From positions 1 through 63,977 of the forward strand of contig CALXEV010000004.1 in assembly GCA_944387425.1 (NCBI GenBank): a DNA stretch of 63,977 nucleotides. Reading direction: 5' to 3'. Below the pieces are notes generated by a model. The model searched no databases. It was not told where the DNA came from and saw nothing but the letters and a program-made list of their open reading frames with translations. The translations under genes and the position numbers were made by a program. Source of the stretch: an uncultured Clostridia bacterium (GTDB taxonomy: Bacteria > Bacillota > Clostridia > TANB77 > CAG-508). This document shows, in pieces, positions 1-63,977 of the stretch (positions are counted from its first letter, which is position 1; each line of letters begins with the position of its first letter).

Positions 1-16
1 AATTTCCAAAATTTTA

Positions 17-45
17 TTGACTTTTTTAAACTCTTTTGGTATTAT
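17..45 (+). promoter_or_regulatory. putative sigma-A promoter for the 87..401 gene
   Basis: TTGACT (17-22), 17-nt spacer, then TGg-TATTAT extended -10 (37-45). GGAGG RBS at 75-79. Confidence 0.4.
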
Positions 46-86
46 ATACCTTGAAAATAGTAATAGCGTATTTTGGAGGTATACAA

Positions 87-401
87 ATGTCAAAATTATA
101 TAAGGTATTTTTTATTTTATTAATAAGTGTAATTTTAATTTCTAATTGCATGTATGTTTTTGCTGCAGTTAATATGAATTTAGATAATAATACAACTAAT
201 TCAAATTCTTCAAATACAAGTAATACAAATGGTACAAACACTAATGCAACTGGAAACACAAATAGATCTACAAGTACAACTGCAGTAAGTACTTCTCAGT
301 TTGATTTGCAACTAACAAATATTTTAAGTATTTGTTTGATTGTTGTAGGTGTACTACTTATTTTATTGGGAATAGCAATATTGATTAGATTAAAAAAATA
401 A
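87..401 (+). CDS. small secreted/membrane-anchored Asn/Thr/Ser-rich protein, unknown function
   Basis: The ATG at 87 follows a GGAGG RBS; the track ORF starts earlier, at 36. It has an N-terminal signal-like hydrophobic segment, an N/T/S low-complexity middle and a C-terminal TM helix ending in RLKK. Confidence 0.5.
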   Translation: MSKLYKVFFILLISVILISNCMYVFAAVNMNLDNNTTNSNSSNTSNTNGTNTNATGNTNRSTSTTAVSTSQFDLQLTNILSICLIVVGVLLILLGIAILIRLKK

Positions 402-402
402 A

Positions 403-435
403 GGGGTTTAGTAAAAATACTAAATCTCTTTTTTT
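403..435 (+). terminator. rho-independent terminator after the 87..401 gene
   Basis: 11-bp stem GGGGTTTAGTA / TACTAAATCTC with an AAAA loop, followed by T7. Confidence 0.6.
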
Positions 436-550
436 GTTCAAAAAAGACCCGGTCCCAATTGAACAAAAAAGAACCGGCACCAAATGCTAATTTGCCACCA
501 AGGAACGTCCCTGTGGCAAAATGGCAAAAGAGAACCGGCACCAATTGTCA
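434..550. repeat. family-1 GC-core hairpin repeat cluster 1 (units A-B-C-B)
   Basis: Unit A: TTGTTCAA[AAAAGACCCGGTCCCAA]TTGAACAA (434-466). First unit B: core AAAAGAACCGGCACCAAATG (about 466-486). Unit C: TTTGCCAC[CAAGGAACGTCCCT]GTGGCAAA (491-520). Second unit B: TGGCAA[AAGAGAACCGGCACCAA]TTGTCA (522-550). The same units recur at 8754, 23225, 29513 and 50655. Confidence 0.85.
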
Positions 551-554
551 AATG

Positions 555-1235
555 TTATTTACAAAATCTATGTTTTCCAATCGTTACAGTCATAGGTCTA
601 GACCAAATCCACTTATTAGTTGCTGTATTCGGATTAAAATAATATATAGCCCCATAAGTTGGGTCCCAACCATTGATAGCATCTTGTGCAGCCTTTTTGG
701 CAGTACTATCTGGTGTTAAATTTATCTGACCATCTGAAACAGCATCAAAAGCTCCACTTTGATATATTACACCTGAAATTGTATTTGGAAATTTACTACT
801 TCTAACCCTATTCATTACTACTGCTCCAACCGCAACTTGTCCTGTATAGCTCTCTCCTCTAGCTTCTCCATATATTAATCTTGCAAGTAAATTAACATCT
901 GATGAATTACTAGACGAACTGCCTGATGTGCCACTTGAGCTTGAGGTTATTCCCATTGCACTAAGAGTTTTGGGACCTGCAATTCCATCAACTTGAAGTC
1001 CATTCTTTTGTTGAAACCTCTTAACTGCAGAAACTGTTTGACTGCCATATATTCCATCAACATTTCCAGAATAATAACCCCATCTTTTCAATTTTTCTTG
1101 AATTGTTCTAACTTCTTCTCCTCTTGAACCATATTTAGAAAGAGCTTGTACATAATTATTTTGAATTGTTAGAGTCACTATAAATGTAATTACTAAAGCT
1201 ATCAATAAGAAAATTCCTAATAATCTTCTTTTCAT
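555..1235 (-). CDS. sleB: SleB-type spore cortex-lytic / cell wall hydrolase with N-terminal peptidoglycan-binding domain
   Basis: Signal/TM segment, PG_binding_1-like segment (GSRGEEVRTIQEKLKRWGYYSGNVDGIYG...GIAGPKT) and a Hydrolase_2-like C-terminus (LLARLIYGEARGESYTGQVAVGAVVMNR). Confidence 0.75.
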   Translation of the reverse strand: MKRRLLGIFLLIALVITFIVTLTIQNNYVQALSKYGSRGEEVRTIQEKLKRWGYYSGNVDGIYGSQTVSAVKRFQQKNGLQVDGIAGPKTLSAMGITSSSSGTSGSSSSNSSDVNLLARLIYGEARGESYTGQVAVGAVVMNRVRSSKFPNTISGVIYQSGAFDAVSDGQINLTPDSTAKKAAQDAINGWDPTYGAIYYFNPNTATNKWIWSRPMTVTIGKHRFCK

Positions 1236-1287
1236 AATATCACCCTTTGTATAAAATTTTTTATTATTTTATACAAATTTAGAATAA

Positions 1288-1731
1288 TTATACAGAAAAG
1301 TTTTTTATTGCATTTCTTGCCATTTCATCACATCTATTATTAAATTCATTATCAGCATGACCTTTTACTTTTATAAATTCTACTTTATGTTCTTTAGTAA
1401 GATTATATAATTCCTGCCACAATTCTTTATTTTTTACCTGTTCACCTGATGCTGTTTTCCAACCTTTTTTTATCCAATTATAAATCCATCCCTGATTAAA
1501 GGCATTTACTACATATGCACTATCACTATATACTTGCACATCACTCTTTACTTTTAAGCACTTTAATGCCTCTAAAACTGCTGTAATTTCCATTATATTA
1601 TTTGTTGTATCTTTCATTCCACCTGAAATTTCTTTTGTTCTTCCTTTGTACATTAGAATAGCTCCCCAGCCTCCAGGTCCTGGATTTCCTGAGCAAGCAC
1701 CATCTGTATATATAACGACTTTTTCTTCCAT
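1288..1731 (-). CDS. rnhA: ribonuclease HI
   Basis: VIYTDGACSGNPGPGGWGAIL..., TNNIMEITAV and a C-terminal GHADNEFNNRCDEMAR, as in RNase H type 1. Confidence 0.9.
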   Translation of the reverse strand: MEEKVVIYTDGACSGNPGPGGWGAILMYKGRTKEISGGMKDTTNNIMEITAVLEALKCLKVKSDVQVYSDSAYVVNAFNQGWIYNWIKKGWKTASGEQVKNKELWQELYNLTKEHKVEFIKVKGHADNEFNNRCDEMARNAIKNFSV

Positions 1732-1839
1732 AATACCTCCATTTTTATAATAATTACATCAAATTTATTGTATATATAATTTTTTTGTGATATGATTATA
1801 TCAATAATTTTGTAGATTTTCAATATGTGGGAGGTTCTA

Positions 1840-3078
1840 ATGAGTAATATATTAGGAATTATTTCTGAATATAATCCATTTCACAATGGACATTTATATC
1901 ATCTAAATGAATCAAAAAAAGCAACTCATTCAGACTATGCTATTGCCATTATGACAGGAAACTTTGCTCAAAGAGGTGATGCCTCTATAGTTGATAAATG
2001 GTCAAAAGCAAGAATGGCTATATCAAATGGAATAGATTTAGTTATTGAACTGCCTACTATATATTCGATATCAAGTGCTGAAAATTTCGCAGATGGTGCA
2101 ATAAAAATTTTAAACTCTTTAAATATAGTTGACTATCTTTCTTTTGGCAGTGAATCTGGAGATATTTCTGTTTTAGATGATATTGCTGAAGTTTTATCTA
2201 AAGAACCTCGTGAGTATAAAACATTATTATCTCACGAACTTTCAAAAGGTGTATCTTTTCCAAAAGCTAGAGAAAAAGCACTTCTTATGTATTTAGGAGA
2301 TGTTAGAAGATTTGTTAATGTTCTTTCTTCACCAAATAATATATTAGGAATTGAATATTTAAAATCTCTAAAAAGACAGCATTCATTAATACGTCCTATC
2401 ACTTTGAAAAGAAAAAATGTTGGTTATAATGACAATTTTCTTCCTGCAAATTCACGATTTGCTAGCGCTTCTGCAATTCGTAATTATTGTATGTCTTCTG
2501 ATATTACTGAATTGCAACGTGTTATGCCTGAAAATTCCTATGATATATTGGAAGACTGTATTAAAAAAGGAAATTTTGTAAAAAATCTTTCTGCTTTTGA
2601 TAAAGAGATTATCTATACATTAAGAAAAATGTCAACAAGTGAAATAGCAAATTTGCCAGATGTTTCTGAAGGTCTAGAATTTGCACTTAAAAACGCAGCA
2701 AATTCTTGCAATAGTGTAATTGAATTGCTTACTTTAGTTGATACAAAAAGATATACAAAAACACGAATTCAACGAATTTTGTTATATGCAATATTAGGAA
2801 TTACTAAAAAAGATATGCAACTTTCAAAATCTGTAATTCCGTATGTAAGAATTCTTGGTTTTAACTCATCTGGTAGAGAACTTCTTGGAGAAATCTCGAA
2901 AAGAAATCCAAAACTTGAATTAGTAACTTCTGTTAAAAAGTTTTTGGATAATAGCTCTAATAAAAATTTAAAGTATATTCTTGAAAAAGATATATGGGCT
3001 TCTAATGTTTATACTTTAGGATTTGAATATGATTCAAAAGCAAATATGGATTATACTCAAAAATTAATTATATATTAA
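1840..3078 (+). CDS. tmcAL: tRNA(Met) cytidine acetate ligase (YlbM/UPF0348 nucleotidyltransferase)
   Basis: N-terminal GIISEYNPFHNGHLYHL HIGH-like motif and ~410 aa length. The ATG at 1840 follows a GGGAGG RBS; the track ORF starts at 1825. Confidence 0.8.
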   Translation: MSNILGIISEYNPFHNGHLYHLNESKKATHSDYAIAIMTGNFAQRGDASIVDKWSKARMAISNGIDLVIELPTIYSISSAENFADGAIKILNSLNIVDYLSFGSESGDISVLDDIAEVLSKEPREYKTLLSHELSKGVSFPKAREKALLMYLGDVRRFVNVLSSPNNILGIEYLKSLKRQHSLIRPITLKRKNVGYNDNFLPANSRFASASAIRNYCMSSDITELQRVMPENSYDILEDCIKKGNFVKNLSAFDKEIIYTLRKMSTSEIANLPDVSEGLEFALKNAANSCNSVIELLTLVDTKRYTKTRIQRILLYAILGITKKDMQLSKSVIPYVRILGFNSSGRELLGEISKRNPKLELVTSVKKFLDNSSNKNLKYILEKDIWASNVYTLGFEYDSKANMDYTQKLIIY

Positions 3079-3171
3079 CCAAAAAAGTTAGAATATCATA
3101 TTCTTTAGCAAAGTCATTTGCAACATCTGGAACATTCCAACCTGCATAAAAATGTCTTTAAGTATTCAGCT

Positions 3172-3208
3172 TAAAGAAAAAAAACAGACGATTCGTCTGC
3201 TTTTTTTA
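3172..3208. terminator. bidirectional terminator between convergent tmcAL and rplQ
   Basis: A-run, CAGACGA-t-TCGTCTG stem, then a T7 run. Confidence 0.65.
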
Positions 3209-3730
3209 TACTAGTTGTAATATAGCTACTTCAGCTGCATCTCCTCTACGTGGTCCAGCTTTAACTATTCTTGTATATCCTCCAACTCTTCCTTCATATT
3301 TTGGAGCGATTTCATTGAATAATTTTGCAATTAAATCTATATTATTTCCTTTTTCATCTTTAACTTTGTTTAATTTTGTCATCATTTTTCTTCTAGCATT
3401 TAGTCTTGATGGCATATCTTTTTGTCTTTTTTCTGTTTTTTCTTCTTTAACTACTTTTAAGTATTCATTGCCATTTTTACTTTTTGTTAGTTCTGTAACT
3501 TTGTTACCTTTTGAATCTAATTTTGCTTTAACTACTTTTACATCTACTGTTTCAAAGTTGTCTTTTTCTTTTATAGCTAATGCTATTATGCTATCTGCTA
3601 TAGCTTTTACTTCTTTAGCTCTAGCTTCTGTTGTTTCAACTTTTCCATGTAATATTAAATCTGTTGTTAATGTTTTTAACATTGCATTTCTTATATCAGT
3701 AGTTCTACCTAATTTTCTATTTGTAGCCAA
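3206..3730 (-). CDS. rplQ: 50S ribosomal protein L17 (bL17) with ~50-aa internal Lys/Glu-rich insertion
   Basis: N-terminus [37 protein letters not shown] and C-terminus [25 protein letters not shown] are canonical. It is 174 aa, against ~115-125 aa typically. Confidence 0.9.
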
Positions 3731-3747
3731 CTTCGTTCCCTCCTTTT

Positions 3748-4695
3748 TTAGTCTTCTTCTTCGGCGAAACTTAGTCCTAATGAATGTAATTTTGCAGTTA
3801 CTTCATCTAATGATTTCTTTCCTAAGTTTCTAACTTTCATCATATCACTTTCTGATCTATTTGTTAAATCTTCTACTGTAGCTATTCCAGCTCTCTTTAG
3901 ACAGTTGAATGAACGTACAGATAATTCTAATTCTTCTATTGATGTTTCTAAAACTTTTTCTTTTTTAGATTCTTCTTTTTCAATCATTACTTGTGTATTT
4001 TTTGTTGCTTCTGATAAATCTATGAATAATTCCAAATGCCCAGTCATAACTTTTGCTGCTAAACTTAATGCTTCATGAGCTTTTAAACTACCATCAGTCC
4101 ATACTTCGATGATTAGTTTATCATAGTCAACCATTTGCCCTACTCTAGTGTTTTTTACTTGATAATTTACTTTTTTTACTGGTGTATAAATTGAATCTAT
4201 TGGAAGCACAGATATGTCTTGGTTTGGTTTTTTATTCTTTTCTGAAGGTGAATATCCTCTTCCCATATCTGCTGTCAATTCCATTATTAATTGTCCACCT
4301 TCTGATACAGTTGCTATATGTAGGTCTGGATTTAGTATTTCAACAGTTCCATCTGTTATGATATCTCCTGCTGTTACTTCCCCTTCACCTTTAAAGTTAA
4401 TTCTCATAACTTTTTCTTCATTCTCAGCAAATTTTAGTCTAACATTTTTCAAGTTAACTATAATTTCTGGTACATCTTCTACAACATTTGGTATGCTTGA
4501 AAATTCATGTAATACACCATCTATTTTTACACTTGTAATTGCACATCCTGTTAGTGAAGATAGTAATATACGTCTTAATGAATTTCCTATTGTTACACCA
4601 TATCCTCTTTCTAATGGTTCGCATACAAATTTTGCATAATTATTTGTATCATCAACCTCTAGACATTCAATATTTGGCTTTTCAAATTCTATCAT
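3748..4695 (-). CDS. rpoA: DNA-directed RNA polymerase subunit alpha
   Basis: Full-length alpha subunit with NTD and a CTD ([17 protein letters not shown]), located between rpsD and rplQ. Confidence 0.97.
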
Positions 4696-4719
4696 TTTTA
4701 CCTCCTAATATTTTACAAA

Positions 4720-5346
4720 CTATTTAGAGTAAAGCTCTACTATTAAATGCTCTTCAACTGGAATATCAACATCTTCTCTTGATGCTAATCTTACTACTTT
4801 ACCACTTAAAGTTTCGTTATTTAGTTCTAACCATGCTGGAACTGGTCTTCCTGCATTTGCTTCGATATTTATTTTTATTGCTCCATTGTCTTTTTTATTT
4901 TCTCTTACTGTTATTACATCTCCTGCTTTAACTAAGTAAGATGGAATATCAACTTTTTTACCATTTACCTCAAATTGTCCATGATTTACTAATTGTCTTG
5001 CTTGTGCTCTTGAAGCTCCGAATCCTAATCTATATACGACATTATCTAATCTGCTTTCTAATATTTGTAATAAGTTTTCACCTGTTACTCCTTTTTTATT
5101 AGATGCCATTTCGAAATATCCTCTAAATTGTTTTTCTCCAACTCCATAATATGATTTTGTTTTTTGTTTTTCTCTTAATTGAGTTCCGTATTCAGAAAGT
5201 TTTGCTCTTTTTTGTCCATGTTGTCCTGGTGCATAATTTCTTCTTGAAATACTGCACTTATCTGTATAACATCTTGAACCTTTTAAGAACAATTTTTGTC
5301 CTTCTCTACGGCAAATACGACATTGTTCGTCTGTATAACGTGCCAT
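4720..5346 (-). CDS. rpsD: 30S ribosomal protein S4 (zinc-finger form)
   Basis: [31 protein letters not shown]... has four N-terminal Cys; an S4 RNA-binding domain follows. Confidence 0.97.
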
Positions 5347-5398
5347 CTTTTAATTTACACCTCTTTCTTCTTTCTTTAATATTCTAATTTATGATTTT

Positions 5399-5797
5399 TT
5401 ATACTCTTCTTCTTTTTGGTGGTCTACAACCATTGTGTGGGATTGGTGTTACGTCTTTAATACTGCTGATTTCTAGACCTGCTGATTGAAGTGCTCTTAT
5501 TGCAGCTTCTCTACCTGCTCCAGGTCCTTTTACATATACTTCAACAGTTTTTAATCCGTGTTCCATTGCAGATTTTGCTGCTGTTTCAGCAACTTCTCCA
5601 GCTGCAAATGGTGTGCTTTTTCTTGAACCTTTAAATCCTAGTCCTCCAGCACTTCCCCATGAAATTGTATTTCCATTTGTGTCTGTTATTGTAACTATTG
5701 TATTATTAAAACTAGAGTGAATATGTGCTTCACCTTTGTCAATATTTTTTCTATTTCTTCTAGCTACTGGTTTTTTTGCTACACTTTTGTTAGCCAT
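5399..5797 (-). CDS. rpsK: 30S ribosomal protein S11
   Basis: [18 protein letters not shown]...[13 protein letters not shown]...[13 protein letters not shown]. Confidence 0.97.
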
Positions 5798-5873
5798 TTT
5801 TCTAATTTCCCTCCTTACATAAAAAACATGTTTCTAATTAATATTAGAATTTGTTCTTTTTGCTTTTATTTTA

Positions 5874-6248
5874 TTAAACAGCTTTTTTTGATCTACTTAC
5901 TAATTTTCTTGGACCTTTTCTTGTACGAGCATTAGTTTTTGTTCTTTGTCCTCTTACTGGAAGACCTCTTCTATGTCTTAATCCTCTATAACATCCAATT
6001 TCTGTTAGTCTTTTGATATTTAGGGCTACTTCTCTTCTTAAGTCACCTTCAACTTTGTATTCAGCATCGATAACTTTTCTTATACTATTAACTTCATCGT
6101 CAGTTAAGTCTTTTACTCTAGTATCTGGATTAATTCCAGCTTTTTTTAATATTTTGTTTGAACTAGCTACACCTATACCATAGATATATGTAAGCCCTAT
6201 TTCTACTCTTTTTTCTTTAGGTAAATCTACTCCTGCTATACGAGCCAT
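5874..6248 (-). CDS. rpsM: 30S ribosomal protein S13
   Basis: [26 protein letters not shown]. The start was moved to the MARIAG ATG (6248), which follows a GGAGGT RBS. Confidence 0.93.
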
Positions 6249-6400
6249 GTTTTTTTGCACCTCCAAATTTTTTCTTTTTTGTTTTTGTTTTTCTTAAGGT
6301 TATAAGATTTGTCCCAATTTTACTTAAAGGTGAAATGCATCTATAAAATGCTTGTTACCACATTCATAGATCTTTAAGCTTAATTTTAGACATATATATA

Positions 6401-6441
6401 AACACAAATTGGTTATTTACAGCCGCTACCTAATTTGTGTT
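6401..6441 (-). promoter_or_regulatory. stem-loop in the 204-nt rpmJ-rpsM spacer (possible attenuator/processing or alpha-operon leader element)
   Basis: 10-bp stem AACACAAATT / AATTTGTGTT with a 21-nt loop, 12 nt after the rpmJ stop. Confidence 0.3.
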
Positions 6442-6452
6442 ATAAACATTTG

Positions 6453-6566
6453 TTATCCTTGTCTTTGTTTGTGTTTAGGGTTTTCACAGATAACTCTAAT
6501 TTTACCCTTTCTTTTTATTACTTTACATTTGTCGCAAATTTTCTTTACTGATGGTCTTACTTTCAT
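6453..6566 (-). CDS. rpmJ: 50S ribosomal protein L36
   Basis: Not in the ORF track because it is under 60 aa. Manual translation gives [37 protein letters not shown] (37 aa), with a GGAGGTG RBS upstream, in the expected infA-rpmJ-rpsM position. Confidence 0.92.
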
Positions 6567-6647
6567 TTTTTTGCACCTCCTCAAATTTTCAGAGAATATA
6601 TTTCTCTTTAAATTTATATATATTTGGGTTAATTATTGTTTACAATT

Positions 6648-6866
6648 TTATTTTGCTCTCCAAGTGATTCTTCCTCTTGTCAAGTCATATGGTGATAGTT
6701 CAACTTTTACTTTATCACCAGGCAAAATTTTTATATAGTTCATTCTTAATTTACCTGATATATGTGCTAATATTTGATGCCCATTTTCAAGTTCAACTTT
6801 AAAATTGGTATTTGGTAGTGTTTCTACTACTGTTCCCTCAACTTCTATAACATCTTCCTTTGCCAA
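6648..6866 (-). CDS. infA: translation initiation factor IF-1
   Basis: [69 protein letters not shown]. The likely start is a TTG at 6866, 5 nt after an AAGGAGGT RBS; the track ORF extends to 6911. Confidence 0.9.
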
Positions 6867-6954
6867 AACTTTTACCTCCTTCTTAAAGAGCATTTTTTTA
6901 TTTATGCCCATAATATTCCAATTATGGTTTTAACTCATACATTATATAATAATT

Positions 6955-7725
6955 TTATAAGATTGTCAATACTTCTGGCTCATTTTCTGTAATTAAAATT
7001 GTATTTTCATAATGTGCTGCTAAGCTTCCATCTTCTGTTATGATTGTCCAGCCATCATCTAATTGTAATATGTCTGGTTTTCCTTGGATTACCATTGGTT
7101 CTATTGCTAGAGTCATGCCAGGTTCAAGTCTTATTCCTCTTCCAGCTTTTCCATAGTTTGGTATTTCTGGTTCTTCATGCATATTTCTTCCAATTCCATG
7201 TCCTTCAAATTCTCTTACTACTGAAAAACCTTGTGATTTAACATATTCCCCTATTGCATGTGATACGTCTCCAATTCTATTTCCTTTTTTGGCAAATTTT
7301 ATTCCCTCAAAAAATGCCTGTCTTGTAACTTCTATTAATCTTTTAGCTTCTTTAGAAACATTTCCTACCATATATGTTCTAGCAGCATCTCCATTAAACC
7401 CATCTTTTAAAGCTACTAAATCCACACTTACTATATCCCCATCTTTTATATATCTTTTATTTGATGGTATGCCATGAATTACTTCATCATTTACTGAAAT
7501 ACATGTTGCAGCAGGATATTTAGGTACTCCTTTTATTCCTGGGTCATATCCTTTTTCAGCAGATATAGCACCATATTTTTTCATTGTTTCTTCTGCTATT
7601 CTATCTAAGTCAGCTGTTGTCATTCCTGGTTTTATTGCTTCTTCTATGGCTTTATGTGTAAGTGCTGTTACTCTACATGCTTCTCTCATTAATTCTATTT
7701 CTTTTTTTGATTTTATAGTTACCAT
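6955..7725 (-). CDS. map: type I methionine aminopeptidase
   Basis: Pita-bread fold motifs (VIHGIP, DIVSVDL, GHGIG, EPMV) and its position after adk. Confidence 0.95.
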   Translation of the reverse strand: MVTIKSKKEIELMREACRVTALTHKAIEEAIKPGMTTADLDRIAEETMKKYGAISAEKGYDPGIKGVPKYPAATCISVNDEVIHGIPSNKRYIKDGDIVSVDLVALKDGFNGDAARTYMVGNVSKEAKRLIEVTRQAFFEGIKFAKKGNRIGDVSHAIGEYVKSQGFSVVREFEGHGIGRNMHEEPEIPNYGKAGRGIRLEPGMTLAIEPMVIQGKPDILQLDDGWTIITEDGSLAAHYENTILITENEPEVLTIL

Positions 7726-7751
7726 TTTTATTACTCCCTCTCAAAATTTTT

Positions 7752-7783
7752 GCCTCTAATATTAATATTTTCATATTAGAGGC
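7752..7783 (-). promoter_or_regulatory. conserved GCCTCTAA hairpin immediately upstream of map
   Basis: GCCTCTAATAT / ATATTAGAGGC stem; in mRNA sense it is followed by AAAAATTTTGAGAGGGAG (RBS). A paralogous hairpin lies upstream of adk at 8661-8680. Confidence 0.5.
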
Positions 7784-7824
7784 TTATCTTTAGTATTTTT
7801 ATTTTGTTATTGTATTCTCTAAAT

Positions 7825-7910
7825 AATTTATATATAAATATTTTTTAGACAAAACATAGCTGGGGTTTAACAATCAGGGTCTTGTCTTTTAAAATATTTA
7901 TATATAAATT
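7825..7910 (-). repeat. family-2 structured hairpin element, copy 1 (inverted relative to copies 2-4)
   Basis: Perfect 20-bp arms AATTTATATATAAATATTTT / AAAATATTTATATATAAATT enclose a core whose reverse complement reads AGACAAGACCCTGATTGTTAAACCCCAGCTATGTTTTGTCT. Confidence 0.85.
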
Positions 7911-7954
7911 GCTCAGAGAAAAAAGATTATTGATGAATGAATAAATAATAACAT

Positions 7955-8629
7955 TTATAAAGAATTATTTCTTATATCTCTTACTACATCTTCTGCTACA
8001 TCTTTACCCATTCTATTTACTGACAAACTTACTTCTTCTGTTCTTAGCACTCCTTTATTTTTATAATATTCAACTAATGGACTAGTTTTTTCCTCATATA
8101 TTTCTAGTCTTCTCTTAATTGCTTCTGGGTCTGAATCGTCTGCTCTTTGTTTTAAAGGTGAACCACATTTGTCACATATTCCTTCAACTTTTGGTGGATG
8201 TAATTTTATATTATATGTTGCTTTGCAATCTTGATTTGTACATACTCTTCTTGTTAACATTCTATCAATTATTTCTTCTTTTGGAGTAACTAGATTAATT
8301 ACTAAATCTACTTTTTTTCCGTTTTTTTGTAGTATTTCATCTAGTTTTTCTGCTTGTTCTATTGTTCTTGGAAAACCATCTAATATTGCTCCGTTTTTTG
8401 CATCTTCCCATGTTAATCTATCATCTACCATTGGTACTGTAATTTCGTCTGGAACTAAGTTTCCTTTTGAAATATATTTGTCTGCTTCTATTCCTAATGG
8501 TGTTTTTTCGCTAATATTTTTTCTGAATATATCTCCTGTAGATATTTGTGGAATTCCTATTTGCTCACTTATTAATCCTGCAACAGTTCCTTTTCCTGTC
8601 CCTTGTGCACCTAACATTATAATTATCAT
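7955..8629 (-). CDS. adk: adenylate kinase (Cys-containing lid)
   Basis: P-loop GAQGTGKGT and a lid containing CTNQDC...CDKCG. Confidence 0.95.
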   Translation of the reverse strand: MIIIMLGAQGTGKGTVAGLISEQIGIPQISTGDIFRKNISEKTPLGIEADKYISKGNLVPDEITVPMVDDRLTWEDAKNGAILDGFPRTIEQAEKLDEILQKNGKKVDLVINLVTPKEEIIDRMLTRRVCTNQDCKATYNIKLHPPKVEGICDKCGSPLKQRADDSDPEAIKRRLEIYEEKTSPLVEYYKNKGVLRTEEVSLSVNRMGKDVAEDVVRDIRNNSL

Positions 8630-8660
8630 ATTTTTCTTCCTTTCTCTTCGAAAAAATTTT

Positions 8661-8680
8661 GCCTCTAAGGGATTAGAGGC
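8661..8680 (-). promoter_or_regulatory. conserved GCCTCTAA hairpin immediately upstream of adk
   Basis: GCCTCTAA-tccc-TTAGAGGC; in mRNA sense it is followed by AAAATTTTTT and then the RBS. It shares TTAGAGGCAAAAWTTTT with the map copy. Confidence 0.5.
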
Positions 8681-8753
8681 CTGTTCTTTTGCATCTATAT
8701 TTTAGCTCATTTTATTTAGTTTGTCAATTATTTTTAAAGTTTATGCAAATTTT

Positions 8754-8918
8754 TTGTCACAGGGACGGTCCTTGGTGACAAAATGCCAAAAAAGACCCGG
8801 TCCCAATTGGCACAATTGAAAAAATGGCAAAAGAGAACCGGCACCAAATGTCAAAATTGCCACCAAGGACCGTCCCTATTGGCAAATTTGCAAAAAAAGA
8901 ACCGGCTCAATTGTCCGG
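8754..8918. repeat. family-1 GC-core hairpin repeat cluster 2 (units C'-A-B-C-B)
   Basis: Unit C' (inverted): TTGTCAC[AGGGACGGTCCTTG]GTGACAA (8754-8781). Unit A: TGCCAA[AAAAGACCCGGTCCCAA]TTGGCA (8784-8812). Unit B: TGGCAA[AAGAGAACCGGCACCAA]ATGTCA (8825-8853). Unit C: TTGCCA[CCAAGGACCGTCCCTA]TTGGCAA (8857-8885). A degenerate B unit follows (8887-8918). Confidence 0.9.
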
Positions 8919-8924
8919 ATCTTT

Positions 8925-10244
8925 CTATTCTAAGAATCCCTTATAATGTCTCATTACTAACTGAGATTCTAATTGTTGTACTGTTTCAAGTGCAACACCT
9001 ACAACGATTAATATTGAAGTTCCACCAAATGAAACATTTAGTGTTGTAAATCTTAATAGCATTGGAAGTATTGCTATAATTGCTAGGAATAAACCACCAA
9101 ATATTGTTAATTTTGAGATTATTGATGATAAATAATCTGTTGTTGGTTTTCCTGCTCTTATTCCTGGGATAAATCCACCATTTTTCTTGATATTATTTGA
9201 TACTTCTGCTGGATTAAATGTAGCATAAGTATAAAAGAATGTGAATCCCATAATTAATAATAAGTATACAATTGCATTTGCTAATGAATATCCCCATCCA
9301 ACACTTGAAGATGATGTTGCCAATGAGAATTTATAAACTCCTGACCAAAATCCTGTTAGTGTTGTAGGATCATTTACAAACATTGAAATTATCATAGCTG
9401 GGAATGTCATGAATGATGATGCAAAGATTACTGGCATAACACCTGCCATTGCAAGCTTTAATGGAATGTGTGTACTTTGTGCTCCAACCATCTTTCTTCC
9501 AACTACTTTTTTAGAGTATTGTACAGGTACTCTTCTTTCAGCTTGTTGTACAAATACAACACCTGCAACTAAAAGAATTGCTCCTATAATAACACCTAAT
9601 GCTGTAATTAGTCCAACTGTACTGAATCCTGTACTTGTAAATATAAGATTCCATATAGTTGTTACCCCTGCAGGTAATCCTGAAATTATACCAATGAATA
9701 TAATTATAGATATACCATTTCCAATTCCTCTACTTGTTATTTGTTCTCCTAGCCACATTAATAGAGATGTTCCTGCTACTAATGATAAAACTACTAGAGT
9801 TCCTGTTAGTAATCCTGAATTTATAAATATTCCAGAATTTCTGTAAGATAAATAGATACCTATAGCTTCTACTAAAGCTAATATTATTGTTACTATTTTT
9901 GTGTATCTATTCATCATTTTTCTTCCTTCTTCTCCACCTTCTTTAGCTAATCTTTCTAAAGCTGGTATTACCATTGCCAATAATTGCACAACAATTGATG
10001 CTGTGATATAAGGGCTTATTGACATTGCAAATATTGAGAATCTTGAGAAAGCTCCTCCTGAAATTAGGTCTATGAATCCTGATATTCCGTTTGTTGAGCT
10101 CATTGCTTCATTTAATGTTATTGTATTTACTCCAGGTACTGTAATATAACATCCTAATCTAAATAATACAATAAGAATTAATGTATATATAAGTCTTTTT
10201 CTTACATCTGGTGTTTTTAAAGCGTTTCTTATCGTTTTAAACAA
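8925..10244 (-). CDS. secY: preprotein translocase subunit SecY
   Basis: 439 aa, 10-TM pattern, between rplO and adk. Confidence 0.97.
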   Translation of the reverse strand: MFKTIRNALKTPDVRKRLIYTLILIVLFRLGCYITVPGVNTITLNEAMSSTNGISGFIDLISGGAFSRFSIFAMSISPYITASIVVQLLAMVIPALERLAKEGGEEGRKMMNRYTKIVTIILALVEAIGIYLSYRNSGIFINSGLLTGTLVVLSLVAGTSLLMWLGEQITSRGIGNGISIIIFIGIISGLPAGVTTIWNLIFTSTGFSTVGLITALGVIIGAILLVAGVVFVQQAERRVPVQYSKKVVGRKMVGAQSTHIPLKLAMAGVMPVIFASSFMTFPAMIISMFVNDPTTLTGFWSGVYKFSLATSSSSVGWGYSLANAIVYLLLIMGFTFFYTYATFNPAEVSNNIKKNGGFIPGIRAGKPTTDYLSSIISKLTIFGGLFLAIIAILPMLLRFTTLNVSFGGTSILIVVGVALETVQQLESQLVMRHYKGFLE

Positions 10245-10679
10245 CTAAATCACCTCTGCCTTTCCGCCTAGGGCTTCGATTTTTTCCTTAGCAGTAGCAG
10301 TAAATCTTTTTGCTTTTACATTTAGTTTTTTGTCTAATTTTCCTGTTGCTAAAACAACTATTCCATCATTTACTTTTCCGATTATTCCTTCTTCTACTAA
10401 GCTTTCTGCTGTTACATCTGTTGCTTTTGATTTGTTTAACATTGTTAATGTTACTTCAGTATAATTTTTTGCGTGGATATTTGTGAATCCTCTTTTTGGT
10501 AAACGTCTATATAATGGTGTTTGACCTCCTTCGAATCCTCTTCTTACTCCACCACCGCTTCTTGCTTTTTGTCCTTTATGTCCTCTTCCTGAAGTTTTTC
10601 CAAGTCCAGAACCCATACCGCGTCCTACTCTTTTTCTATCTTTCTTTTCAACAGCTGGTTTTAATTCTCCTAATTTCAT
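10245..10679 (-). CDS. rplO: 50S ribosomal protein L15
   Basis: [28 protein letters not shown]. Confidence 0.95.
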
Positions 10680-10740
10680 TTTTCTTGCACCTCCTTGTTA
10701 TTAACGACATTAGTGACTATCTTTAATAATTATAATTTAA

Positions 10741-11232
10741 TTACATTATTTCGTCAACTTTTTTGTTTCTCTTTTTAGCAACTTGTTCAATAGTTCTCAT
10801 ATTTTTTAAACCTTCGATAGTTGCATATACTACGTTTCTTGGATTGTTTGTTCCAATAACTTTTGTACGAACATCTCTATATCCTGCTAATTCTAGTACT
10901 GGTCTTACACTTCCTCCTGTTATAAGTCCTGTACCTACTTTAGCTGGTTTTAACATAACTTTTGCACTACCAAATTGTCCAACAAATTCATGAGGCACTG
11001 TTGTTCCAACTATTGGAACTTCTACTAAATTCTTTTTTGCTTCTTGAATAGCTTTTTTGATTGCATCTGGTACTTCAGCAGCTTTTCCATTTCCGATTCC
11101 TACATGTCCTGCACCGTCACCAACGATTACAACAGCACTAAATCTGAATGTTCTACCACCTTTTACTACTTTTGCAACTCTGTTTATAGCTACTACTTTT
11201 TCTTTTAACTCTGGCATTTTATTTTCTTCCAT
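10741..11232 (-). CDS. rpsE: 30S ribosomal protein S5
   Basis: [27 protein letters not shown]... Confidence 0.95.
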
Positions 11233-11283
11233 AGGTTTTATTTTTTCCCTCCTTTTTACTTTTGAACAAATATCAAATTTGTA

Positions 11284-11643
11284 TTAGAATTCTAGTCCGC
11301 CTTCTCTTGCAGCTTCTGCTAGTTCTTTTACAACTCCATGATATATATATCCACTACGATCATATACTACTGTTTTTATTTTTTTAGCTATTGCTCTTTT
11401 AGCTATTAAAGCTCCAACTTCTTTAGCTGCTTCTATATTAGATTTTTTTGTTTTTACTTCTTTATCTAATGTTGAAGCTTGAACTAATGTATTACCAGCA
11501 ACATCATCGATTATTTGTGCATATAGGTTTGAATTGCTTCTATAAACACATAATCTTGGTCTTTCTGCTGTTCCAGATACTTTAGTTCTTACTCTAGCAT
11601 GTCTTCTAGCTCTTTCTAGCTTTCTATCTGTTTTTCCTACCAT
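11284..11643 (-). CDS. rplR: 50S ribosomal protein L18
   Basis: [35 protein letters not shown]. Confidence 0.95.
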
Positions 11644-11681
11644 TTCTAAACTCCTTTCCTAAGGTTTGTTTTTAGATTTTA

Positions 11682-12218
11682 TTATTTACCTGTTTTTCCT
11701 ACTTTACGTCTAATAACTTCTTCAGCATATTTAATACCTTTACCTCTATATACTTCAGGTGGTCTCTTTGTTCTTATATTTGCTGCTGTTTGACCAACTA
11801 ATTCTTTATCTATTCCTTTTACTATGATAGTATTTGGATTTGGAACATCAAAAGAAATACCTGCTGGTGCTTCAAATATTACAGGATGAGAATATCCTAA
11901 TGTAAGATTTAAGTTGTTTCCTTGTTTTGCAACTCTGTAACCTACACCATTTATTTGTAATTCTCTTGTATATTCTGTTACAACACCATTTATCATATTA
12001 TTGATTAAAGTTCTTGTTAGACCATGAATGCTTTTATTTAGTGTTTCATCATTTGGTCTAGAAACTTTAACAACATTATTTTCTACTGTTACAGAAATAT
12101 TTTTATGTATTTCTTTTTCTAATGTACCTTTAGGTCCTTTTACAGTTATTTTTTGTCCATCAACTTTTACTTCAACACCTGCTGGTACTGTAATAGGTTT
12201 GTTTCCTATTCTTGACAT
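11682..12218 (-). CDS. rplF: 50S ribosomal protein L6
   Basis: [19 protein letters not shown]. The start was moved to the ATG at 12218, after an AAGGAGGG RBS; the track ORF (to 12260) would overlap rpsH. Confidence 0.93.
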
Positions 12219-12253
12219 TTTGTTTTCCCTCCTTTTTAGATTATTAGCTACGA

Positions 12254-12652
12254 TTACCAAATGTAAGCTAAAACTTCTCCACCTATTCCTGCTTCTCTAG
12301 CTTCTTTGTCTGTTTTTAGACCTTTTGATGTAGAAATTATTGCTATACCTAAACCATTTAATACTTTTGGTAATTCTTCTTTGTTTGCATATACTCTTAA
12401 TCCTGGTTTACTAATTCTTTTTATTCCATCAATAACTCTTGTTCCGTTTTCATCATATTTTAGAGTTATTCTTATAATTCCTTGATTTTCATTATTTATT
12501 AGTTCAAATTCTTTGATATATCCTTCTTTAAAAAGTATTTCTGCTATAGATGTTTTTATTTTTGAAGCTGGAATATCAACTGTTTTGTGTTTAGCACTGT
12601 TAGCATTTCTTATTCTTGTTAACATGTCTGCTATTGGATCTGTAGTATTCAA
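12254..12652 (-). CDS. rpsH: 30S ribosomal protein S8
   Basis: [19 protein letters not shown]. Confidence 0.95.
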
Positions 12653-12674
12653 TTTACTTTCCTCCTTTCATATT

Positions 12675-12860
12675 TTACCAACTAGCTTTTTTTACACCTG
12701 GAATTTCACCTTTGTGTGCTAGTTCTCTGAAACATACACGGCAAATTCCATATTTTCTTATATAAGCATGTGGTCTTCCACAAATTCTACATCTGTTATA
12801 TTCTCTTGTAGCATATTTTTGTGGTCTAGCTTGTTTTATTTTTAATGATTTTTTAGCCAT
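12675..12860 (-). CDS. rpsN: 30S ribosomal protein S14 type Z (zinc-binding, 61 aa)
   Basis: [23 protein letters not shown] (CxxC...CxxC). Confidence 0.95.
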
Positions 12861-12882
12861 CTTTTAACTTTCCTCCTTATTA

Positions 12883-13422
12883 CTATGCTTTGAAAGGCAT
12901 TCCTAATAATCTTAGTAATTCTTTTGCCTCTTCGTCTGTTTCAGCTGTTGTTACAAATATTATATCCATACCTCTTAATTTGTCTACTTTATCATATTCA
13001 ATTTCAGGGAATATTAATTGTTCTTTAATTCCCATTGAGTAGTTTCCTCTTCCATCAAATGAGTTTGCAGAAACACCTCTGAAATCTCTTACTCTAGGTA
13101 ATGCTACATTGAATAATTTATATGCAAAGTCATACATTTTGTCTGCTCTTAATGTAACTTTACATCCAACGTTAGCTCCTTCTCTTAATTTAAATGCTGC
13201 TATTGATTTTTTTGCTTTTGTTATCATTGGTCTTTGACCTGTGATTTGCATTAAATCATTTACTGCATTTTCTAGTGATTTAGGATTTTCTTTTGTATCT
13301 CCTAAACCTATATTTATAACTATTTTGTCAAGCTTTGGAACTTGCATAATAGATTTATAATCAAATTTTTTCATTAATGCTGGAATTACTTCTTTTTCAT
13401 ATTGTTCTCTTAGTTTTTCCAT
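12883..13422 (-). CDS. rplE: 50S ribosomal protein L5
   Basis: Canonical L5 sequence and position. Confidence 0.95.
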
Positions 13423-13442
13423 TTTTAGTTAGTCCTCCTTTC

Positions 13443-13751
13443 TTATTTTATTTTAGCTCCACATTTTTTACAAATACGAACTTTTTTACCATCTTCTATT
13501 TTATAAGCGATTCTAGTTGCTTTTCCACATTTTGGACATACTACATTTAGTTTTGCACTATTTATAGCACATTCAACAGAAATTATTCCGCCTTCTTCGC
13601 CTTGTTTTCTAGGTTTTACATGTTTTTTTCTTACATTTACACCTTTTACGACTACTTTTGATTCTTTTGGTATAACTTCTAATACTTCTCCTGTTTTACC
13701 TTTATCATTTCCAGATAAAACTTGAACTGTATCTCCTTTTTTTATTTTCAT
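13443..13751 (-). CDS. rplX: 50S ribosomal protein L24 with C-terminal CxxC...CxxC
   Basis: MKIKKGDTVQVLSGNDKGKTGEVL KOW motif; the C-terminus reads VVCPKCGKATRIAYKIEDGKKVRICKKCG. Confidence 0.93.
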   Translation of the reverse strand: MKIKKGDTVQVLSGNDKGKTGEVLEVIPKESKVVVKGVNVRKKHVKPRKQGEEGGIISVECAINSAKLNVVCPKCGKATRIAYKIEDGKKVRICKKCGAKIK

Positions 13752-13820
13752 CGAGTTTAACCTCCTTCTTTATTTTTTGGTTAATTTTTAGCTTATTGCT
13801 CTTTAACTCTTATATATTAA

Positions 13821-14189
13821 TTAAAGAACTTCTGGTGCTAATGATAATATTTTCATATAATCTTTTTCTCTTAATTCTCTTGCTACTGGTCCAAATATAC
13901 GTGTTCCTCTTGGTGTTTTATCATCTTTTATTAATACAGCTGCATTTTCATCAAATTTGATATAAGAACCGTCTGGTCTTCTTAGACCTTTTTTGCTTCT
14001 TACTATAACAGCTTTTACTACATCACCTTTTTTAACAACGCCACCTGGTGTTGCTGTTTTAACAGAGGCTACTATAACATCACCGATATTAGCTGTTTTC
14101 ATATAAGAACCACCCATACATCTGATACACATTATTTCTTTAGCTCCAGTGTTGTCTGCAACTTTTAATATTGTTTGTTGTTGTATCAT
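13821..14189 (-). CDS. rplN: 50S ribosomal protein L14
   Basis: [18 protein letters not shown]. Confidence 0.97.
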
Positions 14190-14192
14190 GAC

Positions 14193-14453
14193 TTATTTTC
14201 CTCCTTTTTCAAGAATCTCAACTACTCTCCATCTCTTGTCTTTAGAAAGTGGTCTTGTTTCCATTACTTTTACTTTATCTCCTATTTTACAGTTATTTTC
14301 TTCATCATGTGCTTTTAATTTATATGTTCTTTTTACTGTTTTTCCGTACATTTTATGGCTTACGCTTGTTTCTACTGAAACAACTACTGTTTTATCCATT
14401 TTATCAGATGTTACAGTTCCAACCATAACTTTACGAAGATTTCTTTGCTCCAT
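14193..14453 (-). CDS. rpsQ: 30S ribosomal protein S17
   Basis: [25 protein letters not shown]. The start was moved to the ATG at 14453, after an AAGGAGGG RBS. Confidence 0.92.
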
Positions 14454-14478
14454 AGGTTTTAACCCTCCTTTACTCATT

Positions 14479-14682
14479 TTAAGCCTTAGCTTCTGCTATT
14501 TTTCTTTCTGTCAATACTGTATTTATTTTAGCTATATCTTTTTTTACTTCTTTTATTTTCATTGGATTATCTAATCCGTTTGTAGCTAAACTAAATTTTA
14601 ATTTAAATAATTCTGTTTTTAGTTCACCTAATTCTTTTTCTAATTCTGGTGAAGACATTTCTCTTATTTTATTTATCTTCAT
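14479..14682 (-). CDS. rpmC: 50S ribosomal protein L29
   Basis: [30 protein letters not shown]. The ATG at 14682 overlaps the rplP 3' end by 14 nt. Confidence 0.9.
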
Positions 14683-15115
14683 CACTATCACCCACCTTGT
14701 TTACAGTTTCTCTTGCTACGAATTTTGATTTTATAGGTAGTTTATTCATAGCTAATCTCAAGGCTTCTTTAGCTGTTTCTTCTGGTATTCCTGCAATTTC
14801 AAACATTACTCTACCTGGTTTAACAGCTGCTACCCAATATTCAACATTACCTTTACCTTTACCACCACGAGTTCCGGCTGGTTTTTGTGTTATTGGTTTG
14901 TCTGGAAATATTTTAATCCAAACTTTTCCACCTCTTTTTGTATAACGTGTCATAGCAACACGGGCTGCTTCTATTTGATTTCCTTTTATTAATCCTGCTT
15001 CCACTGCTTGTATTCCGTATTCTCCGTCTGTTACTCTATTTCCTCTTGTTGCTTTTCCTCTATTTCTACCTTTTTGCATTTTTCTATATTTTGATTTTTT
15101 TGGCATCAATGGCAT
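14669..15115 (-). CDS. rplP: 50S ribosomal protein L16
   Basis: [17 protein letters not shown] core; TAATG overlap with the rpsC stop. Confidence 0.95.
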
Positions 15116-15771
15116 TATTTGTCTCCTCCTTCCACTTTTTTAGTTGGAAGAACTTCACCTTTATAAATCCATACTTTAACACCGATTTTTCCGTATGTTG
15201 TATCTGCTTCAGCAAATCCGTAATCAATATCAGCTCTTAAAGTTTGTAGTGGAATTGTTCCTTCTTTATAGAATTCTGTTCTAGCCATATCAGCTCCACC
15301 TAATCTTCCTGATACTGATGTTTTAATTCCTAAAGCTCCTGCTTTCATAGCTTTTTGCATACATTGTTTCATAGCTCTTCTAAATGAAATTCTTCTTTCT
15401 AGTTGTCCTGCAATATTTTCAGCAACTAATTGTGCATCTGTATCTATTGCTTTAACCTCAACTATATTGATATTTACTTCTTTTCCTATTAATTTTGTTA
15501 CTTCAGCTTTTAATGTTTCAGCTCCTGCTCCACCTTTTCCGATTATAATTCCTGGTTTTGCAGCATAAACATTTACTTTTACGAATTTAGCTGTTCTTTC
15601 AATTTCAATTTTTGAAACTCCAGCTGCATATAATTTTTTCTTTAAAAATTTACGAATTTTTTGGTCTTCTACTAAATAATCAGCAAAATTTTTAGAATCT
15701 GCATACCATTTAGCATTCCAATCTTTTATTATTCCAACTCTAACACCAGTTGGATGTACTTTTTGTCCCAT
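15115..15771 (-). CDS. rpsC: 30S ribosomal protein S3
   Basis: [24 protein letters not shown]. Confidence 0.97.
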
Positions 15772-15791
15772 TTTTTAGTAATCCTCCTTTC

Positions 15792-16145
15792 CTATTTGTC
15801 ATCTCTTAATACTATTGTTATATGACTTGTTCTTTTTCTAATTCTAACTGCTGAACCTTTTGCTGCAGGTCTTATTCTCTTTAATGTTGGACCTTGATTA
15901 GCATAAATTTCAGCAACATATAATTTTTCATGTTTCATTCCATGGTTGTTTTCAGCATTTGCGATTGCTGATTTTAATAATTTTTCGATTATTTCTGATG
16001 ATGCCTTTGGTGCAAATTTTACTATTGCTAAAGCTTCATCAACATTTTTTCCTCTTATTAAATCTGCAACTATTTTTACTTTTCTTGCAGATATTCTAGC
16101 ATATCTTAATGTTGCTTTTGCTTCAATGATTGCTGTTTCTTCCAC
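15792..16145 (-). CDS. rplV: 50S ribosomal protein L22
   Basis: [25 protein letters not shown]. Confidence 0.95.
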
Positions 16146-16165
16146 TACAATTCCCTCCTTATTAA

Positions 16166-16447
16166 TTATTTATTTGTTGTAGTTGCTTTTTCTCCTGAAT
16201 GACCTTTGAATGTCCTTGTAGGAGCAAATTCACCTAATTTATGACCTATCATTTCTTCTGTTATATAAACTGGTACATGTTTTCTACCGTCATGAACAGC
16301 GATTGTGTGTCCAATCATTTGTGGATATATTGTTGAAGCTCTTGACCATGTCTTGATTACTTCTTTATTTCCACTTTCATTCATAGCTTCTACTCTTTTT
16401 AGTAGTTCTGGTGCTACGAAAGGTTTTTTCTTGCTTGATCTTGACAT
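16166..16447 (-). CDS. rpsS: 30S ribosomal protein S19
   Basis: [11 protein letters not shown]...[31 protein letters not shown]. Confidence 0.97.
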
Positions 16448-16464
16448 ATGATTTTCCTCCTATT

Positions 16465-17292
16465 CTATTTTCTTCTCTTTACTATAAATTTATTTGTTTT
16501 CTTTTTAGCATCTCTTGTCTTATATCCTAGAGCTGGTTTACCCCAAGGTGTCATTGGTCCAGAATGTCCAACTGGAGCTCTACCTTCACCACCACCATGT
16601 GGGTGATCTACTGGGTTCATTACAGAACCTCTAACTGTAGGTCTGATTCCTAAGTGTCTTGTTTTTCCTGCTTTTCCTAATTTAACATTTTCGTGATCAG
16701 CATTTCCAACTACACCGATTGTTGCTCTACATTTTGCTAATATTAATCTCATTTCTCCTGAAGGTAATCTTACATGTGCATATTTACCTTCTTTAGCCAT
16801 TAATTGTGCACTTTGTCCAGCAACTCTTACTAATTTTGCTCCTTGTCCTGGATTTAATTCAATATTATGGATTAATGTACCAACAGGTATATTTGCTATT
16901 GGTAAAGTGTTTCCTGCTTTGATATCTACATTTTCTCCAGAAACAACTTTGTCTCCATCTGTTAATCCTTGTGGTGCGATGATGTAACTTAGTGTTCCAT
17001 CTTCATATTTTATTAATGCTATGTTAGCACTTCTGTTAGGATCATATTCGATTCCTACAACTGTTGCTTCCATATTGTCTTTTAATCTCTTAAAATCTAT
17101 TATTCTATATTTTTGTCTATTTCCTCCACCTTGATGTCTAACAGTTATTCTACCATATGAGTTTCTTCCTGAATTTTTCTTTTTCTTTGTAAGTAAAGAT
17201 TTTTCAGGAGATGTTTTTGTAACTTCTTCATATGTTGATACTGTCATGTTTCTTCTTGATGGTGTATAGGCTTTGAAATGTTTCATTCCCAT
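16465..17292 (-). CDS. rplB: 50S ribosomal protein L2
   Basis: [15 protein letters not shown]...[15 protein letters not shown]. Confidence 0.97.
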
Positions 17293-17390
17293 TTTTGATT
17301 TCTCCTTTATTCTTTATATTTGCGGTTATTTTCCTGCTCCGCCACAGATATTCTTTATTTTCCGGGCCTTTCCCGATATTATCTTAAAAT
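17293..17390 (-). other. unusually long (98 nt) rplW-rplB spacer carrying GC-rich hairpins
   Basis: In mRNA sense the spacer reads CGGGAAAGGCCCGGAAAATAAAGAATATCTGTGGCGGAGCAGGAAAATAACCGCA. It contains two short GC stems (CGGG/CCCG and GCGG/CCGC) in an otherwise AT-rich spacer. Confidence 0.5.
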
Positions 17391-17738
17391 TTAAGCTCCC
17401 ATGAATTCATCGATTGCATCTTTGTATTTCTTAGAAACTTTAACTTCTTTTCCACCTTTTCCAAGGTATGTTTTATCAGATGGATTTGTATCTATTGTAA
17501 CAATAGCTTTTTTCCAATCTGGTGTTTTTCCTTCTTTATATCTAACTCTTTTTGTTTTTCCTCTAACTGTCATTGTATTTACATTTAATACTTTTACTTC
17601 AAAAAGTTTTTCAACTGCTTTTGCTATTTCGATTTTTGTAGCTTTTTTGTTAACTTCGAAAGTGTATTTTCCAGCTTGCAATTCATCATTACTTTTTTCT
17701 GTTACTACTGGTCTTACTATAATTTCTTCTGGTAACAT
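17391..17738 (-). CDS. rplW: 50S ribosomal protein L23 (C-terminally extended)
   Basis: IIVRPVVTEKS...KAIVTI core, plus a ~25-aa Lys-rich tail. Confidence 0.93.
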   Translation of the reverse strand: MLPEEIIVRPVVTEKSNDELQAGKYTFEVNKKATKIEIAKAVEKLFEVKVLNVNTMTVRGKTKRVRYKEGKTPDWKKAIVTIDTNPSDKTYLGKGGKEVKVSKKYKDAIDEFMGA

Positions 17739-18361
17739 TAGGCATACACCTCCTCTAATTTTTTAACAGTATCTAGTGGTAAAACTAATTTGTTGCAATT
17801 TAATAAATCAAATACGTTGATTGTATTTAATGCAATAGTTTTAACACCTTCTATATTTCTGCTTGATAATAATACATTTTCATTTTTGTCTGCTAATATA
17901 ATTAGAGCTTTTCCTTCAACTTTTAAATCTGTTAGAGCTTTTGCCATAACTTTTGTTTTAGGTTCTTTAACTTCTAATTTATCAACAACTGTTAATTCAT
18001 TATCTAATACTTTTGCACTTAATAATGATTTTATTGCTAATTGTTTTTCTTTTTTGTTTACTCTGTATGTGTATGAACGTGGTTTTGGTCCTAAAGCTAT
18101 ACCACCTTTAATCCATTGTGGTGCACGTATACTACCTTGTCTTGCTCTACCTGTTCCTTTTTGTCTCCATGGTTTCTTTCCACCACCACGAACTTCTGCT
18201 CTTGTTTTAGTACTTTGTGTACCTTGTCTTTGATTAGCTAAGTAGTTTACTAATACACTGTGAACTACAGTTTCATTTGGTTTAATTCCAAAAACTGCTT
18301 CGCTTAGTTCTACATCACTAACTTTTTTACCTTGCATGTTATATACATCTACTTTTGGCAT
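17738..18361 (-). CDS. rplD: 50S ribosomal protein L4
   Basis: QRQGTQSTKTRAEVRGGGKKPWRQKGTGRARQGS. Confidence 0.97.
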   Translation of the reverse strand: MPKVDVYNMQGKKVSDVELSEAVFGIKPNETVVHSVLVNYLANQRQGTQSTKTRAEVRGGGKKPWRQKGTGRARQGSIRAPQWIKGGIALGPKPRSYTYRVNKKEKQLAIKSLLSAKVLDNELTVVDKLEVKEPKTKVMAKALTDLKVEGKALIILADKNENVLLSSRNIEGVKTIALNTINVFDLLNCNKLVLPLDTVKKLEEVYA

Positions 18362-18382
18362 TTCGTTTTTCCTCCTTTTCTT

Positions 18383-19018
18383 CTATGCTAAAGCTTTTAC
18401 AGCTGATTTTATTTTTAAGATAGCTCCTTTTGCTCCTGGCACACTACCTTTTACTAATATCACATTTTTGTCCATGTCTACTTTTACAACATCTAAGTTT
18501 TGAATTGTAACTGTAACACGTCCCATATGTCCTGGTAATTTTTTACCTTTGAATACTCTTCCTGGTGTTGATGTTGGTCCCATTGAACCTGGTCTTCTAT
18601 GATACATTGAACCATGTCCCATTGGTCCTCTGTGTTGTCCATGTCTTTTGATTACACCTTGGAATCCTTTTCCTTTTGATGTTCCTTGTACATCTATTTT
18701 TTCTCCAGCAGTAAATATATCTGCTTTTACTTCATCTCCAACTTTGATTCCTTCTATTGAATCTAGTCTGAATTCTCTTAAATGTTTTTTTGCTGTTACA
18801 TTTGCTTTTGCAAAATGTCCTTTTTCTGGTTTGTTTAATTTGTTTTCTTTTACATCTCCAAATCCTAGTTGTACTGCTTCATATCCATCTTTTTCTGATG
18901 TTTTTACTTGAGCCACTATACATGGACCTGCTTCTATAACTGTAACTGGAATAACTGTTCCGTTTTCATCAAATACTTGTGTCATTCCAACTTTTTTTCC
19001 TATTATTGCTTTTTTCAT
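18383..19018 (-). CDS. rplC: 50S ribosomal protein L3
   Basis: [16 protein letters not shown]...[12 protein letters not shown]. Confidence 0.97.
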
Positions 19019-19088
19019 TTAATATTCCTCCTAACTATTGGCTGGTAAGCGACCAGCTTGGTTTATTGATTTTATAATATTATTGAAA

Positions 19089-19412
19089 CTAGTTTTTGAT
19101 TTCGATGTCAACACCAGCTGGTAGTTCTAGTTTCATTAAACTATCCATTGTTTTTTGTGTTGGGTAAAGTATGTCTATAACTCTTTTATGTGTTCTCATT
19201 TCAAATTGCTCTCTTGAATCTTTGTGTTTGTGTGGAGAACGTAAAATTGTTATAACTTCCTTTTGTGTTGGTAATGGAATAGGACCTGATACTTTTGCTC
19301 CTGTTTTCTTAGCAGTATCTACTATTTTCTCAGCAGACTGATCTAAAACTACATGGTCATAAGCTTTTAGTCTTATTCTAATTTTTTCACTTGATACAAT
19401 TGAATTTGCCAT
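19089..19412 (-). CDS. rpsJ: 30S ribosomal protein S10
   Basis: [40 protein letters not shown]. Confidence 0.97.
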
Positions 19413-19705
19413 TGTAATTTTCCCTCCTTAATAAAATATATAATAAAATTTAAAATTACGCGTTGGCAAGTTATAACGCACCCTGGTGTTTTGTGAATTA
19501 CCATTATAAAATCCCACGATTTTGCATGATTTATCTGGGATAAGTGCTTTCTGTATATGCAAATTGACTTTTGCATAGTGTTCTATTAGTTTTTTAGAAC
19601 ATTAACTTACCGCCTGGTCTAGCCAAGACATACTCCACTGAAGTTCCCTCCACCCTTTGTTCTGTAAGGATGTAGCTACATTCAGCTTCAACGCTAAATT
19701 TCATG
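19413..19705 (-). promoter_or_regulatory. long (~290 nt) structured 5' leader of the S10 operon
   Basis: Lies between a consensus promoter and the rpsJ RBS. It contains several hairpins (TATGCAAA/TTTGCATA, GTTCTA/TAGAAC, and ATCCCA..TGGGAT followed by TTTTAT). No coding potential has RBS support. Confidence 0.5.
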
Positions 19706-19712
19706 CTCAATT

Positions 19713-19741
19713 ATTATATAACGGTTTGTCAATTCTGTCAA
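19713..19741 (-). promoter_or_regulatory. consensus sigma-A promoter of the S10 operon
   Basis: On the minus strand: TTGACA, exactly 17 nt, then TATAAT. Confidence 0.75.
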
Positions 19742-19795
19742 TACTTTTAGTGAAATTTTCCAATTTATTTGATAATATTAATTGTATGAAACTAT

Positions 19796-19823
19796 AAAAG
19801 CGAGTAAAAATTTCACTCGCTTT
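19796..19823 (-). terminator. rho-independent terminator after the 794-aa gene
   Basis: Minus strand: GCGAGTGAAATTTTTACTCGC stem-loop followed by TTTTAT. Confidence 0.7.
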
Positions 19824-19852
19824 ATTTTTAATTCATTAAAATGTCCAAAATT

Positions 19853-22237
19853 TTATATTTCCTTTGCAAATTTAGCTTTAGCCTCTTCTATAGCTTTTTC
19901 TTGTAAAATCTGTCTTTTTATCAATAAATCTTCTGCTCCTACTATCTTGCATGCGTCTATTGTTGAATTATCTGGTCCTATCCTTACATAAGTTCCGTTC
20001 ACATTACCTTTAAGTCTTATACTTTCATTTCTTTCCTCATCGCTTAATACAATTCCAGATTTTTTTAGTAAATTATCATATTGCTCAATTGCATCAGGAG
20101 AATTTTCAAGATCAGCTATACGAACTAATAAAATATCTGCTTTTGTGTATTTACTTTTAATTTCTATCATATTGTTTAGCATTTTAATCTTTTCGCCCTT
20201 ACTCTTAGCTTCTGAAATTAGTGGGGTATATTTAAAATTAAATTCTTTTTCCATTAGTTCTTTGTAATCTTTAATTTTTTCTTTTGCCATATCATACTTT
20301 TCTTCTAATATATATGTTCCTGCTAAATCTAAATATGATGTTTCTAAAACAGTAGTAGCACGCTCATTATTATATAAACTTTTATTGCTTAAATTTTTGT
20401 CATCTAATATGGTATTTATTGCTTTTTCTAAGTATTTTTTTGCATTTTCAGCATTTTCTTCTATATCCTTTACAAGAAAGTGTCCTATACGTGATAATCC
20501 TGTTGCTTTTTCAAGCGTATTCTCAGATGTACACATATATGCTATTTTGTGAATTTCATCATCTTTAATACTTTTCAAATCCTTTAGTGGTTCAACTTCT
20601 AATACTTCACTAATTATTTGGCAATATTCATTATATCTTTTTTCTTCTTCTGCCATATTTTCTTCATCTTTTATTTTTGAATTTTCTATTGGTTTTACTT
20701 TAGTATCTTTTTTTGGTTCTCCTTCCATTTTTACTTGTGGTTCTTCATCTAGACTTGTTTTGTTTTTTCTTATCGACTTGTCTGTATTTACTTGTCTTGT
20801 ATTATCTACATTAGGCTTTGCTTTTTCAGCTATTTTTTGAAACTTTTCATCTCCATTTATTGTTTTGGTTATATATTTTCCATTTTCTAAAACAATATAT
20901 TCTCCATTTTCAATGCAATTTGAATTTAACACATATCTAAATTCTTCTGCTTTTAGTTCTATTCCAGCTGATTTTAGCATTTTATTATATAGTTCAATTG
21001 CAGAACGTCTTTTTCCCGTTCTACTTAATATCTTTAATAAACCTCTTTGTCCAGTCGCATATTTTCTAATATATTCTGTCAAATACTTTGTTTCATTTTC
21101 TTTATTTCTTGTTTTTCTCGCTTCTATAATAAGTGGCGCATATTTTTTAGATTTTTCTTTGCTTAAAATATCCATATACTTTTGATTCATTTCGTTAGCT
21201 TTTTGATATCTCTTTTGTTTTATATAGATTGCTTGTAACTTTAATAGAGTTTCTTCTAAATACTGGATATTTTCATCACTATTGTTATAAATATCCTCAT
21301 TTTCAAATATTTTTAATGCTGATTTATAATATTTCAAAGCAGAAGAATCACCTTCTTCAAATGTATTTCCTATATTAAATGCTGTAATAGCATTATCTAA
21401 ATCTTCAATTGTGGCAGTTTTTTCATTACCTCTTATATTATTAATAAAATTCAAAATGTTATCCATTATCCCAAATTCTCTTTCTACATATGCTCCCATT
21501 TTTTCTTCACTCTTAGCAGCTCTATTCATAATTCTAGCATCTTGTCCATCTAGCAATGAATCTATAAGATTATGTTCTAAATCAAACCATAATTCATCAT
21601 TATTTTGAACACATTCCATATATCTATATATATCTTCATCATCTTCTAATATAGTAATTACAACTGGATTTAGTTTTCTCTTTAATCTTATTTCCTCAAT
21701 TTTATTTTTAGTAATTTTTTTACATTTTTCATTTATTTTATGATTAGCATATTCTTTTTCTTTATGGTTCATTATATCTTGAATATCTTCTTGATAAAAG
21801 TTACCATTTTCTGTCCTATATTCGACTATGCCTAAATCTTCTTGTATACTTATACTAATTATTTTTTCACTTAAATTTTGCTCAGGTGAATTATTGTCAA
21901 TATTATTTTGTGGATTTAAGTTATTATTAATTGCATTATTTTTTTTGCTAACATTTTTATTTACACTAGTTCTTGCTACTGTAGCATCAGTTCCTTTAGT
22001 ATTAACTATAGTTTGAGTTACTATTGGCTCATTTATATTAATATTTTCTTGTTTCTTAACTTTTTTATTGTTTTTATCTTTTTGAGTTTTTACTTTGTCT
22101 TCTTTGTTTTTCTTAAATCTAAGTTTTAAGTTTTGAAAAGCTTTGCTTATTCTAATCTTAACGCTTGAAAATGTACTTTTAATTTTATTTACTGCTTTTC
22201 CAAATCCATCTTTAATTTTTGAAAAAAATTTTTTCAT
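19853..22237 (-). CDS. 794-aa uncharacterised protein: Lys-rich amphipathic N-terminus plus two internally duplicated helical-repeat (TPR-like) modules
   Basis: Good RBS (GGAGGA). The internal duplication is visible in the pairs KKYAPLIIEARK / FKYTPLISEAKSK, AIELYNKMLKSAGIELKAEEF / AIEQYDNLLKKSGIVLSDEER and ENGEYIVLENGKYI / VNGTYVRIGPDNSTI. There is no TM segment. Confidence 0.6.
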   Translation of the reverse strand: MKKFFSKIKDGFGKAVNKIKSTFSSVKIRISKAFQNLKLRFKKNKEDKVKTQKDKNNKKVKKQENININEPIVTQTIVNTKGTDATVARTSVNKNVSKKNNAINNNLNPQNNIDNNSPEQNLSEKIISISIQEDLGIVEYRTENGNFYQEDIQDIMNHKEKEYANHKINEKCKKITKNKIEEIRLKRKLNPVVITILEDDEDIYRYMECVQNNDELWFDLEHNLIDSLLDGQDARIMNRAAKSEEKMGAYVEREFGIMDNILNFINNIRGNEKTATIEDLDNAITAFNIGNTFEEGDSSALKYYKSALKIFENEDIYNNSDENIQYLEETLLKLQAIYIKQKRYQKANEMNQKYMDILSKEKSKKYAPLIIEARKTRNKENETKYLTEYIRKYATGQRGLLKILSRTGKRRSAIELYNKMLKSAGIELKAEEFRYVLNSNCIENGEYIVLENGKYITKTINGDEKFQKIAEKAKPNVDNTRQVNTDKSIRKNKTSLDEEPQVKMEGEPKKDTKVKPIENSKIKDEENMAEEEKRYNEYCQIISEVLEVEPLKDLKSIKDDEIHKIAYMCTSENTLEKATGLSRIGHFLVKDIEENAENAKKYLEKAINTILDDKNLSNKSLYNNERATTVLETSYLDLAGTYILEEKYDMAKEKIKDYKELMEKEFNFKYTPLISEAKSKGEKIKMLNNMIEIKSKYTKADILLVRIADLENSPDAIEQYDNLLKKSGIVLSDEERNESIRLKGNVNGTYVRIGPDNSTIDACKIVGAEDLLIKRQILQEKAIEEAKAKFAKEI

Positions 22238-22278
22238 AAATATCCTCCACTCTTTTCAAAATTAGCTCAATCAATACT

Positions 22279-22307
22279 ATTATAGCACTTTTTCGTGCTT
22301 TTGTAAA
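22279..22307 (-). promoter_or_regulatory. sigma-A promoter for the 794-aa gene
   Basis: Minus strand: TTTACA, 17 nt, then TGc-TATAAT (extended -10). Confidence 0.6.
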
Positions 22308-22340
22308 TATGTGGGAATAAAATTCAAACAACTTTTGTTG

Positions 22341-22375
22341 AAAAAACGTAGTATAAAAATTTATACTACGTTTTT
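22341..22375. terminator. bidirectional terminator after the PP2C-like gene
   Basis: A6, perfect 11-bp palindrome ACGTAGTATAA / TTATACTACGT, then T-run. Confidence 0.65.
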
Positions 22376-22384
22376 AGAGCAAAT

Positions 22385-23065
22385 TTAAAGGGCTATTGCT
22401 ATGTCATCATAAATCATATTCGAATTTCTTTTAAGGATTTCTCTTATTGACTGTTCGTCTCTGTCAATGAGAGCTTTTTCAAAAGCTTTTCTTTCTTGTT
22501 TTGGAAATCTGTCAGAAAGAATAAACCTAAGTCCATCTGTCGCAACATAAACACTTTGATAATCTGATTTTGGGAAAAATCTTATATCCAAAAATGCACA
22601 TTCTTTATACATTCCTCCACCAATAAAGTCATATGCAATATATCTCGGGGCGTTTCCGCCTTCTACCATAATGTTGTTGTTAATCTTTATATACTTAACG
22701 TTTTTGTTATTATCTATTGTAATAATATATCCATCACCAGCATTATGTACCTCAAAATTTTCGTCTTTTTCAATGCAGACTAATAATGTAAACAAATACT
22801 TGTCCCGAAATTCTTTTGCATTTACACCTTCTCTAAAAATATCACGAAATACCTTAACTATTGTACTTAGGAGTTTTCTTCCTGATGTTATTTCCTTCGA
22901 ATTTTTCCGGATTGCTTCTCCCATTCTTTGGGCACCAATTTCTGAATGTTCTCCAGAACCACATCCGTCAAGTACAACAGCCAAATTGTCTGTTGAAACA
23001 CAGTAGTCTTGATTTACTTTCTTAAGAATACAGCCCTGTGTAATCTCAATTTTTTGTTTTTTCAT
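22385..23065 (-). CDS. PP2C-like (PP2C_2-type) putative protein phosphatase
   Basis: VVLDGCGSGEHSEIGAQ near the N-terminus, NAGDGYII, and VYVATDGLRFI near the C-terminus. These resemble the metal-binding Asp motifs of stand-alone bacterial PP2C-like proteins. Confidence 0.45.
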   Translation of the reverse strand: MKKQKIEITQGCILKKVNQDYCVSTDNLAVVLDGCGSGEHSEIGAQRMGEAIRKNSKEITSGRKLLSTIVKVFRDIFREGVNAKEFRDKYLFTLLVCIEKDENFEVHNAGDGYIITIDNNKNVKYIKINNNIMVEGGNAPRYIAYDFIGGGMYKECAFLDIRFFPKSDYQSVYVATDGLRFILSDRFPKQERKAFEKALIDRDEQSIREILKRNSNMIYDDIAIAL

Positions 23066-23111
23066 TTTGCATCCTCCTAATGTTGTAAATTGATTTTACC
23101 TTTTTTCTTTT

Positions 23112-23153
23112 AAAATTTTCTAGAATGAAAAATATTTCGTTCTAGAAAATTTT
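23112..23153 (-). promoter_or_regulatory. 14-bp perfect inverted repeat in the 5' UTR of the PP2C-like gene (operator or leader hairpin)
   Basis: AAAATTTTCTAGAA-N14-TTCTAGAAAATTTT, located between the promoter (23177-23205) and the RBS. Confidence 0.4.
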
Positions 23154-23176
23154 ATTGATTATACAAGAATATCCAT

Positions 23177-23205
23177 ATTATACCATTTTTCTTATTCTAA
23201 GTCAA
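23177..23205 (-). promoter_or_regulatory. sigma-A promoter for the PP2C-like gene
   Basis: Minus strand: TTGACT, 17 nt, then TGg-TATAAT. Confidence 0.65.
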
Positions 23206-23224
23206 TACCTATACTTCTTAACAT

Positions 23225-23269
23225 TGCCATTTTTTCAAAAAAGAACCGGCACAAAATGCCAAAATGGCA
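23225..23269. repeat. family-1 repeat cluster 3 (single B unit inside a TGCCATTTT / AAAATGGCA hairpin)
   Basis: The core AAAAAGAACCGGCAC lies 12 nt downstream of the stop of the 23282..24706 gene. Confidence 0.75.
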
Positions 23270-23281
23270 CAAATGCAATAA

Positions 23282-24706
23282 CTATCTCTCATCTTTATCT
23301 TCAACTTTGACACCTGAATCACTTGGTAAAACAGATTGCGCATAGTCATATAATTCAATTGTATTCTTAGCTAGAGCAGCTACACTTGCCATACTTACTG
23401 AGCTTTCTCCATCTGTAACATATTCAAAATAAGAATCATTAACGATATCAAAAGCTTCTTGGCTTAAAGTTTCTACATCTCCTCCTTCAGTAATTTTATC
23501 ATCAACATAATCAAGCATATAACGCCCTAATGCTGTCTTAAAGTTAAATTCTTCTCCAGGAAGTTGCACTTGAAGTACATCAGAAGAATTCAACATTGTT
23601 ATAAAAAATGCATCCATATTCTCTATATGATCAATTGGATAATTAATATCATTTTCTTTCATTTTTTCAATCAGATAAGGTACACCTTTTTGAATCAAAT
23701 CTTGTAATGTTACTCCTGTTGTTTCCATACAAACTCTCAAAAATTCCATTGATTGGTTATATGATGAATTATATTCTCCAAATGGAATTCCACTTGCAAT
23801 TTCACCAATCATTTCTGCTTTAGCTTCTTCAATTGCCATTCCATAACTATAAACTACACCATATTGTTCAATCTTTGAATAAACTGTTAATTTTGAACTT
23901 GTATATGCTTTTCCTTCATTATAAGCTTCTGAAATTCCATGACCTAATACTTCATGACATAGAGTTTGACAATCAACTTCGTCTTCATTGATTGCTACAA
24001 TTCCAGTTTCAGGATCAAAGTAAGCTATTGTCCCATTTGTCATAGAATTTTCTCTCATTTCTTCATATTCTTGATTTATAATATTCATTCTTGAAATATT
24101 ATAATATAAAACTGATAAATCTAAATCTGCCAATTCTTTTTCAATATTATCCAGTCCTGTTATTAACCACTCTTTATACTGGTCTGTAAAATTATCTTTT
24201 TGCTTAATTAATTCTTTAACTTGTTCATAAGAAGGATTTTTTACATCAAGTTTTTCTACAAATTCCGAAAAACTACATACTGGAGCTGTAATTCCATTTT
24301 CGTCTGTATATTCCTCTAAAATATATACTCCATCTGATATTTGCTTTGGTGTTGAAGCACTAATATTAAATGAATAAATTAACATTACAGCTTCTACTGC
24401 ACACATTGCAATTGATAATGAGCATAGTTTATTTCCTATTATGACTTTGGGGTCTAGTTTTAATTTTCTTTGTTTTGTAAAGCTTTTATCTTTATGGTAT
24501 ACTATTTTATCTTCATCTTTTTTAATATCATAATATTTTTTAGTTGTATAAATTTGATATAATTCTTTGAATTCATCAAATGTTGGATACATCAGTGAAC
24601 CATCATCTAATATTCTTAAAAAGTATTTTTGATAATATTTATTTGACAAAACTTTGAATTTTTTTCCTTTATAACTAATGTTTAACAAAACTCTATATAT
24701 TTCCAT
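23282..24706 (-). CDS. uncharacterised single-pass membrane protein (~474 aa) with an HEVLGH motif
   Basis: One TM segment (LCSLSIAMCAVEAVMLIYSF). The start was moved to the second ATG (24706), after an AGGAGA RBS. It begins 22 nt after comEB, so it is probably co-transcribed. Confidence 0.55.
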   Translation of the reverse strand: MEIYRVLLNISYKGKKFKVLSNKYYQKYFLRILDDGSLMYPTFDEFKELYQIYTTKKYYDIKKDEDKIVYHKDKSFTKQRKLKLDPKVIIGNKLCSLSIAMCAVEAVMLIYSFNISASTPKQISDGVYILEEYTDENGITAPVCSFSEFVEKLDVKNPSYEQVKELIKQKDNFTDQYKEWLITGLDNIEKELADLDLSVLYYNISRMNIINQEYEEMRENSMTNGTIAYFDPETGIVAINEDEVDCQTLCHEVLGHGISEAYNEGKAYTSSKLTVYSKIEQYGVVYSYGMAIEEAKAEMIGEIASGIPFGEYNSSYNQSMEFLRVCMETTGVTLQDLIQKGVPYLIEKMKENDINYPIDHIENMDAFFITMLNSSDVLQVQLPGEEFNFKTALGRYMLDYVDDKITEGGDVETLSQEAFDIVNDSYFEYVTDGESSVSMASVAALAKNTIELYDYAQSVLPSDSGVKVEDKDER

Positions 24707-24728
24707 TAATATTCTCCTCATTTTTGTT

Positions 24729-25226
24729 TTATTTCAAATCTATTACTATCTCTTTTTCTTCTTTTAAATCTATTTTTTTATATGTGACACCACACTCATC
24801 AAAAAGTTTACGAGATGCAATATTATTTTCACTATTTGCATATTTATTTGAAAGATATACTACTTCTTTTATTCCAGATTGAATTATAATTTTTGCACAT
24901 TCATTACATGGGAATAAATCTACATATATTTTTGAATTTTCTAAGTCTTTTTTACTTCCTCTATAATTTAATATTGCGTTCATTTCTGCATGACATACAT
25001 ATGGATATTTTGTATTTAAATTTTCTCCTTCTCTTCCCCATGGAAATTTTTCATCATCATAACCATTAGGTGCACCATTATATCCAATTGATAAAATTCT
25101 ATTATCATTACTTACTATACATGCTCCAACTTGTGTGTTAGGATCTTTACTCCTCATTGCTGATAATTTTGCTATTGCCATAAAATATTCATCCCAACTT
25201 ATATAATCTTTTCTTTTTTCGCTCAT
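24729..25226 (-). CDS. comEB: dCMP deaminase (ComEB family)
   Basis: CHAEMNAI ... PCNECAKII zinc motifs. The start is at the ATG after an AAAGGAG RBS. Confidence 0.9.
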
Positions 25227-25301
25227 TTTTACTTCTCCTTTCATAATTTATAAAGCAAAAAGAATTGTTATCTGGCTTCACCAAATAGCAATTCTTTTTT
25301 C

Positions 25302-25922
25302 TTATTCTTCATTCTTTTTTGTTACAAATACTATACTTGCTAAATATACTATTATTACAAGTATTGGTGTATATACTCCTAATGGTACTCTTGTAATTGC
25401 AATTAAACTTAATAAAACAAGTTCTGCTATTATTGGTATCAATATAGTTCTTAATAGAACTTTTATAATTCCTTCTTTATTATATCTGATTAGCATATAT
25501 GCTAGTATTAGTACTCCTGAAATTATCATCGGAATAACATAGTGTTTATACATATCTAATATTCTTGTAGCTGGCACTGTGTTTATTATTGTTTCTTCAG
25601 CAGTTTGTTCAAATTCATAATTTTCTTTTATTTTATTAACAATATTGTTTTTTTGTTCTTCAGTAATTTGTTCTGCTCTAATTGTTACCATGTCTTTATA
25701 TATTTCTACAAGTTGTACCATATTTTCTTTTCCAAGTACTTCATTAGCTATTTCTTTAATCTTTTTTTCGTCTATTTCTTTTCTTACATATACATCTATA
25801 CTTTGTCCTTGTTTAAATTCTAATTGTTTATTAAATCCTAATATATTTACTACTACTATTCCTGCAAGTATTATTAATGCTAAAATTGCTATAGCAATAA
25901 TTTTTTTATTTCTTTGTTTCAT
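25302..25922 (-). CDS. short, divergent SecF-like membrane protein
   Basis: N-terminal TM segment followed by GFNKQLEFKQGQSIDVYV (resembles the SecF GIDFTGG region). It has fewer C-terminal TM helices than canonical SecF and is adjacent to the SecD-like gene. Confidence 0.4.
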   Translation of the reverse strand: MKQRNKKIIAIAILALIILAGIVVVNILGFNKQLEFKQGQSIDVYVRKEIDEKKIKEIANEVLGKENMVQLVEIYKDMVTIRAEQITEEQKNNIVNKIKENYEFEQTAEETIINTVPATRILDMYKHYVIPMIISGVLILAYMLIRYNKEGIIKVLLRTILIPIIAELVLLSLIAITRVPLGVYTPILVIIVYLASIVFVTKKNEE

Positions 25923-25932
25923 TTGATGCCTC

Positions 25933-27351
25933 CTATTTCTCTTCTTCCAATTTTAATAATGTTTTTGTTACTAATATATTATATATTGCCATTAACATTA
26001 ATCCCCAGAACATTACCATTCCAAAACTGCTTAAATTTGTCCATCCTGATAAACAGAATACTATTACCAATATTATTACAGGAATTAATTTTGAGAATAC
26101 ATTTTTATAAGTATAATTTATTGCTTCATCTAGCATTTTCATTTTTTGCATTCTAGTTAGTATTGTTTTTATAAATGCTAAGTTTATTATCATTACAATT
26201 ATTATTCCGCCAATTCCTTCTATTGTTATTGTAACATTTGCATATCTTAATATTAATAAAAATAATGATATAAATCCAATATATGAAATACTTGTTAAAA
26301 TACCTATTTTTCTATATTTTATACTAAATACTAGCAGAATAACTACTGTAATTGCTAAAACTGCAATTCCGAAATATAATAATTGTTCTGTTGAAATACT
26401 TGAGTATACATATCTATTTGCTGTTAGTTCATATTCAACTGGATATTTTCCAGCATTTATTAGCATTTCTAATTCTGCTGCTACTGCTATATTATTATTT
26501 ACTGTAGTTGTATTTGTTGATTCTACTCCTATTAATACAGTTATTTTATTTTTGTCAATTTTTGAAATACTATATTCTGTTCCTGCAATAGTTAGTGTTG
26601 CTATTTTTTTATTTTGTTCTTGTGTTTCTTGATTTTCTGTACTTGCGTTTTCTGTATTTGTACCTTCTGTTGTTTCTGTATTGTTTGTGCTTTCTGTGTT
26701 TTCAGTTGTTTCTGAATTTGATTCTTCTGCAGATTCAATTTCATCTATTTCTGATTTTAAGAATGCATATGTTCCTGATAATTCTTGTATTTTAGCTTGT
26801 CCTTCATCTGTTAATGCTAATTCTAAATATACTTGATATTGTCCATTTGCATTTTGTGTATAACTATATTTTGCACTTTTTATCATTTCATCATTTATTA
26901 ATTCTGTTGTTGCTACATTTTCAGTATTTGTGTCTGTTTCAGATTCTTCTGCTTTTTCATCAATTTGTACTTTGGCTTGTACAGTTAAATAATATACATA
27001 TGAATCTGTGTTTTCATCTTCTGGAAATTCTACTCTTATTGTTCCGTCTTGGTTATTTAAAGAAATTGTATAGTCTTCAATATTTAATTTGTTTAATCTG
27101 TTTTCAATTGTTTTTTTAACAATTTTGTAATTTTCTTCTGTTAGAAGTTCTGTATTTTGCTCTCCAGAATCTTCATCACTTTGTGCAACTTTTATTTCTG
27201 CAACTCTTGCTCCTTCAAGGGCTCTTCCTAATGAATAATCTTTAACTTTGTTTTCCATTCTATTTTGTGTTTGAATATATACTCCACCAAATGCTACAAG
27301 TGTTACTAATACTATTGCTAATACTATTGTTAATATTTTTACTTTTCTCAT
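25933..27351 (-). CDS. divergent SecD-like membrane protein with acidic Thr/Glu/Asn-rich insert
   Basis: N-terminal TM segment, large extracytoplasmic region and a C-terminal multi-TM block (LTSISYIGFISLFLLILRYANVTITIEGIGGIIIVMIINLAFIKTI) resembling the SecD C-terminus. Confidence 0.45.
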   Translation of the reverse strand: MRKVKILTIVLAIVLVTLVAFGGVYIQTQNRMENKVKDYSLGRALEGARVAEIKVAQSDEDSGEQNTELLTEENYKIVKKTIENRLNKLNIEDYTISLNNQDGTIRVEFPEDENTDSYVYYLTVQAKVQIDEKAEESETDTNTENVATTELINDEMIKSAKYSYTQNANGQYQVYLELALTDEGQAKIQELSGTYAFLKSEIDEIESAEESNSETTENTESTNNTETTEGTNTENASTENQETQEQNKKIATLTIAGTEYSISKIDKNKITVLIGVESTNTTTVNNNIAVAAELEMLINAGKYPVEYELTANRYVYSSISTEQLLYFGIAVLAITVVILLVFSIKYRKIGILTSISYIGFISLFLLILRYANVTITIEGIGGIIIVMIINLAFIKTILTRMQKMKMLDEAINYTYKNVFSKLIPVIILVIVFCLSGWTNLSSFGMVMFWGLMLMAIYNILVTKTLLKLEEEK

Positions 27352-27374
27352 TTTTGTTATCGTTCCTTCCTCTA

Positions 27375-28034
27375 TTATAATAATTTTGTTCCATTTATTT
27401 CTAACTCAAACCAAATTTGCAAATATTTTGCTGCATATTTGCTCATCATTGTTCTATCCATAAATATTTGAAAATAATCAAGTACTGGACATATTTGAGT
27501 ATCTATTGTTAAATTCAATTTTACTTTTCTTGCATTTTCATCAATATCTAGTTCAGCATTTGTTACAGCATAATTTACTCTATCATGTATGTCAAATGTT
27601 GACATGTTTGTGTTTACAACTCTATCTCTATGAACATCTGATTTGTCAGCCAAAATTAGTGCTGCAGATATTGCACTAACAGCTGTTCCTGTTCCTTCAT
27701 CATGATTACCTATTGCACTAACAATTTCTGTTCTGTCTTCTGGTGGCATTCCCATTTCTTTTAAAATGTTATATGCTAAAATTGCACCTGTATGTGCATG
27801 GTTTGCTCTATTTACGCAATTTCCTATATCATGTAAGTATCCAGCAATTTTTCCAAGTTCTATTGTTTTTTCATCATATCCTAATTTTTGCAATATCTCC
27901 CCAGTTCTTTTTGATACTATTCCTATATGTCTATATGAATGTTCTGTATAACCAAGGGCTTGCAATTGTTTTTGTGCACCTTCTATAAATGCTCGAACTT
28001 CAGCATTTTTTATGACATCTTCTAATGTAATCAT
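27375..28034 (-). CDS. HD-domain phosphohydrolase
   Basis: HSYRHIGIV ... GYLHDIGN ... HDEG motifs. Confidence 0.75.
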   Translation of the reverse strand: MITLEDVIKNAEVRAFIEGAQKQLQALGYTEHSYRHIGIVSKRTGEILQKLGYDEKTIELGKIAGYLHDIGNCVNRANHAHTGAILAYNILKEMGMPPEDRTEIVSAIGNHDEGTGTAVSAISAALILADKSDVHRDRVVNTNMSTFDIHDRVNYAVTNAELDIDENARKVKLNLTIDTQICPVLDYFQIFMDRTMMSKYAAKYLQIWFELEINGTKLL

Positions 28035-28116
28035 ATTTGCCTCCTTTTGTCTGTAATGATTTTACCCCAATTTTCCAAAAATATCAACTATTTTTTTTAT
28101 TTTTATTTAAGTATAT

Positions 28117-28497
28117 TTACTTTCTACTATTTACCCCAATAATTCCACCAAACATTCCACATATTATTCCTATAATTATCATTATTAAAGATTGCATGTT
28201 TAGTGCAAAATTTTGACTTATAATTGATGAAATTACATATATACTTATTAGGTATATTCCTCCTATTGCACCTCCATTTATTAAACCGTTTTTATTCATT
28301 TTTAAGTTACCAATTGTGCTTCCAATAAATATACTTATTGCAGTTATTACTATAATTACAGGTGTTATTAATTTTTCACTTATGTTTGTGTATGTTAATA
28401 AAGTTGAAAATATTATTAAAAATATTATTGTAAAAAGTAAAGAAATTAATACTCCTTTGCCTATATTTATTATATTTTTTGAACTGTATTCCTCCAT
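28117..28497 (-). CDS. small multi-TM membrane protein
   Basis: Four predicted TM helices. The start is at the ATG after a TAGGAGG RBS. Confidence 0.5.
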   Translation of the reverse strand: MEEYSSKNIINIGKGVLISLLFTIIFLIIFSTLLTYTNISEKLITPVIIVITAISIFIGSTIGNLKMNKNGLINGGAIGGIYLISIYVISSIISQNFALNMQSLIMIIIGIICGMFGGIIGVNSRK

Positions 28498-28545
28498 AAC
28501 TTTTCCTCCTAATATATGTATATTCATCAAAAAAAGATAATAGAA

Positions 28546-29100
28546 CTATAATTGCTCTATTATCTCTTCTATATTTTTTATTATTTTAATAATTATTTCT
28601 TCTCTATTGAATTCTTTTTTATATTCTTTTTTTAATGATGTGGCAATTTCTTTTGTTTCTTCTGAGAATTCAGTTTCATTAACATTAAATCCTATGCTTA
28701 TTAATAAAAATGCTACATTTTCTCCTCTTGTATGAGATTCTGTTAGTATTCCACTAATTTTTTTGCCATTTAACATTAAATCATTTGGTTCTTTTATTTC
28801 TAAGTTGTAATCATACATCTCTTTTATAATTTTTTTTATTTTTTTTGCTATTTCTATTGTTAATCCATTGAGTTTTTCTATTTTTACATTAGGGTGCTTT
28901 ATAATAGTCATAGCTATATTTTTATTTTCTCCTGTGTGCCAATTTCTACCTTTTGTTCCAATACCTGCTGTTTGAGCTTCAGCAATTAATATTGCATCTC
29001 CTTGTCCTTCAATTTGTTTTCCATATACATGTGTTGAATTTATTTCTTTATAATAGTATATTGGTGTTTTTGTATATTTCTTTATTTTTTCTATATCCAT
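28546..29100 (-). CDS. biotin-protein ligase catalytic-domain protein (short, 184 aa)
   Basis: EAQTAGIGTKGRNWHTGENKNIAMT matches the BirA GRGRxGRxW region. There is no HTH and no obvious C-terminal SH3-like domain. Confidence 0.6.
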   Translation of the reverse strand: MDIEKIKKYTKTPIYYYKEINSTHVYGKQIEGQGDAILIAEAQTAGIGTKGRNWHTGENKNIAMTIIKHPNVKIEKLNGLTIEIAKKIKKIIKEMYDYNLEIKEPNDLMLNGKKISGILTESHTRGENVAFLLISIGFNVNETEFSEETKEIATSLKKEYKKEFNREEIIIKIIKNIEEIIEQL

Positions 29101-29152
29101 TTCTTTACCTCGTATTTTATTGTATCACTTCTAATTGTTTTTATCAATTATT

Positions 29153-29473
29153 TTATAGCATTTCTAGGCTTCCATATAAATTAAATACATTTGTATATCC
29201 CATATCTTCCATTACTTTTTTTACTTTTCTACTTCTTCCACCATATTCACAATATAATACTACCGATTGATTTAATTTGGGTATTTCTCTGTTTACTCTT
29301 TTTAAAATCTCAAAATCTGGTATATTTATTGCTCCTGATAAGTGTCCTTCATTATATTCTTGTATGCTTCTTACATCTACTAGTATAGCTCCTTGTGCCA
29401 CTTTTTTTCTTAATTCTTCTATATTTATTTCTCCTTGTTGCAAGCTTCTACAACATTTTCTCCTACATAGCAT
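29153..29473 (-). CDS. rhodanese-domain protein
   Basis: LVDVRSIQEYNEGHLSGAINIP ... VVLYCEYGGRSRKV active-site loop. The start was moved to the ATG at 29473 because the track ORF runs into repeat cluster 4. Confidence 0.8.
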   Translation of the reverse strand: MLCRRKCCRSLQQGEINIEELRKKVAQGAILVDVRSIQEYNEGHLSGAINIPDFEILKRVNREIPKLNQSVVLYCEYGGRSRKVKKVMEDMGYTNVFNLYGSLEML

Positions 29474-29512
29474 TTTAATCCCCTTGTATATTATATACTC
29501 ATGTATAAAAAA

Positions 29513-29596
29513 TGTTACAAAAAAGACCCGGTCCCAAATGACACCAAATGACATGTGCCAAAAAAGACCCGGTCCCAATTGAAAGAACTTGCACTA
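29513..29596. repeat. family-1 repeat cluster 4 (two A units)
   Basis: The core AAAAGACCCGGTCCCAA occurs at 29521-29537 and 29562-29578. The cluster ends 6 nt downstream of the ferredoxin stop. Confidence 0.85.
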
Positions 29597-29602
29597 ATTG
29601 CT

Positions 29603-29779
29603 CTATTCGGCTTCTACTGGTGCTTCTACTGGGCAAACTCCTGCGCATGTACCACATCCTATACATGCTGATTCATCTATAACAAAACATGTATCTCCTT
29701 GTGAAATGCATCCAACTGGACAACTTGCTGCACAAGCTCCACAACTTATACATTTATCACTTTGAATTCTATATGCCAT
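29603..29779 (-). CDS. 2x[4Fe-4S] ferredoxin
   Basis: CISCGACAASCP and CIGCGTCAGVCP. The ATG at 29779 follows a GAGGTGG RBS. Confidence 0.9.
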   Translation of the reverse strand: MAYRIQSDKCISCGACAASCPVGCISQGDTCFVIDESACIGCGTCAGVCPVEAPVEAE

Positions 29780-29809
29780 AATTATCACCACCTCTCAAAT
29801 TTCTATAGA

Positions 29810-30730
29810 TTATTCTTCATTTTCATTTTTTATTTCTAAGTCTTCATTTCCTAATTCTTCTAGCTCTTCTAATTCTTTTTGATATTGCTTCTCTTCTTCA
29901 TCTGCACGTTCTTTTACTGTATCTTTAATTACTTTTATTTCTGAAGCAGGATATTTCTTATAATTATAAATATCTCCATTTTTAAATTTTACTCTTACTA
30001 CTTCTTTTAATATTTCTATTGTGTCAATTTCTCCTTCTCCATCTGGAGTTTTTACAATTGCACCAACATTTGGAAGTCTTTTTAATTTATCTTCATAAAC
30101 ATCTTGTTCATATTTTAAGCAACACATCAATCTTCCACAATTACCAGAAATCTTTGATGGGTTTAAAGAAATATTTTGCTCTTTTGCCATTTTTATAGAT
30201 ACTGTTTCAAAATCTCTTAAAAATGAGCAACAACATAATTCTCTACCACATACTCCATTTCCACCGATTCTTTTTACTTCGTCTCTAACTCCTATTTGTC
30301 TTAATTCTATTCTTGTTTTATATATAGCGGCTAAGTCTTTAACTAATTCTCTAAAGTCTATTCTACCGTCTGCAGTAAAGTAAAATAATATTTTACTATT
30401 ATCAAATTTATATTCTACATCTGTTAATGTCATTTCAAGTCCATGCTCTTTGATTTTTTTCTTACATACTTCAAATGCTTCTTTTTCTTTTTTTCTGCAT
30501 TCTTCTGCATGTTTTAAGTCTCTTTGAGATGCTAATCTTAGAACTTTTTTCAATGGTGTTGTGATTTTTTCTTCTTCAACAAGTCTATTAGGAACTACTA
30601 CTTCAGCAATTTCTTCTCCTTGTGAAGTTTCTACTATTACATTTTCGCCTTTTTTTACCTCTAACCATTTAGGGTCAAAAAAGTATATTTTTCCAAGCCT
30701 CTTAAATCTTACTCCTATTATTTTTTTCAA
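29810..30730 (-). CDS. ricT: PSP1-domain protein RicT (YaaT)
   Basis: IIGVRFKRLGKIYFFDP plus the Cys cluster GRELCCCSFL...CGRLMCCLKYE; downstream of holB, as in Bacillus. Confidence 0.85.
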   Translation of the reverse strand: MKKIIGVRFKRLGKIYFFDPKWLEVKKGENVIVETSQGEEIAEVVVPNRLVEEEKITTPLKKVLRLASQRDLKHAEECRKKEKEAFEVCKKKIKEHGLEMTLTDVEYKFDNSKILFYFTADGRIDFRELVKDLAAIYKTRIELRQIGVRDEVKRIGGNGVCGRELCCCSFLRDFETVSIKMAKEQNISLNPSKISGNCGRLMCCLKYEQDVYEDKLKRLPNVGAIVKTPDGEGEIDTIEILKEVVRVKFKNGDIYNYKKYPASEIKVIKDTVKERADEEEKQYQKELEELEELGNEDLEIKNENEE

Positions 30731-30742
30731 ATTTATGTCCTC

Positions 30743-31645
30743 CTATATTACTTTCTGATTAATTATTTCCCACATATTAAATATAAGATTATCTATACAC
30801 ATATCATAATTACTATTTGCTTTTATCCTTTTCTTTGTATTTTCAACAATGTCTATACATTTAACATATTTATGCTCTTGTTTTCCAAATTTTAATAATA
30901 TTACATTTATAAATTCTAGTATAAAATCAATTTCTTCTTTTGATTTATATAATTGTTCTGCACTTTTCACAATATCTATTAAATCTTTGCTTTTCATTTG
31001 TTCTATGAGTTTTTCTACATTTTCATATATTTCTATGTTTTCACTTAATTTTAAAGCTTTTCCTATACTTCCTTGTGCAAATTCTATAATATTAGGACTT
31101 ATATTTTTATCAGGTTCATTTTTATTTATATAGTCTAATATTTCTGAATTTTCTATTTTATCGAAATGTAACCTTGTACATCTTGACTTTATTGTACTTA
31201 GTAAATTATTTTCATTTGAACATATTAGTATTATTACTATGTATTCTGGAGGTTCTTCTAGTGTTTTTAGTAAACAGTTTTGTGCTTCTGGTGTCATTTT
31301 ATCAGCACTATCTATTATATATACCTTGTGGTGTGATATTATTGGTTTCTCAGCAATTTTTCGTTGCATTTCTCTTATTTGTTCTATTTTTATTTTATCA
31401 TTTTCAGAATTTATAAGTTGAAAATCCGGATTGTTTTCTGAGTCAAATTCTATACATGATTTACATTTGCAATCTGGTTTATTGTCTTCTAAACAAAGAA
31501 TTTGTTTTGCAAATTCTTTGGCAATAAGTTTTTTTCCAATTCCTTCAGTTCCCCAAAAGATATAACTATGAGACATTTTTTTTAGTTTTATTGCTTTTTC
31601 TAAAATTTTTTTGCTTTTTTCGTTTCCTAATATATTTTCAAACAA
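30743..31645 (-). CDS. holB: DNA polymerase III subunit delta'
   Basis: MSHSYIFWGTEGIGKK P-loop-like segment, a Cys-rich CKCKSC segment and a TLEEPP box. Confidence 0.85.
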   Translation of the reverse strand: MFENILGNEKSKKILEKAIKLKKMSHSYIFWGTEGIGKKLIAKEFAKQILCLEDNKPDCKCKSCIEFDSENNPDFQLINSENDKIKIEQIREMQRKIAEKPIISHHKVYIIDSADKMTPEAQNCLLKTLEEPPEYIVIILICSNENNLLSTIKSRCTRLHFDKIENSEILDYINKNEPDKNISPNIIEFAQGSIGKALKLSENIEIYENVEKLIEQMKSKDLIDIVKSAEQLYKSKEEIDFILEFINVILLKFGKQEHKYVKCIDIVENTKKRIKANSNYDMCIDNLIFNMWEIINQKVI

Positions 31646-31649
31646 TTTA

Positions 31650-32303
31650 TTATTCTACTCCTCCAAATTTAGATAATGGCCAAAATCTAAAAGCTACTGT
31701 TCCTTCAATTTTTTCAAGAGGTATACATCCAAATGATCTACAGTCTTTGCTTCCTGCTCTGTTATCTCCTAATGCAAATACACAATTTTCTGGAACTGTG
31801 AAATTGTTGAAATATCCATATTCATCATTTCCTTGTAATAAATCTGTTACTACTCCATCTGGCAAATAATCTTCTTCAAGTTTTACTCCATCTATATATA
31901 CAGCTCCATCTTTGATTTCAACATATTCTCCTGGTAAGGCAATTACTCTTTTTATATAACTTGTTTTTCCTTGTTCTAAAACATAATATGTGAATTTTTT
32001 CCAAAGTCCTTGTGGTTCATTATCATATATTGCAACAGGATTTTCTAAGTCAACATCTGATTCTTTTACTCTTGTAACACTTGGTGCTTCAAATGTGATT
32101 ATATCTCCTCTTTCTGGCATTTTTTTGAATGTTCTTCCTACTCTATTTAACCATAGTCTTTCGTTCGGTTCTAATGTTGGCAACATTGATGTTTGTTGAA
32201 CTATTGTTGGAGTTCCTATATAATATCTTACAAGTAGTGCTAATACTACTGCTATTAATATACATACAATCCATTCTATTATCTCTTTTACATATGAATT
32301 CAT
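31650..32303 (-). CDS. lepB: signal peptidase I
   Basis: SMLPTL, GDIITF, KRVIALPGE and GDNRAGSKDCR boxes. Confidence 0.9.
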   Translation of the reverse strand: MNSYVKEIIEWIVCILIAVVLALLVRYYIGTPTIVQQTSMLPTLEPNERLWLNRVGRTFKKMPERGDIITFEAPSVTRVKESDVDLENPVAIYDNEPQGLWKKFTYYVLEQGKTSYIKRVIALPGEYVEIKDGAVYIDGVKLEEDYLPDGVVTDLLQGNDEYGYFNNFTVPENCVFALGDNRAGSKDCRSFGCIPLEKIEGTVAFRFWPLSKFGGVE

Positions 32304-32399
32304 TTTTATTATTTCCTCCTAAGGTAAATCGAAGATTTTCAATCTCGTATATTATATATTAAAATATCATAATTATCAAGATTATCAAACAATTTTTTA

Positions 32400-32488
32400 A
32401 ATAGTTATATATTAATATTTTAAAGACAAGACCCGGATTGTTATACCCTAGCTATGTTTTGTCTAAAAAATATTAATATATAACTATT
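32400..32488 (+). repeat. family-2 structured hairpin element, copy 2
   Basis: Perfect 21-22-bp arms ATAGTTATATATTAATATTTT / AAAATATTAATATATAACTAT around the core AGACAAGACCCGGATTGTTATACCCTAGCTATGTTTTGTCT. Confidence 0.85.
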
Positions 32489-32505
32489 AAAAATGTATGA
32501 GATTA

Positions 32506-33672
32506 CTATTCTTTTGCTTTAGTTGGTACTTTTATAACTACTTCTGTACCTTTTCCAACCTCACTTTTTATATCAATACTTCCGCCATTTCTATCAAGTA
32601 AATCTTTTGCAATAGAAAGTCCAAGACCTGTTCCTCCCATTTCTCTACTACGAGCTTTATCTACTCTATAGAATCTTTCAAATATTCGTGTCAAATCTTC
32701 TTCTGGAATGCCTATTCCATTATCAAATATTTTTATATATGCATCATTATATACAAACCCAACATATATTTTTATTTCTCCACCATCTTTAGTGTATTTT
32801 ATACTATTTGTTAAGATATTTAATACAACTCTTTCAATGTCATCTTTATCAGCATAAACATTAGGAACTTCTGCTGTTACAAAACATTTCACTTCGTGAT
32901 TTTTCTTTTTAATTTCAATTGCAAGCTTGTCCTGACATTTTTTAACTAATTCGCCTAAATCAAATAATTCTTTTTTTACATCTTCTTTATTACTATCATT
33001 TTTAGATAATGTTAATAAATCTGTTACTAATTTTGCCATTCTTCTTGCTTCTGAAGCTATAACACTTAAGAATTTACTTTGTGTTTCTTTATCATATTCT
33101 TCTTCTAATAATGTATCAGCATAACCCATTATTGATGTTATTGGTGTTTTTAGTTCATGTGATACATCTGCAATAAATTCTTTTCTCATATTATCTAATT
33201 TTACATGTTCTGTTATATCTTGTATAACTGCAATTACACCTACTGTTCTATCATTTTCTTTTTTGAATGGTGCAAAAAATGTGTTAACATATCTATCTTC
33301 TATTTGAAATCTTTCTTCAGTTGTTGTCCAATTTTCAAGATATATTATTTTTTCCAAATTTATATTTAGATGTAGTCTACCAAATATATCGTCAAAATTA
33401 TTATGTTCTGGCAATACATTCATTAATTTTTGTGCAGCTGGATTTATTAAAATGATTTTTCCATCTCTATCAAATGCAATTATTCCATCTGTCATATGCA
33501 TAAAAATACTATTATTTATATCTAAGTCATCATTTGTAACTCCTGAACCATTTATTAATCTTGTTTTTGGATACATAAATTTTTTCTTTAAATATTTTTT
33601 TATTATAATTCCAAAAATAATTAGTACAATTATATCAATTACAATCATTGCGATTAGCATTTGTAGTTCCAT
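32506..33672 (-). CDS. sensor histidine kinase (TM + PAS + HisKA + HATPase)
   Basis: H-box HELKTPITSI, N-box NSIKYT, and G-boxes DNGIGIP and GGTGLGLSIAKD. There is no adjacent response regulator. Confidence 0.9.
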   Translation of the reverse strand: MELQMLIAMIVIDIIVLIIFGIIIKKYLKKKFMYPKTRLINGSGVTNDDLDINNSIFMHMTDGIIAFDRDGKIILINPAAQKLMNVLPEHNNFDDIFGRLHLNINLEKIIYLENWTTTEERFQIEDRYVNTFFAPFKKENDRTVGVIAVIQDITEHVKLDNMRKEFIADVSHELKTPITSIMGYADTLLEEEYDKETQSKFLSVIASEARRMAKLVTDLLTLSKNDSNKEDVKKELFDLGELVKKCQDKLAIEIKKKNHEVKCFVTAEVPNVYADKDDIERVVLNILTNSIKYTKDGGEIKIYVGFVYNDAYIKIFDNGIGIPEEDLTRIFERFYRVDKARSREMGGTGLGLSIAKDLLDRNGGSIDIKSEVGKGTEVVIKVPTKAKE

Positions 33673-33687
33673 GATGCATTGTCCTTT

Positions 33688-34806
33688 CTATTTTTTTACA
33701 ATTTTTTTAATTTCTTTATAAATTTTATCTGGAACATCTTTTACAGATTTTAAAAGTGCTTTTTCTCCCATTTGTTTCATAAGTTTTGGGTCTTTTGCAA
33801 TTTTTTCAATTTCAGCATTTAAGTTATCTTTATTTAGTTCATTATTTAATATTATTTTTGCTGCTCCTATATTTTCTAAAACCTTTGCATTATATAGTTG
33901 ATGATCTTGACTTACATTTGGTAAAGGTATTAGAATTGATGGCTTTCCTAAATTTGAAATCTCTGTTATTGTCATAGCCCCACTTCTTGCTACTATTATA
34001 TCAGATAGATTCATTATTTCTTCCATGTTATATATATATGGTACTATATGAGCGTTTTTTACATTTGTTATATCTATGTTCTTTTTTGATAATTCAGTTT
34101 TTATAATGTCATATTGTTTTGGTCCAGTTGCCCAAATTATTTGATAATCTTTATTTAATTTATCTCCAAGAATTCCAATTATTGCTTCATTTATTTTTTG
34201 TGCTCCTTGGCTCCCACCAAAAATTAATACTGTTGGTAATTCTGGTTTTAGATTAATCTCTTTTAATTTTTTCTCTTTAGTTTCTTTCGAATAATCAATT
34301 TTTTTGATTTTTACAGGTGTACCTGTAAAAACTATATTTTTTGCATGTGGAATTCTATTTCTTGCTTCTTCGAAAGAAATTAATACTGTATTTGCTTTTT
34401 TAGCAAGTGTTTTTACTGCTTTTCCAGGAAATGCATTGCTTTCATGTAAAATTATTGGTATGTTTTCTTTTTTTCCAGCCCAAACAACAGGTCCACAAAT
34501 ATATCCACCTGCGCCTATTATTATATCTGGTTTAAATTCTCTTATTATTTTTCTAGCTTTTCCTGTTGCTCTTAAAGTTTTACAAATCTTTTTCAAGTTT
34601 GAAATTGATATTTCTTTACTTAATCCATATGCTTCAATTCTTTTTAATTCATATCCTGCTCTAGGAACTAAATCATTTTCTAATCCTCTATCTGTTCCTA
34701 TAAAAATTATTTCAGAGTCTTTTTCTTCTTCTTTAATTTTATTTGCTATTGCAAGCCCAGGGTTAATATGCCCACCTGTTCCTGCTGCTGCTATTATAAC
34801 TCTCAT
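33688..34806 (-). CDS. murG: UDP-N-acetylglucosamine--N-acetylmuramyl-(pentapeptide) pyrophosphoryl-undecaprenol N-acetylglucosamine transferase
   Basis: AAGTGGHINPGLAIA; dcw context. Confidence 0.92.
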   Translation of the reverse strand: MRVIIAAAGTGGHINPGLAIANKIKEEEKDSEIIFIGTDRGLENDLVPRAGYELKRIEAYGLSKEISISNLKKICKTLRATGKARKIIREFKPDIIIGAGGYICGPVVWAGKKENIPIILHESNAFPGKAVKTLAKKANTVLISFEEARNRIPHAKNIVFTGTPVKIKKIDYSKETKEKKLKEINLKPELPTVLIFGGSQGAQKINEAIIGILGDKLNKDYQIIWATGPKQYDIIKTELSKKNIDITNVKNAHIVPYIYNMEEIMNLSDIIVARSGAMTITEISNLGKPSILIPLPNVSQDHQLYNAKVLENIGAAKIILNNELNKDNLNAEIEKIAKDPKLMKQMGEKALLKSVKDVPDKIYKEIKKIVKK

Positions 34807-34827
34807 GTTGTTTTCCTTTCTTATACT

Positions 34828-35985
34828 TTATTTTGCTCCAGCTCTTGAAATACTGAGTAATACTCCTACTTCGCAAAGTAGTATAAATAACGCTGTTCCA
34901 CCATAACTGAAAAATGGTAATTGCATACCTGTTGCTGGCATTGAAGATGTAACTACTGCTACATTTATTATTACTTGTATTCCTACTAGTGTTGTAATTC
35001 CTATTGCAACTAAGCTTCCGAACATGTCTGGTGCTTTCATTGCAATTAAAATTCCTCTCCAAATGAATATTGCAAATAATATAAATACAAAAACACAGCC
35101 TACAAATCCAAGTTCTTCTGCTAAAACAGAAAATATAAAATCGTTATGTGGTTCTGGTAAGTATAAATATTTTTGTGTACTATCTCCTAGTCCTACTCCA
35201 AAAAGTCCTCCAGACCCTATTGCATATAAACTTTGTATTACTTGCCAACCAGTATTAGTTGCATCTTGCCATGGATCTAAAAATGTTATTACTCTTGTTA
35301 CTATGTATTGAAATCTAGTTTGGAAAGCATCATTTACAAAATATAATATTGTTGCTACAACTCCAACAACTCCACCTGCAACAATTCCTGATAGCGCAAA
35401 TTGCCAGAACTTACAACCAGCCATAATAATTATTACACAGCATGTAATTATTATTACCATTGATGTACTTACATGTGGCTCTAAAATAAGCAAAGCAATG
35501 ATTGGCACTAGAAATAATAGATGTTTTACTAAACCTTTCCAAAACTTACCTAAATCATTTCTATTTTTTACTAATATTCCTGCATAAAATATTATCATGA
35601 AAAATTTAACAAACTCTGATGGTTGAACTGTTGTAAAACCTAAATCAATCCATCTTTTTGCACCATGACTATCTGTTCCTATAACTAATACTAAAATAAG
35701 TGAAAAGAATGATAACCACCATGCTAATTTATAAAATTTTTGATATATTCTATAATCTATTCTTGAAATAAAATACATAGCAATTAATCCAAGAACTGCA
35801 AAAACTAATTGTCTTAAGAAATATTTATAACTGTTATTATATTCTTGCAATGAAGTTGGTGAACTTGCTGATAATAGCATAACTAATCCTATTGACAACA
35901 ACAATAGTACTGTTATTACTAATGTGAAATCAACAGGATTATTTAAAAAGCTAGAAAAACCATTTACTTTATTTTTTTTCGCCAT
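34828..35985 (-). CDS. ftsW: SEDS-family peptidoglycan glycosyltransferase FtsW/SpoVE
   Basis: 10-TM SEDS pattern; LPEPHNDFIFS and QLPFFSYGGT motifs. Confidence 0.9.
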   Translation of the reverse strand: MAKKNKVNGFSSFLNNPVDFTLVITVLLLLSIGLVMLLSASSPTSLQEYNNSYKYFLRQLVFAVLGLIAMYFISRIDYRIYQKFYKLAWWLSFFSLILVLVIGTDSHGAKRWIDLGFTTVQPSEFVKFFMIIFYAGILVKNRNDLGKFWKGLVKHLLFLVPIIALLILEPHVSTSMVIIITCCVIIIMAGCKFWQFALSGIVAGGVVGVVATILYFVNDAFQTRFQYIVTRVITFLDPWQDATNTGWQVIQSLYAIGSGGLFGVGLGDSTQKYLYLPEPHNDFIFSVLAEELGFVGCVFVFILFAIFIWRGILIAMKAPDMFGSLVAIGITTLVGIQVIINVAVVTSSMPATGMQLPFFSYGGTALFILLCEVGVLLSISRAGAK

Positions 35986-35999
35986 TTTATTCCCTTCCT

Positions 36000-36977
36000 C
36001 TATATTATTTGTAATGCAATTATACTTGCAACTAATGTAATTAAGCTAAATACTACTACAACTTTGTTTTCTTTCCATCCTGATAATTCAAAATGATGAT
36101 GTATTGGTGCCATTTTGAAAACTCTTTTTCCTGTTTTTTTGAAAAATGCAACTTGTATTATTACTGAAATTGTTTCTATTACAGGTATTATTGCGATTAT
36201 TAATAATATTAATGGCATTTTTAAATATAGTGCTATTCCTGATATTACTCCTCCTAAAAATAATGAACCAGTATCTCCCATAAAAACTTTTGCTGGATGC
36301 ATATTAAACATTAAGAACGCTAGTGTTGCTCCTATTACAATTGCTCCGAATATAACAATTTCTTTTACTTCAAACATTGTTGCTATTACAGTAAGACATG
36401 TTATTATAATCGTGCAAACACTTGGTGATAGTCCATCAATACCGTCTGTTAAATTTACTGCATTTGTTGTTGCTAAAATTACTAATATTGCAAATGGTAT
36501 ATATGCATATATAGGAATTGTAACAAATTGATTTAATATAGGTATATATGTTTCTGTTCCTAAATTTAACCCTTTTTCAATATATAATACAAATATAACT
36601 GATATTAGTAATAATCCTAACATCTTTAGACTTGGTTTAAGTCCTTTTGTATTTTTTAATATTAATTTTTTAAAATCGTCAATAAATCCAATTACTCCAA
36701 ATCCTATTGTTAATCCTAAAATTGGTAATAACTTATGTGCTACGTCTGGTTCTTTACCATTATAGTAGAAATATGCTACGACTGTTACAGCAATTATTCC
36801 TAGCATCATTATTATTCCACCCATAGTTGGGGTTCCTTGTTTTTTAAGATGTGTTTCTGGCCCATCAGTTCTTTCTATTTGACCTACTTTTAATTTTTTT
36901 AATATTGGTACTATTATTATTCCTAAAAATACTGTTATTGCAAATGTTATTAATAATAATTTTGTATGAAAATCCAT
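36000..36977 (-). CDS. mraY: phospho-N-acetylmuramoyl-pentapeptide transferase
   Basis: GTPTMGG, NAVNLTDGIDGL and GDTGSL motifs. Confidence 0.95.
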   Translation of the reverse strand: MDFHTKLLLITFAITVFLGIIIVPILKKLKVGQIERTDGPETHLKKQGTPTMGGIIMMLGIIAVTVVAYFYYNGKEPDVAHKLLPILGLTIGFGVIGFIDDFKKLILKNTKGLKPSLKMLGLLLISVIFVLYIEKGLNLGTETYIPILNQFVTIPIYAYIPFAILVILATTNAVNLTDGIDGLSPSVCTIIITCLTVIATMFEVKEIVIFGAIVIGATLAFLMFNMHPAKVFMGDTGSLFLGGVISGIALYLKMPLILLIIAIIPVIETISVIIQVAFFKKTGKRVFKMAPIHHHFELSGWKENKVVVVFSLITLVASIIALQII

Positions 36978-36997
36978 TTTATCAACCTTTCTTATGT

Positions 36998-38464
36998 TTA
37001 TTTGTTTATTATTTCATTTACTATTACTCTTTCGTCAAAAGGATATTTTTTACCATTTATTTCTTGATAAGGCTCATGTCCTTTTCCAGCAAGAACTATT
37101 ATATCTAATTTTGTAGCCATATCAATAGCTTCTTTAATAGCTGTTATTCTATCTACAACTACTTTGTATTTTCCTTTTGTCTTTTTAATTCCTTCTTCTA
37201 TGTCTTTTACAATTGCTTCTGGGTCTTCTGTACGTGGATTATCTGATGTAATAAATGTAAAATCAGCAATTCTTCCTGATATTTCTCCCATTATTGGTCT
37301 TTTTCCTTTGTCTCTATCTCCTCCACATCCAAATACAGAAATCACTTTTCCTCTTGTATAACTTTTTACTGCTGATAAGATGTTTTGTAAGCTTTCTGGT
37401 GAATGTGCATAATCTATCATTATAGGTATTTCTTTTTTATTTGGTACCATTTCTGATCTACCTGGTACTTTTATTTCAGCTAATGCTTCAATTACTTTAT
37501 CTGAAGGAATTCCTAATTTTTTAGCCACACAAATTGCAGCTAATGCATTATATACACTAAATCTTCCTGGAATATCTACTTTTACTCTTTCATTTCTATC
37601 AGATATTTTTACTCTAAAATCCACATATGAATTTGTTATTGTTATGTCTTTTGCTAGTACATCACAATAATTGTCTATACCATATGTCATTATATTATTG
37701 TTTGGAAATAGTTTTGGTATTTTTGCAACATGTAAATCATCTACATTTATTATTCCATTATCACACATCTCAAACAATTTTAATTTTGATTCAAAATAAT
37801 CTTTCATATCTGGATGTTCATTTGGACTGATATGGTCTTCAGAAAAGTTTGTAAATAAGACTATATCAAAATCACATCCATCTACTCTATGTAATTTTAA
37901 ACTTTGAGATGATACTTCCATAACAACATATTCTACACCTTCATCTACCATTTGTGCAAATATTTTTTGTAATTCTATACTTTCTGGTGTTGTCCTATTA
38001 CTTTCAAATAGCATTTTTCCATTTAAGTATGTTGCTATTGTACCAATTAGTCCAACTTTATGTCCTGCTTTTTCTAATATTTCTTTAATCATAAATGTTG
38101 TTGTTGTTTTTCCTTTTGTTCCTGTTACTCCTATTAATTTGAACTTCATTGATGGATTTCCATAATAATTACAGCTACATTTAGCTAATGCTTCTCTTGT
38201 GTCTTTATACATCACTAATGTTGTATCTGGTTTTAACTTAATGGATTTTAAGTCACAACCTTCTTGAACCATTATTACATTAGCTCCTGCTTCAATAGCA
38301 TTATTTATATAATCATGACCATCTGTGTTAAATCCTTTTATTGCAAAAAACATATATCCTGGTTTTATATTTTTAGAATTACTTTCTATTCCTTTTATAT
38401 CAATATCTAAAGTACCTTTTGCTTTTAATCCTTCAAGTCCTGCCAAAACTTTTTTTAGTTCCAT
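36998..38464 (-). CDS. murE: UDP-N-acetylmuramoyl-L-alanyl-D-glutamate--2,6-diaminopimelate ligase
   Basis: GVTGTKGKTTT P-loop and a DNPR motif (meso-DAP type). The start was set at the second ATG (38464), after a GGAGAG RBS; the track ORF starts at 38488. Confidence 0.9.
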   Translation of the reverse strand: MELKKVLAGLEGLKAKGTLDIDIKGIESNSKNIKPGYMFFAIKGFNTDGHDYINNAIEAGANVIMVQEGCDLKSIKLKPDTTLVMYKDTREALAKCSCNYYGNPSMKFKLIGVTGTKGKTTTTFMIKEILEKAGHKVGLIGTIATYLNGKMLFESNRTTPESIELQKIFAQMVDEGVEYVVMEVSSQSLKLHRVDGCDFDIVLFTNFSEDHISPNEHPDMKDYFESKLKLFEMCDNGIINVDDLHVAKIPKLFPNNNIMTYGIDNYCDVLAKDITITNSYVDFRVKISDRNERVKVDIPGRFSVYNALAAICVAKKLGIPSDKVIEALAEIKVPGRSEMVPNKKEIPIMIDYAHSPESLQNILSAVKSYTRGKVISVFGCGGDRDKGKRPIMGEISGRIADFTFITSDNPRTEDPEAIVKDIEEGIKKTKGKYKVVVDRITAIKEAIDMATKLDIIVLAGKGHEPYQEINGKKYPFDERVIVNEIINK

Positions 38465-38572
38465 AAATTGCTTCTCTCCTTTTAACATACTCTTATAATT
38501 CGTTTACATTATATAACTAAATTTGTTTTTTGTATAGTCTAAAAATAAATTTTTTTATATATACTTAACTAG

Positions 38573-38618
38573 AAAAAACAAACCACTTAATAATATTTAT
38601 TAAGTGATTTGTTTTTTT
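38573..38618 (-). terminator. long terminator hairpin after the 38633..39127 gene
   Basis: ~20-bp stem flanked by A/T runs. The single mismatch is a G-U pair only on the minus-strand RNA. Confidence 0.6.
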
Positions 38619-38632
38619 ATGATTTAATTAAT

Positions 38633-39127
38633 TTATTCTTCTTCAACAACTTTTGTTACAACAATTTTATTTACAAGATTTGTTGCAGAATCATATTCAC
38701 ATTTTACTTCATATGTGTCTGTTGCTGAAAGTAAGTCAACTATATTATTAATTTCAGCTTCTTCATATAATTTTCCATCAAATTCTATTAAAACTTTATT
38801 TTCACTTCCGCCATTTGACATTGTCACTTTATTAATCATTGAAGATAAATTTGCAGATCTTTTTCCAGTTCCTTCATATACAGTAAATTTTTCATTAAAT
38901 TCACTTTCTGGAGTTCCATCTTCAACTGTTGAATCTTCTGCTGTTGAGTCTTCATTTGTATCATCATCAATACTTGTATCTTCTATATTATCTTCTTCTA
39001 ATGTTGAAACTGTTGTATCTATTGTGTTATAATCAATTTCTTTTGGGTTGTATACTCTATATGCTAATATTCCTCCACATAATACTATTATTACAATTAA
39101 TACTATTATATATTTAATATCATCCAT
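38633..39127 (-). CDS. membrane-anchored hypothetical protein with acidic linker
   Basis: N-terminal TM segment, a D/E/T-rich stretch and a small C-terminal domain. No recognisable motif. Confidence 0.5.
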   Translation of the reverse strand: MDDIKYIIVLIVIIVLCGGILAYRVYNPKEIDYNTIDTTVSTLEEDNIEDTSIDDDTNEDSTAEDSTVEDGTPESEFNEKFTVYEGTGKRSANLSSMINKVTMSNGGSENKVLIEFDGKLYEEAEINNIVDLLSATDTYEVKCEYDSATNLVNKIVVTKVVEEE

Positions 39128-39203
39128 ATCTTTTTCCTCCGTTTTCTTAATTTTTTCCTTATATACTTTATATTATACACCCAAAAAGCTTTATTGTCAA
39201 TTT

Positions 39204-39638
39204 TTATAGATTTTCTGATAACATCCATAATTTTTTAGAGTAATTACATAAATAGTTGTCTATTATTGAAGATGTTTCATAATCTGTTTCTTTTTCTGCT
39301 ATATGTTTTATTTCTTTTGCTTTTTGTTGTAGGATTTTATAATCTTGTATTATATTATTTAAGATTTCTTGGTCACTTATTTTTTCATTTGCAGCTTCTT
39401 GAATTTGAGAATTTTGCATAAAATCTCTCATTGTTCCAAGTGGTTCAAATCCTTTGGTCAATATATGTTCAGCGATTTCGTCTATCTGTTCTCTAACTTC
39501 ATTATAATATTCTTCTAGTTTTTCATGAATAACAAAAAAGTTTCTTCCTCTTACATTCCAATGATAGTTTTGTAGTTTAACAGACATTACCTCTAAGTCA
39601 CTTAAAAATTCATTTAAGTTTTGAATAATTTCTTCCAT
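39204..39638 (-). CDS. dps: Dps-family ferritin-like DNA-protection protein
   Basis: KLQNYHWNVRGRNFFVIHEKLEEYY. Confidence 0.85.
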   Translation of the reverse strand: MEEIIQNLNEFLSDLEVMSVKLQNYHWNVRGRNFFVIHEKLEEYYNEVREQIDEIAEHILTKGFEPLGTMRDFMQNSQIQEAANEKISDQEILNNIIQDYKILQQKAKEIKHIAEKETDYETSSIIDNYLCNYSKKLWMLSENL

Positions 39639-39682
39639 AATCTACCTCTCTTTCAAGTAAATTATGTGTAATTTTAGTCTTT

Positions 39683-40621
39683 TTATTCAAATTTTTGTCC
39701 TATTTCTATTTTATTTCCTCTCAAGAAATCATTTGCATTCATTCTTTTAGCGTTTTCTCCTTGGATTTCTATTATTTTGAGAATTCCATCTTTTGCTTTT
39801 ATATATAACCCATCTTTATCATTTGCTTTAATTACTGTTCCATTTTCTTGATTTGAATTTGTATCTTCCTCAACTTCTACTTTCCAAAATTTAATTTTCT
39901 TACCATTTAAATATGAATATGCTCCCATTATTGGATTTAAGCCTCTTACAAGATTTTTTATTTGTTTCGCTGTTTTTTCTTGCCAATCTATTTTAGAGAT
40001 TTCTTTATTTAGCATTGGAGCCATTGTAAAATCATCACTTTGTTTAATTCTTGGTGCTGTTCCTTTTTCAATTTGGTCTAATGTTTTTACTAATAAATCA
40101 GCACCTATTATTGCTAATCTATCCCACAATTCTCCTGTAGTCTCATTTTCTCCTATTTCTACTTCTTGTTTTAAAATCATATCACCTGTATCCATTCCAA
40201 TATCCATATACATTGTTGTTACTCCTGTTGTTTTGTCTCCATTTAATACGGCCCATTGAATTGGTGCTGCTCCTCTATATTTAGGTAATAAAGAAGCATG
40301 TACATTAATACAGCCAAGCTTAGGAATTTCTAAAATCTCACTAGGTAAAATTTTTCCATATGCCACAACACATATAACATCTGGTTCTAGTTTTTTGATT
40401 TGCTCTATAAATTCGATATTTTTTCTTACCTTTTCTGGCTGAAATATGGTCAAGTTTTTACTTTTTGCATATTCTTTTACTGGAGATTCTACTAATTTCA
40501 TACCTCTACCTTTTGGCTTATCTATATTTGTAACAACCGCAAGAATTTCATGCCTTGCATTATATAGTGCTTCTAATGATTTTTGTGCAAAATCTGGTGT
40601 TCCCATAAATACTATTTTCAT
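39683..40621 (-). CDS. fmt: methionyl-tRNA formyltransferase
   Basis: MKIVFMGTPDFA and INVHASLLPKYRGAAPIQWA. Confidence 0.95.
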   Translation of the reverse strand: MKIVFMGTPDFAQKSLEALYNARHEILAVVTNIDKPKGRGMKLVESPVKEYAKSKNLTIFQPEKVRKNIEFIEQIKKLEPDVICVVAYGKILPSEILEIPKLGCINVHASLLPKYRGAAPIQWAVLNGDKTTGVTTMYMDIGMDTGDMILKQEVEIGENETTGELWDRLAIIGADLLVKTLDQIEKGTAPRIKQSDDFTMAPMLNKEISKIDWQEKTAKQIKNLVRGLNPIMGAYSYLNGKKIKFWKVEVEEDTNSNQENGTVIKANDKDGLYIKAKDGILKIIEIQGENAKRMNANDFLRGNKIEIGQKFE

Positions 40622-40635
40622 TTTAAGTTCCTCCT

Positions 40636-41502
40636 TTATCTATTTGAAGTAATAGCTTTTGCAATATTAGCAAAATCTTGTATCGAAAGTTCTTCTGCTC
40701 TAATATTTTCATTTAGATTTAATTTTTTCAAAATATTTAAACCTTCATTTTTATTAATAAAAACTTTTGTGTTTGTTAGTGCATTTAATAATGTTTTTCT
40801 TCTCTGCATAAATGCACTTTTTATAATCATAAACATTATTTTTGGTTCTTGTGTTTTTACTGCCGGTTCTTTTCTTAAATTCATTTTTATAACTTCTGAT
40901 GTTACATCAGGTTCTGGAATAAATGAATTGTTTGGAACTTCTATAATTTTTTCTGATTCACAATAATAGTATACAGTATATGTTATTGCTCCAGTATTTT
41001 TCCCTCCAGGTATTTCTATTAGTCTGTCTGCAACTTCTTTTTGTATCATTACTGTTATACTTTCTATATCAAGTTTTTCTTCCAACAATTTCATAATAAT
41101 TGGTGTAGTTATATAATATGGTAAATTTGCCACTATTTTTACATTAGCAATTTGTTCTGTTTTTTTATTATCTTCAATTATTTTTTTTAGATTTACTTTT
41201 AAAATATCTTCATTGATTAATTCGAAATTATTGTAATCTGAAAATCTATCATTTAAAATTTTAATCATTTTTTTGTCTAACTCTACACATAAGACTTTTT
41301 TTGCTTTTTGTAATAAAAATCTTGTTAGAGTTCCTAATCCTGGTCCAATTTCTATAACCATATCATTTTCTTTTATATCACTTGCATTTATTATTTTTTC
41401 TACAACTTCATTACTAATTAAGAAATTTTGACCAAGACTTTTGTTTGCTCTAATTCCATATTTTTTCATTATGCTTTTTGTTTCTTCTAATATATTTTCC
41501 AT
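40636..41502 (-). CDS. rsmA: 16S rRNA (adenine1518/1519-N6)-dimethyltransferase
   Basis: KSLGQNFL, EIGPGLGTLT and NLPYYITTPI. The start is uncertain (ATG at 41502 or GTG at 41517). Confidence 0.9.
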   Translation of the reverse strand: MENILEETKSIMKKYGIRANKSLGQNFLISNEVVEKIINASDIKENDMVIEIGPGLGTLTRFLLQKAKKVLCVELDKKMIKILNDRFSDYNNFELINEDILKVNLKKIIEDNKKTEQIANVKIVANLPYYITTPIIMKLLEEKLDIESITVMIQKEVADRLIEIPGGKNTGAITYTVYYYCESEKIIEVPNNSFIPEPDVTSEVIKMNLRKEPAVKTQEPKIMFMIIKSAFMQRRKTLLNALTNTKVFINKNEGLNILKKLNLNENIRAEELSIQDFANIAKAITSNR

Positions 41503-41600
41503 ATTTTTTCCTTGCACATAATATTTAGGTTTTTAGTAGTTTTACCTATAAACTCTACTTTTTTATTATAATTGTTTTTTATGTGTTTTTCAAGCTTTTT

Positions 41601-41930
41601 TTACATGATTGATTTAATATGATTAATATAATACTTTTCGTTTTTTATTAATATTTCTATTACATCAAATCTAATTTCTTTTCCATATAAATGTTCTAAT
41701 TGTAAAAAGATTTTTGCAGAAGTTTTTATATGTTGTTTTTTATCAAAATTTACGGCCATTGCAGGTGTCCCATAATGGTTGTTTGTTCTAGTTTTTACTT
41801 CTACAAATATGATGCATTTATTATACTGTGCTATAATATCTATTTCTCCTCTTCTAGTATAATAATTTGTTTTTAAAATTTTATATCCTTTTTTTTGTAA
41901 ATAATCTTGTGCTATTTTTTCTCCTATCAT
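41601..41930 (-). CDS. yraN: YraN-family (UPF0102) endonuclease-like protein
   Basis: GEKIAQDYLQKKGYKILKTNYYTRRGEIDIIA...IFVEVKTR. Confidence 0.8.
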   Translation of the reverse strand: MIGEKIAQDYLQKKGYKILKTNYYTRRGEIDIIAQYNKCIIFVEVKTRTNNHYGTPAMAVNFDKKQHIKTSAKIFLQLEHLYGKEIRFDVIEILIKNEKYYINHIKSIM

Positions 41931-41947
41931 TCCAAATTTTCTTTTAT

Positions 41948-42820
41948 TTATATATAATCACCACTTTCGTTTCTTATATATCTTTGCCCCGGAAGTTCTG
42001 TTATCAAGTTTTCTAATTGTAAAAGCATAAGCTTATAACTTACTTCACTTATTGATAAACCACACTTTCTAGCTATTTTATTTATATCTTGCGGAATATC
42101 TTCTATTACATTATAAACATCTTCTAGTTCTTCTGGTATATTTTCTATCTGTTCTTTTTTATGAATTTTTTCAAATTTTATATTAGGATAGCTATTTAAT
42201 ATATCATCTATTTTTGTTACAAGTTTACTTCCATTTTGGATTAACTTATTAGTAGTAATTCCTTTTGGATTTTCCAAACTGCTTGGAATACAGAAAGTTG
42301 TTTTTCCTTGTTCAGTTGTTAGTCTTGCTGTAACACTTGTTCCGCTTCTATGACCTGCTTCTACTACTAAAGTTCCAATAGCAAGTCCTGCAACAATTCT
42401 GTTTCTTTCAAGAAAACTTTTCGAAGATGCTTTCACATTTTCCTCATACTCTGAAACAATAGCACCTCCATGTTCTATAATTTTTTGAGCAAGTTCATTA
42501 TGTTGTTTTGGATAAATATTATTTAATCCTGAAGGCAAAACCGCAATTGTTTTTCCTAGATTTTCTAATGCAGTAATATGTGCTATTTTATCAATCCCAA
42601 ATGCTAAACCACTTATAATATTTATATTATAGTCAACCAAATCTTTTACAAATCTTTTACACATTCTTTCACCATATTGTGTATTATTTCTAGAGCCGAT
42701 TACAGCAATCCCAGTTTCACTTAAAATATTCGGATTACCCATTACAAATAATCTTGTAGGCGGATTATCTATGCTCCTAAGAAGCTTTGGATACAATTCA
42801 TCATAATATTCAATAATCAC
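41948..42820 (-). CDS. dprA: DNA processing protein DprA (Smf)
   Basis: IAVIGSRNNTQYGE...SGLAFGIDKIAH...GHRSGTSVTA. GTG start after an AGGAGG RBS. Confidence 0.88.
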   Translation of the reverse strand: MIIEYYDELYPKLLRSIDNPPTRLFVMGNPNILSETGIAVIGSRNNTQYGERMCKRFVKDLVDYNINIISGLAFGIDKIAHITALENLGKTIAVLPSGLNNIYPKQHNELAQKIIEHGGAIVSEYEENVKASSKSFLERNRIVAGLAIGTLVVEAGHRSGTSVTARLTTEQGKTTFCIPSSLENPKGITTNKLIQNGSKLVTKIDDILNSYPNIKFEKIHKKEQIENIPEELEDVYNVIEDIPQDINKIARKCGLSISEVSYKLMLLQLENLITELPGQRYIRNESGDYI

Positions 42821-42838
42821 ATTTCCTCCTTTTTTATA

Positions 42839-42922
42839 AGATTACCAATTAATATTTCACTGTCAAAGACCCTTACGAAGCCCCCAGCTATGTTTTTGAC
42901 AAGAAATATTAATTGGTAATCT
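42839..42922 (+). repeat. family-2 structured hairpin element, copy 3
   Basis: Perfect 20-bp arms AGATTACCAATTAATATTTC / GAAATATTAATTGGTAATCT around the core TGTCAAAGACCCTTACGAAGCCCCCAGCTATGTTTTTGACA. The right arm overlaps the comM stop codon. Confidence 0.85.
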
Positions 42923-44445
42923 ATATAAATTTATCTAAGCTTCTATATTGAATTGCTTCTGCGATATGTTTATAATTAATACATTTTTCTCCATCTAAAT
43001 CAGCAATAGTTCTAGCCACTTTTAAGATTCTTTCATGAGCTCTTACACTCAGTTTTAGCTTAATAAATGCTTGTTCCAATAACATTTCTCCTCTTTTATC
43101 TAATATGCAAAATTGTGCCATTAAACGTGAATTAAGCTGAGCATTTGAATAAATTCCAAACTTTTTATATCTTTCAACCTGTATATTTCTTGCATTGTTT
43201 ACCCTTTTTCTAATATCTAGAGATGTTTCATTTTTATTTTTAGACATTATCTTTTCATACTTAGGTCTTTTTACTTCTATTTGTATATCAATTCTATCTA
43301 ATAATGGTCCACTTATCTTTTTTAAATATTTATGTATTTCTTGTTCAGTACATTTACATTCTTTTTCTTCATCCCCTAAATATCCACAAGGACATGGGTT
43401 TGTACTTGCTATAAGCATAAAATTACATGGAAATCTATAGTTTCCATTCAATCTATTTATTGTAATTTCTTTTTCTTCTAAAGGTTCTCTTAAAGCTTCT
43501 AATGTACTTCTACCATATTCTGCAAGTTCATCTAAAAATAACACTCCATTATGTGCCAAACTTATTTCTCCTGGTTTTGGAATTTTTCCTCCACCTATTA
43601 TTGTATTTATTGGAACAGAATGGTGTGGCATCCTAAATGGTCTATTCATTATTAATCCATCTCTTTTTAATTCTCCAGCAATACTATGAATTTTAGTAAT
43701 TTCCATTGCTTCTTCCATTGTAAGGTCAGGTAATATTGTTATTAGTCTTTTGGCAAGCATTGTTTTCCCGAGAACCTGGACTGCCAATCAAAAGACAGTT
43801 ATGTCCTCCAGCAGCAACTATTTCTAATGCTCTTTTTACATTTTCTTGTCCTTTAACTTCTGAAAAATCTATATCATATTTTTCATTAAATATAATTTCA
43901 TGTGAATTATAACTTTTTATAAATTTATTTCCATTTAAATGGTCTATTATTTCTATAATATCATTTGCTGGTATAATATTTAATTCTTTTATTATTGAGG
44001 CTTCATTTGCATTTGCTCTAGGTAATATGACGTTCTTTATTCCCAATTCTTTTGCTTCCATACACATTGGTAAGACCCCCTCTACTCTATTTAGCTTTCC
44101 ATCAAGAGATAGTTCACCTATAAAGATTGTATTTGCTAATTGCCCTTGTTCAATTTGAATAAAATTATTCATTGCTAGTAATATTCCTATTGCCATTGCA
44201 ACATCAAAACTACTCCCACCTTTTTTTATATCTGCAGGTGCTAAATTTATCAATATTTTTTTATTAGGAAATTCTATTCCAGAATTTCTAATTGCTGATT
44301 TAATTCGCTTTTTTGATTCTTTAACACTTATGTCTGGTAATCCAACTATATCCATTTCTGGCAATCCATTACTAATGTCTGTTTGGATTTCAATCAAATT
44401 ACCTTCTAGTCCACTTAATGCTATTGATTTTATTTTTGATAACAT
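42921..44445 (-). pseudogene. comM: comM / yifB Mg-chelatase-like ATPase, interrupted by a +1 frameshift inside the Walker A motif
   Basis: Two overlapping ORFs (43726..44445 for the N-terminal part, 42921..43787 for the C-terminal part). The N-frame reads [15 protein letters not shown] and the other frame reads GKTMLAKRL. Removing one base near 43770 restores [13 protein letters not shown]. Confidence 0.8.
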
Positions 44446-44547
44446 AGTCCTCCTTTCTTGAACAAATTGTGAATTTTTTGATTTTTATTGCTTTTTTTAC
44501 ACATTTATTATAAAATTATTTATATTTAACAAAAGAATGGTGATTTT

Positions 44548-46404
44548 ATGAATAAAAGAAAAAATAATAATAGTGATATAAACGTTCCAAATACAATAAA
44601 ACCTTTTAAAGTAAAATTTGTTTTGGTTTTTACTTTAATTATTATACTTTCATTAATAGCTCGTATTTTCTATTTACAAATTATTGACGGTCCTCGTCTT
44701 CAAGCATCTGCTACTTCTCAACAAACTTTAACAGAAACACTTTCTGCTAAAAGAGGTAATATTTATTCATCTGATGGCCAAGCATTAGCAATGAGTTATG
44801 AATCAGATAAAGTTTATGTTGACCCAACAGAAATAGCTATAGAAAATAGAGAAATTGTAGCAAAGGGATTAGCTGATAATTTAGGAATAGATTATGCCCA
44901 ATTATTAGATAAAATAAATACTTCTACTAGTAGAATTCTTGTTGAAGCTGATGTTGAACAAGATAAGATAACAAAAATTGAAGAATGGAAAAGTAATTTA
45001 AAGTTCAAAACAGGAATCACAATTGAAGACTCAACCTCAAGATATTACCCACATGGAACTTTAGCATCAACTGTACTTGGATTTACTGGTTCTGATAATC
45101 AAGGATTATATGGAATTGAATTTTCATGGGATTCTTTTTTAAGTGGTACTGCTGGAAAATCAGTAAGTTTAAAAGATGCAAGTCAATCTGAAATAGCAAA
45201 CTCTGAAAACACATATATTGCAGCTGAAAATGGTTATGATTTAACATTAACTATTGATTCTAATATACAAGGAATTGTTGAAAAACATTTAGCAGAAGCT
45301 GTTGATACATATTTATGTGACAGCGGAATTGCAATCGCCATGAATCCTACAAACGGAAAAATTTTAGCTATGGCAGATTACCCTAGTTATGATAGCAATA
45401 ACCCAAATACTCCAAATTCAAAATTAGCAGAAACATGGGATACTTTATCAACTGAAGACAAATCAAATGCTCTTTTTAGAATGTGGACACCTAAAGCTAT
45501 AAATGATACTTATGAACCTGGTTCTGTATTTAAATTAATTACAGCTTCTATTGCTTTAGAGGAAAACTTGATTGAAACAGATGTCGAAAAAAGTTTTAAT
45601 TGTACAGGATATTATTATATACAAGGAGAAGATAAACCAATAAGATGTTGGAAATATTATGACCCACATGGTGAACAAACATTGAGGCAGGCTTTAGAAC
45701 ATTCTTGTAATCCTGCATTTATGGAATTAGGGTTACGTATTGGAAAAGAAACTTCTTACAAATATTATGATGCTTTTGGATTATTCGATAAAACAGGAAT
45801 ATCACTTTCTGGTGAAGCAAATAGTATATTCTATGATATAAATAAAATGGGAGATCACGAACTTGCTTGTATGTCTTTTGGAGAACGTTTTACAATTACT
45901 CCTATTCAAATGATTACAGCTGCTTCAGCTATAGCAAATGATGGTATATTAGTTAAACCTCAAATAGTAGAAAAAATGACTAATACAGATACTGGTGAAG
46001 TTACAGAATTTAAAACAGAAGAAGTAAGACAAGTTATTTCAAAAGAAACAGCTGATAAAGTTACTTCTATGATGGAATCTGTTGTTACAGAAGGTTCTGG
46101 TCAAAGAGCTATTGTTCAAGGTTATTCAATTGGTGGAAAAACAGGTACTTCTGAACCAAGAGAAAATGTTGATGAAGGATATACAGCTTCATTTTTAGCA
46201 ATCTCACCTGTTGAAAATACTCAAATAGTTTTACTTGTTATTTTAAAAAATCCTGGTCCTGGAGTTAATCATAATGGAGGTGTTATTGCAGCACCAACAG
46301 CTAGTAAAATGCTTGCTGAAATATTACCTTATATGGGTGTAGAATCAGGAAATAACAATACTACAACTAATGCAAATAATTTATCTGAAGAAGATTTATA
46401 TTAA
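44548..46404 (+). CDS. class B penicillin-binding protein (FtsI/SpoVD-like transpeptidase)
   Basis: N-terminal TM segment, dimerisation domain, and SVFK, SCN and KTGT motifs. Confidence 0.9.
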   Translation: MNKRKNNNSDINVPNTIKPFKVKFVLVFTLIIILSLIARIFYLQIIDGPRLQASATSQQTLTETLSAKRGNIYSSDGQALAMSYESDKVYVDPTEIAIENREIVAKGLADNLGIDYAQLLDKINTSTSRILVEADVEQDKITKIEEWKSNLKFKTGITIEDSTSRYYPHGTLASTVLGFTGSDNQGLYGIEFSWDSFLSGTAGKSVSLKDASQSEIANSENTYIAAENGYDLTLTIDSNIQGIVEKHLAEAVDTYLCDSGIAIAMNPTNGKILAMADYPSYDSNNPNTPNSKLAETWDTLSTEDKSNALFRMWTPKAINDTYEPGSVFKLITASIALEENLIETDVEKSFNCTGYYYIQGEDKPIRCWKYYDPHGEQTLRQALEHSCNPAFMELGLRIGKETSYKYYDAFGLFDKTGISLSGEANSIFYDINKMGDHELACMSFGERFTITPIQMITAASAIANDGILVKPQIVEKMTNTDTGEVTEFKTEEVRQVISKETADKVTSMMESVVTEGSGQRAIVQGYSIGGKTGTSEPRENVDEGYTASFLAISPVENTQIVLLVILKNPGPGVNHNGGVIAAPTASKMLAEILPYMGVESGNNNTTTNANNLSEEDLY

Positions 46405-46409
46405 AACAA

Positions 46410-46441
46410 AGATGCACTTTTATTAGTGCATCTCTTTTTTA
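46410..46441 (+). terminator. terminator after the PBP gene (overlaps the 3' end of the convergent gene)
   Basis: AGATGCACT / AGTGCATCT stem followed by CTTTTTT. Confidence 0.6.
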
Positions 46442-46677
46442 TACTGTTCTAATGCTTTTGCAACCTGATCAGGACATGAAGTTCCTTTTATTCCACATGG
46501 AATTCCTTTAAGCATTTCTATAACCTCATCTACAGTTCTGTTTTCTACTAATCTAGACACACCTACTGTATTACCTGGACATCCACCAATAATTTGTAAT
46601 TTTTTTACTATATTATCTTCTATTTCAAATATCATTTTTATTGAACAAACTCCTTGTGGAGTATATGTATATTGCAT
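46423..46677 (-). CDS. TSCPD-domain small protein (four-Cys family)
   Basis: GGCPGNTVGVSRL ... GTSCPDQVAKAL. Confidence 0.65.
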   Translation of the reverse strand: MQYTYTPQGVCSIKMIFEIEDNIVKKLQIIGGCPGNTVGVSRLVENRTVDEVIEMLKGIPCGIKGTSCPDQVAKALEQYKKEMH

Positions 46678-46732
46678 TTCTACCTCTCCTTTCGTGTAAC
46701 TACTTATATTATATTAAATCTTAAGATAAAAA

Positions 46733-47341
46733 TCAATGCACATTTTTTCTTTTCATTTTTATTCCAACTAATAAGACATCATCTTCATCTTCTGAAAAAT
46801 ATTTGTTTAAATTGCCATAATAATTTAAATTATCTTTAATATATTTCTGTATTTCTAAAAAATTAACTTCTGTTCCTGTTTCTAGTATTCCGCTCTTATT
46901 ATTTTCTATCTCTAAAAATATGTTTTGATAATATTTCTTTTTATTTAATTCAGAAATTAATACTTTGTTAATAACCATTCCTATATCGTCATTTTCTTTG
47001 TTTTTTTCTAATTCTTCTTCATAAATTGTGCACCAATAACAAAATATAGATTCTTTTATTTTTGTATTTTTGACCATTTTTAAGTACATTTCCACAGTTT
47101 CGTTTGTGTATAATGTAGCCTTAACTTTCACTAATTCAAATTCGTATTCAGATATATTATCTAATTTTAATTTTTTGTCATATGCTATCTCTTTTATTTT
47201 CAAATTTAAAACTTTTTTAAAAATCTCTTTTAACTGAGTTCTGTCTTCACTTTCAATTAAATGCTTTATTTTTTCTAATTTAATTTCATAATTTTCTATA
47301 TGAATTCCTCCTTTATTTCGACTTTGCATATATTTTATCAT
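46733..47341 (-). CDS. hypothetical protein, possibly a degenerate PD-(D/E)XK Rpn/YhgA-like fold
   Basis: Weak pattern similarity only (VEMYLKM..KESIFCYWCTIYEEEL..VNFLEIQKY). The canonical D and E-x-Q residues are not conserved. Confidence 0.3.
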   Translation of the reverse strand: MIKYMQSRNKGGIHIENYEIKLEKIKHLIESEDRTQLKEIFKKVLNLKIKEIAYDKKLKLDNISEYEFELVKVKATLYTNETVEMYLKMVKNTKIKESIFCYWCTIYEEELEKNKENDDIGMVINKVLISELNKKKYYQNIFLEIENNKSGILETGTEVNFLEIQKYIKDNLNYYGNLNKYFSEDEDDVLLVGIKMKRKNVH

Positions 47342-47519
47342 ATTAGTTTTATTATAATTTAGAATAAATAATATTTTTTGATAAAAATATTTGATTTAAA
47401 AAATTTTAGAAAAAAGTTTTAGAAAAATTATATAATACCTAAAGTATATTTTCTTTGCTAAATTTTGTCAAGTATTTTTCGCCTTTTTATTATTTTTTTT
47501 CGTTGACATTTTTCGACAC

Positions 47520-47556
47520 ACAAAAATACATACAGCATTAACTAACTGTATGTATT
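47520..47556 (-). terminator. terminator after the response regulator gene
   Basis: ATACATACAG / CTGTATGTAT stem followed by TTTTTG on the minus strand. Confidence 0.65.
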
Positions 47557-47566
47557 TCTCTCTATA

Positions 47567-48313
47567 TTAATTTGGAATATAATATCCCACTCCTCTTTTT
47601 GTTATCAATATTTGTGGGTTAGATGTATCTTTTTCAATTCTTTCTCTGATTCTTCTTACTGTAACATCAACTGTACGTATATCTCCATAATATTCATATC
47701 CCCAAACTTTTTCAAGTAAAGCTTCTCTTGTAACAACTTGACCTGGTTGTTGTGCTAAAAATTTTAGAACCTCAAATTCTCTTAATGTTAAATTTATTAC
47801 ATTTCCATCAACATTTACTTCATATTTTTCTAAATCTAATACTAGGTTTCCAACTTTTATTGTACTTTGTTTTTTAGGTTCTTTTGGAGTTTCAGCAACA
47901 TTTTGCATTACTTCTGGTGTATAGTGTGTTTCAGCTTTTCTTAAATTTGCTTTAACTCTTGCAACAACTTCTCTTACACTAAATGGTTTTGTTATATAAT
48001 CATCTGCTCCAAGTTCTAGTCCAACTATTTTGTCAAGTTCCTCATCTTTAGCAGATACCATTAATATAGGAACATTATATATATTTTTGATTTTTTTGCA
48101 TACTGAAAGCCCATCCATACGTGGTAACATTATATCTAATAAAATTAAATCTGGTCTTTTTTCTATTGCAATATCTACAGCACTTTGTCCATCATTAGCT
48201 TCTATTGTGTTATAACCTTCTCTTCTTAAATTATGTGCTAATAATTCTACAATCTTTTGTTCATCATCTACTATTAATATTGTCTTTTTCTCATAATCAT
48301 AATTATCTTCCAT
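47567..48313 (-). CDS. OmpR-family response regulator
   Basis: Receiver domain (ILIVDDE, LILLDIMLP) plus a winged helix (RTVDVTVRRIRERI). There is no adjacent kinase. Confidence 0.92.
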   Translation of the reverse strand: MEDNYDYEKKTILIVDDEQKIVELLAHNLRREGYNTIEANDGQSAVDIAIEKRPDLILLDIMLPRMDGLSVCKKIKNIYNVPILMVSAKDEELDKIVGLELGADDYITKPFSVREVVARVKANLRKAETHYTPEVMQNVAETPKEPKKQSTIKVGNLVLDLEKYEVNVDGNVINLTLREFEVLKFLAQQPGQVVTREALLEKVWGYEYYGDIRTVDVTVRRIRERIEKDTSNPQILITKRGVGYYIPN

Positions 48314-48401
48314 AATAACCTCCAGTAGTTTTATATGTATACTTTATATCACAAATTTTACATAGATACAAGTTTTTTATAATAATATTTTTATTTTATA
48401 T

Positions 48402-48489
48402 GAGTAAGGATATATTTCTATTTAAGTCAAAGCTTAGATTGTTAAGCCCTAGCTATGATTTTGACAAAAATAGAAATATATCCTTACTT
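48402..48489 (+). repeat. family-2 structured hairpin element, copy 4 (most divergent core)
   Basis: Perfect 21-bp arms AGTAAGGATATATTTCTATTT / AAATAGAAATATATCCTTACT around the core GTCAAAGCTTAGATTGTTAAGCCCTAGCTATGATTTTGAC. Confidence 0.85.
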
Positions 48490-48495
48490 TAATTA

Positions 48496-49743
48496 TTATA
48501 TTCTAGATAACGCTTTCATTACACCAAACTTTCCATATTCATATGTCAATCCACCCTGCATATATGCTATATAAGGTTCTCTAATTGGTCCATCACAACT
48601 AAGTTCTATTGTTGAACCTTCTGTAAATGTACCTGCGGCCATTATAACTTTATCATCATATCCAGCCATATCACTTGGCTCTGGAATTACATTTGAATCT
48701 ATTGGTGATCCCATTTGAATTCCTTGGCAAAATTTTATTAATTTCTCTGGTGTTCCTAATTCTATTGTTTGGACAATATCTCCTCTAGGCTCATCAAATT
48801 TAGGGTCTACTTTATATCCCAATCTTTCTAACATTCTGCTTGCGAATATAGCTGTTTTTACACTACTTGCTACTACACTTGGTGCAAAGAATAATCCTTT
48901 AATAAATGATATATTTTGATTTAATGATGGTCCTATTTCTTTTCCAACTCCTGGAGCTGTTAATCTTTCAGCACATAATTCTATTAATTCTTTTTTACCT
49001 GCAATATATGCACCACTTGTTGCTATTCCTGCTCCTAAATTCTTCATTAATGAACCTACTATAATATCTGCTCCAACTTCTGATGGTTCTTTTTCTTCAA
49101 CAAATTCTCCATAACAGTTGTCAACCATTATTATAACTTCTTTGTTGACTTCTCTTATTGCTTTTATTGCTTTTTCTACTTTGTCAATTGTTAAGCTTTT
49201 TCTAGTTGAATAGCCTTTTGATTTTTGGATTTCTATTAGTTTTATATCTTTTTTAGCTACTCTTGTTTTTATAGCTTCTATATCAAAATCGTTATTAACT
49301 AAATCTATTTGCTCATATTTAATTCCAAATTCTTTTAAAGAACTTTTGCTTTGTTCTTTACTTATTCCTATAATTGTTTGTAATGTATCATATGGTGCAC
49401 CTGTAATACTTAGCATTGTATCTCCTGGTCTTAATAGTCCAAATAAAGTTACTGCTAATGCATGTGTTCCAGAAATAAGTTGAGTTCTTACAAGTGCATC
49501 TTCTGTTTTCATTATTTCAGCATAAATTTCTTCTATCTTGTTTCTTCCTACTTCGTCAATTCCATATCCTGTTGATGAGTGTAAATGCATTTCTGCTAAA
49601 TTACATTTTTGAAATGCGGATAATACTTTTAAACTATTTAATTCTTTTATGTGTTCTACCTTTTCAAATTGTGGTTTAATTTCTTCTTCAACTTCTTTTG
49701 CTAATTCTAATATTTCTTTTTTTATTCCAAATTCACTATACAT
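48496..49743 (-). CDS. YnbB / aluminium-resistance-family PLP-dependent (Met gamma-lyase-like) protein
   Basis: ~415 aa with overall family resemblance (GYGIDEVGR..., SLMKNLGAGIA). The ATG at 49743 follows a GGGAGG RBS. Confidence 0.7.
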   Translation of the reverse strand: MYSEFGIKKEILELAKEVEEEIKPQFEKVEHIKELNSLKVLSAFQKCNLAEMHLHSSTGYGIDEVGRNKIEEIYAEIMKTEDALVRTQLISGTHALAVTLFGLLRPGDTMLSITGAPYDTLQTIIGISKEQSKSSLKEFGIKYEQIDLVNNDFDIEAIKTRVAKKDIKLIEIQKSKGYSTRKSLTIDKVEKAIKAIREVNKEVIIMVDNCYGEFVEEKEPSEVGADIIVGSLMKNLGAGIATSGAYIAGKKELIELCAERLTAPGVGKEIGPSLNQNISFIKGLFFAPSVVASSVKTAIFASRMLERLGYKVDPKFDEPRGDIVQTIELGTPEKLIKFCQGIQMGSPIDSNVIPEPSDMAGYDDKVIMAAGTFTEGSTIELSCDGPIREPYIAYMQGGLTYEYGKFGVMKALSRI

Positions 49744-49802
49744 TATTTTTCCTCCCAATACTATATATAATACGACTTTTTTAGTATTTTTGCAAGTTCA
49801 TT

Positions 49803-50543
49803 TTATCCAGTTTTGCTCATTATATCTTTTTTCATTTTATTTATAATCTTTTTTTCTAATCTAGAAATATAACTTTGAGAAATTCCTAATTCATCAGCAA
49901 CCTCTTTCTGAGTTTTTTCCTTTCCACTTATAAATCCAAATCTCATCTCCATTATATTTTTTTCTCTATCATTTAGCTTCTTTATGGCTTCCTTTAAAAG
50001 TTTTAAATCTACTTCATCTTCTAAATTCCTGTAAGTTACATCAGGGTCTGTTCCTAATATATCAGATAATAATAATTCATTCCCATCACTATCTTTATTT
50101 AATGGCTCATCTATTGATACTTCTGTTTTTATTTTGTTATTTCTCCTTAGATACATTAAGATTTCATTTTCTATGCACCTAGAAGCATATGTAGCCAATT
50201 TTATTTTTTTCTCAGAATTGAATGTATTAACACTTTTCATTAATCCTATAGTTCCTATAGAAATTAAGTCTTCTATTCCTATTCCTGTGTTTTCGAATTT
50301 TTTAGCAATATATACAACTAATCTTAAATTTCTTTCTACTAATGTCTTTCTAGCTTCTGGTGCATCTTCTGTATCTAACTTTTTTATTACTTCCTCTTCT
50401 TCCTCTGGAGTTAATGGTGGTGGCAATGTTTGACTTCCTGCCACATAAAATATTGGTAATATTTCGTCATCTTCTAATTTTCCGTCTATGTATTTAGCAC
50501 ATATTGCACTTATGCTCTTTTTTATAAACTGTATAAAATTCAT
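49803..50543 (-). CDS. sigE: sporulation sigma factor SigE (pro-sigma-E)
   Basis: Near-identical blocks to B. subtilis SigE: ALPPPL-type [61 protein letters not shown] and [13 protein letters not shown]. It also carries an N-terminal pro-sequence. Confidence 0.9.
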
Positions 50544-50654
50544 GTTTCCTCCTTTATTTTATTTCACTTCACCTCTTTTCTGGATTTATTGTACAACTTT
50601 TAACATGAAAATACTGTCTTTTCTTATTGTAGAAAAAAAGAAATAATCGACAAA

Positions 50655-50724
50655 TTGCCATAAGGGACGTTCCTTAATGGCAAATCTTTATAAATTTGTC
50701 ACCAAGGACCGTCCCCTATGGCAA
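50655..50724. repeat. family-1 repeat cluster 5 (two C units, opposite orientation)
   Basis: TTGCCAT[AAGGGACGTTCCTTA]ATGGCAA (50655-50683) and TTGTCA[CCAAGGACCGTCCCCTA]TGGCAA (50696-50724). The cluster ends 5 nt after the patatin stop and lies ~110-180 nt upstream of sigE. Confidence 0.85.
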
Positions 50725-50729
50725 AAAAA

Positions 50730-51590
50730 CTAAATGTCTAATTTTTTTATTATTTGATTTATATTTTTAATAGTAGTATCATATCCATATTTATAACATT
50801 CATCTAGCTTCTCAATGTCAAATAATCCTGCACTATCTGTTGGAATTGTAAGAATATAATCACTCTGTTCCATAGATTTTTCTGCAATTTTATTTCCCAT
50901 TAAATCTATTGTTTTCATAATAATATCCATTATATCACTATTCTTATCTACAGGATCGGCTTTGAAATTAACTGCAATGACTTTTTTATCACATACTTTT
51001 TTTAGTTCTGCTACTGGAACATTATCTACTGCTCCACCATCCATAAACATGTGGTCTTTATATTCACATGGACAAAATACAGCTGGAAAACTACAACTTG
51101 CTCTAACTGCTTTTCCTATCTCAATTTCAGTAATATATTTATCTTTCTTCTTGTCTCGTGGTGCACAATTTGTAAATACATATTCTTTTGCTTCACTCAC
51201 ATCTACAGTAGGAATTACAATTGGCATTTTTATATCACCAATCATTCTAAATTTTTTTCTTACTGCAAGTTCGTTAAACATCTTTTCTAAAAGTGTTCCA
51301 TCATTAATTCCTGCAATTCCTACTTTTTTGTTTTTTATAAAGCTTCCAATTCCATTTACAATTTGTACATTTCCTAAATTAATTATTTCTTGAGCATATT
51401 TTTTAAATAATATATATATATAATATGGTTTATAACCCATGGCATATAGAGTAGCTACTATGCTTCCTGCACTCGTTCCACCTATTGCATCTATTTTAAT
51501 GTTTTTTTCTTCTAATGCTTTTAGAACTCCAGCATGAGCTATTCCTCTAATTCCGCCACCTGCTAATGCAATACCAATTCCCATAAACAT
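50730..51590 (-). CDS. patatin-like phospholipase
   Basis: GGGIRGIAHAGVL oxyanion motif, the GTSAGS nucleophile elbow and DGG. Confidence 0.88.
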   Translation of the reverse strand: MFMGIGIALAGGGIRGIAHAGVLKALEEKNIKIDAIGGTSAGSIVATLYAMGYKPYYIYILFKKYAQEIINLGNVQIVNGIGSFIKNKKVGIAGINDGTLLEKMFNELAVRKKFRMIGDIKMPIVIPTVDVSEAKEYVFTNCAPRDKKKDKYITEIEIGKAVRASCSFPAVFCPCEYKDHMFMDGGAVDNVPVAELKKVCDKKVIAVNFKADPVDKNSDIMDIIMKTIDLMGNKIAEKSMEQSDYILTIPTDSAGLFDIEKLDECYKYGYDTTIKNINQIIKKLDI

Positions 51591-51640
51591 TTCCTTTCAT
51601 ATATGATATATTAAGTATTTGCTTTTTTTCATTTTTTAAA

Positions 51641-53062
51641 CTAATTTTCTATTTTATTTCCATTATTATCAATGAAATATTCTTCAGTATCATTATAAAT
51701 TCTAATTTTATCTTCTAATTCTTCTATATTCATATTTGTTATTTGTACTATTAATTTTATCTCATTATTATATATATATCCTGTGTTTGTTGCAAAATCT
51801 ATTGCTTGAACTATATTTTTTTCTTTTACTAATTGAACTACATCATATATAAAATCCACAATAACATTTCCACCATCATCTATAATACCTGATTTTCCAG
51901 TTTCATTTGTCGCTATAAAATATTTGTCAAATAAATATTCTATATAACTATATTTCTGTTCAAATAATGCTGTAAAATCTGACTTCAAAATTGAATATCC
52001 ACTATCTTCTTTTCTTATATAATACTCTGGATTTGTAGTTTTTTCAATTATTGTTGTAAATGGTATATTTATTTCATTTCCTTTTGTATTAAATACTTTT
52101 TGTTCATTTTCTTTTTGGGCATAAATATATATTCCATTTACTTGAATATCAGTGTATTCTGGTTTTAATATTTCTGCTCCATTTTCATCCATTACACCGA
52201 ATTTTCCAGTTCTTTCTACTATAAATATTTTTAATTCACTATTATATGTTATTGATTGATATTGTGTTTTTACAATTTCTGTTCCATTTATAAAAACACC
52301 AAATTGTCCATTTCTAGAGGCTATTAAATATATATTTTCATTATTTCCTACATCAGTTAGTCTTGTTATTTGATTATATTGGTCTTCTAAAACTTTTCCA
52401 CCTTCATAATCATAATATCCATATCTATATCCATCATTAGTAATTGTACAAACTATATATCCTGATTTATTATATCCATCTGCTTGAGAATAATATTCGT
52501 CAGATTCTATTGAGTCATAAATGTTTTTTATAATTGTATTTCCTCTACTATCTACTAATCCATATTTTTCATTTTCTTTTACTACAATTTCTCCTTCTTT
52601 GAACCCTAGACTATATATTTCATCATATTTGGCATCTAAAATTCTTTTACCTGTCATGTTTATTAAGCCATATTTATCATCTGACTTATAAATTAATACA
52701 TTTCTTTCATATTTTTCTTCTGTTAAATTAGATAATTGTATAGGCTCTACATCATCATAATTTGTAAAAATTTCTTTATTTTCATTATTTAATATTTTTT
52801 TTTCTTCTCCATTTAAGCACACAAATACAGCTCTATGTTCATTTGGAATTATTATTTTTTCATATTGAGGTTCAATTACAGTTTCGTCCTTTTCATTTTT
52901 AACTCCAAATTTTTCATTTTCATTTATTACTGTATATACAATTGATTCATCTTCTATTTCTTCACCAATTTTATCTTTATTTGGTATATATATTGATAAT
53001 ATTAGACTTATTAATATTATTGCTACACTTATTACTACTATAATACTTGTTTTTTTTGTCAT
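51641..53062 (-). CDS. WG-repeat (KWG-type) protein with N-terminal membrane anchor
   Basis: Repeated K(F/Y)G(V/L)x(D/N)xxGxxIIxPxYDxI units, at least 6 copies. Confidence 0.75.
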   Translation of the reverse strand: MTKKTSIIVVISVAIILISLILSIYIPNKDKIGEEIEDESIVYTVINENEKFGVKNEKDETVIEPQYEKIIIPNEHRAVFVCLNGEEKKILNNENKEIFTNYDDVEPIQLSNLTEEKYERNVLIYKSDDKYGLINMTGKRILDAKYDEIYSLGFKEGEIVVKENEKYGLVDSRGNTIIKNIYDSIESDEYYSQADGYNKSGYIVCTITNDGYRYGYYDYEGGKVLEDQYNQITRLTDVGNNENIYLIASRNGQFGVFINGTEIVKTQYQSITYNSELKIFIVERTGKFGVMDENGAEILKPEYTDIQVNGIYIYAQKENEQKVFNTKGNEINIPFTTIIEKTTNPEYYIRKEDSGYSILKSDFTALFEQKYSYIEYLFDKYFIATNETGKSGIIDDGGNVIVDFIYDVVQLVKEKNIVQAIDFATNTGYIYNNEIKLIVQITNMNIEELEDKIRIYNDTEEYFIDNNGNKIEN

Positions 53063-53088
53063 ATATTTTACCTCTTTAAAATCCGCTT

Positions 53089-54084
53089 TTATCTTCTATC
53101 TAATGAATCTAGATTATCTAGTGCCTTTCCTGTTCCTAATGCTACACATGATACTGCATCATTTGCAATCATAACATTTATTCCTGTTTTTTCTTGTAGA
53201 AGCTTGTCTAATCCATCTATTAAACATCCTCCACCTGTCATGTAAATTCCTCTATCACTAATATCTGCTGCTAATTCTGGTGGTGTTTTTTCTAATACCG
53301 AATGTACTGCATCTACAATTAACATCGCTGGTTCTATTAATGCTTCTAGCATTTCACTTGAATATATTGTTACTGTTTTTGGAAGTCCTGTTACTAAGTC
53401 TCTGCCTCTGATTTCCATTTCTGCATCTTGAATTTTTGGATAAACACATCCAATATTTATTTTTAAGTCTTCAGCTGTTCTTTCGCCAATCATTATATTA
53501 TGTTTTTTCTTGATATATTTAACTATATATTCATCAAATTTATCTCCTGCAACTTTTAAAGATGTACTTTCAACTGAACCTCCAAGAGAGATTACCGCTA
53601 TATCAGTTGTTCCTCCCCCAATATCTACAACCATATTTCCACATGGCTTTGCAATATCTATTCCAGCACCTATTGCCGCTGCTATTGGTTCTTCTATTAA
53701 AAATACTTTTCTTGCACCTGCTTGTGTGGCCGCATCTATTACTGCTTTTTTTTCAACTTCTGTAACTCTTGATGGAATACATATCATTGTTCTAGGTGAA
53801 AATATTGTTTTTCCATTTACTTTATTAATGAAATATTTTAACATTTTTTCTGTTACTGTGTAATCTGATATTACTCCTTCTCTTAATGGTCTTGTTGCTA
53901 CTATGTTTCCTGGTGTTCTTCCTAACATTCTCCTTGCTTCTTGTCCTACTGCTAAAACTTCTTTTGTATTACTGTCTACAGCAACTACAGATGGTTCTCT
54001 TAGAACTACACCTTTTCCTTTTATATAAGCTATTACTGTTGCTGTTCCCAAGTCGATTCCAATGTCTTGACCAAAATTAAACAT
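53089..54084 (-). CDS. mreB: rod shape-determining protein MreB/Mbl
   Basis: IGIDLGTA, VVDIGGGTTD and the actin-fold motifs. Confidence 0.93.
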   Translation of the reverse strand: MFNFGQDIGIDLGTATVIAYIKGKGVVLREPSVVAVDSNTKEVLAVGQEARRMLGRTPGNIVATRPLREGVISDYTVTEKMLKYFINKVNGKTIFSPRTMICIPSRVTEVEKKAVIDAATQAGARKVFLIEEPIAAAIGAGIDIAKPCGNMVVDIGGGTTDIAVISLGGSVESTSLKVAGDKFDEYIVKYIKKKHNIMIGERTAEDLKINIGCVYPKIQDAEMEIRGRDLVTGLPKTVTIYSSEMLEALIEPAMLIVDAVHSVLEKTPPELAADISDRGIYMTGGGCLIDGLDKLLQEKTGINVMIANDAVSCVALGTGKALDNLDSLDRR

Positions 54085-54107
54085 TCTAATTCCTTTCCTT
54101 TCATGCT

Positions 54108-54485
54108 TTATTTTTTAATATTCATAATAACAACCCCAATTATTACTAAAGCTGCACCACCAATACTTAGTCCTGTTAATCTTTCTTTTAGTATTAACCA
54201 TGATGCTACCATTATCATAACTTGCGCAATACCATTGCAAATTGGTGATATGTAACTAACATTTTCAAACATCATTATTATTCTTGTGAATAATAAAAAG
54301 CTTATTATATAGCATATAAATCCTAATGCACTTATCCAACTAATTGTAAATCCAAATTCTCCAGCAGTTAATGTGATTTTCCCTGCATTTCCACCTTTTT
54401 TCATTAATATTAATCCTGATACCGTAAATATTAAATATAAAATAATCATTAAAATTCTCATTATATCTTTTCTCCTTATTTCCAT
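54108..54485 (-). CDS. small 4-TM EamA/SMR-like protein (candidate lipid-linked sugar flippase subunit)
   Basis: 125 aa with four TM helices. It starts 2 nt after the upstream GT2 gene. Confidence 0.5.
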   Translation of the reverse strand: MEIRRKDIMRILMIILYLIFTVSGLILMKKGGNAGKITLTAGEFGFTISWISALGFICYIISFLLFTRIIMMFENVSYISPICNGIAQVMIMVASWLILKERLTGLSIGGAALVIIGVVIMNIKK

Positions 54486-54487
54486 TT

Positions 54488-55429
54488 TTATTCCTCTTTC
54501 TCTGTTTCTTTTATTATATATATTGGTCTCTTTTTAACTTCTAAGTAAGTTTTTGACAAATATTGTCCTATTATACCAATTGAGAATAATTGAACTCCAC
54601 TTACAAATACTATTATACAAGCTAATGATGGCCAACCAGATGTTGGGTCTCCAAATACTAAAGTTTTAATAATTATAAGTATTATTGCTAAAAATGCTAC
54701 TATACAAAATACTATTCCTATTACCGAAGATATAATTAGTGGTGTTGTTGAAAACGCTGTTATTCCTTCTATAGCATATTTAAATAGTTTCCAAAATGAC
54801 CATTTTGTTTCTCCTGCCACTCTTTCTACATTTTCATATTCTATCCATTTTGTATTATATCCAACAAAACTAAATAGTCCTTTTGAATATCTATTATATT
54901 CTCTTAAGCTAATTATACTGTCTACTACTTGCCTTTTCATTAATCTGTAGTCTCTAGCACCATCTACCATTTCTATGTCAGACATTTTATTGATTATTTT
55001 GTAAAATATTCTAGCAAAGAAACTTCTTATAGGTGGTTCACCTTTTCTAGTAACTCTTCTTGTTCCTACAGCATCATAATTTTCATTTTTAATTGCATCA
55101 TACATTTGTCTTAATAATGCTGGTGGATCTTGTAAGTCAGCATCCATAACAGCTACATAATCTCCTACTGATGCATCTAGACCAGCAAGCATTGCAGCTT
55201 CTTTTCCAAAATTTCTAGAAAATGAAACATATCTTACTTTACTATCTTTTTCTCTTAGCCCTTTTATTATTTCCAATGTTTTATCTTTTGAACCGTCATT
55301 TATAAAAATATATTCAAATTCTGCTATATTTTCAAAATCTTGTTTTCTAACTCTTTCCATTTCTTCATAAAATAATGGTAATGCTTTTTCTTCATTATAA
55401 CATGAAACTACTACTGATATTTTCTCCAT
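54488..55429 (-). CDS. GT2 polyprenyl-phosphate glycosyltransferase (GtrB/CsbB/ArnC-like)
   Basis: ISVVVSCYNEE, DGSKDKT and DADLQDPP motifs plus two C-terminal TM helices. Confidence 0.85.
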   Translation of the reverse strand: MEKISVVVSCYNEEKALPLFYEEMERVRKQDFENIAEFEYIFINDGSKDKTLEIIKGLREKDSKVRYVSFSRNFGKEAAMLAGLDASVGDYVAVMDADLQDPPALLRQMYDAIKNENYDAVGTRRVTRKGEPPIRSFFARIFYKIINKMSDIEMVDGARDYRLMKRQVVDSIISLREYNRYSKGLFSFVGYNTKWIEYENVERVAGETKWSFWKLFKYAIEGITAFSTTPLIISSVIGIVFCIVAFLAIILIIIKTLVFGDPTSGWPSLACIIVFVSGVQLFSIGIIGQYLSKTYLEVKKRPIYIIKETEKEE

Positions 55430-55463
55430 TTTATATTCCTTTCTTAACTTCGTTAATAGAATA

Positions 55464-56951
55464 TTATTTTGATACTAATATATGACTATTATAAAATTTT
55501 GAAGTTTTCATCAATTCATCATTAATATATTCAATCCCATATTTTTCGATTAGTGTGTTTTCATTTGAAAACAAATTTGTTCCAAGTGCTAATCTGTCAC
55601 CATCTATTTTAACTCCTAATGCTACTAATGTTGTTGGATATAAATCCATTGTAGAATATTTTCTGTTTGTAGTATTTTCAGCTTGAACTGCTGAATTTAT
55701 AATTACATTTACTACTTTTTTGTCATATTCCTGTCCATCTTCAAGTTCAAAAAAATCTGATTGCATTGTTAAGTGATCTCCAGAAATTACTATAGTAGTA
55801 TTATCATAAAAATCTTGTTGTTTAATCCATTCAATAAATTCTCCCACTTTTTTGCTTGAACATGATATAACATTTTTATATTGTTCGTTCCATAAGTTTT
55901 CACAATCTTTGCAAATATATCCATCAGGGAAATGTGTATCAGCAGTTAACATTGTAAAATTAAAAGGTTCTTCTTTACTTGCAAGATTTAATATTTGTTC
56001 TTTCGCATATTCAAACAATAAATCATCTGAATATCCCCACCATATTTTTTCTGATACTCTTTTTTCTTCTAAAGCTGTTTTGAAATCCCAAATTTCATAA
56101 TTACCATGTTGTTTAAATAAATTACTTCTACCGCCAAAAGTAGCATCTGAACCTAATAACAGAAAATTGTGATATCCATTTTTCTCCAATATTTGTCCAA
56201 TACTATATGCCCCCTCAAGGAAAACACTATATTCTCCTAAAGCATTATTGTCTATACTTATTTTCAATGGTAGTCCTGCTGTTTGTGCAACCATTGCTCC
56301 AACAGTCCATGTTGTTCCATATAATGTATCTGCTCCTCCTAATGGAGTATTATCTGTAAAGCAAATATTTTCTTTTGCTAATTTTGAAATTTCTGGTATC
56401 AAATCATCATTTGACATACCACCATCTTCTTTTTGATAATATGTTGTTTCCATTGATTCCAAAAAGATATATATTAGATTTCTTTTTTCCTCCGGAAATT
56501 CAAGTGCTACATTTTCTGGTACAACATATTCATTCTCTATAAATGTAGAATCATTTAATTGATTTGCCACATATTGCTTTATATCTGTTGCTGAAGTTAT
56601 TTTTGTAACACTTACAATAAGTATCATTACTGCAATACATGAACTTATTAATACTGTTCTTCTTCTTTTAGAAGTGTGTATGCTATTTATAATTTTAATG
56701 TCTTTTACCATTGGATATATTAATATAAATGAAATTATTAATGTTGGTAATATTACTTTCCATAAACATTCTTTTATAAAAATAAAGATAATGTCTGTGT
56801 TAGTTCCTTCCATTGGAACTTTTAAATGAAATATAATTTCATCCATTGATAAATGTCCAAATGTATCATATAACCATTCAATAGTTACTGTTGCCCCAAA
56901 TGCTATTAGAAGACAAACAACTATCAAAATTGCTATAATCCTTTTCTTCAT
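55464..56951 (-). CDS. LTA synthase-family (sulfatase-domain) membrane protein
   Basis: N-terminal TM helices plus an extracellular sulfatase-like domain (IYIFLESMETTYY, SGDHL). Confidence 0.75.
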   Translation of the reverse strand: MKKRIIAILIVVCLLIAFGATVTIEWLYDTFGHLSMDEIIFHLKVPMEGTNTDIIFIFIKECLWKVILPTLIISFILIYPMVKDIKIINSIHTSKRRRTVLISSCIAVMILIVSVTKITSATDIKQYVANQLNDSTFIENEYVVPENVALEFPEEKRNLIYIFLESMETTYYQKEDGGMSNDDLIPEISKLAKENICFTDNTPLGGADTLYGTTWTVGAMVAQTAGLPLKISIDNNALGEYSVFLEGAYSIGQILEKNGYHNFLLLGSDATFGGRSNLFKQHGNYEIWDFKTALEEKRVSEKIWWGYSDDLLFEYAKEQILNLASKEEPFNFTMLTADTHFPDGYICKDCENLWNEQYKNVISCSSKKVGEFIEWIKQQDFYDNTTIVISGDHLTMQSDFFELEDGQEYDKKVVNVIINSAVQAENTTNRKYSTMDLYPTTLVALGVKIDGDRLALGTNLFSNENTLIEKYGIEYINDELMKTSKFYNSHILVSK

Positions 56952-56966
56952 TTACTGCTCCTATTT

Positions 56967-57974
56967 CTATTTATTTTGATTTTGTATATATCTCCAAGAA
57001 TCTTGGCACATATCTTTTAATGTTTTTGTTGCTTCCCAACTTAATTCTTTTTTTGCTTTTTCTGGATTAGAATAACACATTGCAATATCTCCTGCTCTAC
57101 GTGGTGCAATTTTATAGTTTACCTTTTTGCCTGTAGCTTCTTCAAATGCTTTTACCATATCTAATACACTGTATCCTATTCCTGTTCCTAAATTATATAT
57201 ATATATTCCTTGTTGTTCTTTTTCAAGTTTTTCTAATGCTTTTAAATGTCCTTTTGCTAAATCTACGACATGAATATAATCTCTAACTCCTGTCCCATCA
57301 GGTGTATCATAATCATTTCCAAATACAGAAAGCTGTTCTAGTTCTCCTGATGCAACTCTTACTATATAAGGCATTAAATTATTTGGAATTCCTTGTGGTT
57401 CTTCTCCTATTAAACCGCTTTCATGTGCACCTACTGGATTGAAATATCTAAGTATTGCAATATCCCAAGTATTATCAGATTTATATAAATCTTGTAATAT
57501 TTGTTCAATAAATAATTTTGTTGTTCCATATGGGTTTGTAGTTCCACCTATTTTACAATCTTCTGTTATAGGTATTCTTTCTGGTTCACCATATACTGTT
57601 GCAGATGAACTAAAAATAAACTTTTTAACCCCATATTTTTTCATTGTTTCTAATAAGACTAATGCTCCTGATATATTATTTTCATAATACTCAAGTGGTT
57701 TTTTTACTGATTCTCCAACAGCTTTATATCCTGCAAAATTTAAAACCGCTTCTATTTTATTTTCTTCAAATACTTTTTCTAATTCTTTTCTATCTAAATA
57801 ATTTATATTATAAAATTTGAAGTCTTTTCCTGTGATTTTTTTTATATTGTCTAGCACTTCTGGTTTACTATTTGAGAAATTATCTATTATTACTATTTCT
57901 CTCCCCGCATTAAGCAGTTCTACTGAAGTATGGCTTCCTATGAAACCTGCTCCTCCTGTTACTAATATTGACAT
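56967..57974 (-). CDS. galE: UDP-glucose 4-epimerase
   Basis: [21 protein letters not shown] and YGTTK. Confidence 0.93.
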
Positions 57975-58017
57975 TTTTTAATCCCTTCTTTCTTTTGATA
58001 TTTTACTATAAAACCAA

Positions 58018-58046
58018 GAAAATAGCAAGATTTTCTTGCTATTTTC
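58018..58046 (-). terminator. terminator hairpin after the ChW-GH25 gene
   Basis: 13-bp stem GAAAATAGCAAGA / TCTTGCTATTTTC. Confidence 0.55.
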
Positions 58047-58067
58047 ACGAAATAATAATTTTAAATT

Positions 58068-60578
58068 TTAATAATATAATCTATAACAAATATCCATATC
58101 AACTGCTCCATTTATTCCATCTATAGTTCCCATATCAGTATATTGCCACATATCATATTGATTTGAATATCTGTATACATCTGATTCTGCTGGAAATTGC
58201 CCATTTGAGCTAAAATTAAAGTTTGCTACCCATAGTGAATAATCTCCAGGAAGTGCTGATAAGCTAATACTATCATTGAAGAAGTTTTCATATGAATAGA
58301 CTCCTACTTTAAATCCCGCATTTTTTAATATTTCACAATATGTAATTGCTATTTGTGCTGTTAAATCTTTACCTAGATTTACTTGTGTTGAATCTTCTAC
58401 ATCAAAAAATATTGGTAAGTCAAAGTCTGTACAGCCTGTACTCTTTAAGTAATTAACTGTTGCTTCAGCTTCTCTTCTAGCTTCATCAATACTTGTTGCA
58501 TATGAGTAAAAATATGCACCTAGTGGGATATTTCTAGCTTTTGCTTCTCTATAATTTCTTTCAAATTGTTCATCTACATTCAATTGTCTCTTACTTTCAC
58601 TATACCATGCTATTCTTGGTATGATATAGTCTATTTTATTACTTGCCACTAATTGGTCAAAATTTATTTCACCTTGCCATTTAGATACATCTATTCCCAC
58701 AAAATGTCTTTGCTCTTTTTCTTTTAATCCTATAATTACTGCCTCTATTTTTTTGTTTTGACCTGTTGTTCCTGAGATTTCATCATCTATATTCCATCCA
58801 GTCCATCCTTTGTCTTGTACATGAGTTTTATATTCTATTGTATAATCATCTAATCCTACTAATCTAATTTTGATTGATTCTATTTTTAAGCCTTGTCCCA
58901 ATACGCCTGAAACTTCTCCATCTCTTACATAGTCAGTCCAACCTATATTCTCAACATGGGTTGAATATTCTACATGTGCTCCTTCTGGTGCATTTGTTAA
59001 TTCTATACTAATTGCTTCTACTTTTCTATCTTCTCCAGTTGTACCTGAAATTTCTCCATCTGTTTGTATTGTATCTTCTTTTATTGATGAACCTTGTAAA
59101 TATGTATAATATTCTAGTCCAATTTCATTTGGATACTCATTTTTTTCTTTTATTAGTCTAATTTGAATTGCTTCGATTTTTTTATCTTGTGAAATCTTTC
59201 CTGCTATTTCTCCATTTTTTACCCAGTTCATCCATCCTACATCTTGAACATGTACTCTATATTGTACAGAATATTCATCTGTTCCTTCTAGTTTTATTCT
59301 AATTCCAAATACTTTTTTGTTTAAACCTGTTGTTCCTGAAATTTCACCATTACTTGACCATTCTTTCCAGCCATCATTTTCTACATATGTTTTATATTTA
59401 ATTGCTACATTTTCTGGTGCATTATTTAAATTGATTTTTATTGCTTCTATTTTTTTATTTTGTCCTGTTGTTCCTGAAATATCATATTCTGGTTTTGTAT
59501 CTTCCCAGCCTAAATCTTGAACATGTGAACTATATGCTACTGACATTTGAGCTGTTTCTTTAGGTACTATCCTTATTTGAATCGCTTCTATTTTTTTTGC
59601 ATCTCCTAAGTTTCCAGAGATTTCTCCATCATATGCCCAATCCTGCCAGCCTAAGTCTTGTATATGTGTTCTATATGCAATAGAATATTCGTCTGTCCCT
59701 TCTAAGATAATTCTTATTGCTTCCATTTTCAAATTTTTGCCTGTTGTACCTGAAACTTCTCCACTGTTTCTCCATTGTTGCCAACCTTGATTTTCTACAT
59801 AACCTTTATATTTAATAGTTACACCTTCTAGTGCATTGTTTAAATTAATTTTTATTGCCTCTATTTTTTTATTTTGTCCTGTTGTTCCTGAAATATCATA
59901 TTCTGGTCTTGTCTCTTCCCAGCCTAAGTCTTGAACATGTGAACTATATGATACTGTCATTTGGGCTGTTTCTTTAGGCACTATTTTTATTTCAACTGCT
60001 TCTATTTTTTTATTATCACCTAAATTTCCAGCAATTTCCCCATCATATTCCCAATCCAGCCAACCAAAGTCTTGGATATGTGTTCTATAAGCTACAGAAT
60101 ATTCGTCTGTTCCTTCTAGCCAAATTCTTATTGCTTCCATTTTTAAGTTTTTACCTGTAGTTCCTGTTTGCTCTCCATCTGCCACTATTCCCTGCCAACC
60201 GTTGTCTTCAATATAAGAGGTATATTTAATTTTTATATTTGAATTATTGTTTACTAATCTAATATTTAGTGCTTCTATTTTTTTGTTTTGTCCAGTTGTT
60301 CCTACTTGAGTACCAGCTGTAACATAGTCTTGCCATCCCATATCTTGTACATGTGCTCTATATTCTACTGATAATTCTTCTTGTTTTTGTTCTACTGTTT
60401 GACTTTTTATTTCTTCATCTTCTATAACTTCATCATCTTCTGATTTTTCTTGTTGTTCCATATTATTATCTTCTATACCTAGTGTTACTTTTCCTATAGC
60501 AAATACTTGTGATGAAAGCATTGATATTACTAACAATATTGTTATTAGCATTATCATTGCTCTTTTTAAAACTTTCAT
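58068..60578 (-). CDS. secreted ChW-repeat protein with C-terminal GH25 muramidase domain
   Basis: Signal peptide, ~12 ChW-type repeats (Y.xH(V/I)QDxGW...GTTGxxKxxEAIxI) and a C-terminal GIDVSKWQGEINFDQL GH25-like domain. Confidence 0.85.
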   Translation of the reverse strand: MKVLKRAMIMLITILLVISMLSSQVFAIGKVTLGIEDNNMEQQEKSEDDEVIEDEEIKSQTVEQKQEELSVEYRAHVQDMGWQDYVTAGTQVGTTGQNKKIEALNIRLVNNNSNIKIKYTSYIEDNGWQGIVADGEQTGTTGKNLKMEAIRIWLEGTDEYSVAYRTHIQDFGWLDWEYDGEIAGNLGDNKKIEAVEIKIVPKETAQMTVSYSSHVQDLGWEETRPEYDISGTTGQNKKIEAIKINLNNALEGVTIKYKGYVENQGWQQWRNSGEVSGTTGKNLKMEAIRIILEGTDEYSIAYRTHIQDLGWQDWAYDGEISGNLGDAKKIEAIQIRIVPKETAQMSVAYSSHVQDLGWEDTKPEYDISGTTGQNKKIEAIKINLNNAPENVAIKYKTYVENDGWKEWSSNGEISGTTGLNKKVFGIRIKLEGTDEYSVQYRVHVQDVGWMNWVKNGEIAGKISQDKKIEAIQIRLIKEKNEYPNEIGLEYYTYLQGSSIKEDTIQTDGEISGTTGEDRKVEAISIELTNAPEGAHVEYSTHVENIGWTDYVRDGEVSGVLGQGLKIESIKIRLVGLDDYTIEYKTHVQDKGWTGWNIDDEISGTTGQNKKIEAVIIGLKEKEQRHFVGIDVSKWQGEINFDQLVASNKIDYIIPRIAWYSESKRQLNVDEQFERNYREAKARNIPLGAYFYSYATSIDEARREAEATVNYLKSTGCTDFDLPIFFDVEDSTQVNLGKDLTAQIAITYCEILKNAGFKVGVYSYENFFNDSISLSALPGDYSLWVANFNFSSNGQFPAESDVYRYSNQYDMWQYTDMGTIDGINGAVDMDICYRLYY
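59289..60116 (-). repeat. tandem 414-bp (138-aa, three ChW repeats) duplication inside the ChW-GH25 gene
   Basis: Protein residues 155-292 and 293-430 are near-identical. The DNA at 59461 aligns with 59875, an offset of 414 nt. Confidence 0.85.
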
Positions 60579-62290
60579 TATTTATTCACCTCATTTTTTA
60601 TTTTACTATAAAATGACCTGTTTTTCAATCTATTTCTAAAACAATAAATTATGAAAATTAAGGTACTAAAAATAGAAATTATTTTAGTAACATTCATTAC
60701 TGTAGTTCCAGTATATTCCACCTTTATTGTTCCTGTTTTTTGCTCTGGTATATTAATTTCTAAAAATCCATTTTCTGTTTCAGTTATTGTTATCTCTTCA
60801 TCATTTAATTTTACATTATAGCCTATATAATAGATATATGGTAATTCTATTTTTAAATTTTCTGAAGAGTTTTCTGTTATATCAAAAGTCATATTTGTAC
60901 CTTTTTTATTCTCATTTTCTATTGTAGCATTTCCTTCTAAAATTATAGCTTTATCTTCTCTTTTTTCAATATAATCCATATTTTTTCTAGCATTTGTTGG
61001 AAAATATTCAAAGTTTGAACAATTTAAAGTAGAAAATCTTGCATTACATATTGCAAATGTTTCTACATAAGTTAGATTAAAGAAATATGGTGCAACATAT
61101 ATTAAACAAGCAACAATTGCTACAATCAAATATTTAGTTTCTATTTTTTCAAATTCATAATCTATTGTCATTCCTGCAGCGATACTTAGAAGAAAGGTTG
61201 CTGGCATTAGTAATCTCCAAGGTGCTTGCAATATTGTAAATAAATCAGGCATATATTTCCATGGGAATAATACTGTTGTTGCAAAAGTACAAATTAATCC
61301 TAATATAAGAAAATAGAAATAATCTTTCCTTGTTTCTTTTTTTATCTTTTTAAAGATAAATGGTACTAATAGCAATGGTATTATTATTTGTAAGCCTATT
61401 GCAAAATTCATTTCATTTGTACCATCTCCATCTTGTCCAAGCTCATATGACCTTCCAGGTCTAAAATTGTTGTCAAATAATTGGTTTATATGTAACACTT
61501 GTTTTTCAAAACCTTCTTTTGTCATCATAAATCCTTCATCAAAGGCTGAATAATTAGCAGATAGTTTACTTTCCAATAAAGGTCCATAGAAAAAAAGTAC
61601 AATTAAAATTATGAAAACTGCTGATATTATTAATTTTAATAATATATTTTTATCTTTTAATTTTGTTATATGTATTAGAACATAAATTACTGAAATACCT
61701 GCTATTAACAATGTACTTATATTATGTGATAACACTATTCCAACAGCACCAATTACTATCAAATGAGATTTTTTACCATCTTTGTTAAATAAATTATATA
61801 ATCCTTGAAATAGTATTGGCATAAAAGCAAATGTCATTACTTCTCCTATTGCAAGTCTTACGAAAACATCTGTTAATCTATAAGGTACTGTTAAATAAAT
61901 TACTGCAACTAATAGTGATATTTTTTTCTTTTCGGTAATTTCATACATCAACTTATACATACCTATACCTGAAATAGCTGTTAGTATTACTAATATAAGT
62001 TTTAATACTTCGACATATGTAGGTAATATTAGTTTTAACAATGCCCCCACATATGTGACTAATGGTGGATAAAACAGATTCCAAGAAAATCCGAATCCAT
62101 TTCCCCATTCAATAACAACTTCAGGAAGAAATTGTCCATCCAATATTCCTGAAGTTGTTCCAAAAATTCTTGATATATGAAAGTGTCCATCATGAGTATC
62201 TATAAATCCATCTTTAAATAACGGGATACATACAAATAGTATGGCTATTAGTAAAACAATAATTTCAATATGTTCCTTTATTTTTTTCAT
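60578..62290 (-). CDS. polytopic GT-C-fold membrane glycosyltransferase (YfhO/ArnT-like)
   Basis: More than 10 TM helices, an N-terminal DTHDGHFHISRI loop motif and a C-terminal extracytoplasmic domain. Adjacent to a GT2 gene. Confidence 0.55.
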   Translation of the reverse strand: MKKIKEHIEIIVLLIAILFVCIPLFKDGFIDTHDGHFHISRIFGTTSGILDGQFLPEVVIEWGNGFGFSWNLFYPPLVTYVGALLKLILPTYVEVLKLILVILTAISGIGMYKLMYEITEKKKISLLVAVIYLTVPYRLTDVFVRLAIGEVMTFAFMPILFQGLYNLFNKDGKKSHLIVIGAVGIVLSHNISTLLIAGISVIYVLIHITKLKDKNILLKLIISAVFIILIVLFFYGPLLESKLSANYSAFDEGFMMTKEGFEKQVLHINQLFDNNFRPGRSYELGQDGDGTNEMNFAIGLQIIIPLLLVPFIFKKIKKETRKDYFYFLILGLICTFATTVLFPWKYMPDLFTILQAPWRLLMPATFLLSIAAGMTIDYEFEKIETKYLIVAIVACLIYVAPYFFNLTYVETFAICNARFSTLNCSNFEYFPTNARKNMDYIEKREDKAIILEGNATIENENKKGTNMTFDITENSSENLKIELPYIYYIGYNVKLNDEEITITETENGFLEINIPEQKTGTIKVEYTGTTVMNVTKIISIFSTLIFIIYCFRNRLKNRSFYSKIKNEVNK

Positions 62291-62315
62291 CTTACATCCC
62301 CCAAGAGTTATGTTT

Positions 62316-63260
62316 TTATTTGTCCTTTTTTAAATCTTCATATTGTTTGTATTTTAATAAAGATAATTGATAGTTCTCTCTATTTAATCTTACTACAGTA
62401 TCTAAAATAACACCACATTGTGCTATTATTACAGATAATGTTACTAACCCTGTTGCTAAAATTGCTGAAGGTACTTTGGTTATATATTTTGTTTTAAAGA
62501 ATTCTATAATAACTGGTAATCCAACAATTAAGCCTATTAAAAATAGTATAATTGCAATATATGAGAAAAATCTTAAAGGTTTATAATCTTTGTACATTTT
62601 AAAAATTGTTTTTAATACTTTTAAACCATCACTTACTGTGTTTAATTTTGATACACTTCCTTCTGGTCTATCCCTATATAATATTGGTATTTCTTTTATT
62701 ACAAATCCTTTATCTAAAGCATATAATGACATTTCTGTTTCTATCTCAAATTTGTTTGTCATAACAGGCATATTTTTTACAAATTTTTTGTTAAAAACTC
62801 TGTATCCTGTCATGATATCTTTTAAATCAGTTTTAAATAATACATTTATGCTTTTTTTAACTAGGTTATTTCCAAACTCATGAAAAGGTCTTTTGTTTTC
62901 TTTTTGATATGTTCCATTTGAAAGTCTATCACCTATACACATATCTGCCTTTCCTTCTTCAACTGGTTTAATTAATTCATGTACAAATTCAGCTGGGTAT
63001 GTATCATCACCATCGACCATAATATATAAATCTGCATCTATATCATAAAACATACTTCTTACAACATTACCTTTTCCTTGTTTATATTCATGTCTTAATA
63101 TAGCTCCATTTTTTACTGCTATATCTGCTGTTTTATCTTTTGAATTGTTGTCATAAACATAAATATCTGCATCTGGCAATTCTCTTCTAAAATCTTTAAT
63201 TACTTTCTCTACTGTTAATTCTTCATTATAACATGGTATTAAAACTGCAATTTTACTCAT
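62316..63260 (-). CDS. GT2 polyprenyl-phosphate glycosyltransferase (GtrB/CsbB-like), second copy
   Basis: IAVLIPCYNEE, DNNSKDKT and DGDDTYP motifs plus two C-terminal TM helices. Confidence 0.85.
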   Translation of the reverse strand: MSKIAVLIPCYNEELTVEKVIKDFRRELPDADIYVYDNNSKDKTADIAVKNGAILRHEYKQGKGNVVRSMFYDIDADLYIMVDGDDTYPAEFVHELIKPVEEGKADMCIGDRLSNGTYQKENKRPFHEFGNNLVKKSINVLFKTDLKDIMTGYRVFNKKFVKNMPVMTNKFEIETEMSLYALDKGFVIKEIPILYRDRPEGSVSKLNTVSDGLKVLKTIFKMYKDYKPLRFFSYIAIILFLIGLIVGLPVIIEFFKTKYITKVPSAILATGLVTLSVIIAQCGVILDTVVRLNRENYQLSLLKYKQYEDLKKDK

Positions 63261-63272
63261 ATCTTTTTCTCC

Positions 63273-63977
63273 TTATTTTACTAAATTTAAAATCACTTCA
63301 TTTTCATTTACTCTTTCAATTTTTAATAACTTATTGTTTAGTTCTTCATAGTTATTTGTATTAAAGTCAAAGTTTATTAAACTTCCATATATATCTACAA
63401 ATTGCTTATCTATTTTTGCAATAAATAAATAATCAAATTCTTCATCTATTAGTTTTTTCTCAAATTCTTCTTTTGTTAAATCCAAACTCCAAATATCACT
63501 TTCATAATATTTAGGTCCTAAGCTCCATTCATATAATAAATTTGTTACTATTGGTGAAATAGAGTACCTTAATTTATGATATTCATACCCACCTCCTATA
63601 TTTTGATATATTATATAAACTTTGTCATTTAATTCAACATTTTCTTTTATAATATTTGCTTCTGTTCGGGTTTCATCATCTATTCCTGATAAATTTTTCC
63701 TTGAAGTTATATCTACTATGCTTATTACACTTGTCGGATACAAGCACAACATTATTGCAATAGTAAGTGATAATATAACATTTTTTATTTTACTGTTTAA
63801 TGCTAATCCAACAGTTATTATTATCCACGCAATAAAGTATGTAGACATATATCTTGAATAGCTAGCTAATGCTCGTCCTTCTGTTTCTGTGAATGCGAAC
63901 ATAAATGTTGCTAATAATAATAGGCAATATAATCCAAAACCTATGTTAAGTGCTAATAATATAGTTGCAATTTTCTT
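63273..63977 (-). CDS. membrane protein, partial (N-terminus beyond the window edge)
   Basis: The reading frame stays open from 63902 to the window end (25 more sense codons). It has TM helices plus a C-terminal soluble part and is probably another GT-C-type protein. Confidence 0.5.
   Translation of the reverse strand, partial: KKIATILLALNIGFGLYCLLLLATFMFAFTETEGRALASYSRYMSTYFIAWIIITVGLALNSKIKNVILSLTIAIMLCLYPTSVISIVDITSRKNLSGIDDETRTEANIIKENVELNDKVYIIYQNIGGGYEYHKLRYSISPIVTNLLYEWSLGPKYYESDIWSLDLTKEEFEKKLIDEEFDYLFIAKIDKQFVDIYGSLINFDFNTNNYEELNNKLLKIERVNENEVILNLVK

What the first reader, a model, noticed from the sequence alone, without database searches (positions are those of the whole stretch)
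8754..8918. Family 1: modular mosaic of short hairpins with GC-rich cores (BOX/BIME-like) in the secY-adk spacer, most complete cluster
In a genome that looks under 30 percent GC, five intergenic clusters (434-550, 8754-8918, 23225-23269, 29513-29596, 50655-50724) are built from three unit types. Unit A has the loop AAAAGACCCGGTCCCAA. Unit B has AAGAGAACCGGCACCAA. Unit C has CAAGGACCGTCCCT and is near-palindromic, so it occurs in both orientations. Each loop is held in a 6-8 bp stem of the TTGCCA/TGGCAA type, and the stem bases vary with compensating or G-T changes (TGCCAA/TTGGCA, TGGCAA/TTGTCA, TTGTTCAA/TTGAACAA, TTGTCAC/GTGACAA). Clusters 1 and 2 share the unit order A-B-C-B. All A and B units have the same orientation on the plus strand, which is antisense to the flanking genes. 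Every cluster ends 4-12 nt from the stop codon of a minus-strand gene (sleB, secY, the 474-aa gene, ferredoxin, patatin). None is followed by a proper U-tract, so they are not ordinary terminators. This resembles the REP/BIME and BOX repeats of other phyla, but I cannot assign the sequences to a described family, and no RAYT-like or other transposase gene is in the window.
Basis: seen in the sequence. Interest (0 to 1): 0.65.

Follow-up and report, generated by a model that had tools for sequence, protein, structure and literature searches.

The report
REP-like hairpin repeats of gut Clostridia
The secY-adk spacer holds copies of a short hairpin-forming repeat that fills intergenic DNA in a group of uncultured gut Clostridia; in relatives the repeat flanks a single-copy REP-type tyrosine transposase gene, so it is a Gram-positive counterpart of the E. 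coli REP/BIME elements and not a new kind of element.

Summary
All five clusters exist at the stated coordinates, and a covariance model finds no others in the window. The unit is a 6-8 bp stem of variable, covarying sequence around a 17-nt loop made of an A-run, an 11-nt GC core and AAT. Types A, B and C are dialects of one superfamily whose ancestral core is GAACCGTCCCC. Units occur in about 19 species-level MAGs of low-GC gut Clostridia. They are almost all intergenic, rare between divergent genes, and show no strand bias relative to transcription. Inverted pairs have one polarity (37 against 2). Conspecific strains differ by whole units, and one array is A-A in some strains and B-B-B-B in others. 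In relatives, including a chicken-gut species, the same units flank a single-copy, syntenic 260-aa HUH/Y1 gene on both sides in inverted orientation. Its only NCBIfam hit is the RAYT model, and its best structural match is 4ER8, the E. coli RAYT-REP complex. Across 80 diverse metagenome loci of this protein family, GAACCGTCCCC hairpins flank the gene in the same polarity. Verdict: REP/BIME-like elements of a RAYT-type (TIRYT, subclass 2.1-like) transposase, a new variant of a known kind. The transposase gene was not shown in the window's own genome.

The parts
432..468 (+). Cluster 1, unit A (TTGTTCAA-AAAAGACCCGGTCCCAA-TTGAACAA)
   Evidence: Covariance model R1 scores 48.6 bits, E 5e-8. The unit is absent as a 25-nt indel in strain L127.
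460..492 (+). Cluster 1, unit B with a poor stem (core 471-481)
   Evidence: Exact core; partial R1 hit at 469-483.
491..520 (+). Cluster 1, unit C (core GGAACGTCCC, 502-511)
   Evidence: The unit is absent as a 29-nt indel in strains L125, L126 and L127.
518..554 (+). Cluster 1, unit B, ending 4 nt from the sleB stop codon
   Evidence: R1 scores 37.7 bits.
8750..8785 (-). Cluster 2, unit C in inverted orientation. It pairs with the C unit at 8856-8889 to close a long hairpin.
   Evidence: R1 scores 21.1 bits on the - strand. The fold of the mRNA-sense strand is -83.8 kcal/mol, z -8.2.
8780..8816 (+). Cluster 2, unit A
   Evidence: R1 scores 45.3 bits. In strains L005 and L006 units A and B are replaced by other sequence.
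8821..8857 (+). Cluster 2, unit B
   Evidence: R1 scores 39.8 bits. Contig depth here is 30-83 times that of the unique flanks in four metagenome runs.
8856..8889 (+). Cluster 2, unit C (core 8867-8876)
   Evidence: The unit is missing in strain L001 and in a contig of run X23.
8885..8919 (+). Cluster 2, degenerate unit B' next to the secY stop codon (8925-8927). In the mRNA sense it reads GAUCCGG-9 nt-CCGGUUC followed by U7.
   Evidence: R1 scores 16.8 bits; hairpin seen in the fold.
23229..23265 (+). Cluster 3, single unit B
   Evidence: R1 scores 29.9 bits. Strains L168 and L170 carry one more B-like unit here.
29511..29588 (+). Cluster 4, two A units (29511-29547 and 29552-29588). A decayed B core lies between them and the ferredoxin stop codon.
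   Evidence: R1 scores 40.4 and 40.3 bits. Strains L173 and L175 have four B units here between the same flanks.
50651..50728 (.). Cluster 5, an inverted pair of C units (50651-50687 on -, 50692-50728 on +)
   Evidence: R1 scores 14.5 and 33.1 bits. The cluster has the same length in 10 strains, with one G/T difference in a core.
8699..8727 (-). Context, not part of the repeat: promoter-like site for adk (TTGACA-17-TAAAAT). It places cluster 2 between the end of the secY transcript and the adk promoter.
   Evidence: 11 of 12 consensus matches. This is a consensus match only.

Best explanation
The clusters are mosaics of REP-like units. Each unit is a 31-37 nt hairpin. Its 6-8 bp stem differs from copy to copy but stays complementary. 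Its loop holds an A-run, an 11-nt GC-rich core and AAT. The window's cores (GACCCGGTCCC, GAACCGGCACC, GGACCGTCCCT) are dialects of GAACCGTCCCC.

In related genomes the same units flank, in the polarity '<unit gene unit>', a single-copy gene kept at a fixed chromosomal place. The gene encodes a 260-aa HUH/tyrosine (Y1) transposase of the RAYT (TnpA_REP) kind with an added C-terminal helical domain.

Most likely mechanism: the enzyme recognises the folded hairpin on one DNA strand, the strand reading GGGACCGGTTC followed by a T-run, while the DNA is single-stranded. It cuts and rejoins there. This spreads, duplicates, deletes and swaps units and inverted doublets in the non-coding DNA downstream of genes. 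The units are transcribed with their neighbours and make stable RNA hairpins. These may protect mRNA 3' ends, but I regard that as a side effect.

Shown: the repeat family, its hairpin, its genomic distribution, the turnover between strains, and the flanking of the Y1 gene in relatives. Inferred: that the enzyme moves the units, that single-stranded DNA is the substrate, and that the source genome has the gene.
For: Family and structure:
- Units occur in about 19 low-GC Clostridia MAGs.
- The stems covary.
- The strand reading GGGACCGGTTC folds better in 135 of 148 units, mean -7.6 against -4.5 kcal/mol, through G.U pairs and an inner helix.

Distribution:
- At most 23% of units fall in my over-long ORF calls, where 88% of the DNA is coding. 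Counting clusters, 3 lie between divergent genes against 15 between convergent and 81 between tandem genes.
- Adjacent inverted pairs are 37 '<X X>' against 2 'X> <X'.
- Contig depth over the units is 12-83 times that of the unique flanks.

Turnover between strains that share their flanks:
- Unit-sized indels and an A-A to B-B-B-B swap.
- 1, 3 or 6 tandem units at one site.

The enzyme:
- L084 ORF 5484-6272 hits Pfam Y1_Tnp at 35.8 bits, above the cut-off of 23.
- Its only NCBIfam hit is REP_Tyr_transpos, E 1e-14.
- The HxH, RF, Y..NP and SS motifs align with E. coli RayT.
- An AF2 model (pLDDT 83) best matches 4ER8_A, the RAYT-REP complex, E 6e-8, TM 0.73.

Association of enzyme and repeat:
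- Units lie on both sides of the gene in L084, L182-188, L278-283 and the chicken-gut loci L284-289.
- The gene is single-copy, after sipL-yunB in four of the five species clusters looked up; the chicken-gut species has it elsewhere.
- An ortholog at 62% identity is flanked by a different repeat of the same architecture.
- In 80 diverse metagenome loci the core lies upstream on the - strand in 42 of 75 (5 on +) and downstream on the + strand in 25 of 48 (7 on -), with 0 hits in 53.8 kb of gene bodies.
Against: - The Y1 gene was not found in the window and could not be looked for in the rest of the source genome. The nearest carrier is a different chicken-gut species, whose neighbouring protein is 56% identical to the window's.
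- No activity data exist for this protein subclass. The NCBIfam score (54.7) is below the curated cut-off (80), and sequence searches of the PDB find nothing.
- Units show no clear bias relative to GC skew, 118 against 91. IS200/IS605 elements do show a lagging-strand bias.
- B-type units fold weakly on either strand.
- Array expansion and contraction could be replication slippage without any enzyme.
- Only one Y1 gene was seen per locus, whereas the window has three core dialects. In Pseudomonas each REPIN family has its own RAYT.
Confidence: 0.7

Rival explanations
1. The units are kept by selection as RNA elements at mRNA 3' ends, acting as barriers to 3'-5' exonucleases, processing sites or weak terminators. 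The transposase link is incidental.
For: Every window cluster starts 4-12 nt after a stop codon. Clusters whose strongly folding strand is in the mRNA lie a median 16 nt from the upstream stop codon. The whole cluster 2 folds at -83.8 kcal/mol in the mRNA sense, z -8.2. The repeats are abundant in chicken-gut metatranscriptome contigs. Established knowledge: E. coli REPs stabilise upstream mRNA.
Against: There is no orientation preference relative to transcription: 64 to 61 units and 29 to 22 single-orientation clusters. Yet one strand folds far better. The arrangement that would make a bidirectional terminator (A-run, stem, loop, stem, T-run) is the avoided one, 2 against 37. Most units lack a U-tract after the hairpin. 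Units come and go between strains with identical flanking genes. Contigs carry no strand or 3'-end information, and DNA carry-over cannot be excluded.
Confidence: 0.15
2. The units multiply and change only by passive processes (replication slippage, quasi-palindrome correction, gene conversion between copies) with no dedicated enzyme.
For: Tandem arrays have strict periods of 31-36 nt and differ in copy number between strains. The A-A to B-B-B-B swap looks like conversion. A hairpin loop in the adk leader is flipped between strains, as expected from template switching.
Against: Passive processes do not seed copies into dozens of unlinked intergenic sites. They do not explain the one-sided polarity of doublets. 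They do not explain why the same core flanks one protein family across lineages of 31-68% GC.
Confidence: 0.1
3. The GC cores are double-stranded DNA sites for a dimeric regulator, a nucleoid protein or a restriction-modification enzyme, or they are DNA uptake sequences.
For: The cores are short dyads (GACC-N-GGTC, ACCGGT, GGAC-N-GTCC). Ten of the 18 CCGG sites in the window lie in the clusters.
Against: The flanking stems covary in sequence, which a base-specific dimeric protein would not require. The units are asymmetric (A5 on one side, AAT on the other) and favour one strand through G.U pairs. One genome holds three dialects. Units are nearly absent from coding DNA, unlike uptake sequences. 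They are essentially absent from 2.9 million viral contigs.
Confidence: 0.04

Closest known systems
E. coli REP/BIME elements and their RAYT (TnpA_REP, RayT/YafM; PDB 4ER8)
   Same: Both are short extragenic palindromes in many copies, lying downstream of genes. Both form mosaic clusters of several unit types, and both have a single-copy HUH/Y1 gene flanked by the units. The predicted fold of the Clostridia protein matches 4ER8 best.
   Different: There is no GT[AG]G foot: it occurs in 3 of 148 units. The conserved part is the loop and the stem is variable, whereas in REP the stem is conserved. The protein is about 100 aa longer, is only 15% identical, and scores below NCBI's RAYT cut-off.
TIRtrons / TIRYT (Di Nocera et al. 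2013, PMC3733652), equal to TnpA_Y1 subclass 2.1 (Quentin et al. 2018, PMC6006769) and Bertels' RAYT Group 1
   Same: The motifs NHVH, Y[IV]H.NP and SS fit. So do the length of about 240-260 aa, the HTH-like C-terminal tail, the low copy number, and the inverted repeats around the gene that share GGGGWSAS. The chicken-gut locus has GGGGACAG next to the gene, and the units have GGGGACGG.
   Different: Quentin et al. found no REP-like sequences for subclass 2.1. Di Nocera et al. reported only moderately abundant TIR families and mention no Firmicutes. Here the flanking repeats are true hairpins with a conserved GGGGACGGTTC loop, are high-copy, and form BIME-like mosaics. Membership was judged from motifs; the authors' HMMs were not run.
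REPINs of Pseudomonas fluorescens
   Same: Both have inverted doublets of one fixed polarity that can fold into long hairpins, several families per genome, and a vertically inherited cognate transposase.
   Different: Here many units are singletons or direct tandem arrays (51 of 118 clusters are single units; 52 of 91 adjacent pairs are direct). The sequences are unrelated.
BOX elements of Streptococcus pneumoniae
   Same: Both are modular A-B-C mosaics in a low-GC Gram-positive genome, are intergenic, and are transcribed with neighbouring genes.
   Different: BOX modules are 45-59 nt, have a fixed order A-Bn-C, and have no known transposase (my own knowledge).
IS200/IS605 insertion sequences
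   Same: The catalytic domain is the same (Pfam PF01797), and hairpins are the recognition elements at the ends.
   Different: The gene here is single-copy and syntenic, not multi-copy. No tnpB was seen beside it. The hairpins, not the gene, are what has multiplied.

Membership tests
REP (canonical, GTAG-tagged) | Short (20-40 nt) imperfect palindrome, many copies, extragenic | tested here: met
   Units are 31-37 nt. 209 units were found in 65 loci, and at most 23% fall in ORF calls where 88% of the DNA is coding. Contig depth over the units is 12-83 times that of the flanks.
REP (canonical, GTAG-tagged) | Conserved GT[AG]G tetranucleotide at the foot of the hairpin | tested here: not met
   GT[AG]G occurs anywhere in only 3 of 148 units, and the feet are A/T runs.
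REP (canonical, GTAG-tagged) | Lies between convergent or tandem genes and is rare between divergent genes | tested here: met
   81 tandem, 15 convergent and 3 divergent clusters. Divergent regions make up 8% of the intergenic regions and 16% of their length.
REPtron (RAYT plus cognate REPs) | An HUH/Y1 gene of the RAYT clade with intact HUH and Tyr motifs | tested here: met
   Met in relatives: Pfam Y1_Tnp above its cut-off, RAYT as the only NCBIfam hit although below its cut-off, conserved motifs, and 4ER8 as the best structural match.
REPtron (RAYT plus cognate REPs) | The gene is flanked on both sides by the genome's dispersed repeat | tested here: met
   Seen in L084, L182-188, L278-283 and L284-289, and in 21 of 44 metagenome loci that have both flanks.
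REPtron (RAYT plus cognate REPs) | The gene is present in the genome that holds the window | not testable with these tools
   The gene is not in the window. The rest of the genome could not be reached.
REPtron (RAYT plus cognate REPs) | The gene is single-copy and vertically inherited, and protein and repeat co-vary | tested here: met
   The gene follows sipL-yunB in four of the five species clusters looked up; the chicken-gut species has it elsewhere. Each protein sequence sits on few contigs. An ortholog at 62% identity carries a different core.
TIRYT / TnpA_Y1 subclass 2.1 | Motifs NHVH, W[EQ]/FQ, Y[IV]HLNP and SS; C-terminal HTH-like tail; median length 238 aa | tested here: inconclusive
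   NHVH, YVHRNP, WSSY and the length of 262 aa fit. The W position is VQ. Only faint HTH hits appear, in 1 of 18 members each. The published HMMs were not available.
TIRYT / TnpA_Y1 subclass 2.1 | Flanking inverted repeats with GGGGWSAS | tested here: met
   GGGGACAG and its complement CTGTCCCC lie next to the gene in L286. Most other loci have GGGGACGG, a 7 of 8 match.
Intrinsic (Rho-independent) terminator | GC-rich hairpin directly followed by a U-tract on the transcribed strand | tested here: not met
   The scan finds none in the units. Only unit B' at 8885-8919 approaches the form. The terminator-shaped doublet is the rare one, 2 against 37.
BOX elements | boxA-boxB(n)-boxC modules with pneumococcal consensus sequences | not tested
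The module sizes differ, from my own knowledge.
CRISPR array | Direct repeats separated by unique spacers of similar length | tested here: not met
   Arrays have a period of 31-36 nt, equal to the unit length, with no spacers.

The most novel reading that the evidence does not exclude
Hairpins with a variable stem and the conserved loop GGGGACGGTTC may be the cognate, genome-wide repeat of the large TnpA_Y1 subclass 2.1 / TIRYT group. That group was reported to have no REP-like partner. If so, this is a third REP superfamily, beside the GTAG- and CGTC-tagged ones, spanning lineages from 31 to 68% GC. In gut Clostridia it would still be active, since units are gained, lost and swapped between conspecific strains in public metagenomes.
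Probability: 0.5. Interest if true: 0.65.

Novelty: new variant of a known kind. Interest (0 to 1): 0.5.

Why it matters
What RAYTs do, and whether REPs are parasites, partners or tools, is still open. Almost all evidence comes from Proteobacteria.

This finding offers a Gram-positive system with three useful properties:
- The recognition element sits in a hairpin loop with a core conserved across many lineages.
- The enzyme belongs to a subclass thought to lack repeats.
- Natural strain series in gut metagenomes already show unit-level gains, losses and swaps.

These properties make three things directly testable: the enzyme-hairpin specificity, using loop against stem mutants; the rate of turnover; and any effect on neighbouring genes.

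There is also a practical point. These repeats break short-read assemblies of these abundant gut bacteria, so Y1 genes often sit on 1-kb contigs. They could also serve as strain markers.

Tried and rejected
- Rfam, at gathering thresholds and at E up to 10, gave only chance matches of the long hairpin to plant miRNA precursors.
- Literature searches for the core strings found nothing relevant.
- BLAST of cluster 2 against plasmid and phage records gave no match.
- The viral-contig scan gave 22 hits, almost all single chance hits. The one real inverted pair lies at a contig end.
- An all-against-all comparison of ORFs in 65 repeat-bearing loci found no recurrent neighbour gene.
- A single-sequence phmmer search with E. 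coli RayT missed the Y1 gene; the true ORF was the top hit but at E 1.8. The gene was found only when I annotated a repeat-dense locus with Pfam.
- PDB sequence searches with the protein and with its profile gave nothing. hhalign against RayT alone gave low probability although the motifs aligned in register.
- Orientation relative to GC skew showed no consistent bias.
- I considered insertion into the centre of pre-existing palindromes, because two empty sites are small palindromes. Two or three cases cannot separate this from deletion between the near-direct stem halves.
- CCGG and GGWCC restriction-site ideas gave no avoidance signal outside the repeats.
- A type III toxin-antitoxin RNA array and CsrA or CodY sites were considered and dropped, because the units are dispersed, occur in both orientations, and have no matching partner gene.
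- Two look-ups aimed at the source organism's ortholog landed on a human-gut species and on a different chicken-gut species.
- Metatranscriptome runs are held only as contigs that break at the repeats, so they gave no 3'-end or strand information.

Full report
THE OBSERVATION

The degenerate core GAMCSGKYMCC occurs 7 times against none in 100 shuffles. With up to two mismatches, every listed unit is recovered and nothing convincing is found elsewhere.

A covariance model (R1) built from 148 units of related genomes was run over the window without filters. It gives 8 hits at E<0.001 and several weaker ones, all inside the same five clusters. The next hit is noise. The clusters sit in 5 of the 19 intergenic regions of at least 100 nt. 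No Rfam family matches.

All A and B units are on the + strand. Each cluster ends 4-12 nt from a minus-strand stop codon. The window is 25-33% GC with nearly all genes on the minus strand. It comes from a bacterium of the chicken gut.

THE UNIT

Many hits fell in about 19 MAGs labelled uncultured Clostridia or Clostridium, from humans, chickens, rabbits and ruminants, at 24-33% GC. One is a closed 1.55-Mb chromosome. There were also single chance hits in unrelated phyla.

Aligned on the core, the units share one plan:
- a stem half, often TGnnCn;
- AAAAA or AAAGA;
- an 11-nt core;
- AA(A)T;
- the complementary stem half.

The cores are GAACCGGTCCC, GACCCGGTCCC, GAACCGGCACC, GAACCGGTACC, GAACCGTCCCC and GGACCGACCCC.

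The stem is real. Scores of at least 5 occur in 60% of units against 19% of chimeric controls. Mutual information at the variable pairs far exceeds permutation. On the gapless alignment A3, 73% of cells pair, against 49% in shuffles and 39-42% for partners slid by one column. The covariation score is 0.50 against 0.16, reached by none of 500 shuffles. Related copies inflate such scores, but many different stems occur (TGTCCC/GGGACA, TGCACC/GGTGCA, TTGGCAC/GTGCCAA).

The two strands are not equivalent. The strand reading GGGACCGGTTC followed by a T-run folds better in 135 of 148 units, mean -7.6 against -4.5 kcal/mol. On that strand the mismatches become G.U pairs, and the loop closes into a short inner helix.

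WHERE THE UNITS LIE

In 65 low-GC loci I found 209 units in 118 clusters. The DNA is 88% coding, yet at most 23% of units fall inside my deliberately over-long ORF calls.

Counting clusters, 81 lie between tandem genes, 15 between convergent genes and only 3 between divergent genes. Divergent regions are 8% of the intergenic regions and 16% of their length.

Relative to the flanking genes the units are sense 64 and antisense 61. For clusters of a single orientation the split is 29 to 22. There is no consistent bias against GC skew either, 118 to 91, and the window's organism leans the opposite way to several relatives.

Adjacent inverted pairs are 37 in the polarity '<X X>', with the T-run and A-run facing each other. 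Only 2 have the polarity that would look like a bidirectional terminator. Direct arrays have periods of 31-36 nt.

Forward units often end right at the next gene's Shine-Dalgarno sequence.

COPY NUMBER AND EXPRESSION

In four chicken-gut runs of unstated library type, summed contig depth over units A and B is 12-83 times that of the unique flanks. Dozens of different sequences continue from the units. Four metatranscriptome runs show the same pile-up. Those contigs break at the repeats and carry no strand, so they show presence in RNA libraries and nothing about 3' ends. The units are essentially absent from 2.9 million viral contigs and from plasmid and phage records.

TURNOVER BETWEEN STRAINS

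Contigs that encode identical neighbouring proteins differ by whole units:
- Downstream of sleB, unit C (29 nt) is missing in three strains and unit A (25 nt) in one.
- In the secY-adk spacer, two strains have other sequence in place of B and A. Three strains lack C and carry a rhuM/Bro-N gene. A metagenome contig also lacks C.
- Cluster 3 has one more unit in two strains.
- Cluster 4 is A-A in the window but B-B-B-B between the same flanks in two strains.
- Cluster 5 is stable.
- In a human-gut relative, one site holds 1, 3 or 6 tandem units.

THE TRANSPOSASE

The window has no Y1 gene.

I annotated a repeat-dense block of the closed chromosome (L084). A 262-aa ORF there hits Pfam Y1_Tnp at 35.8 bits against a cut-off of 23. 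It has three units on each side. Its only NCBIfam hit is the RAYT equivalog, E 1e-14, over the whole profile but below the curated cut-off.

The HxH, RF, Y..NP and SS motifs align with E. coli RayT, and a conserved tail of about 110 aa follows. An AlphaFold model (pLDDT 83) matches best the E. coli RAYT-REP complex 4ER8 (E 6e-8, TM 0.73), then the IS608, ISDra2 and IS200 transposases.

There are 740 close homologues of 257-273 aa. Most sit on one or a few contigs, often contigs of about 1 kb.

In four species clusters the gene sits after sipL-yunB, usually before a nuoE-like operon. Units lie upstream on the minus strand and downstream on the plus strand of the gene. This is the polarity of the dispersed doublets.

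An ortholog at 62% identity is flanked by a different repeat with the same plan, TGCAC-A7-GCGATCTCACG-TGCA.

A chicken-gut species from the same studies as the window has the arrangement '<C <C gene C> C> C>', with GGGGACAG next to the gene. Its neighbouring protein is only 56% identical to the window's, so it is another species.

BREADTH OF THE ASSOCIATION

A metagenome scan with the protein profile found 584 relatives. The best 80 loci are 29-69% identical and 31-68% GC. In 20 of 37 loci with both flanks, the two flanks share an inverted repeat of at least 14 nt, centred on GGGGACGGTTC.

The core lies within 250 nt upstream on the minus strand in 42 of 75 loci, against 5 on the plus strand. 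It lies downstream on the plus strand in 25 of 48, against 7 on the minus strand. It never occurs in 53.8 kb of gene bodies. In each case it is the loop of a hairpin whose stem differs between genomes.

COMPARISON WITH WHAT IS KNOWN

By its motifs, length and tail, the protein fits TnpA_Y1 subclass 2.1 of Quentin et al. (PMC6006769). They equate that subclass with the TIRYTs of Di Nocera et al. (PMC3733652) and with Bertels' Group 1, which is found in Clostridia too (PMC5581495).

Quentin et al. found no REP-like sequences for this subclass. Di Nocera et al. described flanking inverted repeats with GGGGWSAS and some moderately abundant families, and mention no Firmicutes.

The canonical GT[AG]G foot is absent here. 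CGTC-tagged REPs have a different plan: the tag is at one end and the loops are 4-5 nt.

So this works like a REP/RAYT system but fails one defining feature of canonical REPs. It extends a subclass thought to be repeat-free.

MECHANISM, LIMITS AND VERDICT

I take the units to be non-autonomous elements handled by the Y1 enzyme on single-stranded DNA. RNA hairpin effects would be a by-product.

No part of the mechanism has been demonstrated directly: enzyme activity, the substrate strand, target choice, and presence of the gene in the source genome are all inferred. Passive slippage and conversion surely contribute to array changes.

The finding is sound. The novelty is that of a new variant of a known kind.

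Noticed in passing
L001:1858-2883, also L004 and L007; corresponds to window 8740-8790: In three strains a 341-aa rhuM/Bro-N gene with its own promoter-like site sits between secY and adk, directly after the repeat units. It replaces the inverted C unit. The repeats may act as a recombination or insertion site for a gene cassette inside the ribosomal protein operon.
   Followed up: partly
window 8661-8680 (- strand): Downstream of the adk promoter-like site lies a hairpin, GGCCTCTAA-tccc-TTAGAGGC, followed by AAAATTTTTT in the adk leader. Its 4-nt loop is inverted (ggga) in strains L005 and L001 and in several metagenome contigs. It could be a leader terminator or attenuator whose loop flips.
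   Followed up: partly
whole window: GATC is strongly under-represented, 28 sites against about 100 expected from a Markov model. This suggests a GATC-specific restriction system in this lineage.
   Followed up: no
window 19853-22237 (-) and 23282-24721 (-): Two large ORFs of 794 aa and 479 aa have no Pfam family at E up to 0.001. The 794-aa protein is lysine- and asparagine-rich. The 479-aa gene ends next to cluster 3.
   Followed up: no
L190:2290-2390 and 3280-3470: A human-gut relative carries a second repeat family with the same plan but the core GCGATCTCACG around its Y1 gene. The spacers on both sides differ in length between strains.
   Followed up: partly
L278:4059-4249, L279 and L282 4058-4142, L280 3994: A tandem array of 36-nt units between the nuoE-like and nuoF-like genes has 6, 3 or 1 copies in strains with the identical Y1 protein. 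It behaves like a VNTR-type strain marker.
   Followed up: partly
window 58068-60578 (-): This ORF encodes an 836-aa protein with 12 ChW repeats and a GH25 muramidase domain, a large cell-wall hydrolase.
   Followed up: no
window 29589-29602: Next to the ferredoxin stop codon is a decayed B core (TTAGTGCAAGTTCTTT). The intact form TTAGTGCCGGTTCTCTTTT is present in strains L173 and L175. The CCGG has changed to CAAG.
   Followed up: partly

Follow-up and report, generated by a model that had tools for sequence, protein, structure and literature searches.

Four related hairpins in the window

The window analysed here, a stretch of 63,977 nt from an uncultured Clostridia bacterium, carries four copies of one hairpin next to protein-coding genes. 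Copy 1 (positions 7825-7910, canonical strand minus) lies in the adk-map spacer of a ribosomal-protein operon, copy 2, the reference copy (32400-32488, plus strand), lies 17 nt past the stop codon of a histidine-kinase gene and 96 nt ahead of the start of a signal-peptidase gene, copy 3 (42839-42922, plus strand) is placed between an ORF for the C-terminal part of ComM and dprA, and copy 4 (48402-48489, plus strand) lies 6 nt past the stop codon of a Met-gamma-lyase gene. All four were located where the original prediction had put them. It had also described them as lying 0-45 nt past minus-strand stop codons, and the distance is 0-44 nt in each case (from the stops of adk, of the histidine-kinase gene, of the ORF for the ComM C-terminus and of the Met-gamma-lyase gene). 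The right arm of copy 3 shares 2 nt with the comM stop codon, its left arm stops 18 nt before the dprA start, and the dprA ribosome-binding site falls inside that gap.

In copy 2 the left outer arm of 22 nt (32400-32421, plus strand) pairs perfectly with the right outer arm of the same length (32467-32488, plus strand). An unpaired AA (32422-32423) stands just 5' of the inner stem, whose 5' half AGACAAGAC occupies positions 32424-32432 and whose 3' half GTTTTGTCT occupies positions 32456-32464, both on the plus strand; another unpaired AA follows at 32465-32466. The G in the AAG-AC part of the 5' half makes the conserved G-T pair. The apical loop of 23 nt (32433-32455, plus strand; CCGGATTGTTATACCCTAGCTAT) belongs to core type A, and the motif CCYAGCTATG (32447-32456) starts in its 3' part. 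Both this motif and an inner stem of the form CAA(A)GAC/GTTTT(T)G with the G-T pair at a fixed position had been predicted to be conserved; both are present in 4/4 window copies, and the inner stem with its G-T pair is found in 49 of 50 aligned copies from other genomes. Equally, the claim that the outer arms measure 20-22 bp and are 100% Watson-Crick complementary inside each window copy is borne out, and these arms are the longest spaced inverted repeats of the window. The imperfect palindrome around copy 1 spans positions 7815-7920, and the window version has 3 mismatches in the outer arm; in other strains the arms of copy 1 are 29 bp long and perfect.

A covariance model scanned over the window with filters off returned exactly these four, with scores of 92.9, 93.5, 86.1 and 73.5 bits for copies 1 to 4. 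On the canonical strand the scores thus range from 73 to 94 bits, as opposed to 41-51 bits on the other strand, and the next match (25 bits) is a different palindrome. An nhmmer profile also recovered only the same four copies in the window. The stems contain 20-34% G+C, and the folding z-scores lie between -8.5 and -10.8, none of 200 shuffled sequences folding equally well.

Distribution of the family

A scan of one genome per species gave at least 113 loci, and among the matches listed there are at least about 110 true copies in 19 species-level MAGs, all of them uncultured Clostridia or Clostridium from the gut of human, sheep, rabbit and chicken. Unseeded extra copies within the 8-kb blocks suggest a density of about 50 copies per Mb, and decayed, truncated and chimeric copies are common. 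The original prediction held that the element matches no RNA class, and this view stood: Rfam 15 gave no match over the full window at the gathering score, and a search at E <= 10 around copy 2, a large-core variant (L091) and a MITE form (L099) returned nothing credible, with chance-level matches only (E 0.3-7) around copy 2 and L091. There was no blastn match to plasmid and phage records, the six matches of a viral-contig pattern scan are explained by chance, and a full-text literature search found neither the core sequence nor a paper on intergenic hairpin MITEs of Clostridia. The family is a so far undescribed short interspersed hairpin repeat of low-GC uncultured gut Clostridia, and it adds a new repeat family to what is known of these little-known organisms. 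Three likenesses were set aside as possible coincidences: the core resembles the CRISPR repeat of S. pyogenes (AGCTATG..GTTTTG), the arm motif TTGATAT..TAATA recalls the nick sites of rolling-circle replication, and a GGA in the loop recalls CsrA sites.

Architecture and covariation

Over the family, the arms of the hairpin are long and AT-rich. They are followed by an internal loop that is small and asymmetric (5'-GCA / 3'-AA in the typical case), by an inner stem of 9 bp with an invariable G-T pair, and by a loop of about 23 nt that ends in CCCYAGCTAT. Conservation peaks at the centre of the hairpin and not at its ends. The conservation of the core is partly built in, since the scan by which the copies were collected demanded part of the core sequence; the unseeded copies, which were found without a core requirement, do carry core mutations. 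The large-core variant is represented by just two copies (L073 and L091) in one sheep MAG, and its examination for a parent RNA gene gave no lead.

The arms had been described as unrelated between copies. This does not hold in the larger sample, as approximately 100 copies give the consensus ..(G/T)ATATAT(T/A)AATATTT(T), and free variation is limited to the outer part. The perfection of the arms is confirmed for most copies but not for all: 69 of the 91 distinct arm pairs are perfect, while the other 22 have at least one mismatch.

In the enlarged alignment the outer and the inner helices both covary strongly. The stems are paired in 96.9% of the cells (38-55% in slid controls), both sides have changed in 16 of 30 pairs, and 185 compensatory cells were observed against 52.5 in shuffles, with none of 500 shuffles reaching 185. 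Even the length difference between CAAG/GTTTTG and CAAAG/GTTTTTG covaries across all three core types. Such covariation of the stems is equally expected for a DNA hairpin as for an RNA. The short internal hairpin that was thought to covary is present in copy 4 only; family-wide 31.9% of its cells pair, no better than in shuffled or slid controls. Neither alifold nor pairing controls over the family gave a signal of a conserved helix or pseudoknot inside the loop. A pairing of CATAG with CTATG in type-B cores was also considered and found unsupported.

Gene context and local conservation

There are 69 copies in tandem gene arrangements, and 58 of them lie nearer to the stop codon of the upstream gene (p = 8e-9). 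With respect to these co-directional genes 44 copies are antisense and 25 are sense, and a further 17 copies are located between divergent genes. Copies are tolerated within essential operons, i.e. adk-map and comM-dprA. In the window species, copy 2 is fixed and almost unchanged in 10 same-species contigs, and copy 3 is fixed in 7. One orthologous pair was compared between two species: a single difference was counted over 92 positions of the element, as opposed to 13 over 84 positions of the spacer beside it (p = 4e-4). Many copies, including some in other genomes, are bordered by an A-run on the 5' side of the arms and by a T-run on the 3' side. Scans for promoter and terminator consensus sequences stayed at chance level and gave no terminator-like site at any window copy; an intrinsic terminator, i.e. 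a G+C-rich stem followed by a T-run, is not what the AT-rich stems of the window copies resemble. The IHF consensus WATCAANNNNTTR was searched on both strands and found in 0/103 unique copies.

Mobility, empty sites and TIR-bearing forms

The family shows the usual marks of mobile repeats: it is multi-copy, non-coding and polymorphic for presence and absence at orthologous sites. Near-identical units made of arms plus core are found at unrelated loci inside one MAG. Copy 4 is polymorphic within its species and is missing in three contigs of that species (L150, L152, L155), and the copy 1 element is missing from the adk-map spacer in approximately 70 related metagenome contigs. It had been suggested that orthologous sites might hold empty palindromes. 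None was found: the empty alleles of copy 4 have no palindrome, the same is true of empty orthologous sites in related species, and a search among 80 metagenome loci with a close Map homologue found window arms lacking the core in none of about 70 readable adk-map spacers. Gains and losses concern the complete hairpin together with its arms. The polymorphism of copy 4 could be due to deletion rather than insertion; when its filled and empty alleles are compared, only a degenerate AT-rich direct repeat is visible, and in bare hairpins generally the ends differ in every copy and there is no clear target duplication.

A more conventional form occurs in the CALXUC, CAKPRQ, CALXUT and CALYBE MAGs, where the hairpin is the centre of a MITE of approximately 155 bp with the TIR GTTACAATTCACAGC and 8-bp TSDs. 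The terminal inverted repeats of this form are 15 bp long, and its TSDs are AT-rich; they are exact in L122 (TTTTAAAT) and L099 (AATTATTC) and match at 7/8 positions in L041, L066 and L106. Of 106 copies overall, the TIR flanks 16 on both sides and is absent from 71, and within 150 nt of any of the four window copies there is no TIR of the GTTACAATTCA type, their end sequences all being different. In L099 the same TIR frames a different central module; the hairpin thus behaves as a separable cargo or core module. The description of the element as the reverse of a MITE is therefore right in so far as the centre is conserved over the ends, and wrong in so far as several species hold the hairpin inside a conventional MITE. 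As for a mobilising gene, a Pfam search of the window ORFs that were tested found no transposase or other candidate, and an all-against-all blastp comparison of 981 ORFs in 113 related 8-kb loci detected housekeeping orthologues only, with no multi-copy ORF and no transposase.

Probable maintenance of the arms at the DNA level

Among 2202 arm base pairs 2174 are Watson-Crick pairs, and the rest include 6 G-T and 6 A-C pairs, i.e. there is no excess of wobble pairs. Where the arms measure 49-55 bp, they are still perfectly complementary inside each copy, but different copies from the same MAG diverge by about 20% in arm sequence. A young subfamily has 12 paired positions that changed on both sides with complementarity kept, and none that changed on both sides without complementarity; by our own estimate, about 0.04 independent double hits would be expected. 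In the orthologues L050 and L076 the central 48 bp are identical at 47/48 positions as reverse complement and at 11/48 in direct orientation, while the flanks agree at 463/500 and 460/500 positions; such an inversion of the centre was seen in this one orthologous pair only.

Template switching between the arms of inverted repeats is known to homogenise and expand the arms and to invert spacers (PMC8604942, PMC13100816, PMC8794818, PMC7202029). The near-perfect complementarity of the arms apparently arises by copying at the DNA level, and we infer template switching from the above patterns. The original prediction had taken the perfect arms as a sign of a DNA-level origin, which fits the absence of a G-T excess, the inverted centre and the one-step double changes in the young subfamily. 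Stepwise compensation of the RNA type is less likely for the arms. The G-T pair of the inner stem is a different matter, as it is never "corrected": selection must override the DNA-level homogenisation at this position, which points to a strand-specific folded form, either single-stranded DNA or RNA.

Interpretation

We consider it probable, at roughly 60%, that the four hairpins belong to one non-coding repeat family that behaves as non-autonomous REPIN/MITE-like mobile DNA, with arms that are kept perfect by template switching or arm-to-arm conversion. These two processes, acting on the DNA, would perfect the arms, and selection on the element would preserve the inner stem with its G-T pair and the loop. 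The tip may be a cis site that a trans-acting protein, of the host or of a transposon, reads on the canonical strand in its folded state, which we think would be the most likely reason for its conservation. A DDE-type transposase producing 8-bp duplications would mobilise the TIR-bearing forms. The placement at the 3' ends of genes would mostly reflect tolerance of insertion, with a possible side effect on mRNA 3' ends.

If the hairpins were instead a structured non-coding RNA family (a ribozyme, a protein-binding RNA or a cis-regulatory 3' element), the copies would be paralogous RNA genes or motifs and the stems would be kept by compensation at the RNA level. The strong covariation of both helices fits this idea, as does the inner-stem pair that is compatible with G-U on one strand only, and the canonical strand is preferred by about 40-50 bits in the covariance model (alifold -6.3 vs -1.6). 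The location near upstream stop codons means that most copies are probably co-transcribed, and in one orthologous pair the element is more conserved than its flanks. We still find an RNA family quite improbable. The copies occur in both orientations and between divergent genes, and given the antisense excess most read-through transcripts would carry the non-canonical strand; the element is retained although its centre is inverted between orthologues; and the arms, with no enrichment of G-U, are perfect over up to 55 bp, well past what the stability of an RNA needs. Nor does the loop give a helix or pseudoknot signal, promoter and terminator sequences appear only at chance, Rfam has no match even at the permissive threshold, and dozens of copies per genome together with insertion polymorphism are typical of mobile DNA. 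The strand-specific RNA that the original prediction had considered is therefore at best weakly favoured by the covarying stems and the one-sided G-T pair. Its other proposal was that a mobile core of about 45 nt, made of inner stem and loop, inserts into the loops of existing 3'-end palindromes, so that the arms would be host sequence. Some copies are indeed at the centre of larger palindromes that resemble bidirectional terminators or other repeat families, for example L079 (AAAAAAGCAAC.../...GTTGCTTTTTT) as well as L019, L062 and L050 with their outer GGGACGTTC... arms, and the inner stem of type-C copies stands between direct repeats of 8 nt (ATGGAATA). But the empty sites, within the species and across species, are free of palindromes, so an insertion of the core into pre-existing hairpins is rejected; the adk-map spacers speak against it in the same way. 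The arms of all core types are homologous (..ATATAT(T/A)AATATTT), hence they belong to the element and travel with the core, and identical arm-plus-core units recur at unrelated loci. We regard this origin as extremely improbable.

A domesticated BIME/REP-like element, of which the mobility would be only historical, is compatible with the preferred explanation. It would serve as a stabiliser of mRNA 3' ends or as a weak bidirectional terminator, or its tip would be a site for a nucleoid or regulatory protein. The strong bias to the 3' side of upstream genes agrees with such a role, and so do the bordering A- and T-runs, the fixation of copies 1-3, almost unchanged, in same-species strains, the conservation of the element above that of the neighbouring spacer between two species, and the presence of copies inside essential operons. 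On the other hand, the AT-rich stems miss the terminator consensus, IHF-like sites are absent from the unique copies, copy 4 is dispensable in some strains, the orthologous spacers of relatives lack the element, and decayed, truncated and chimeric copies are frequent; on balance we think a domesticated role unlikely. A bolder view, which we hold to be unlikely, is that of an "inside-out" transposable element. Here the tip (the 9-bp stem with its obligatory G-T pair and the CC...CCCYAGCTAT loop) would be the recognition site, at the apex, of a putative enzyme that acts on the folded single strand and copies or mobilises hairpins whatever their ends, and the arms would be regenerated or homogenised by fold-back or template-switch synthesis; in a variant of this view several MITE scaffolds would carry the tip as their cargo, in the form of a small functional aptamer of RNA or DNA.

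Returning to the REPIN/MITE-like family that we prefer, its copies are found inside core operons (adk-map, comM-dprA) and differ from strain to strain; they could thus be of use in strain typing and may affect operon expression. The family is also an unusually clear natural case of long hairpin arms that are kept perfect at the DNA level (no wobble, one-step double changes, an inverted centre of 48 bp), and from such covariation one could wrongly conclude that an RNA structure is present.

Comparison with known systems

The BIME-1/RIP elements of E. coli consist of two inverted REPs around a conserved central segment with an IHF site. The hairpins described here likewise have inverted arms around a conserved asymmetric centre, measure about 100 bp and are found at the 3' ends of transcription units; they differ in that there is no IHF consensus, the arms are not conserved REPs and the centre folds into a stem of its own that contains a G-T pair. 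The attC sites of integrons are recombination sites that fold from a single strand, with conserved boxes at the base of the stem and a variable tip. In both cases the structure is kept while the stem sequence is free, and asymmetries of unpaired bases mark one strand. In contrast to attC, it is the tip that is conserved here, the copies are scattered and do not form cassette arrays, and there is no integron integrase context. Bacterial MITEs (Correia/NEMIS, RUP, ERIC-like) resemble the family in being small and intergenic, with an AT-rich palindromic body and insertion polymorphism. Unlike in classical MITEs, the centre and not the ends are conserved, and TIRs are lacking from the four window copies and from most copies overall.

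Inverted repeats that are shaped by template switching are predicted to have perfect, wobble-free arms, compensated changes made in one step, arms of varying extent and inverted spacers (PMC8604942, PMC7202029, PMC8794818, PMC13100816), and all of these are seen here. The spacer inversions that have been reported mostly involve a few bases, as opposed to 48 bp in our case. Template switching is a mutational mechanism and not a class of elements, and it leaves the conserved tip, the multiplication of copies and the uncorrected G-T pair unexplained.

REPINs are REP doublets that form hairpins and are mobilised by RAYT transposases in Pseudomonas and Enterobacteria (PMC3116915). Like REPINs, the present elements are short, non-coding, extragenic and non-autonomous, they persist in their lineage in tens to hundreds of copies, and, as single-stranded DNA or as RNA, their two inverted halves fold into a long hairpin with compensatory changes across it. 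The hosts are different, since REPINs belong to Proteobacteria while the host here is a Firmicute. The ends of REPINs, the REP 16-mers, are invariant and the spacer is less conserved (PMC3116915), whereas here conservation across species is highest in the apical stem-loop, and the ends of the arms vary from copy to copy. A conserved tip with free ends is the opposite of what is found in MITEs and REPINs, and if the tip is the site of a mobilising enzyme, the family would point to a new mode of moving hairpin DNA.

Structure and distribution of the family

The four hairpins of family 2 (copy 1, 7825-7910, inverted; copy 2, 32400-32488; copy 3, 42839-42922; copy 4, 48402-48489) were all located where the original prediction had placed them, in a human gut bacterium that is found in many metagenome assemblies. 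The window has a G+C content of 26-32% and nearly all of its genes are on the minus strand. Each copy folds into one long hairpin (-25 to -35 kcal/mol, z-scores -8.5 to -10.8; 0/200 shuffled sequences fold as well), and the four are the longest spaced inverted repeats of the 64-kb window, ranks one to four. The other features ascribed to them were also recovered, i.e. outer arms of 20-22 bp that are fully Watson-Crick in each copy, an inner stem NNN-CAA(A)GAC / GTTTT(T)G-NNN whose G-T pair keeps its position in 4/4 copies, a conserved CCYAGCTATG that closes the loop, and a position 0-44 nt past a minus-strand stop codon in all four. A covariance model, proposed by the same prediction and run without filters on the window, returned exactly these copies, as did an nhmmer profile; the scores were 73-94 bits on the canonical strand, which carries the inner stem with the G-T pair, versus 41-51 bits on the opposite strand, and the next-best score in the window, 25 bits, belongs to a different palindrome. 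In agreement with the statement that the element resembles no recognised RNA class, Rfam 15 gave nothing at gathering score across the window and chance matches only at E <= 10 around copy 2. Plasmid and phage records and viral contigs contained no match to the element, and a full-text search of the literature found neither the core sequence nor related keywords. Immediately upstream of copy 3 and dprA, comM (Mg-chelatase-like competence protein, minus strand) is present as two overlapping ORFs, 42921-43787 and 43726-44445, separating the N-terminal ChlI/Lon part from the C-terminal AAA part; the split may reflect a frameshift, a pseudogene or an error of assembly.

When a collection of species-representative genomes was scanned with part of the core, at least 113 loci were obtained, from which four coding-region false matches were taken out. 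Among the matches listed there are about 110 copies; the 19 MAG species that carry them come from human, sheep, rabbit and chicken gut, and each bears the label uncultured Clostridia or Clostridium. The listed copies have a common architecture: an outer arm (median 23 bp, maximum 55 bp), an internal loop that is asymmetric (commonest form 5'-GCA / 3'-AA), an inner stem and a loop of 21-25 nt that is of type A, CCCGGATTGT(T/G)(A/T)NNCCCYAGCTAT, type B, CC(C/T)ATAGG(A/T)AGACCCYAGCTAT, or type C, CCCCCGACGAAGACCCYAGCTAT. The invariance of the core is partly built in, because the scan demanded part of it; copies found solely by profile in flanking DNA do carry core substitutions, such as AGATATG, CCTTAGC and CCACAG. 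The arms, which had been described as unrelated between copies, turned out to be homologous: ..(G/T)ATATAT(T/A)AATATTT(T) is common beside the internal loop and the outward part varies, and the window's four arms are diverged versions of this consensus. On a short contig of MAG CALYBE (L111, minus strand, about 2014-2330), three copies are arrayed in tandem, one every 96 nt. Truncated or chimeric copies (L055, about 6985-7030; L031, minus strand, about 7383-7450; L068, about 6094-6150; L017, minus strand, about 7793), for example with the left arm of one subfamily joined via AGCTATG to another subfamily's right half, or with the right arm lost beside a gene start, show decay and recombination between copies.

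The hairpin also occurs within larger repeats. In MAGs CALXUC, CAKPRQ, CALXUT and CALYBE it forms the middle of a ~155-bp unit with ends GTTACAATTCACAGC / GCTGTGAATTGTAAC and 8-bp AT-rich direct repeats outside (exact in locus L122, TTTTAAAT; 7/8 in L041, L066 and L106). Such termini were found on both sides of 16/106 listed copies, on one side of 19/106, and at none of the window copies. A MITE at L099:182-405 shares these termini (GTTATAATTCACAG.../...CTGTGAACTGTAAC), with an 8-bp duplication that is exact, AATTATTC, but surrounds a different central module of ~100 nt held between perfect AT-rich arms. Rfam has no match to this module. These findings suggest that the MITE scaffold is modular and carries various central modules. 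In two related MAGs, CALXCD and CALXME, a second palindromic family (GGGACGTTC...TTGGCA) encloses the hairpin between its arms. Its motifs are GGGACG(G/T)TC...TTGGCA/TTGCCA; it is present in L019, L062, L050, L076 and L238, and stands alone in the window at 8741-8900 (arms 8761-8781 / 8857-8877), 50656-50723 and 503-511. As the hairpin is found alone, in ~155-bp units and in second-family arms, it behaves as a module, solitary or riding inside other repeats. One sheep-jejunum MAG has enlarged-core copies, of which only two were found (L073, minus, about 1340-1450; L091, minus, about 3900-4020); here a GTCTTTG further downstream is the partner of the 5' CAAAGAC, an additional downstream CAAGAC is that of GTTTTG across a GAA loop, and AAGACCC is present three times.

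Gain and loss

According to one reading offered earlier, a core of ~45 nt inserts into pre-existing palindromes, the arms being host sequence. It is unsupported and in our judgement highly improbable, since empty sites are free of palindromes both within and across species. Copy 4 is missing in three same-species contigs (L150, L152, L155), where the spacer is 85 nt vs 182 nt and the empty site, ..AATAAAATTAACTATTATTAAAAAAAAACTTG.., holds no palindrome; the same is true of the empty side in the filled/empty pairs L087/L057, L026/L038, L113/L071 and window copy 2/L029. Empty palindromes were also sought in the adk-map spacers of relatives (10 loci whose InfA is identical, and 80 metagenome loci that encode a close Map homologue, ~70 of the latter having a readable spacer); these are 5-34 nt in most relatives, and the window arms without the core were never seen. 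Copy 2 is fixed and almost invariant in 10 same-species contigs and copy 3 likewise in 7, while copy 1 is fixed with a variable outer arm (29 perfect pairs in one strain, one mismatch in three strains, three in the window). A different species (L088) carries an independent type-B copy in the adk-map spacer in opposite orientation. The element is DNA that is prone to insertion, and it moves together with its arms.

The adk-map spacer itself (L161-L240 vs window 7726-7954), in the conserved ribosomal-protein/secY-adk-map-infA operon, has gained unrelated 64-158-nt insertions independently in several species, including terminator-like hairpins and family-1 and family-2 elements; in L238 it is filled by a perfect palindrome of the second family. 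The spacer is either a hotspot or permissive to insertion. Two hairpins flanking adk in the window, 7741-7772 and 8661-8680, have a common stem GCCTCTAA/TTAGAGGC and differing loops; of the two, 8661-8680 scores as terminator-like in both directions. The pair could represent related terminators or else a third small repeat.

Maintenance of the arms and the question of an RNA

Symmetric scoring of 91 distinct copies among the matches listed gave 2174/2202 Watson-Crick arm pairs and 69/91 perfect copies. The 28 exceptions are 6 G-T, 6 A-C and 16 transversion-type mismatches, so wobble pairs are not enriched on either strand. In MAG CANPFO the arms are homologous over ~45 nt and about 1/5 of positions differ between copies, yet each copy is perfect across 49-55 bp. 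In the young 'TATAGCTATTT' subfamily, whose centres are nearly identical, a subset of ~18 copies picked by eye from 28 scored had 12 paired positions changed on both sides and complementary, a similar number changed on one side, and none changed on both sides with complementarity lost; by our own estimate, ~0.04 independent double changes are expected at ~1.7% one-sided change per site. The orthologues L050 and L076 (500-bp flanks 92-93% identical) have identical 22-bp arms, and their central 48 bp match at 47/48 positions as reverse complement vs 11/48 directly. Polymerase template switching between inverted-repeat arms is known to homogenise and expand arms and to invert spacers (PMC8604942, PMC13100816, PMC8794818, PMC7202029). 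We infer that template switching, or an equivalent arm-to-arm conversion, maintains the arms, which would explain without RNA selection why they are perfect within copies and differ between them.

The original prediction also considered a strand-specific structured RNA kept by RNA-level selection. Its covarying stems were borne out. In an alignment of the outer and inner helices of 50 diverse copies, 96.9% of cells were paired, both sides had changed at 16/30 pairs, and compensatory cells numbered 185 vs 52.5 in shuffles (0/500 shuffles reach 185); sliding the partners lowered pairing to 38-55%. The lengths of the A-run in CAA(A)G and of the T-run in GTTTT(T)G change together inside each of the three loop types. 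No helix within the loop was supported: RNAalifold pairs the inner stem alone (-6.3 on the canonical strand vs -1.6 on the other), and the proposed co-varying internal hairpin GCTTA/TAAGC was paired in 31.9% of cells, on a par with controls. Template switching does not explain the G-T pair, present in 49/50 copies and never converted, nor the low divergence between L050 and L076 (1/92 positions in the element, 13/84 in the adjacent spacer, p = 4e-4). These two observations argue for selection acting on the element as such and, in the case of the G-T pair, on a single strand in its folded form. The positions and orientations of the listed copies do not fit a strand-specific cis-acting RNA. All but one of 109 scored copies are intergenic, the exception falling within a called ORF. 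In spacers of co-directional genes, the upstream stop is the nearer in 58/69 (medians 50 nt vs 137 nt, p = 8e-9), but the orientation bias is weak (44 antisense vs 25 sense, p = 0.03), divergent genes flank 17 copies and convergent genes 10, and promoter-like and terminator-like consensus matches are at chance level, none being within copies. Considering also the arms without wobble enrichment, we regard such an RNA as unlikely. Domestication of the element by the host, which is compatible with a non-autonomous mobile hairpin repeat, seems somewhat less doubtful, though still improbable.

Mobilisation and comparison with known repeats

A non-autonomous mobile hairpin repeat is the best explanation of the family. 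No transposase-like gene was found in the window and no multi-copy ORF among 981 ORFs of related loci. The forms bearing terminal inverted repeats have what we take as hallmarks of DDE-transposase MITEs. The ends of the bare hairpins are different in each copy and the tip (inner stem and loop) is the sole family-wide constant; we tentatively prefer the view that the tip is a putative cis site recognised in the folded strand.

In REPINs it is the ends that are conserved, with more freedom in the spacer (PMC3116915), and the element departs from them in this defining trait. It is also unlike MITEs in that MITE ends are absent from most copies. BIME-1 carries an IHF site, which is absent here. 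The family is new, and there is something to learn from its inverted pattern of conservation and from arms maintained at the DNA level, although it demonstrates no new mechanism. In being small, extragenic, hairpin-forming and non-autonomous, the element nevertheless resembles REPINs, BIMEs and MITEs alike.
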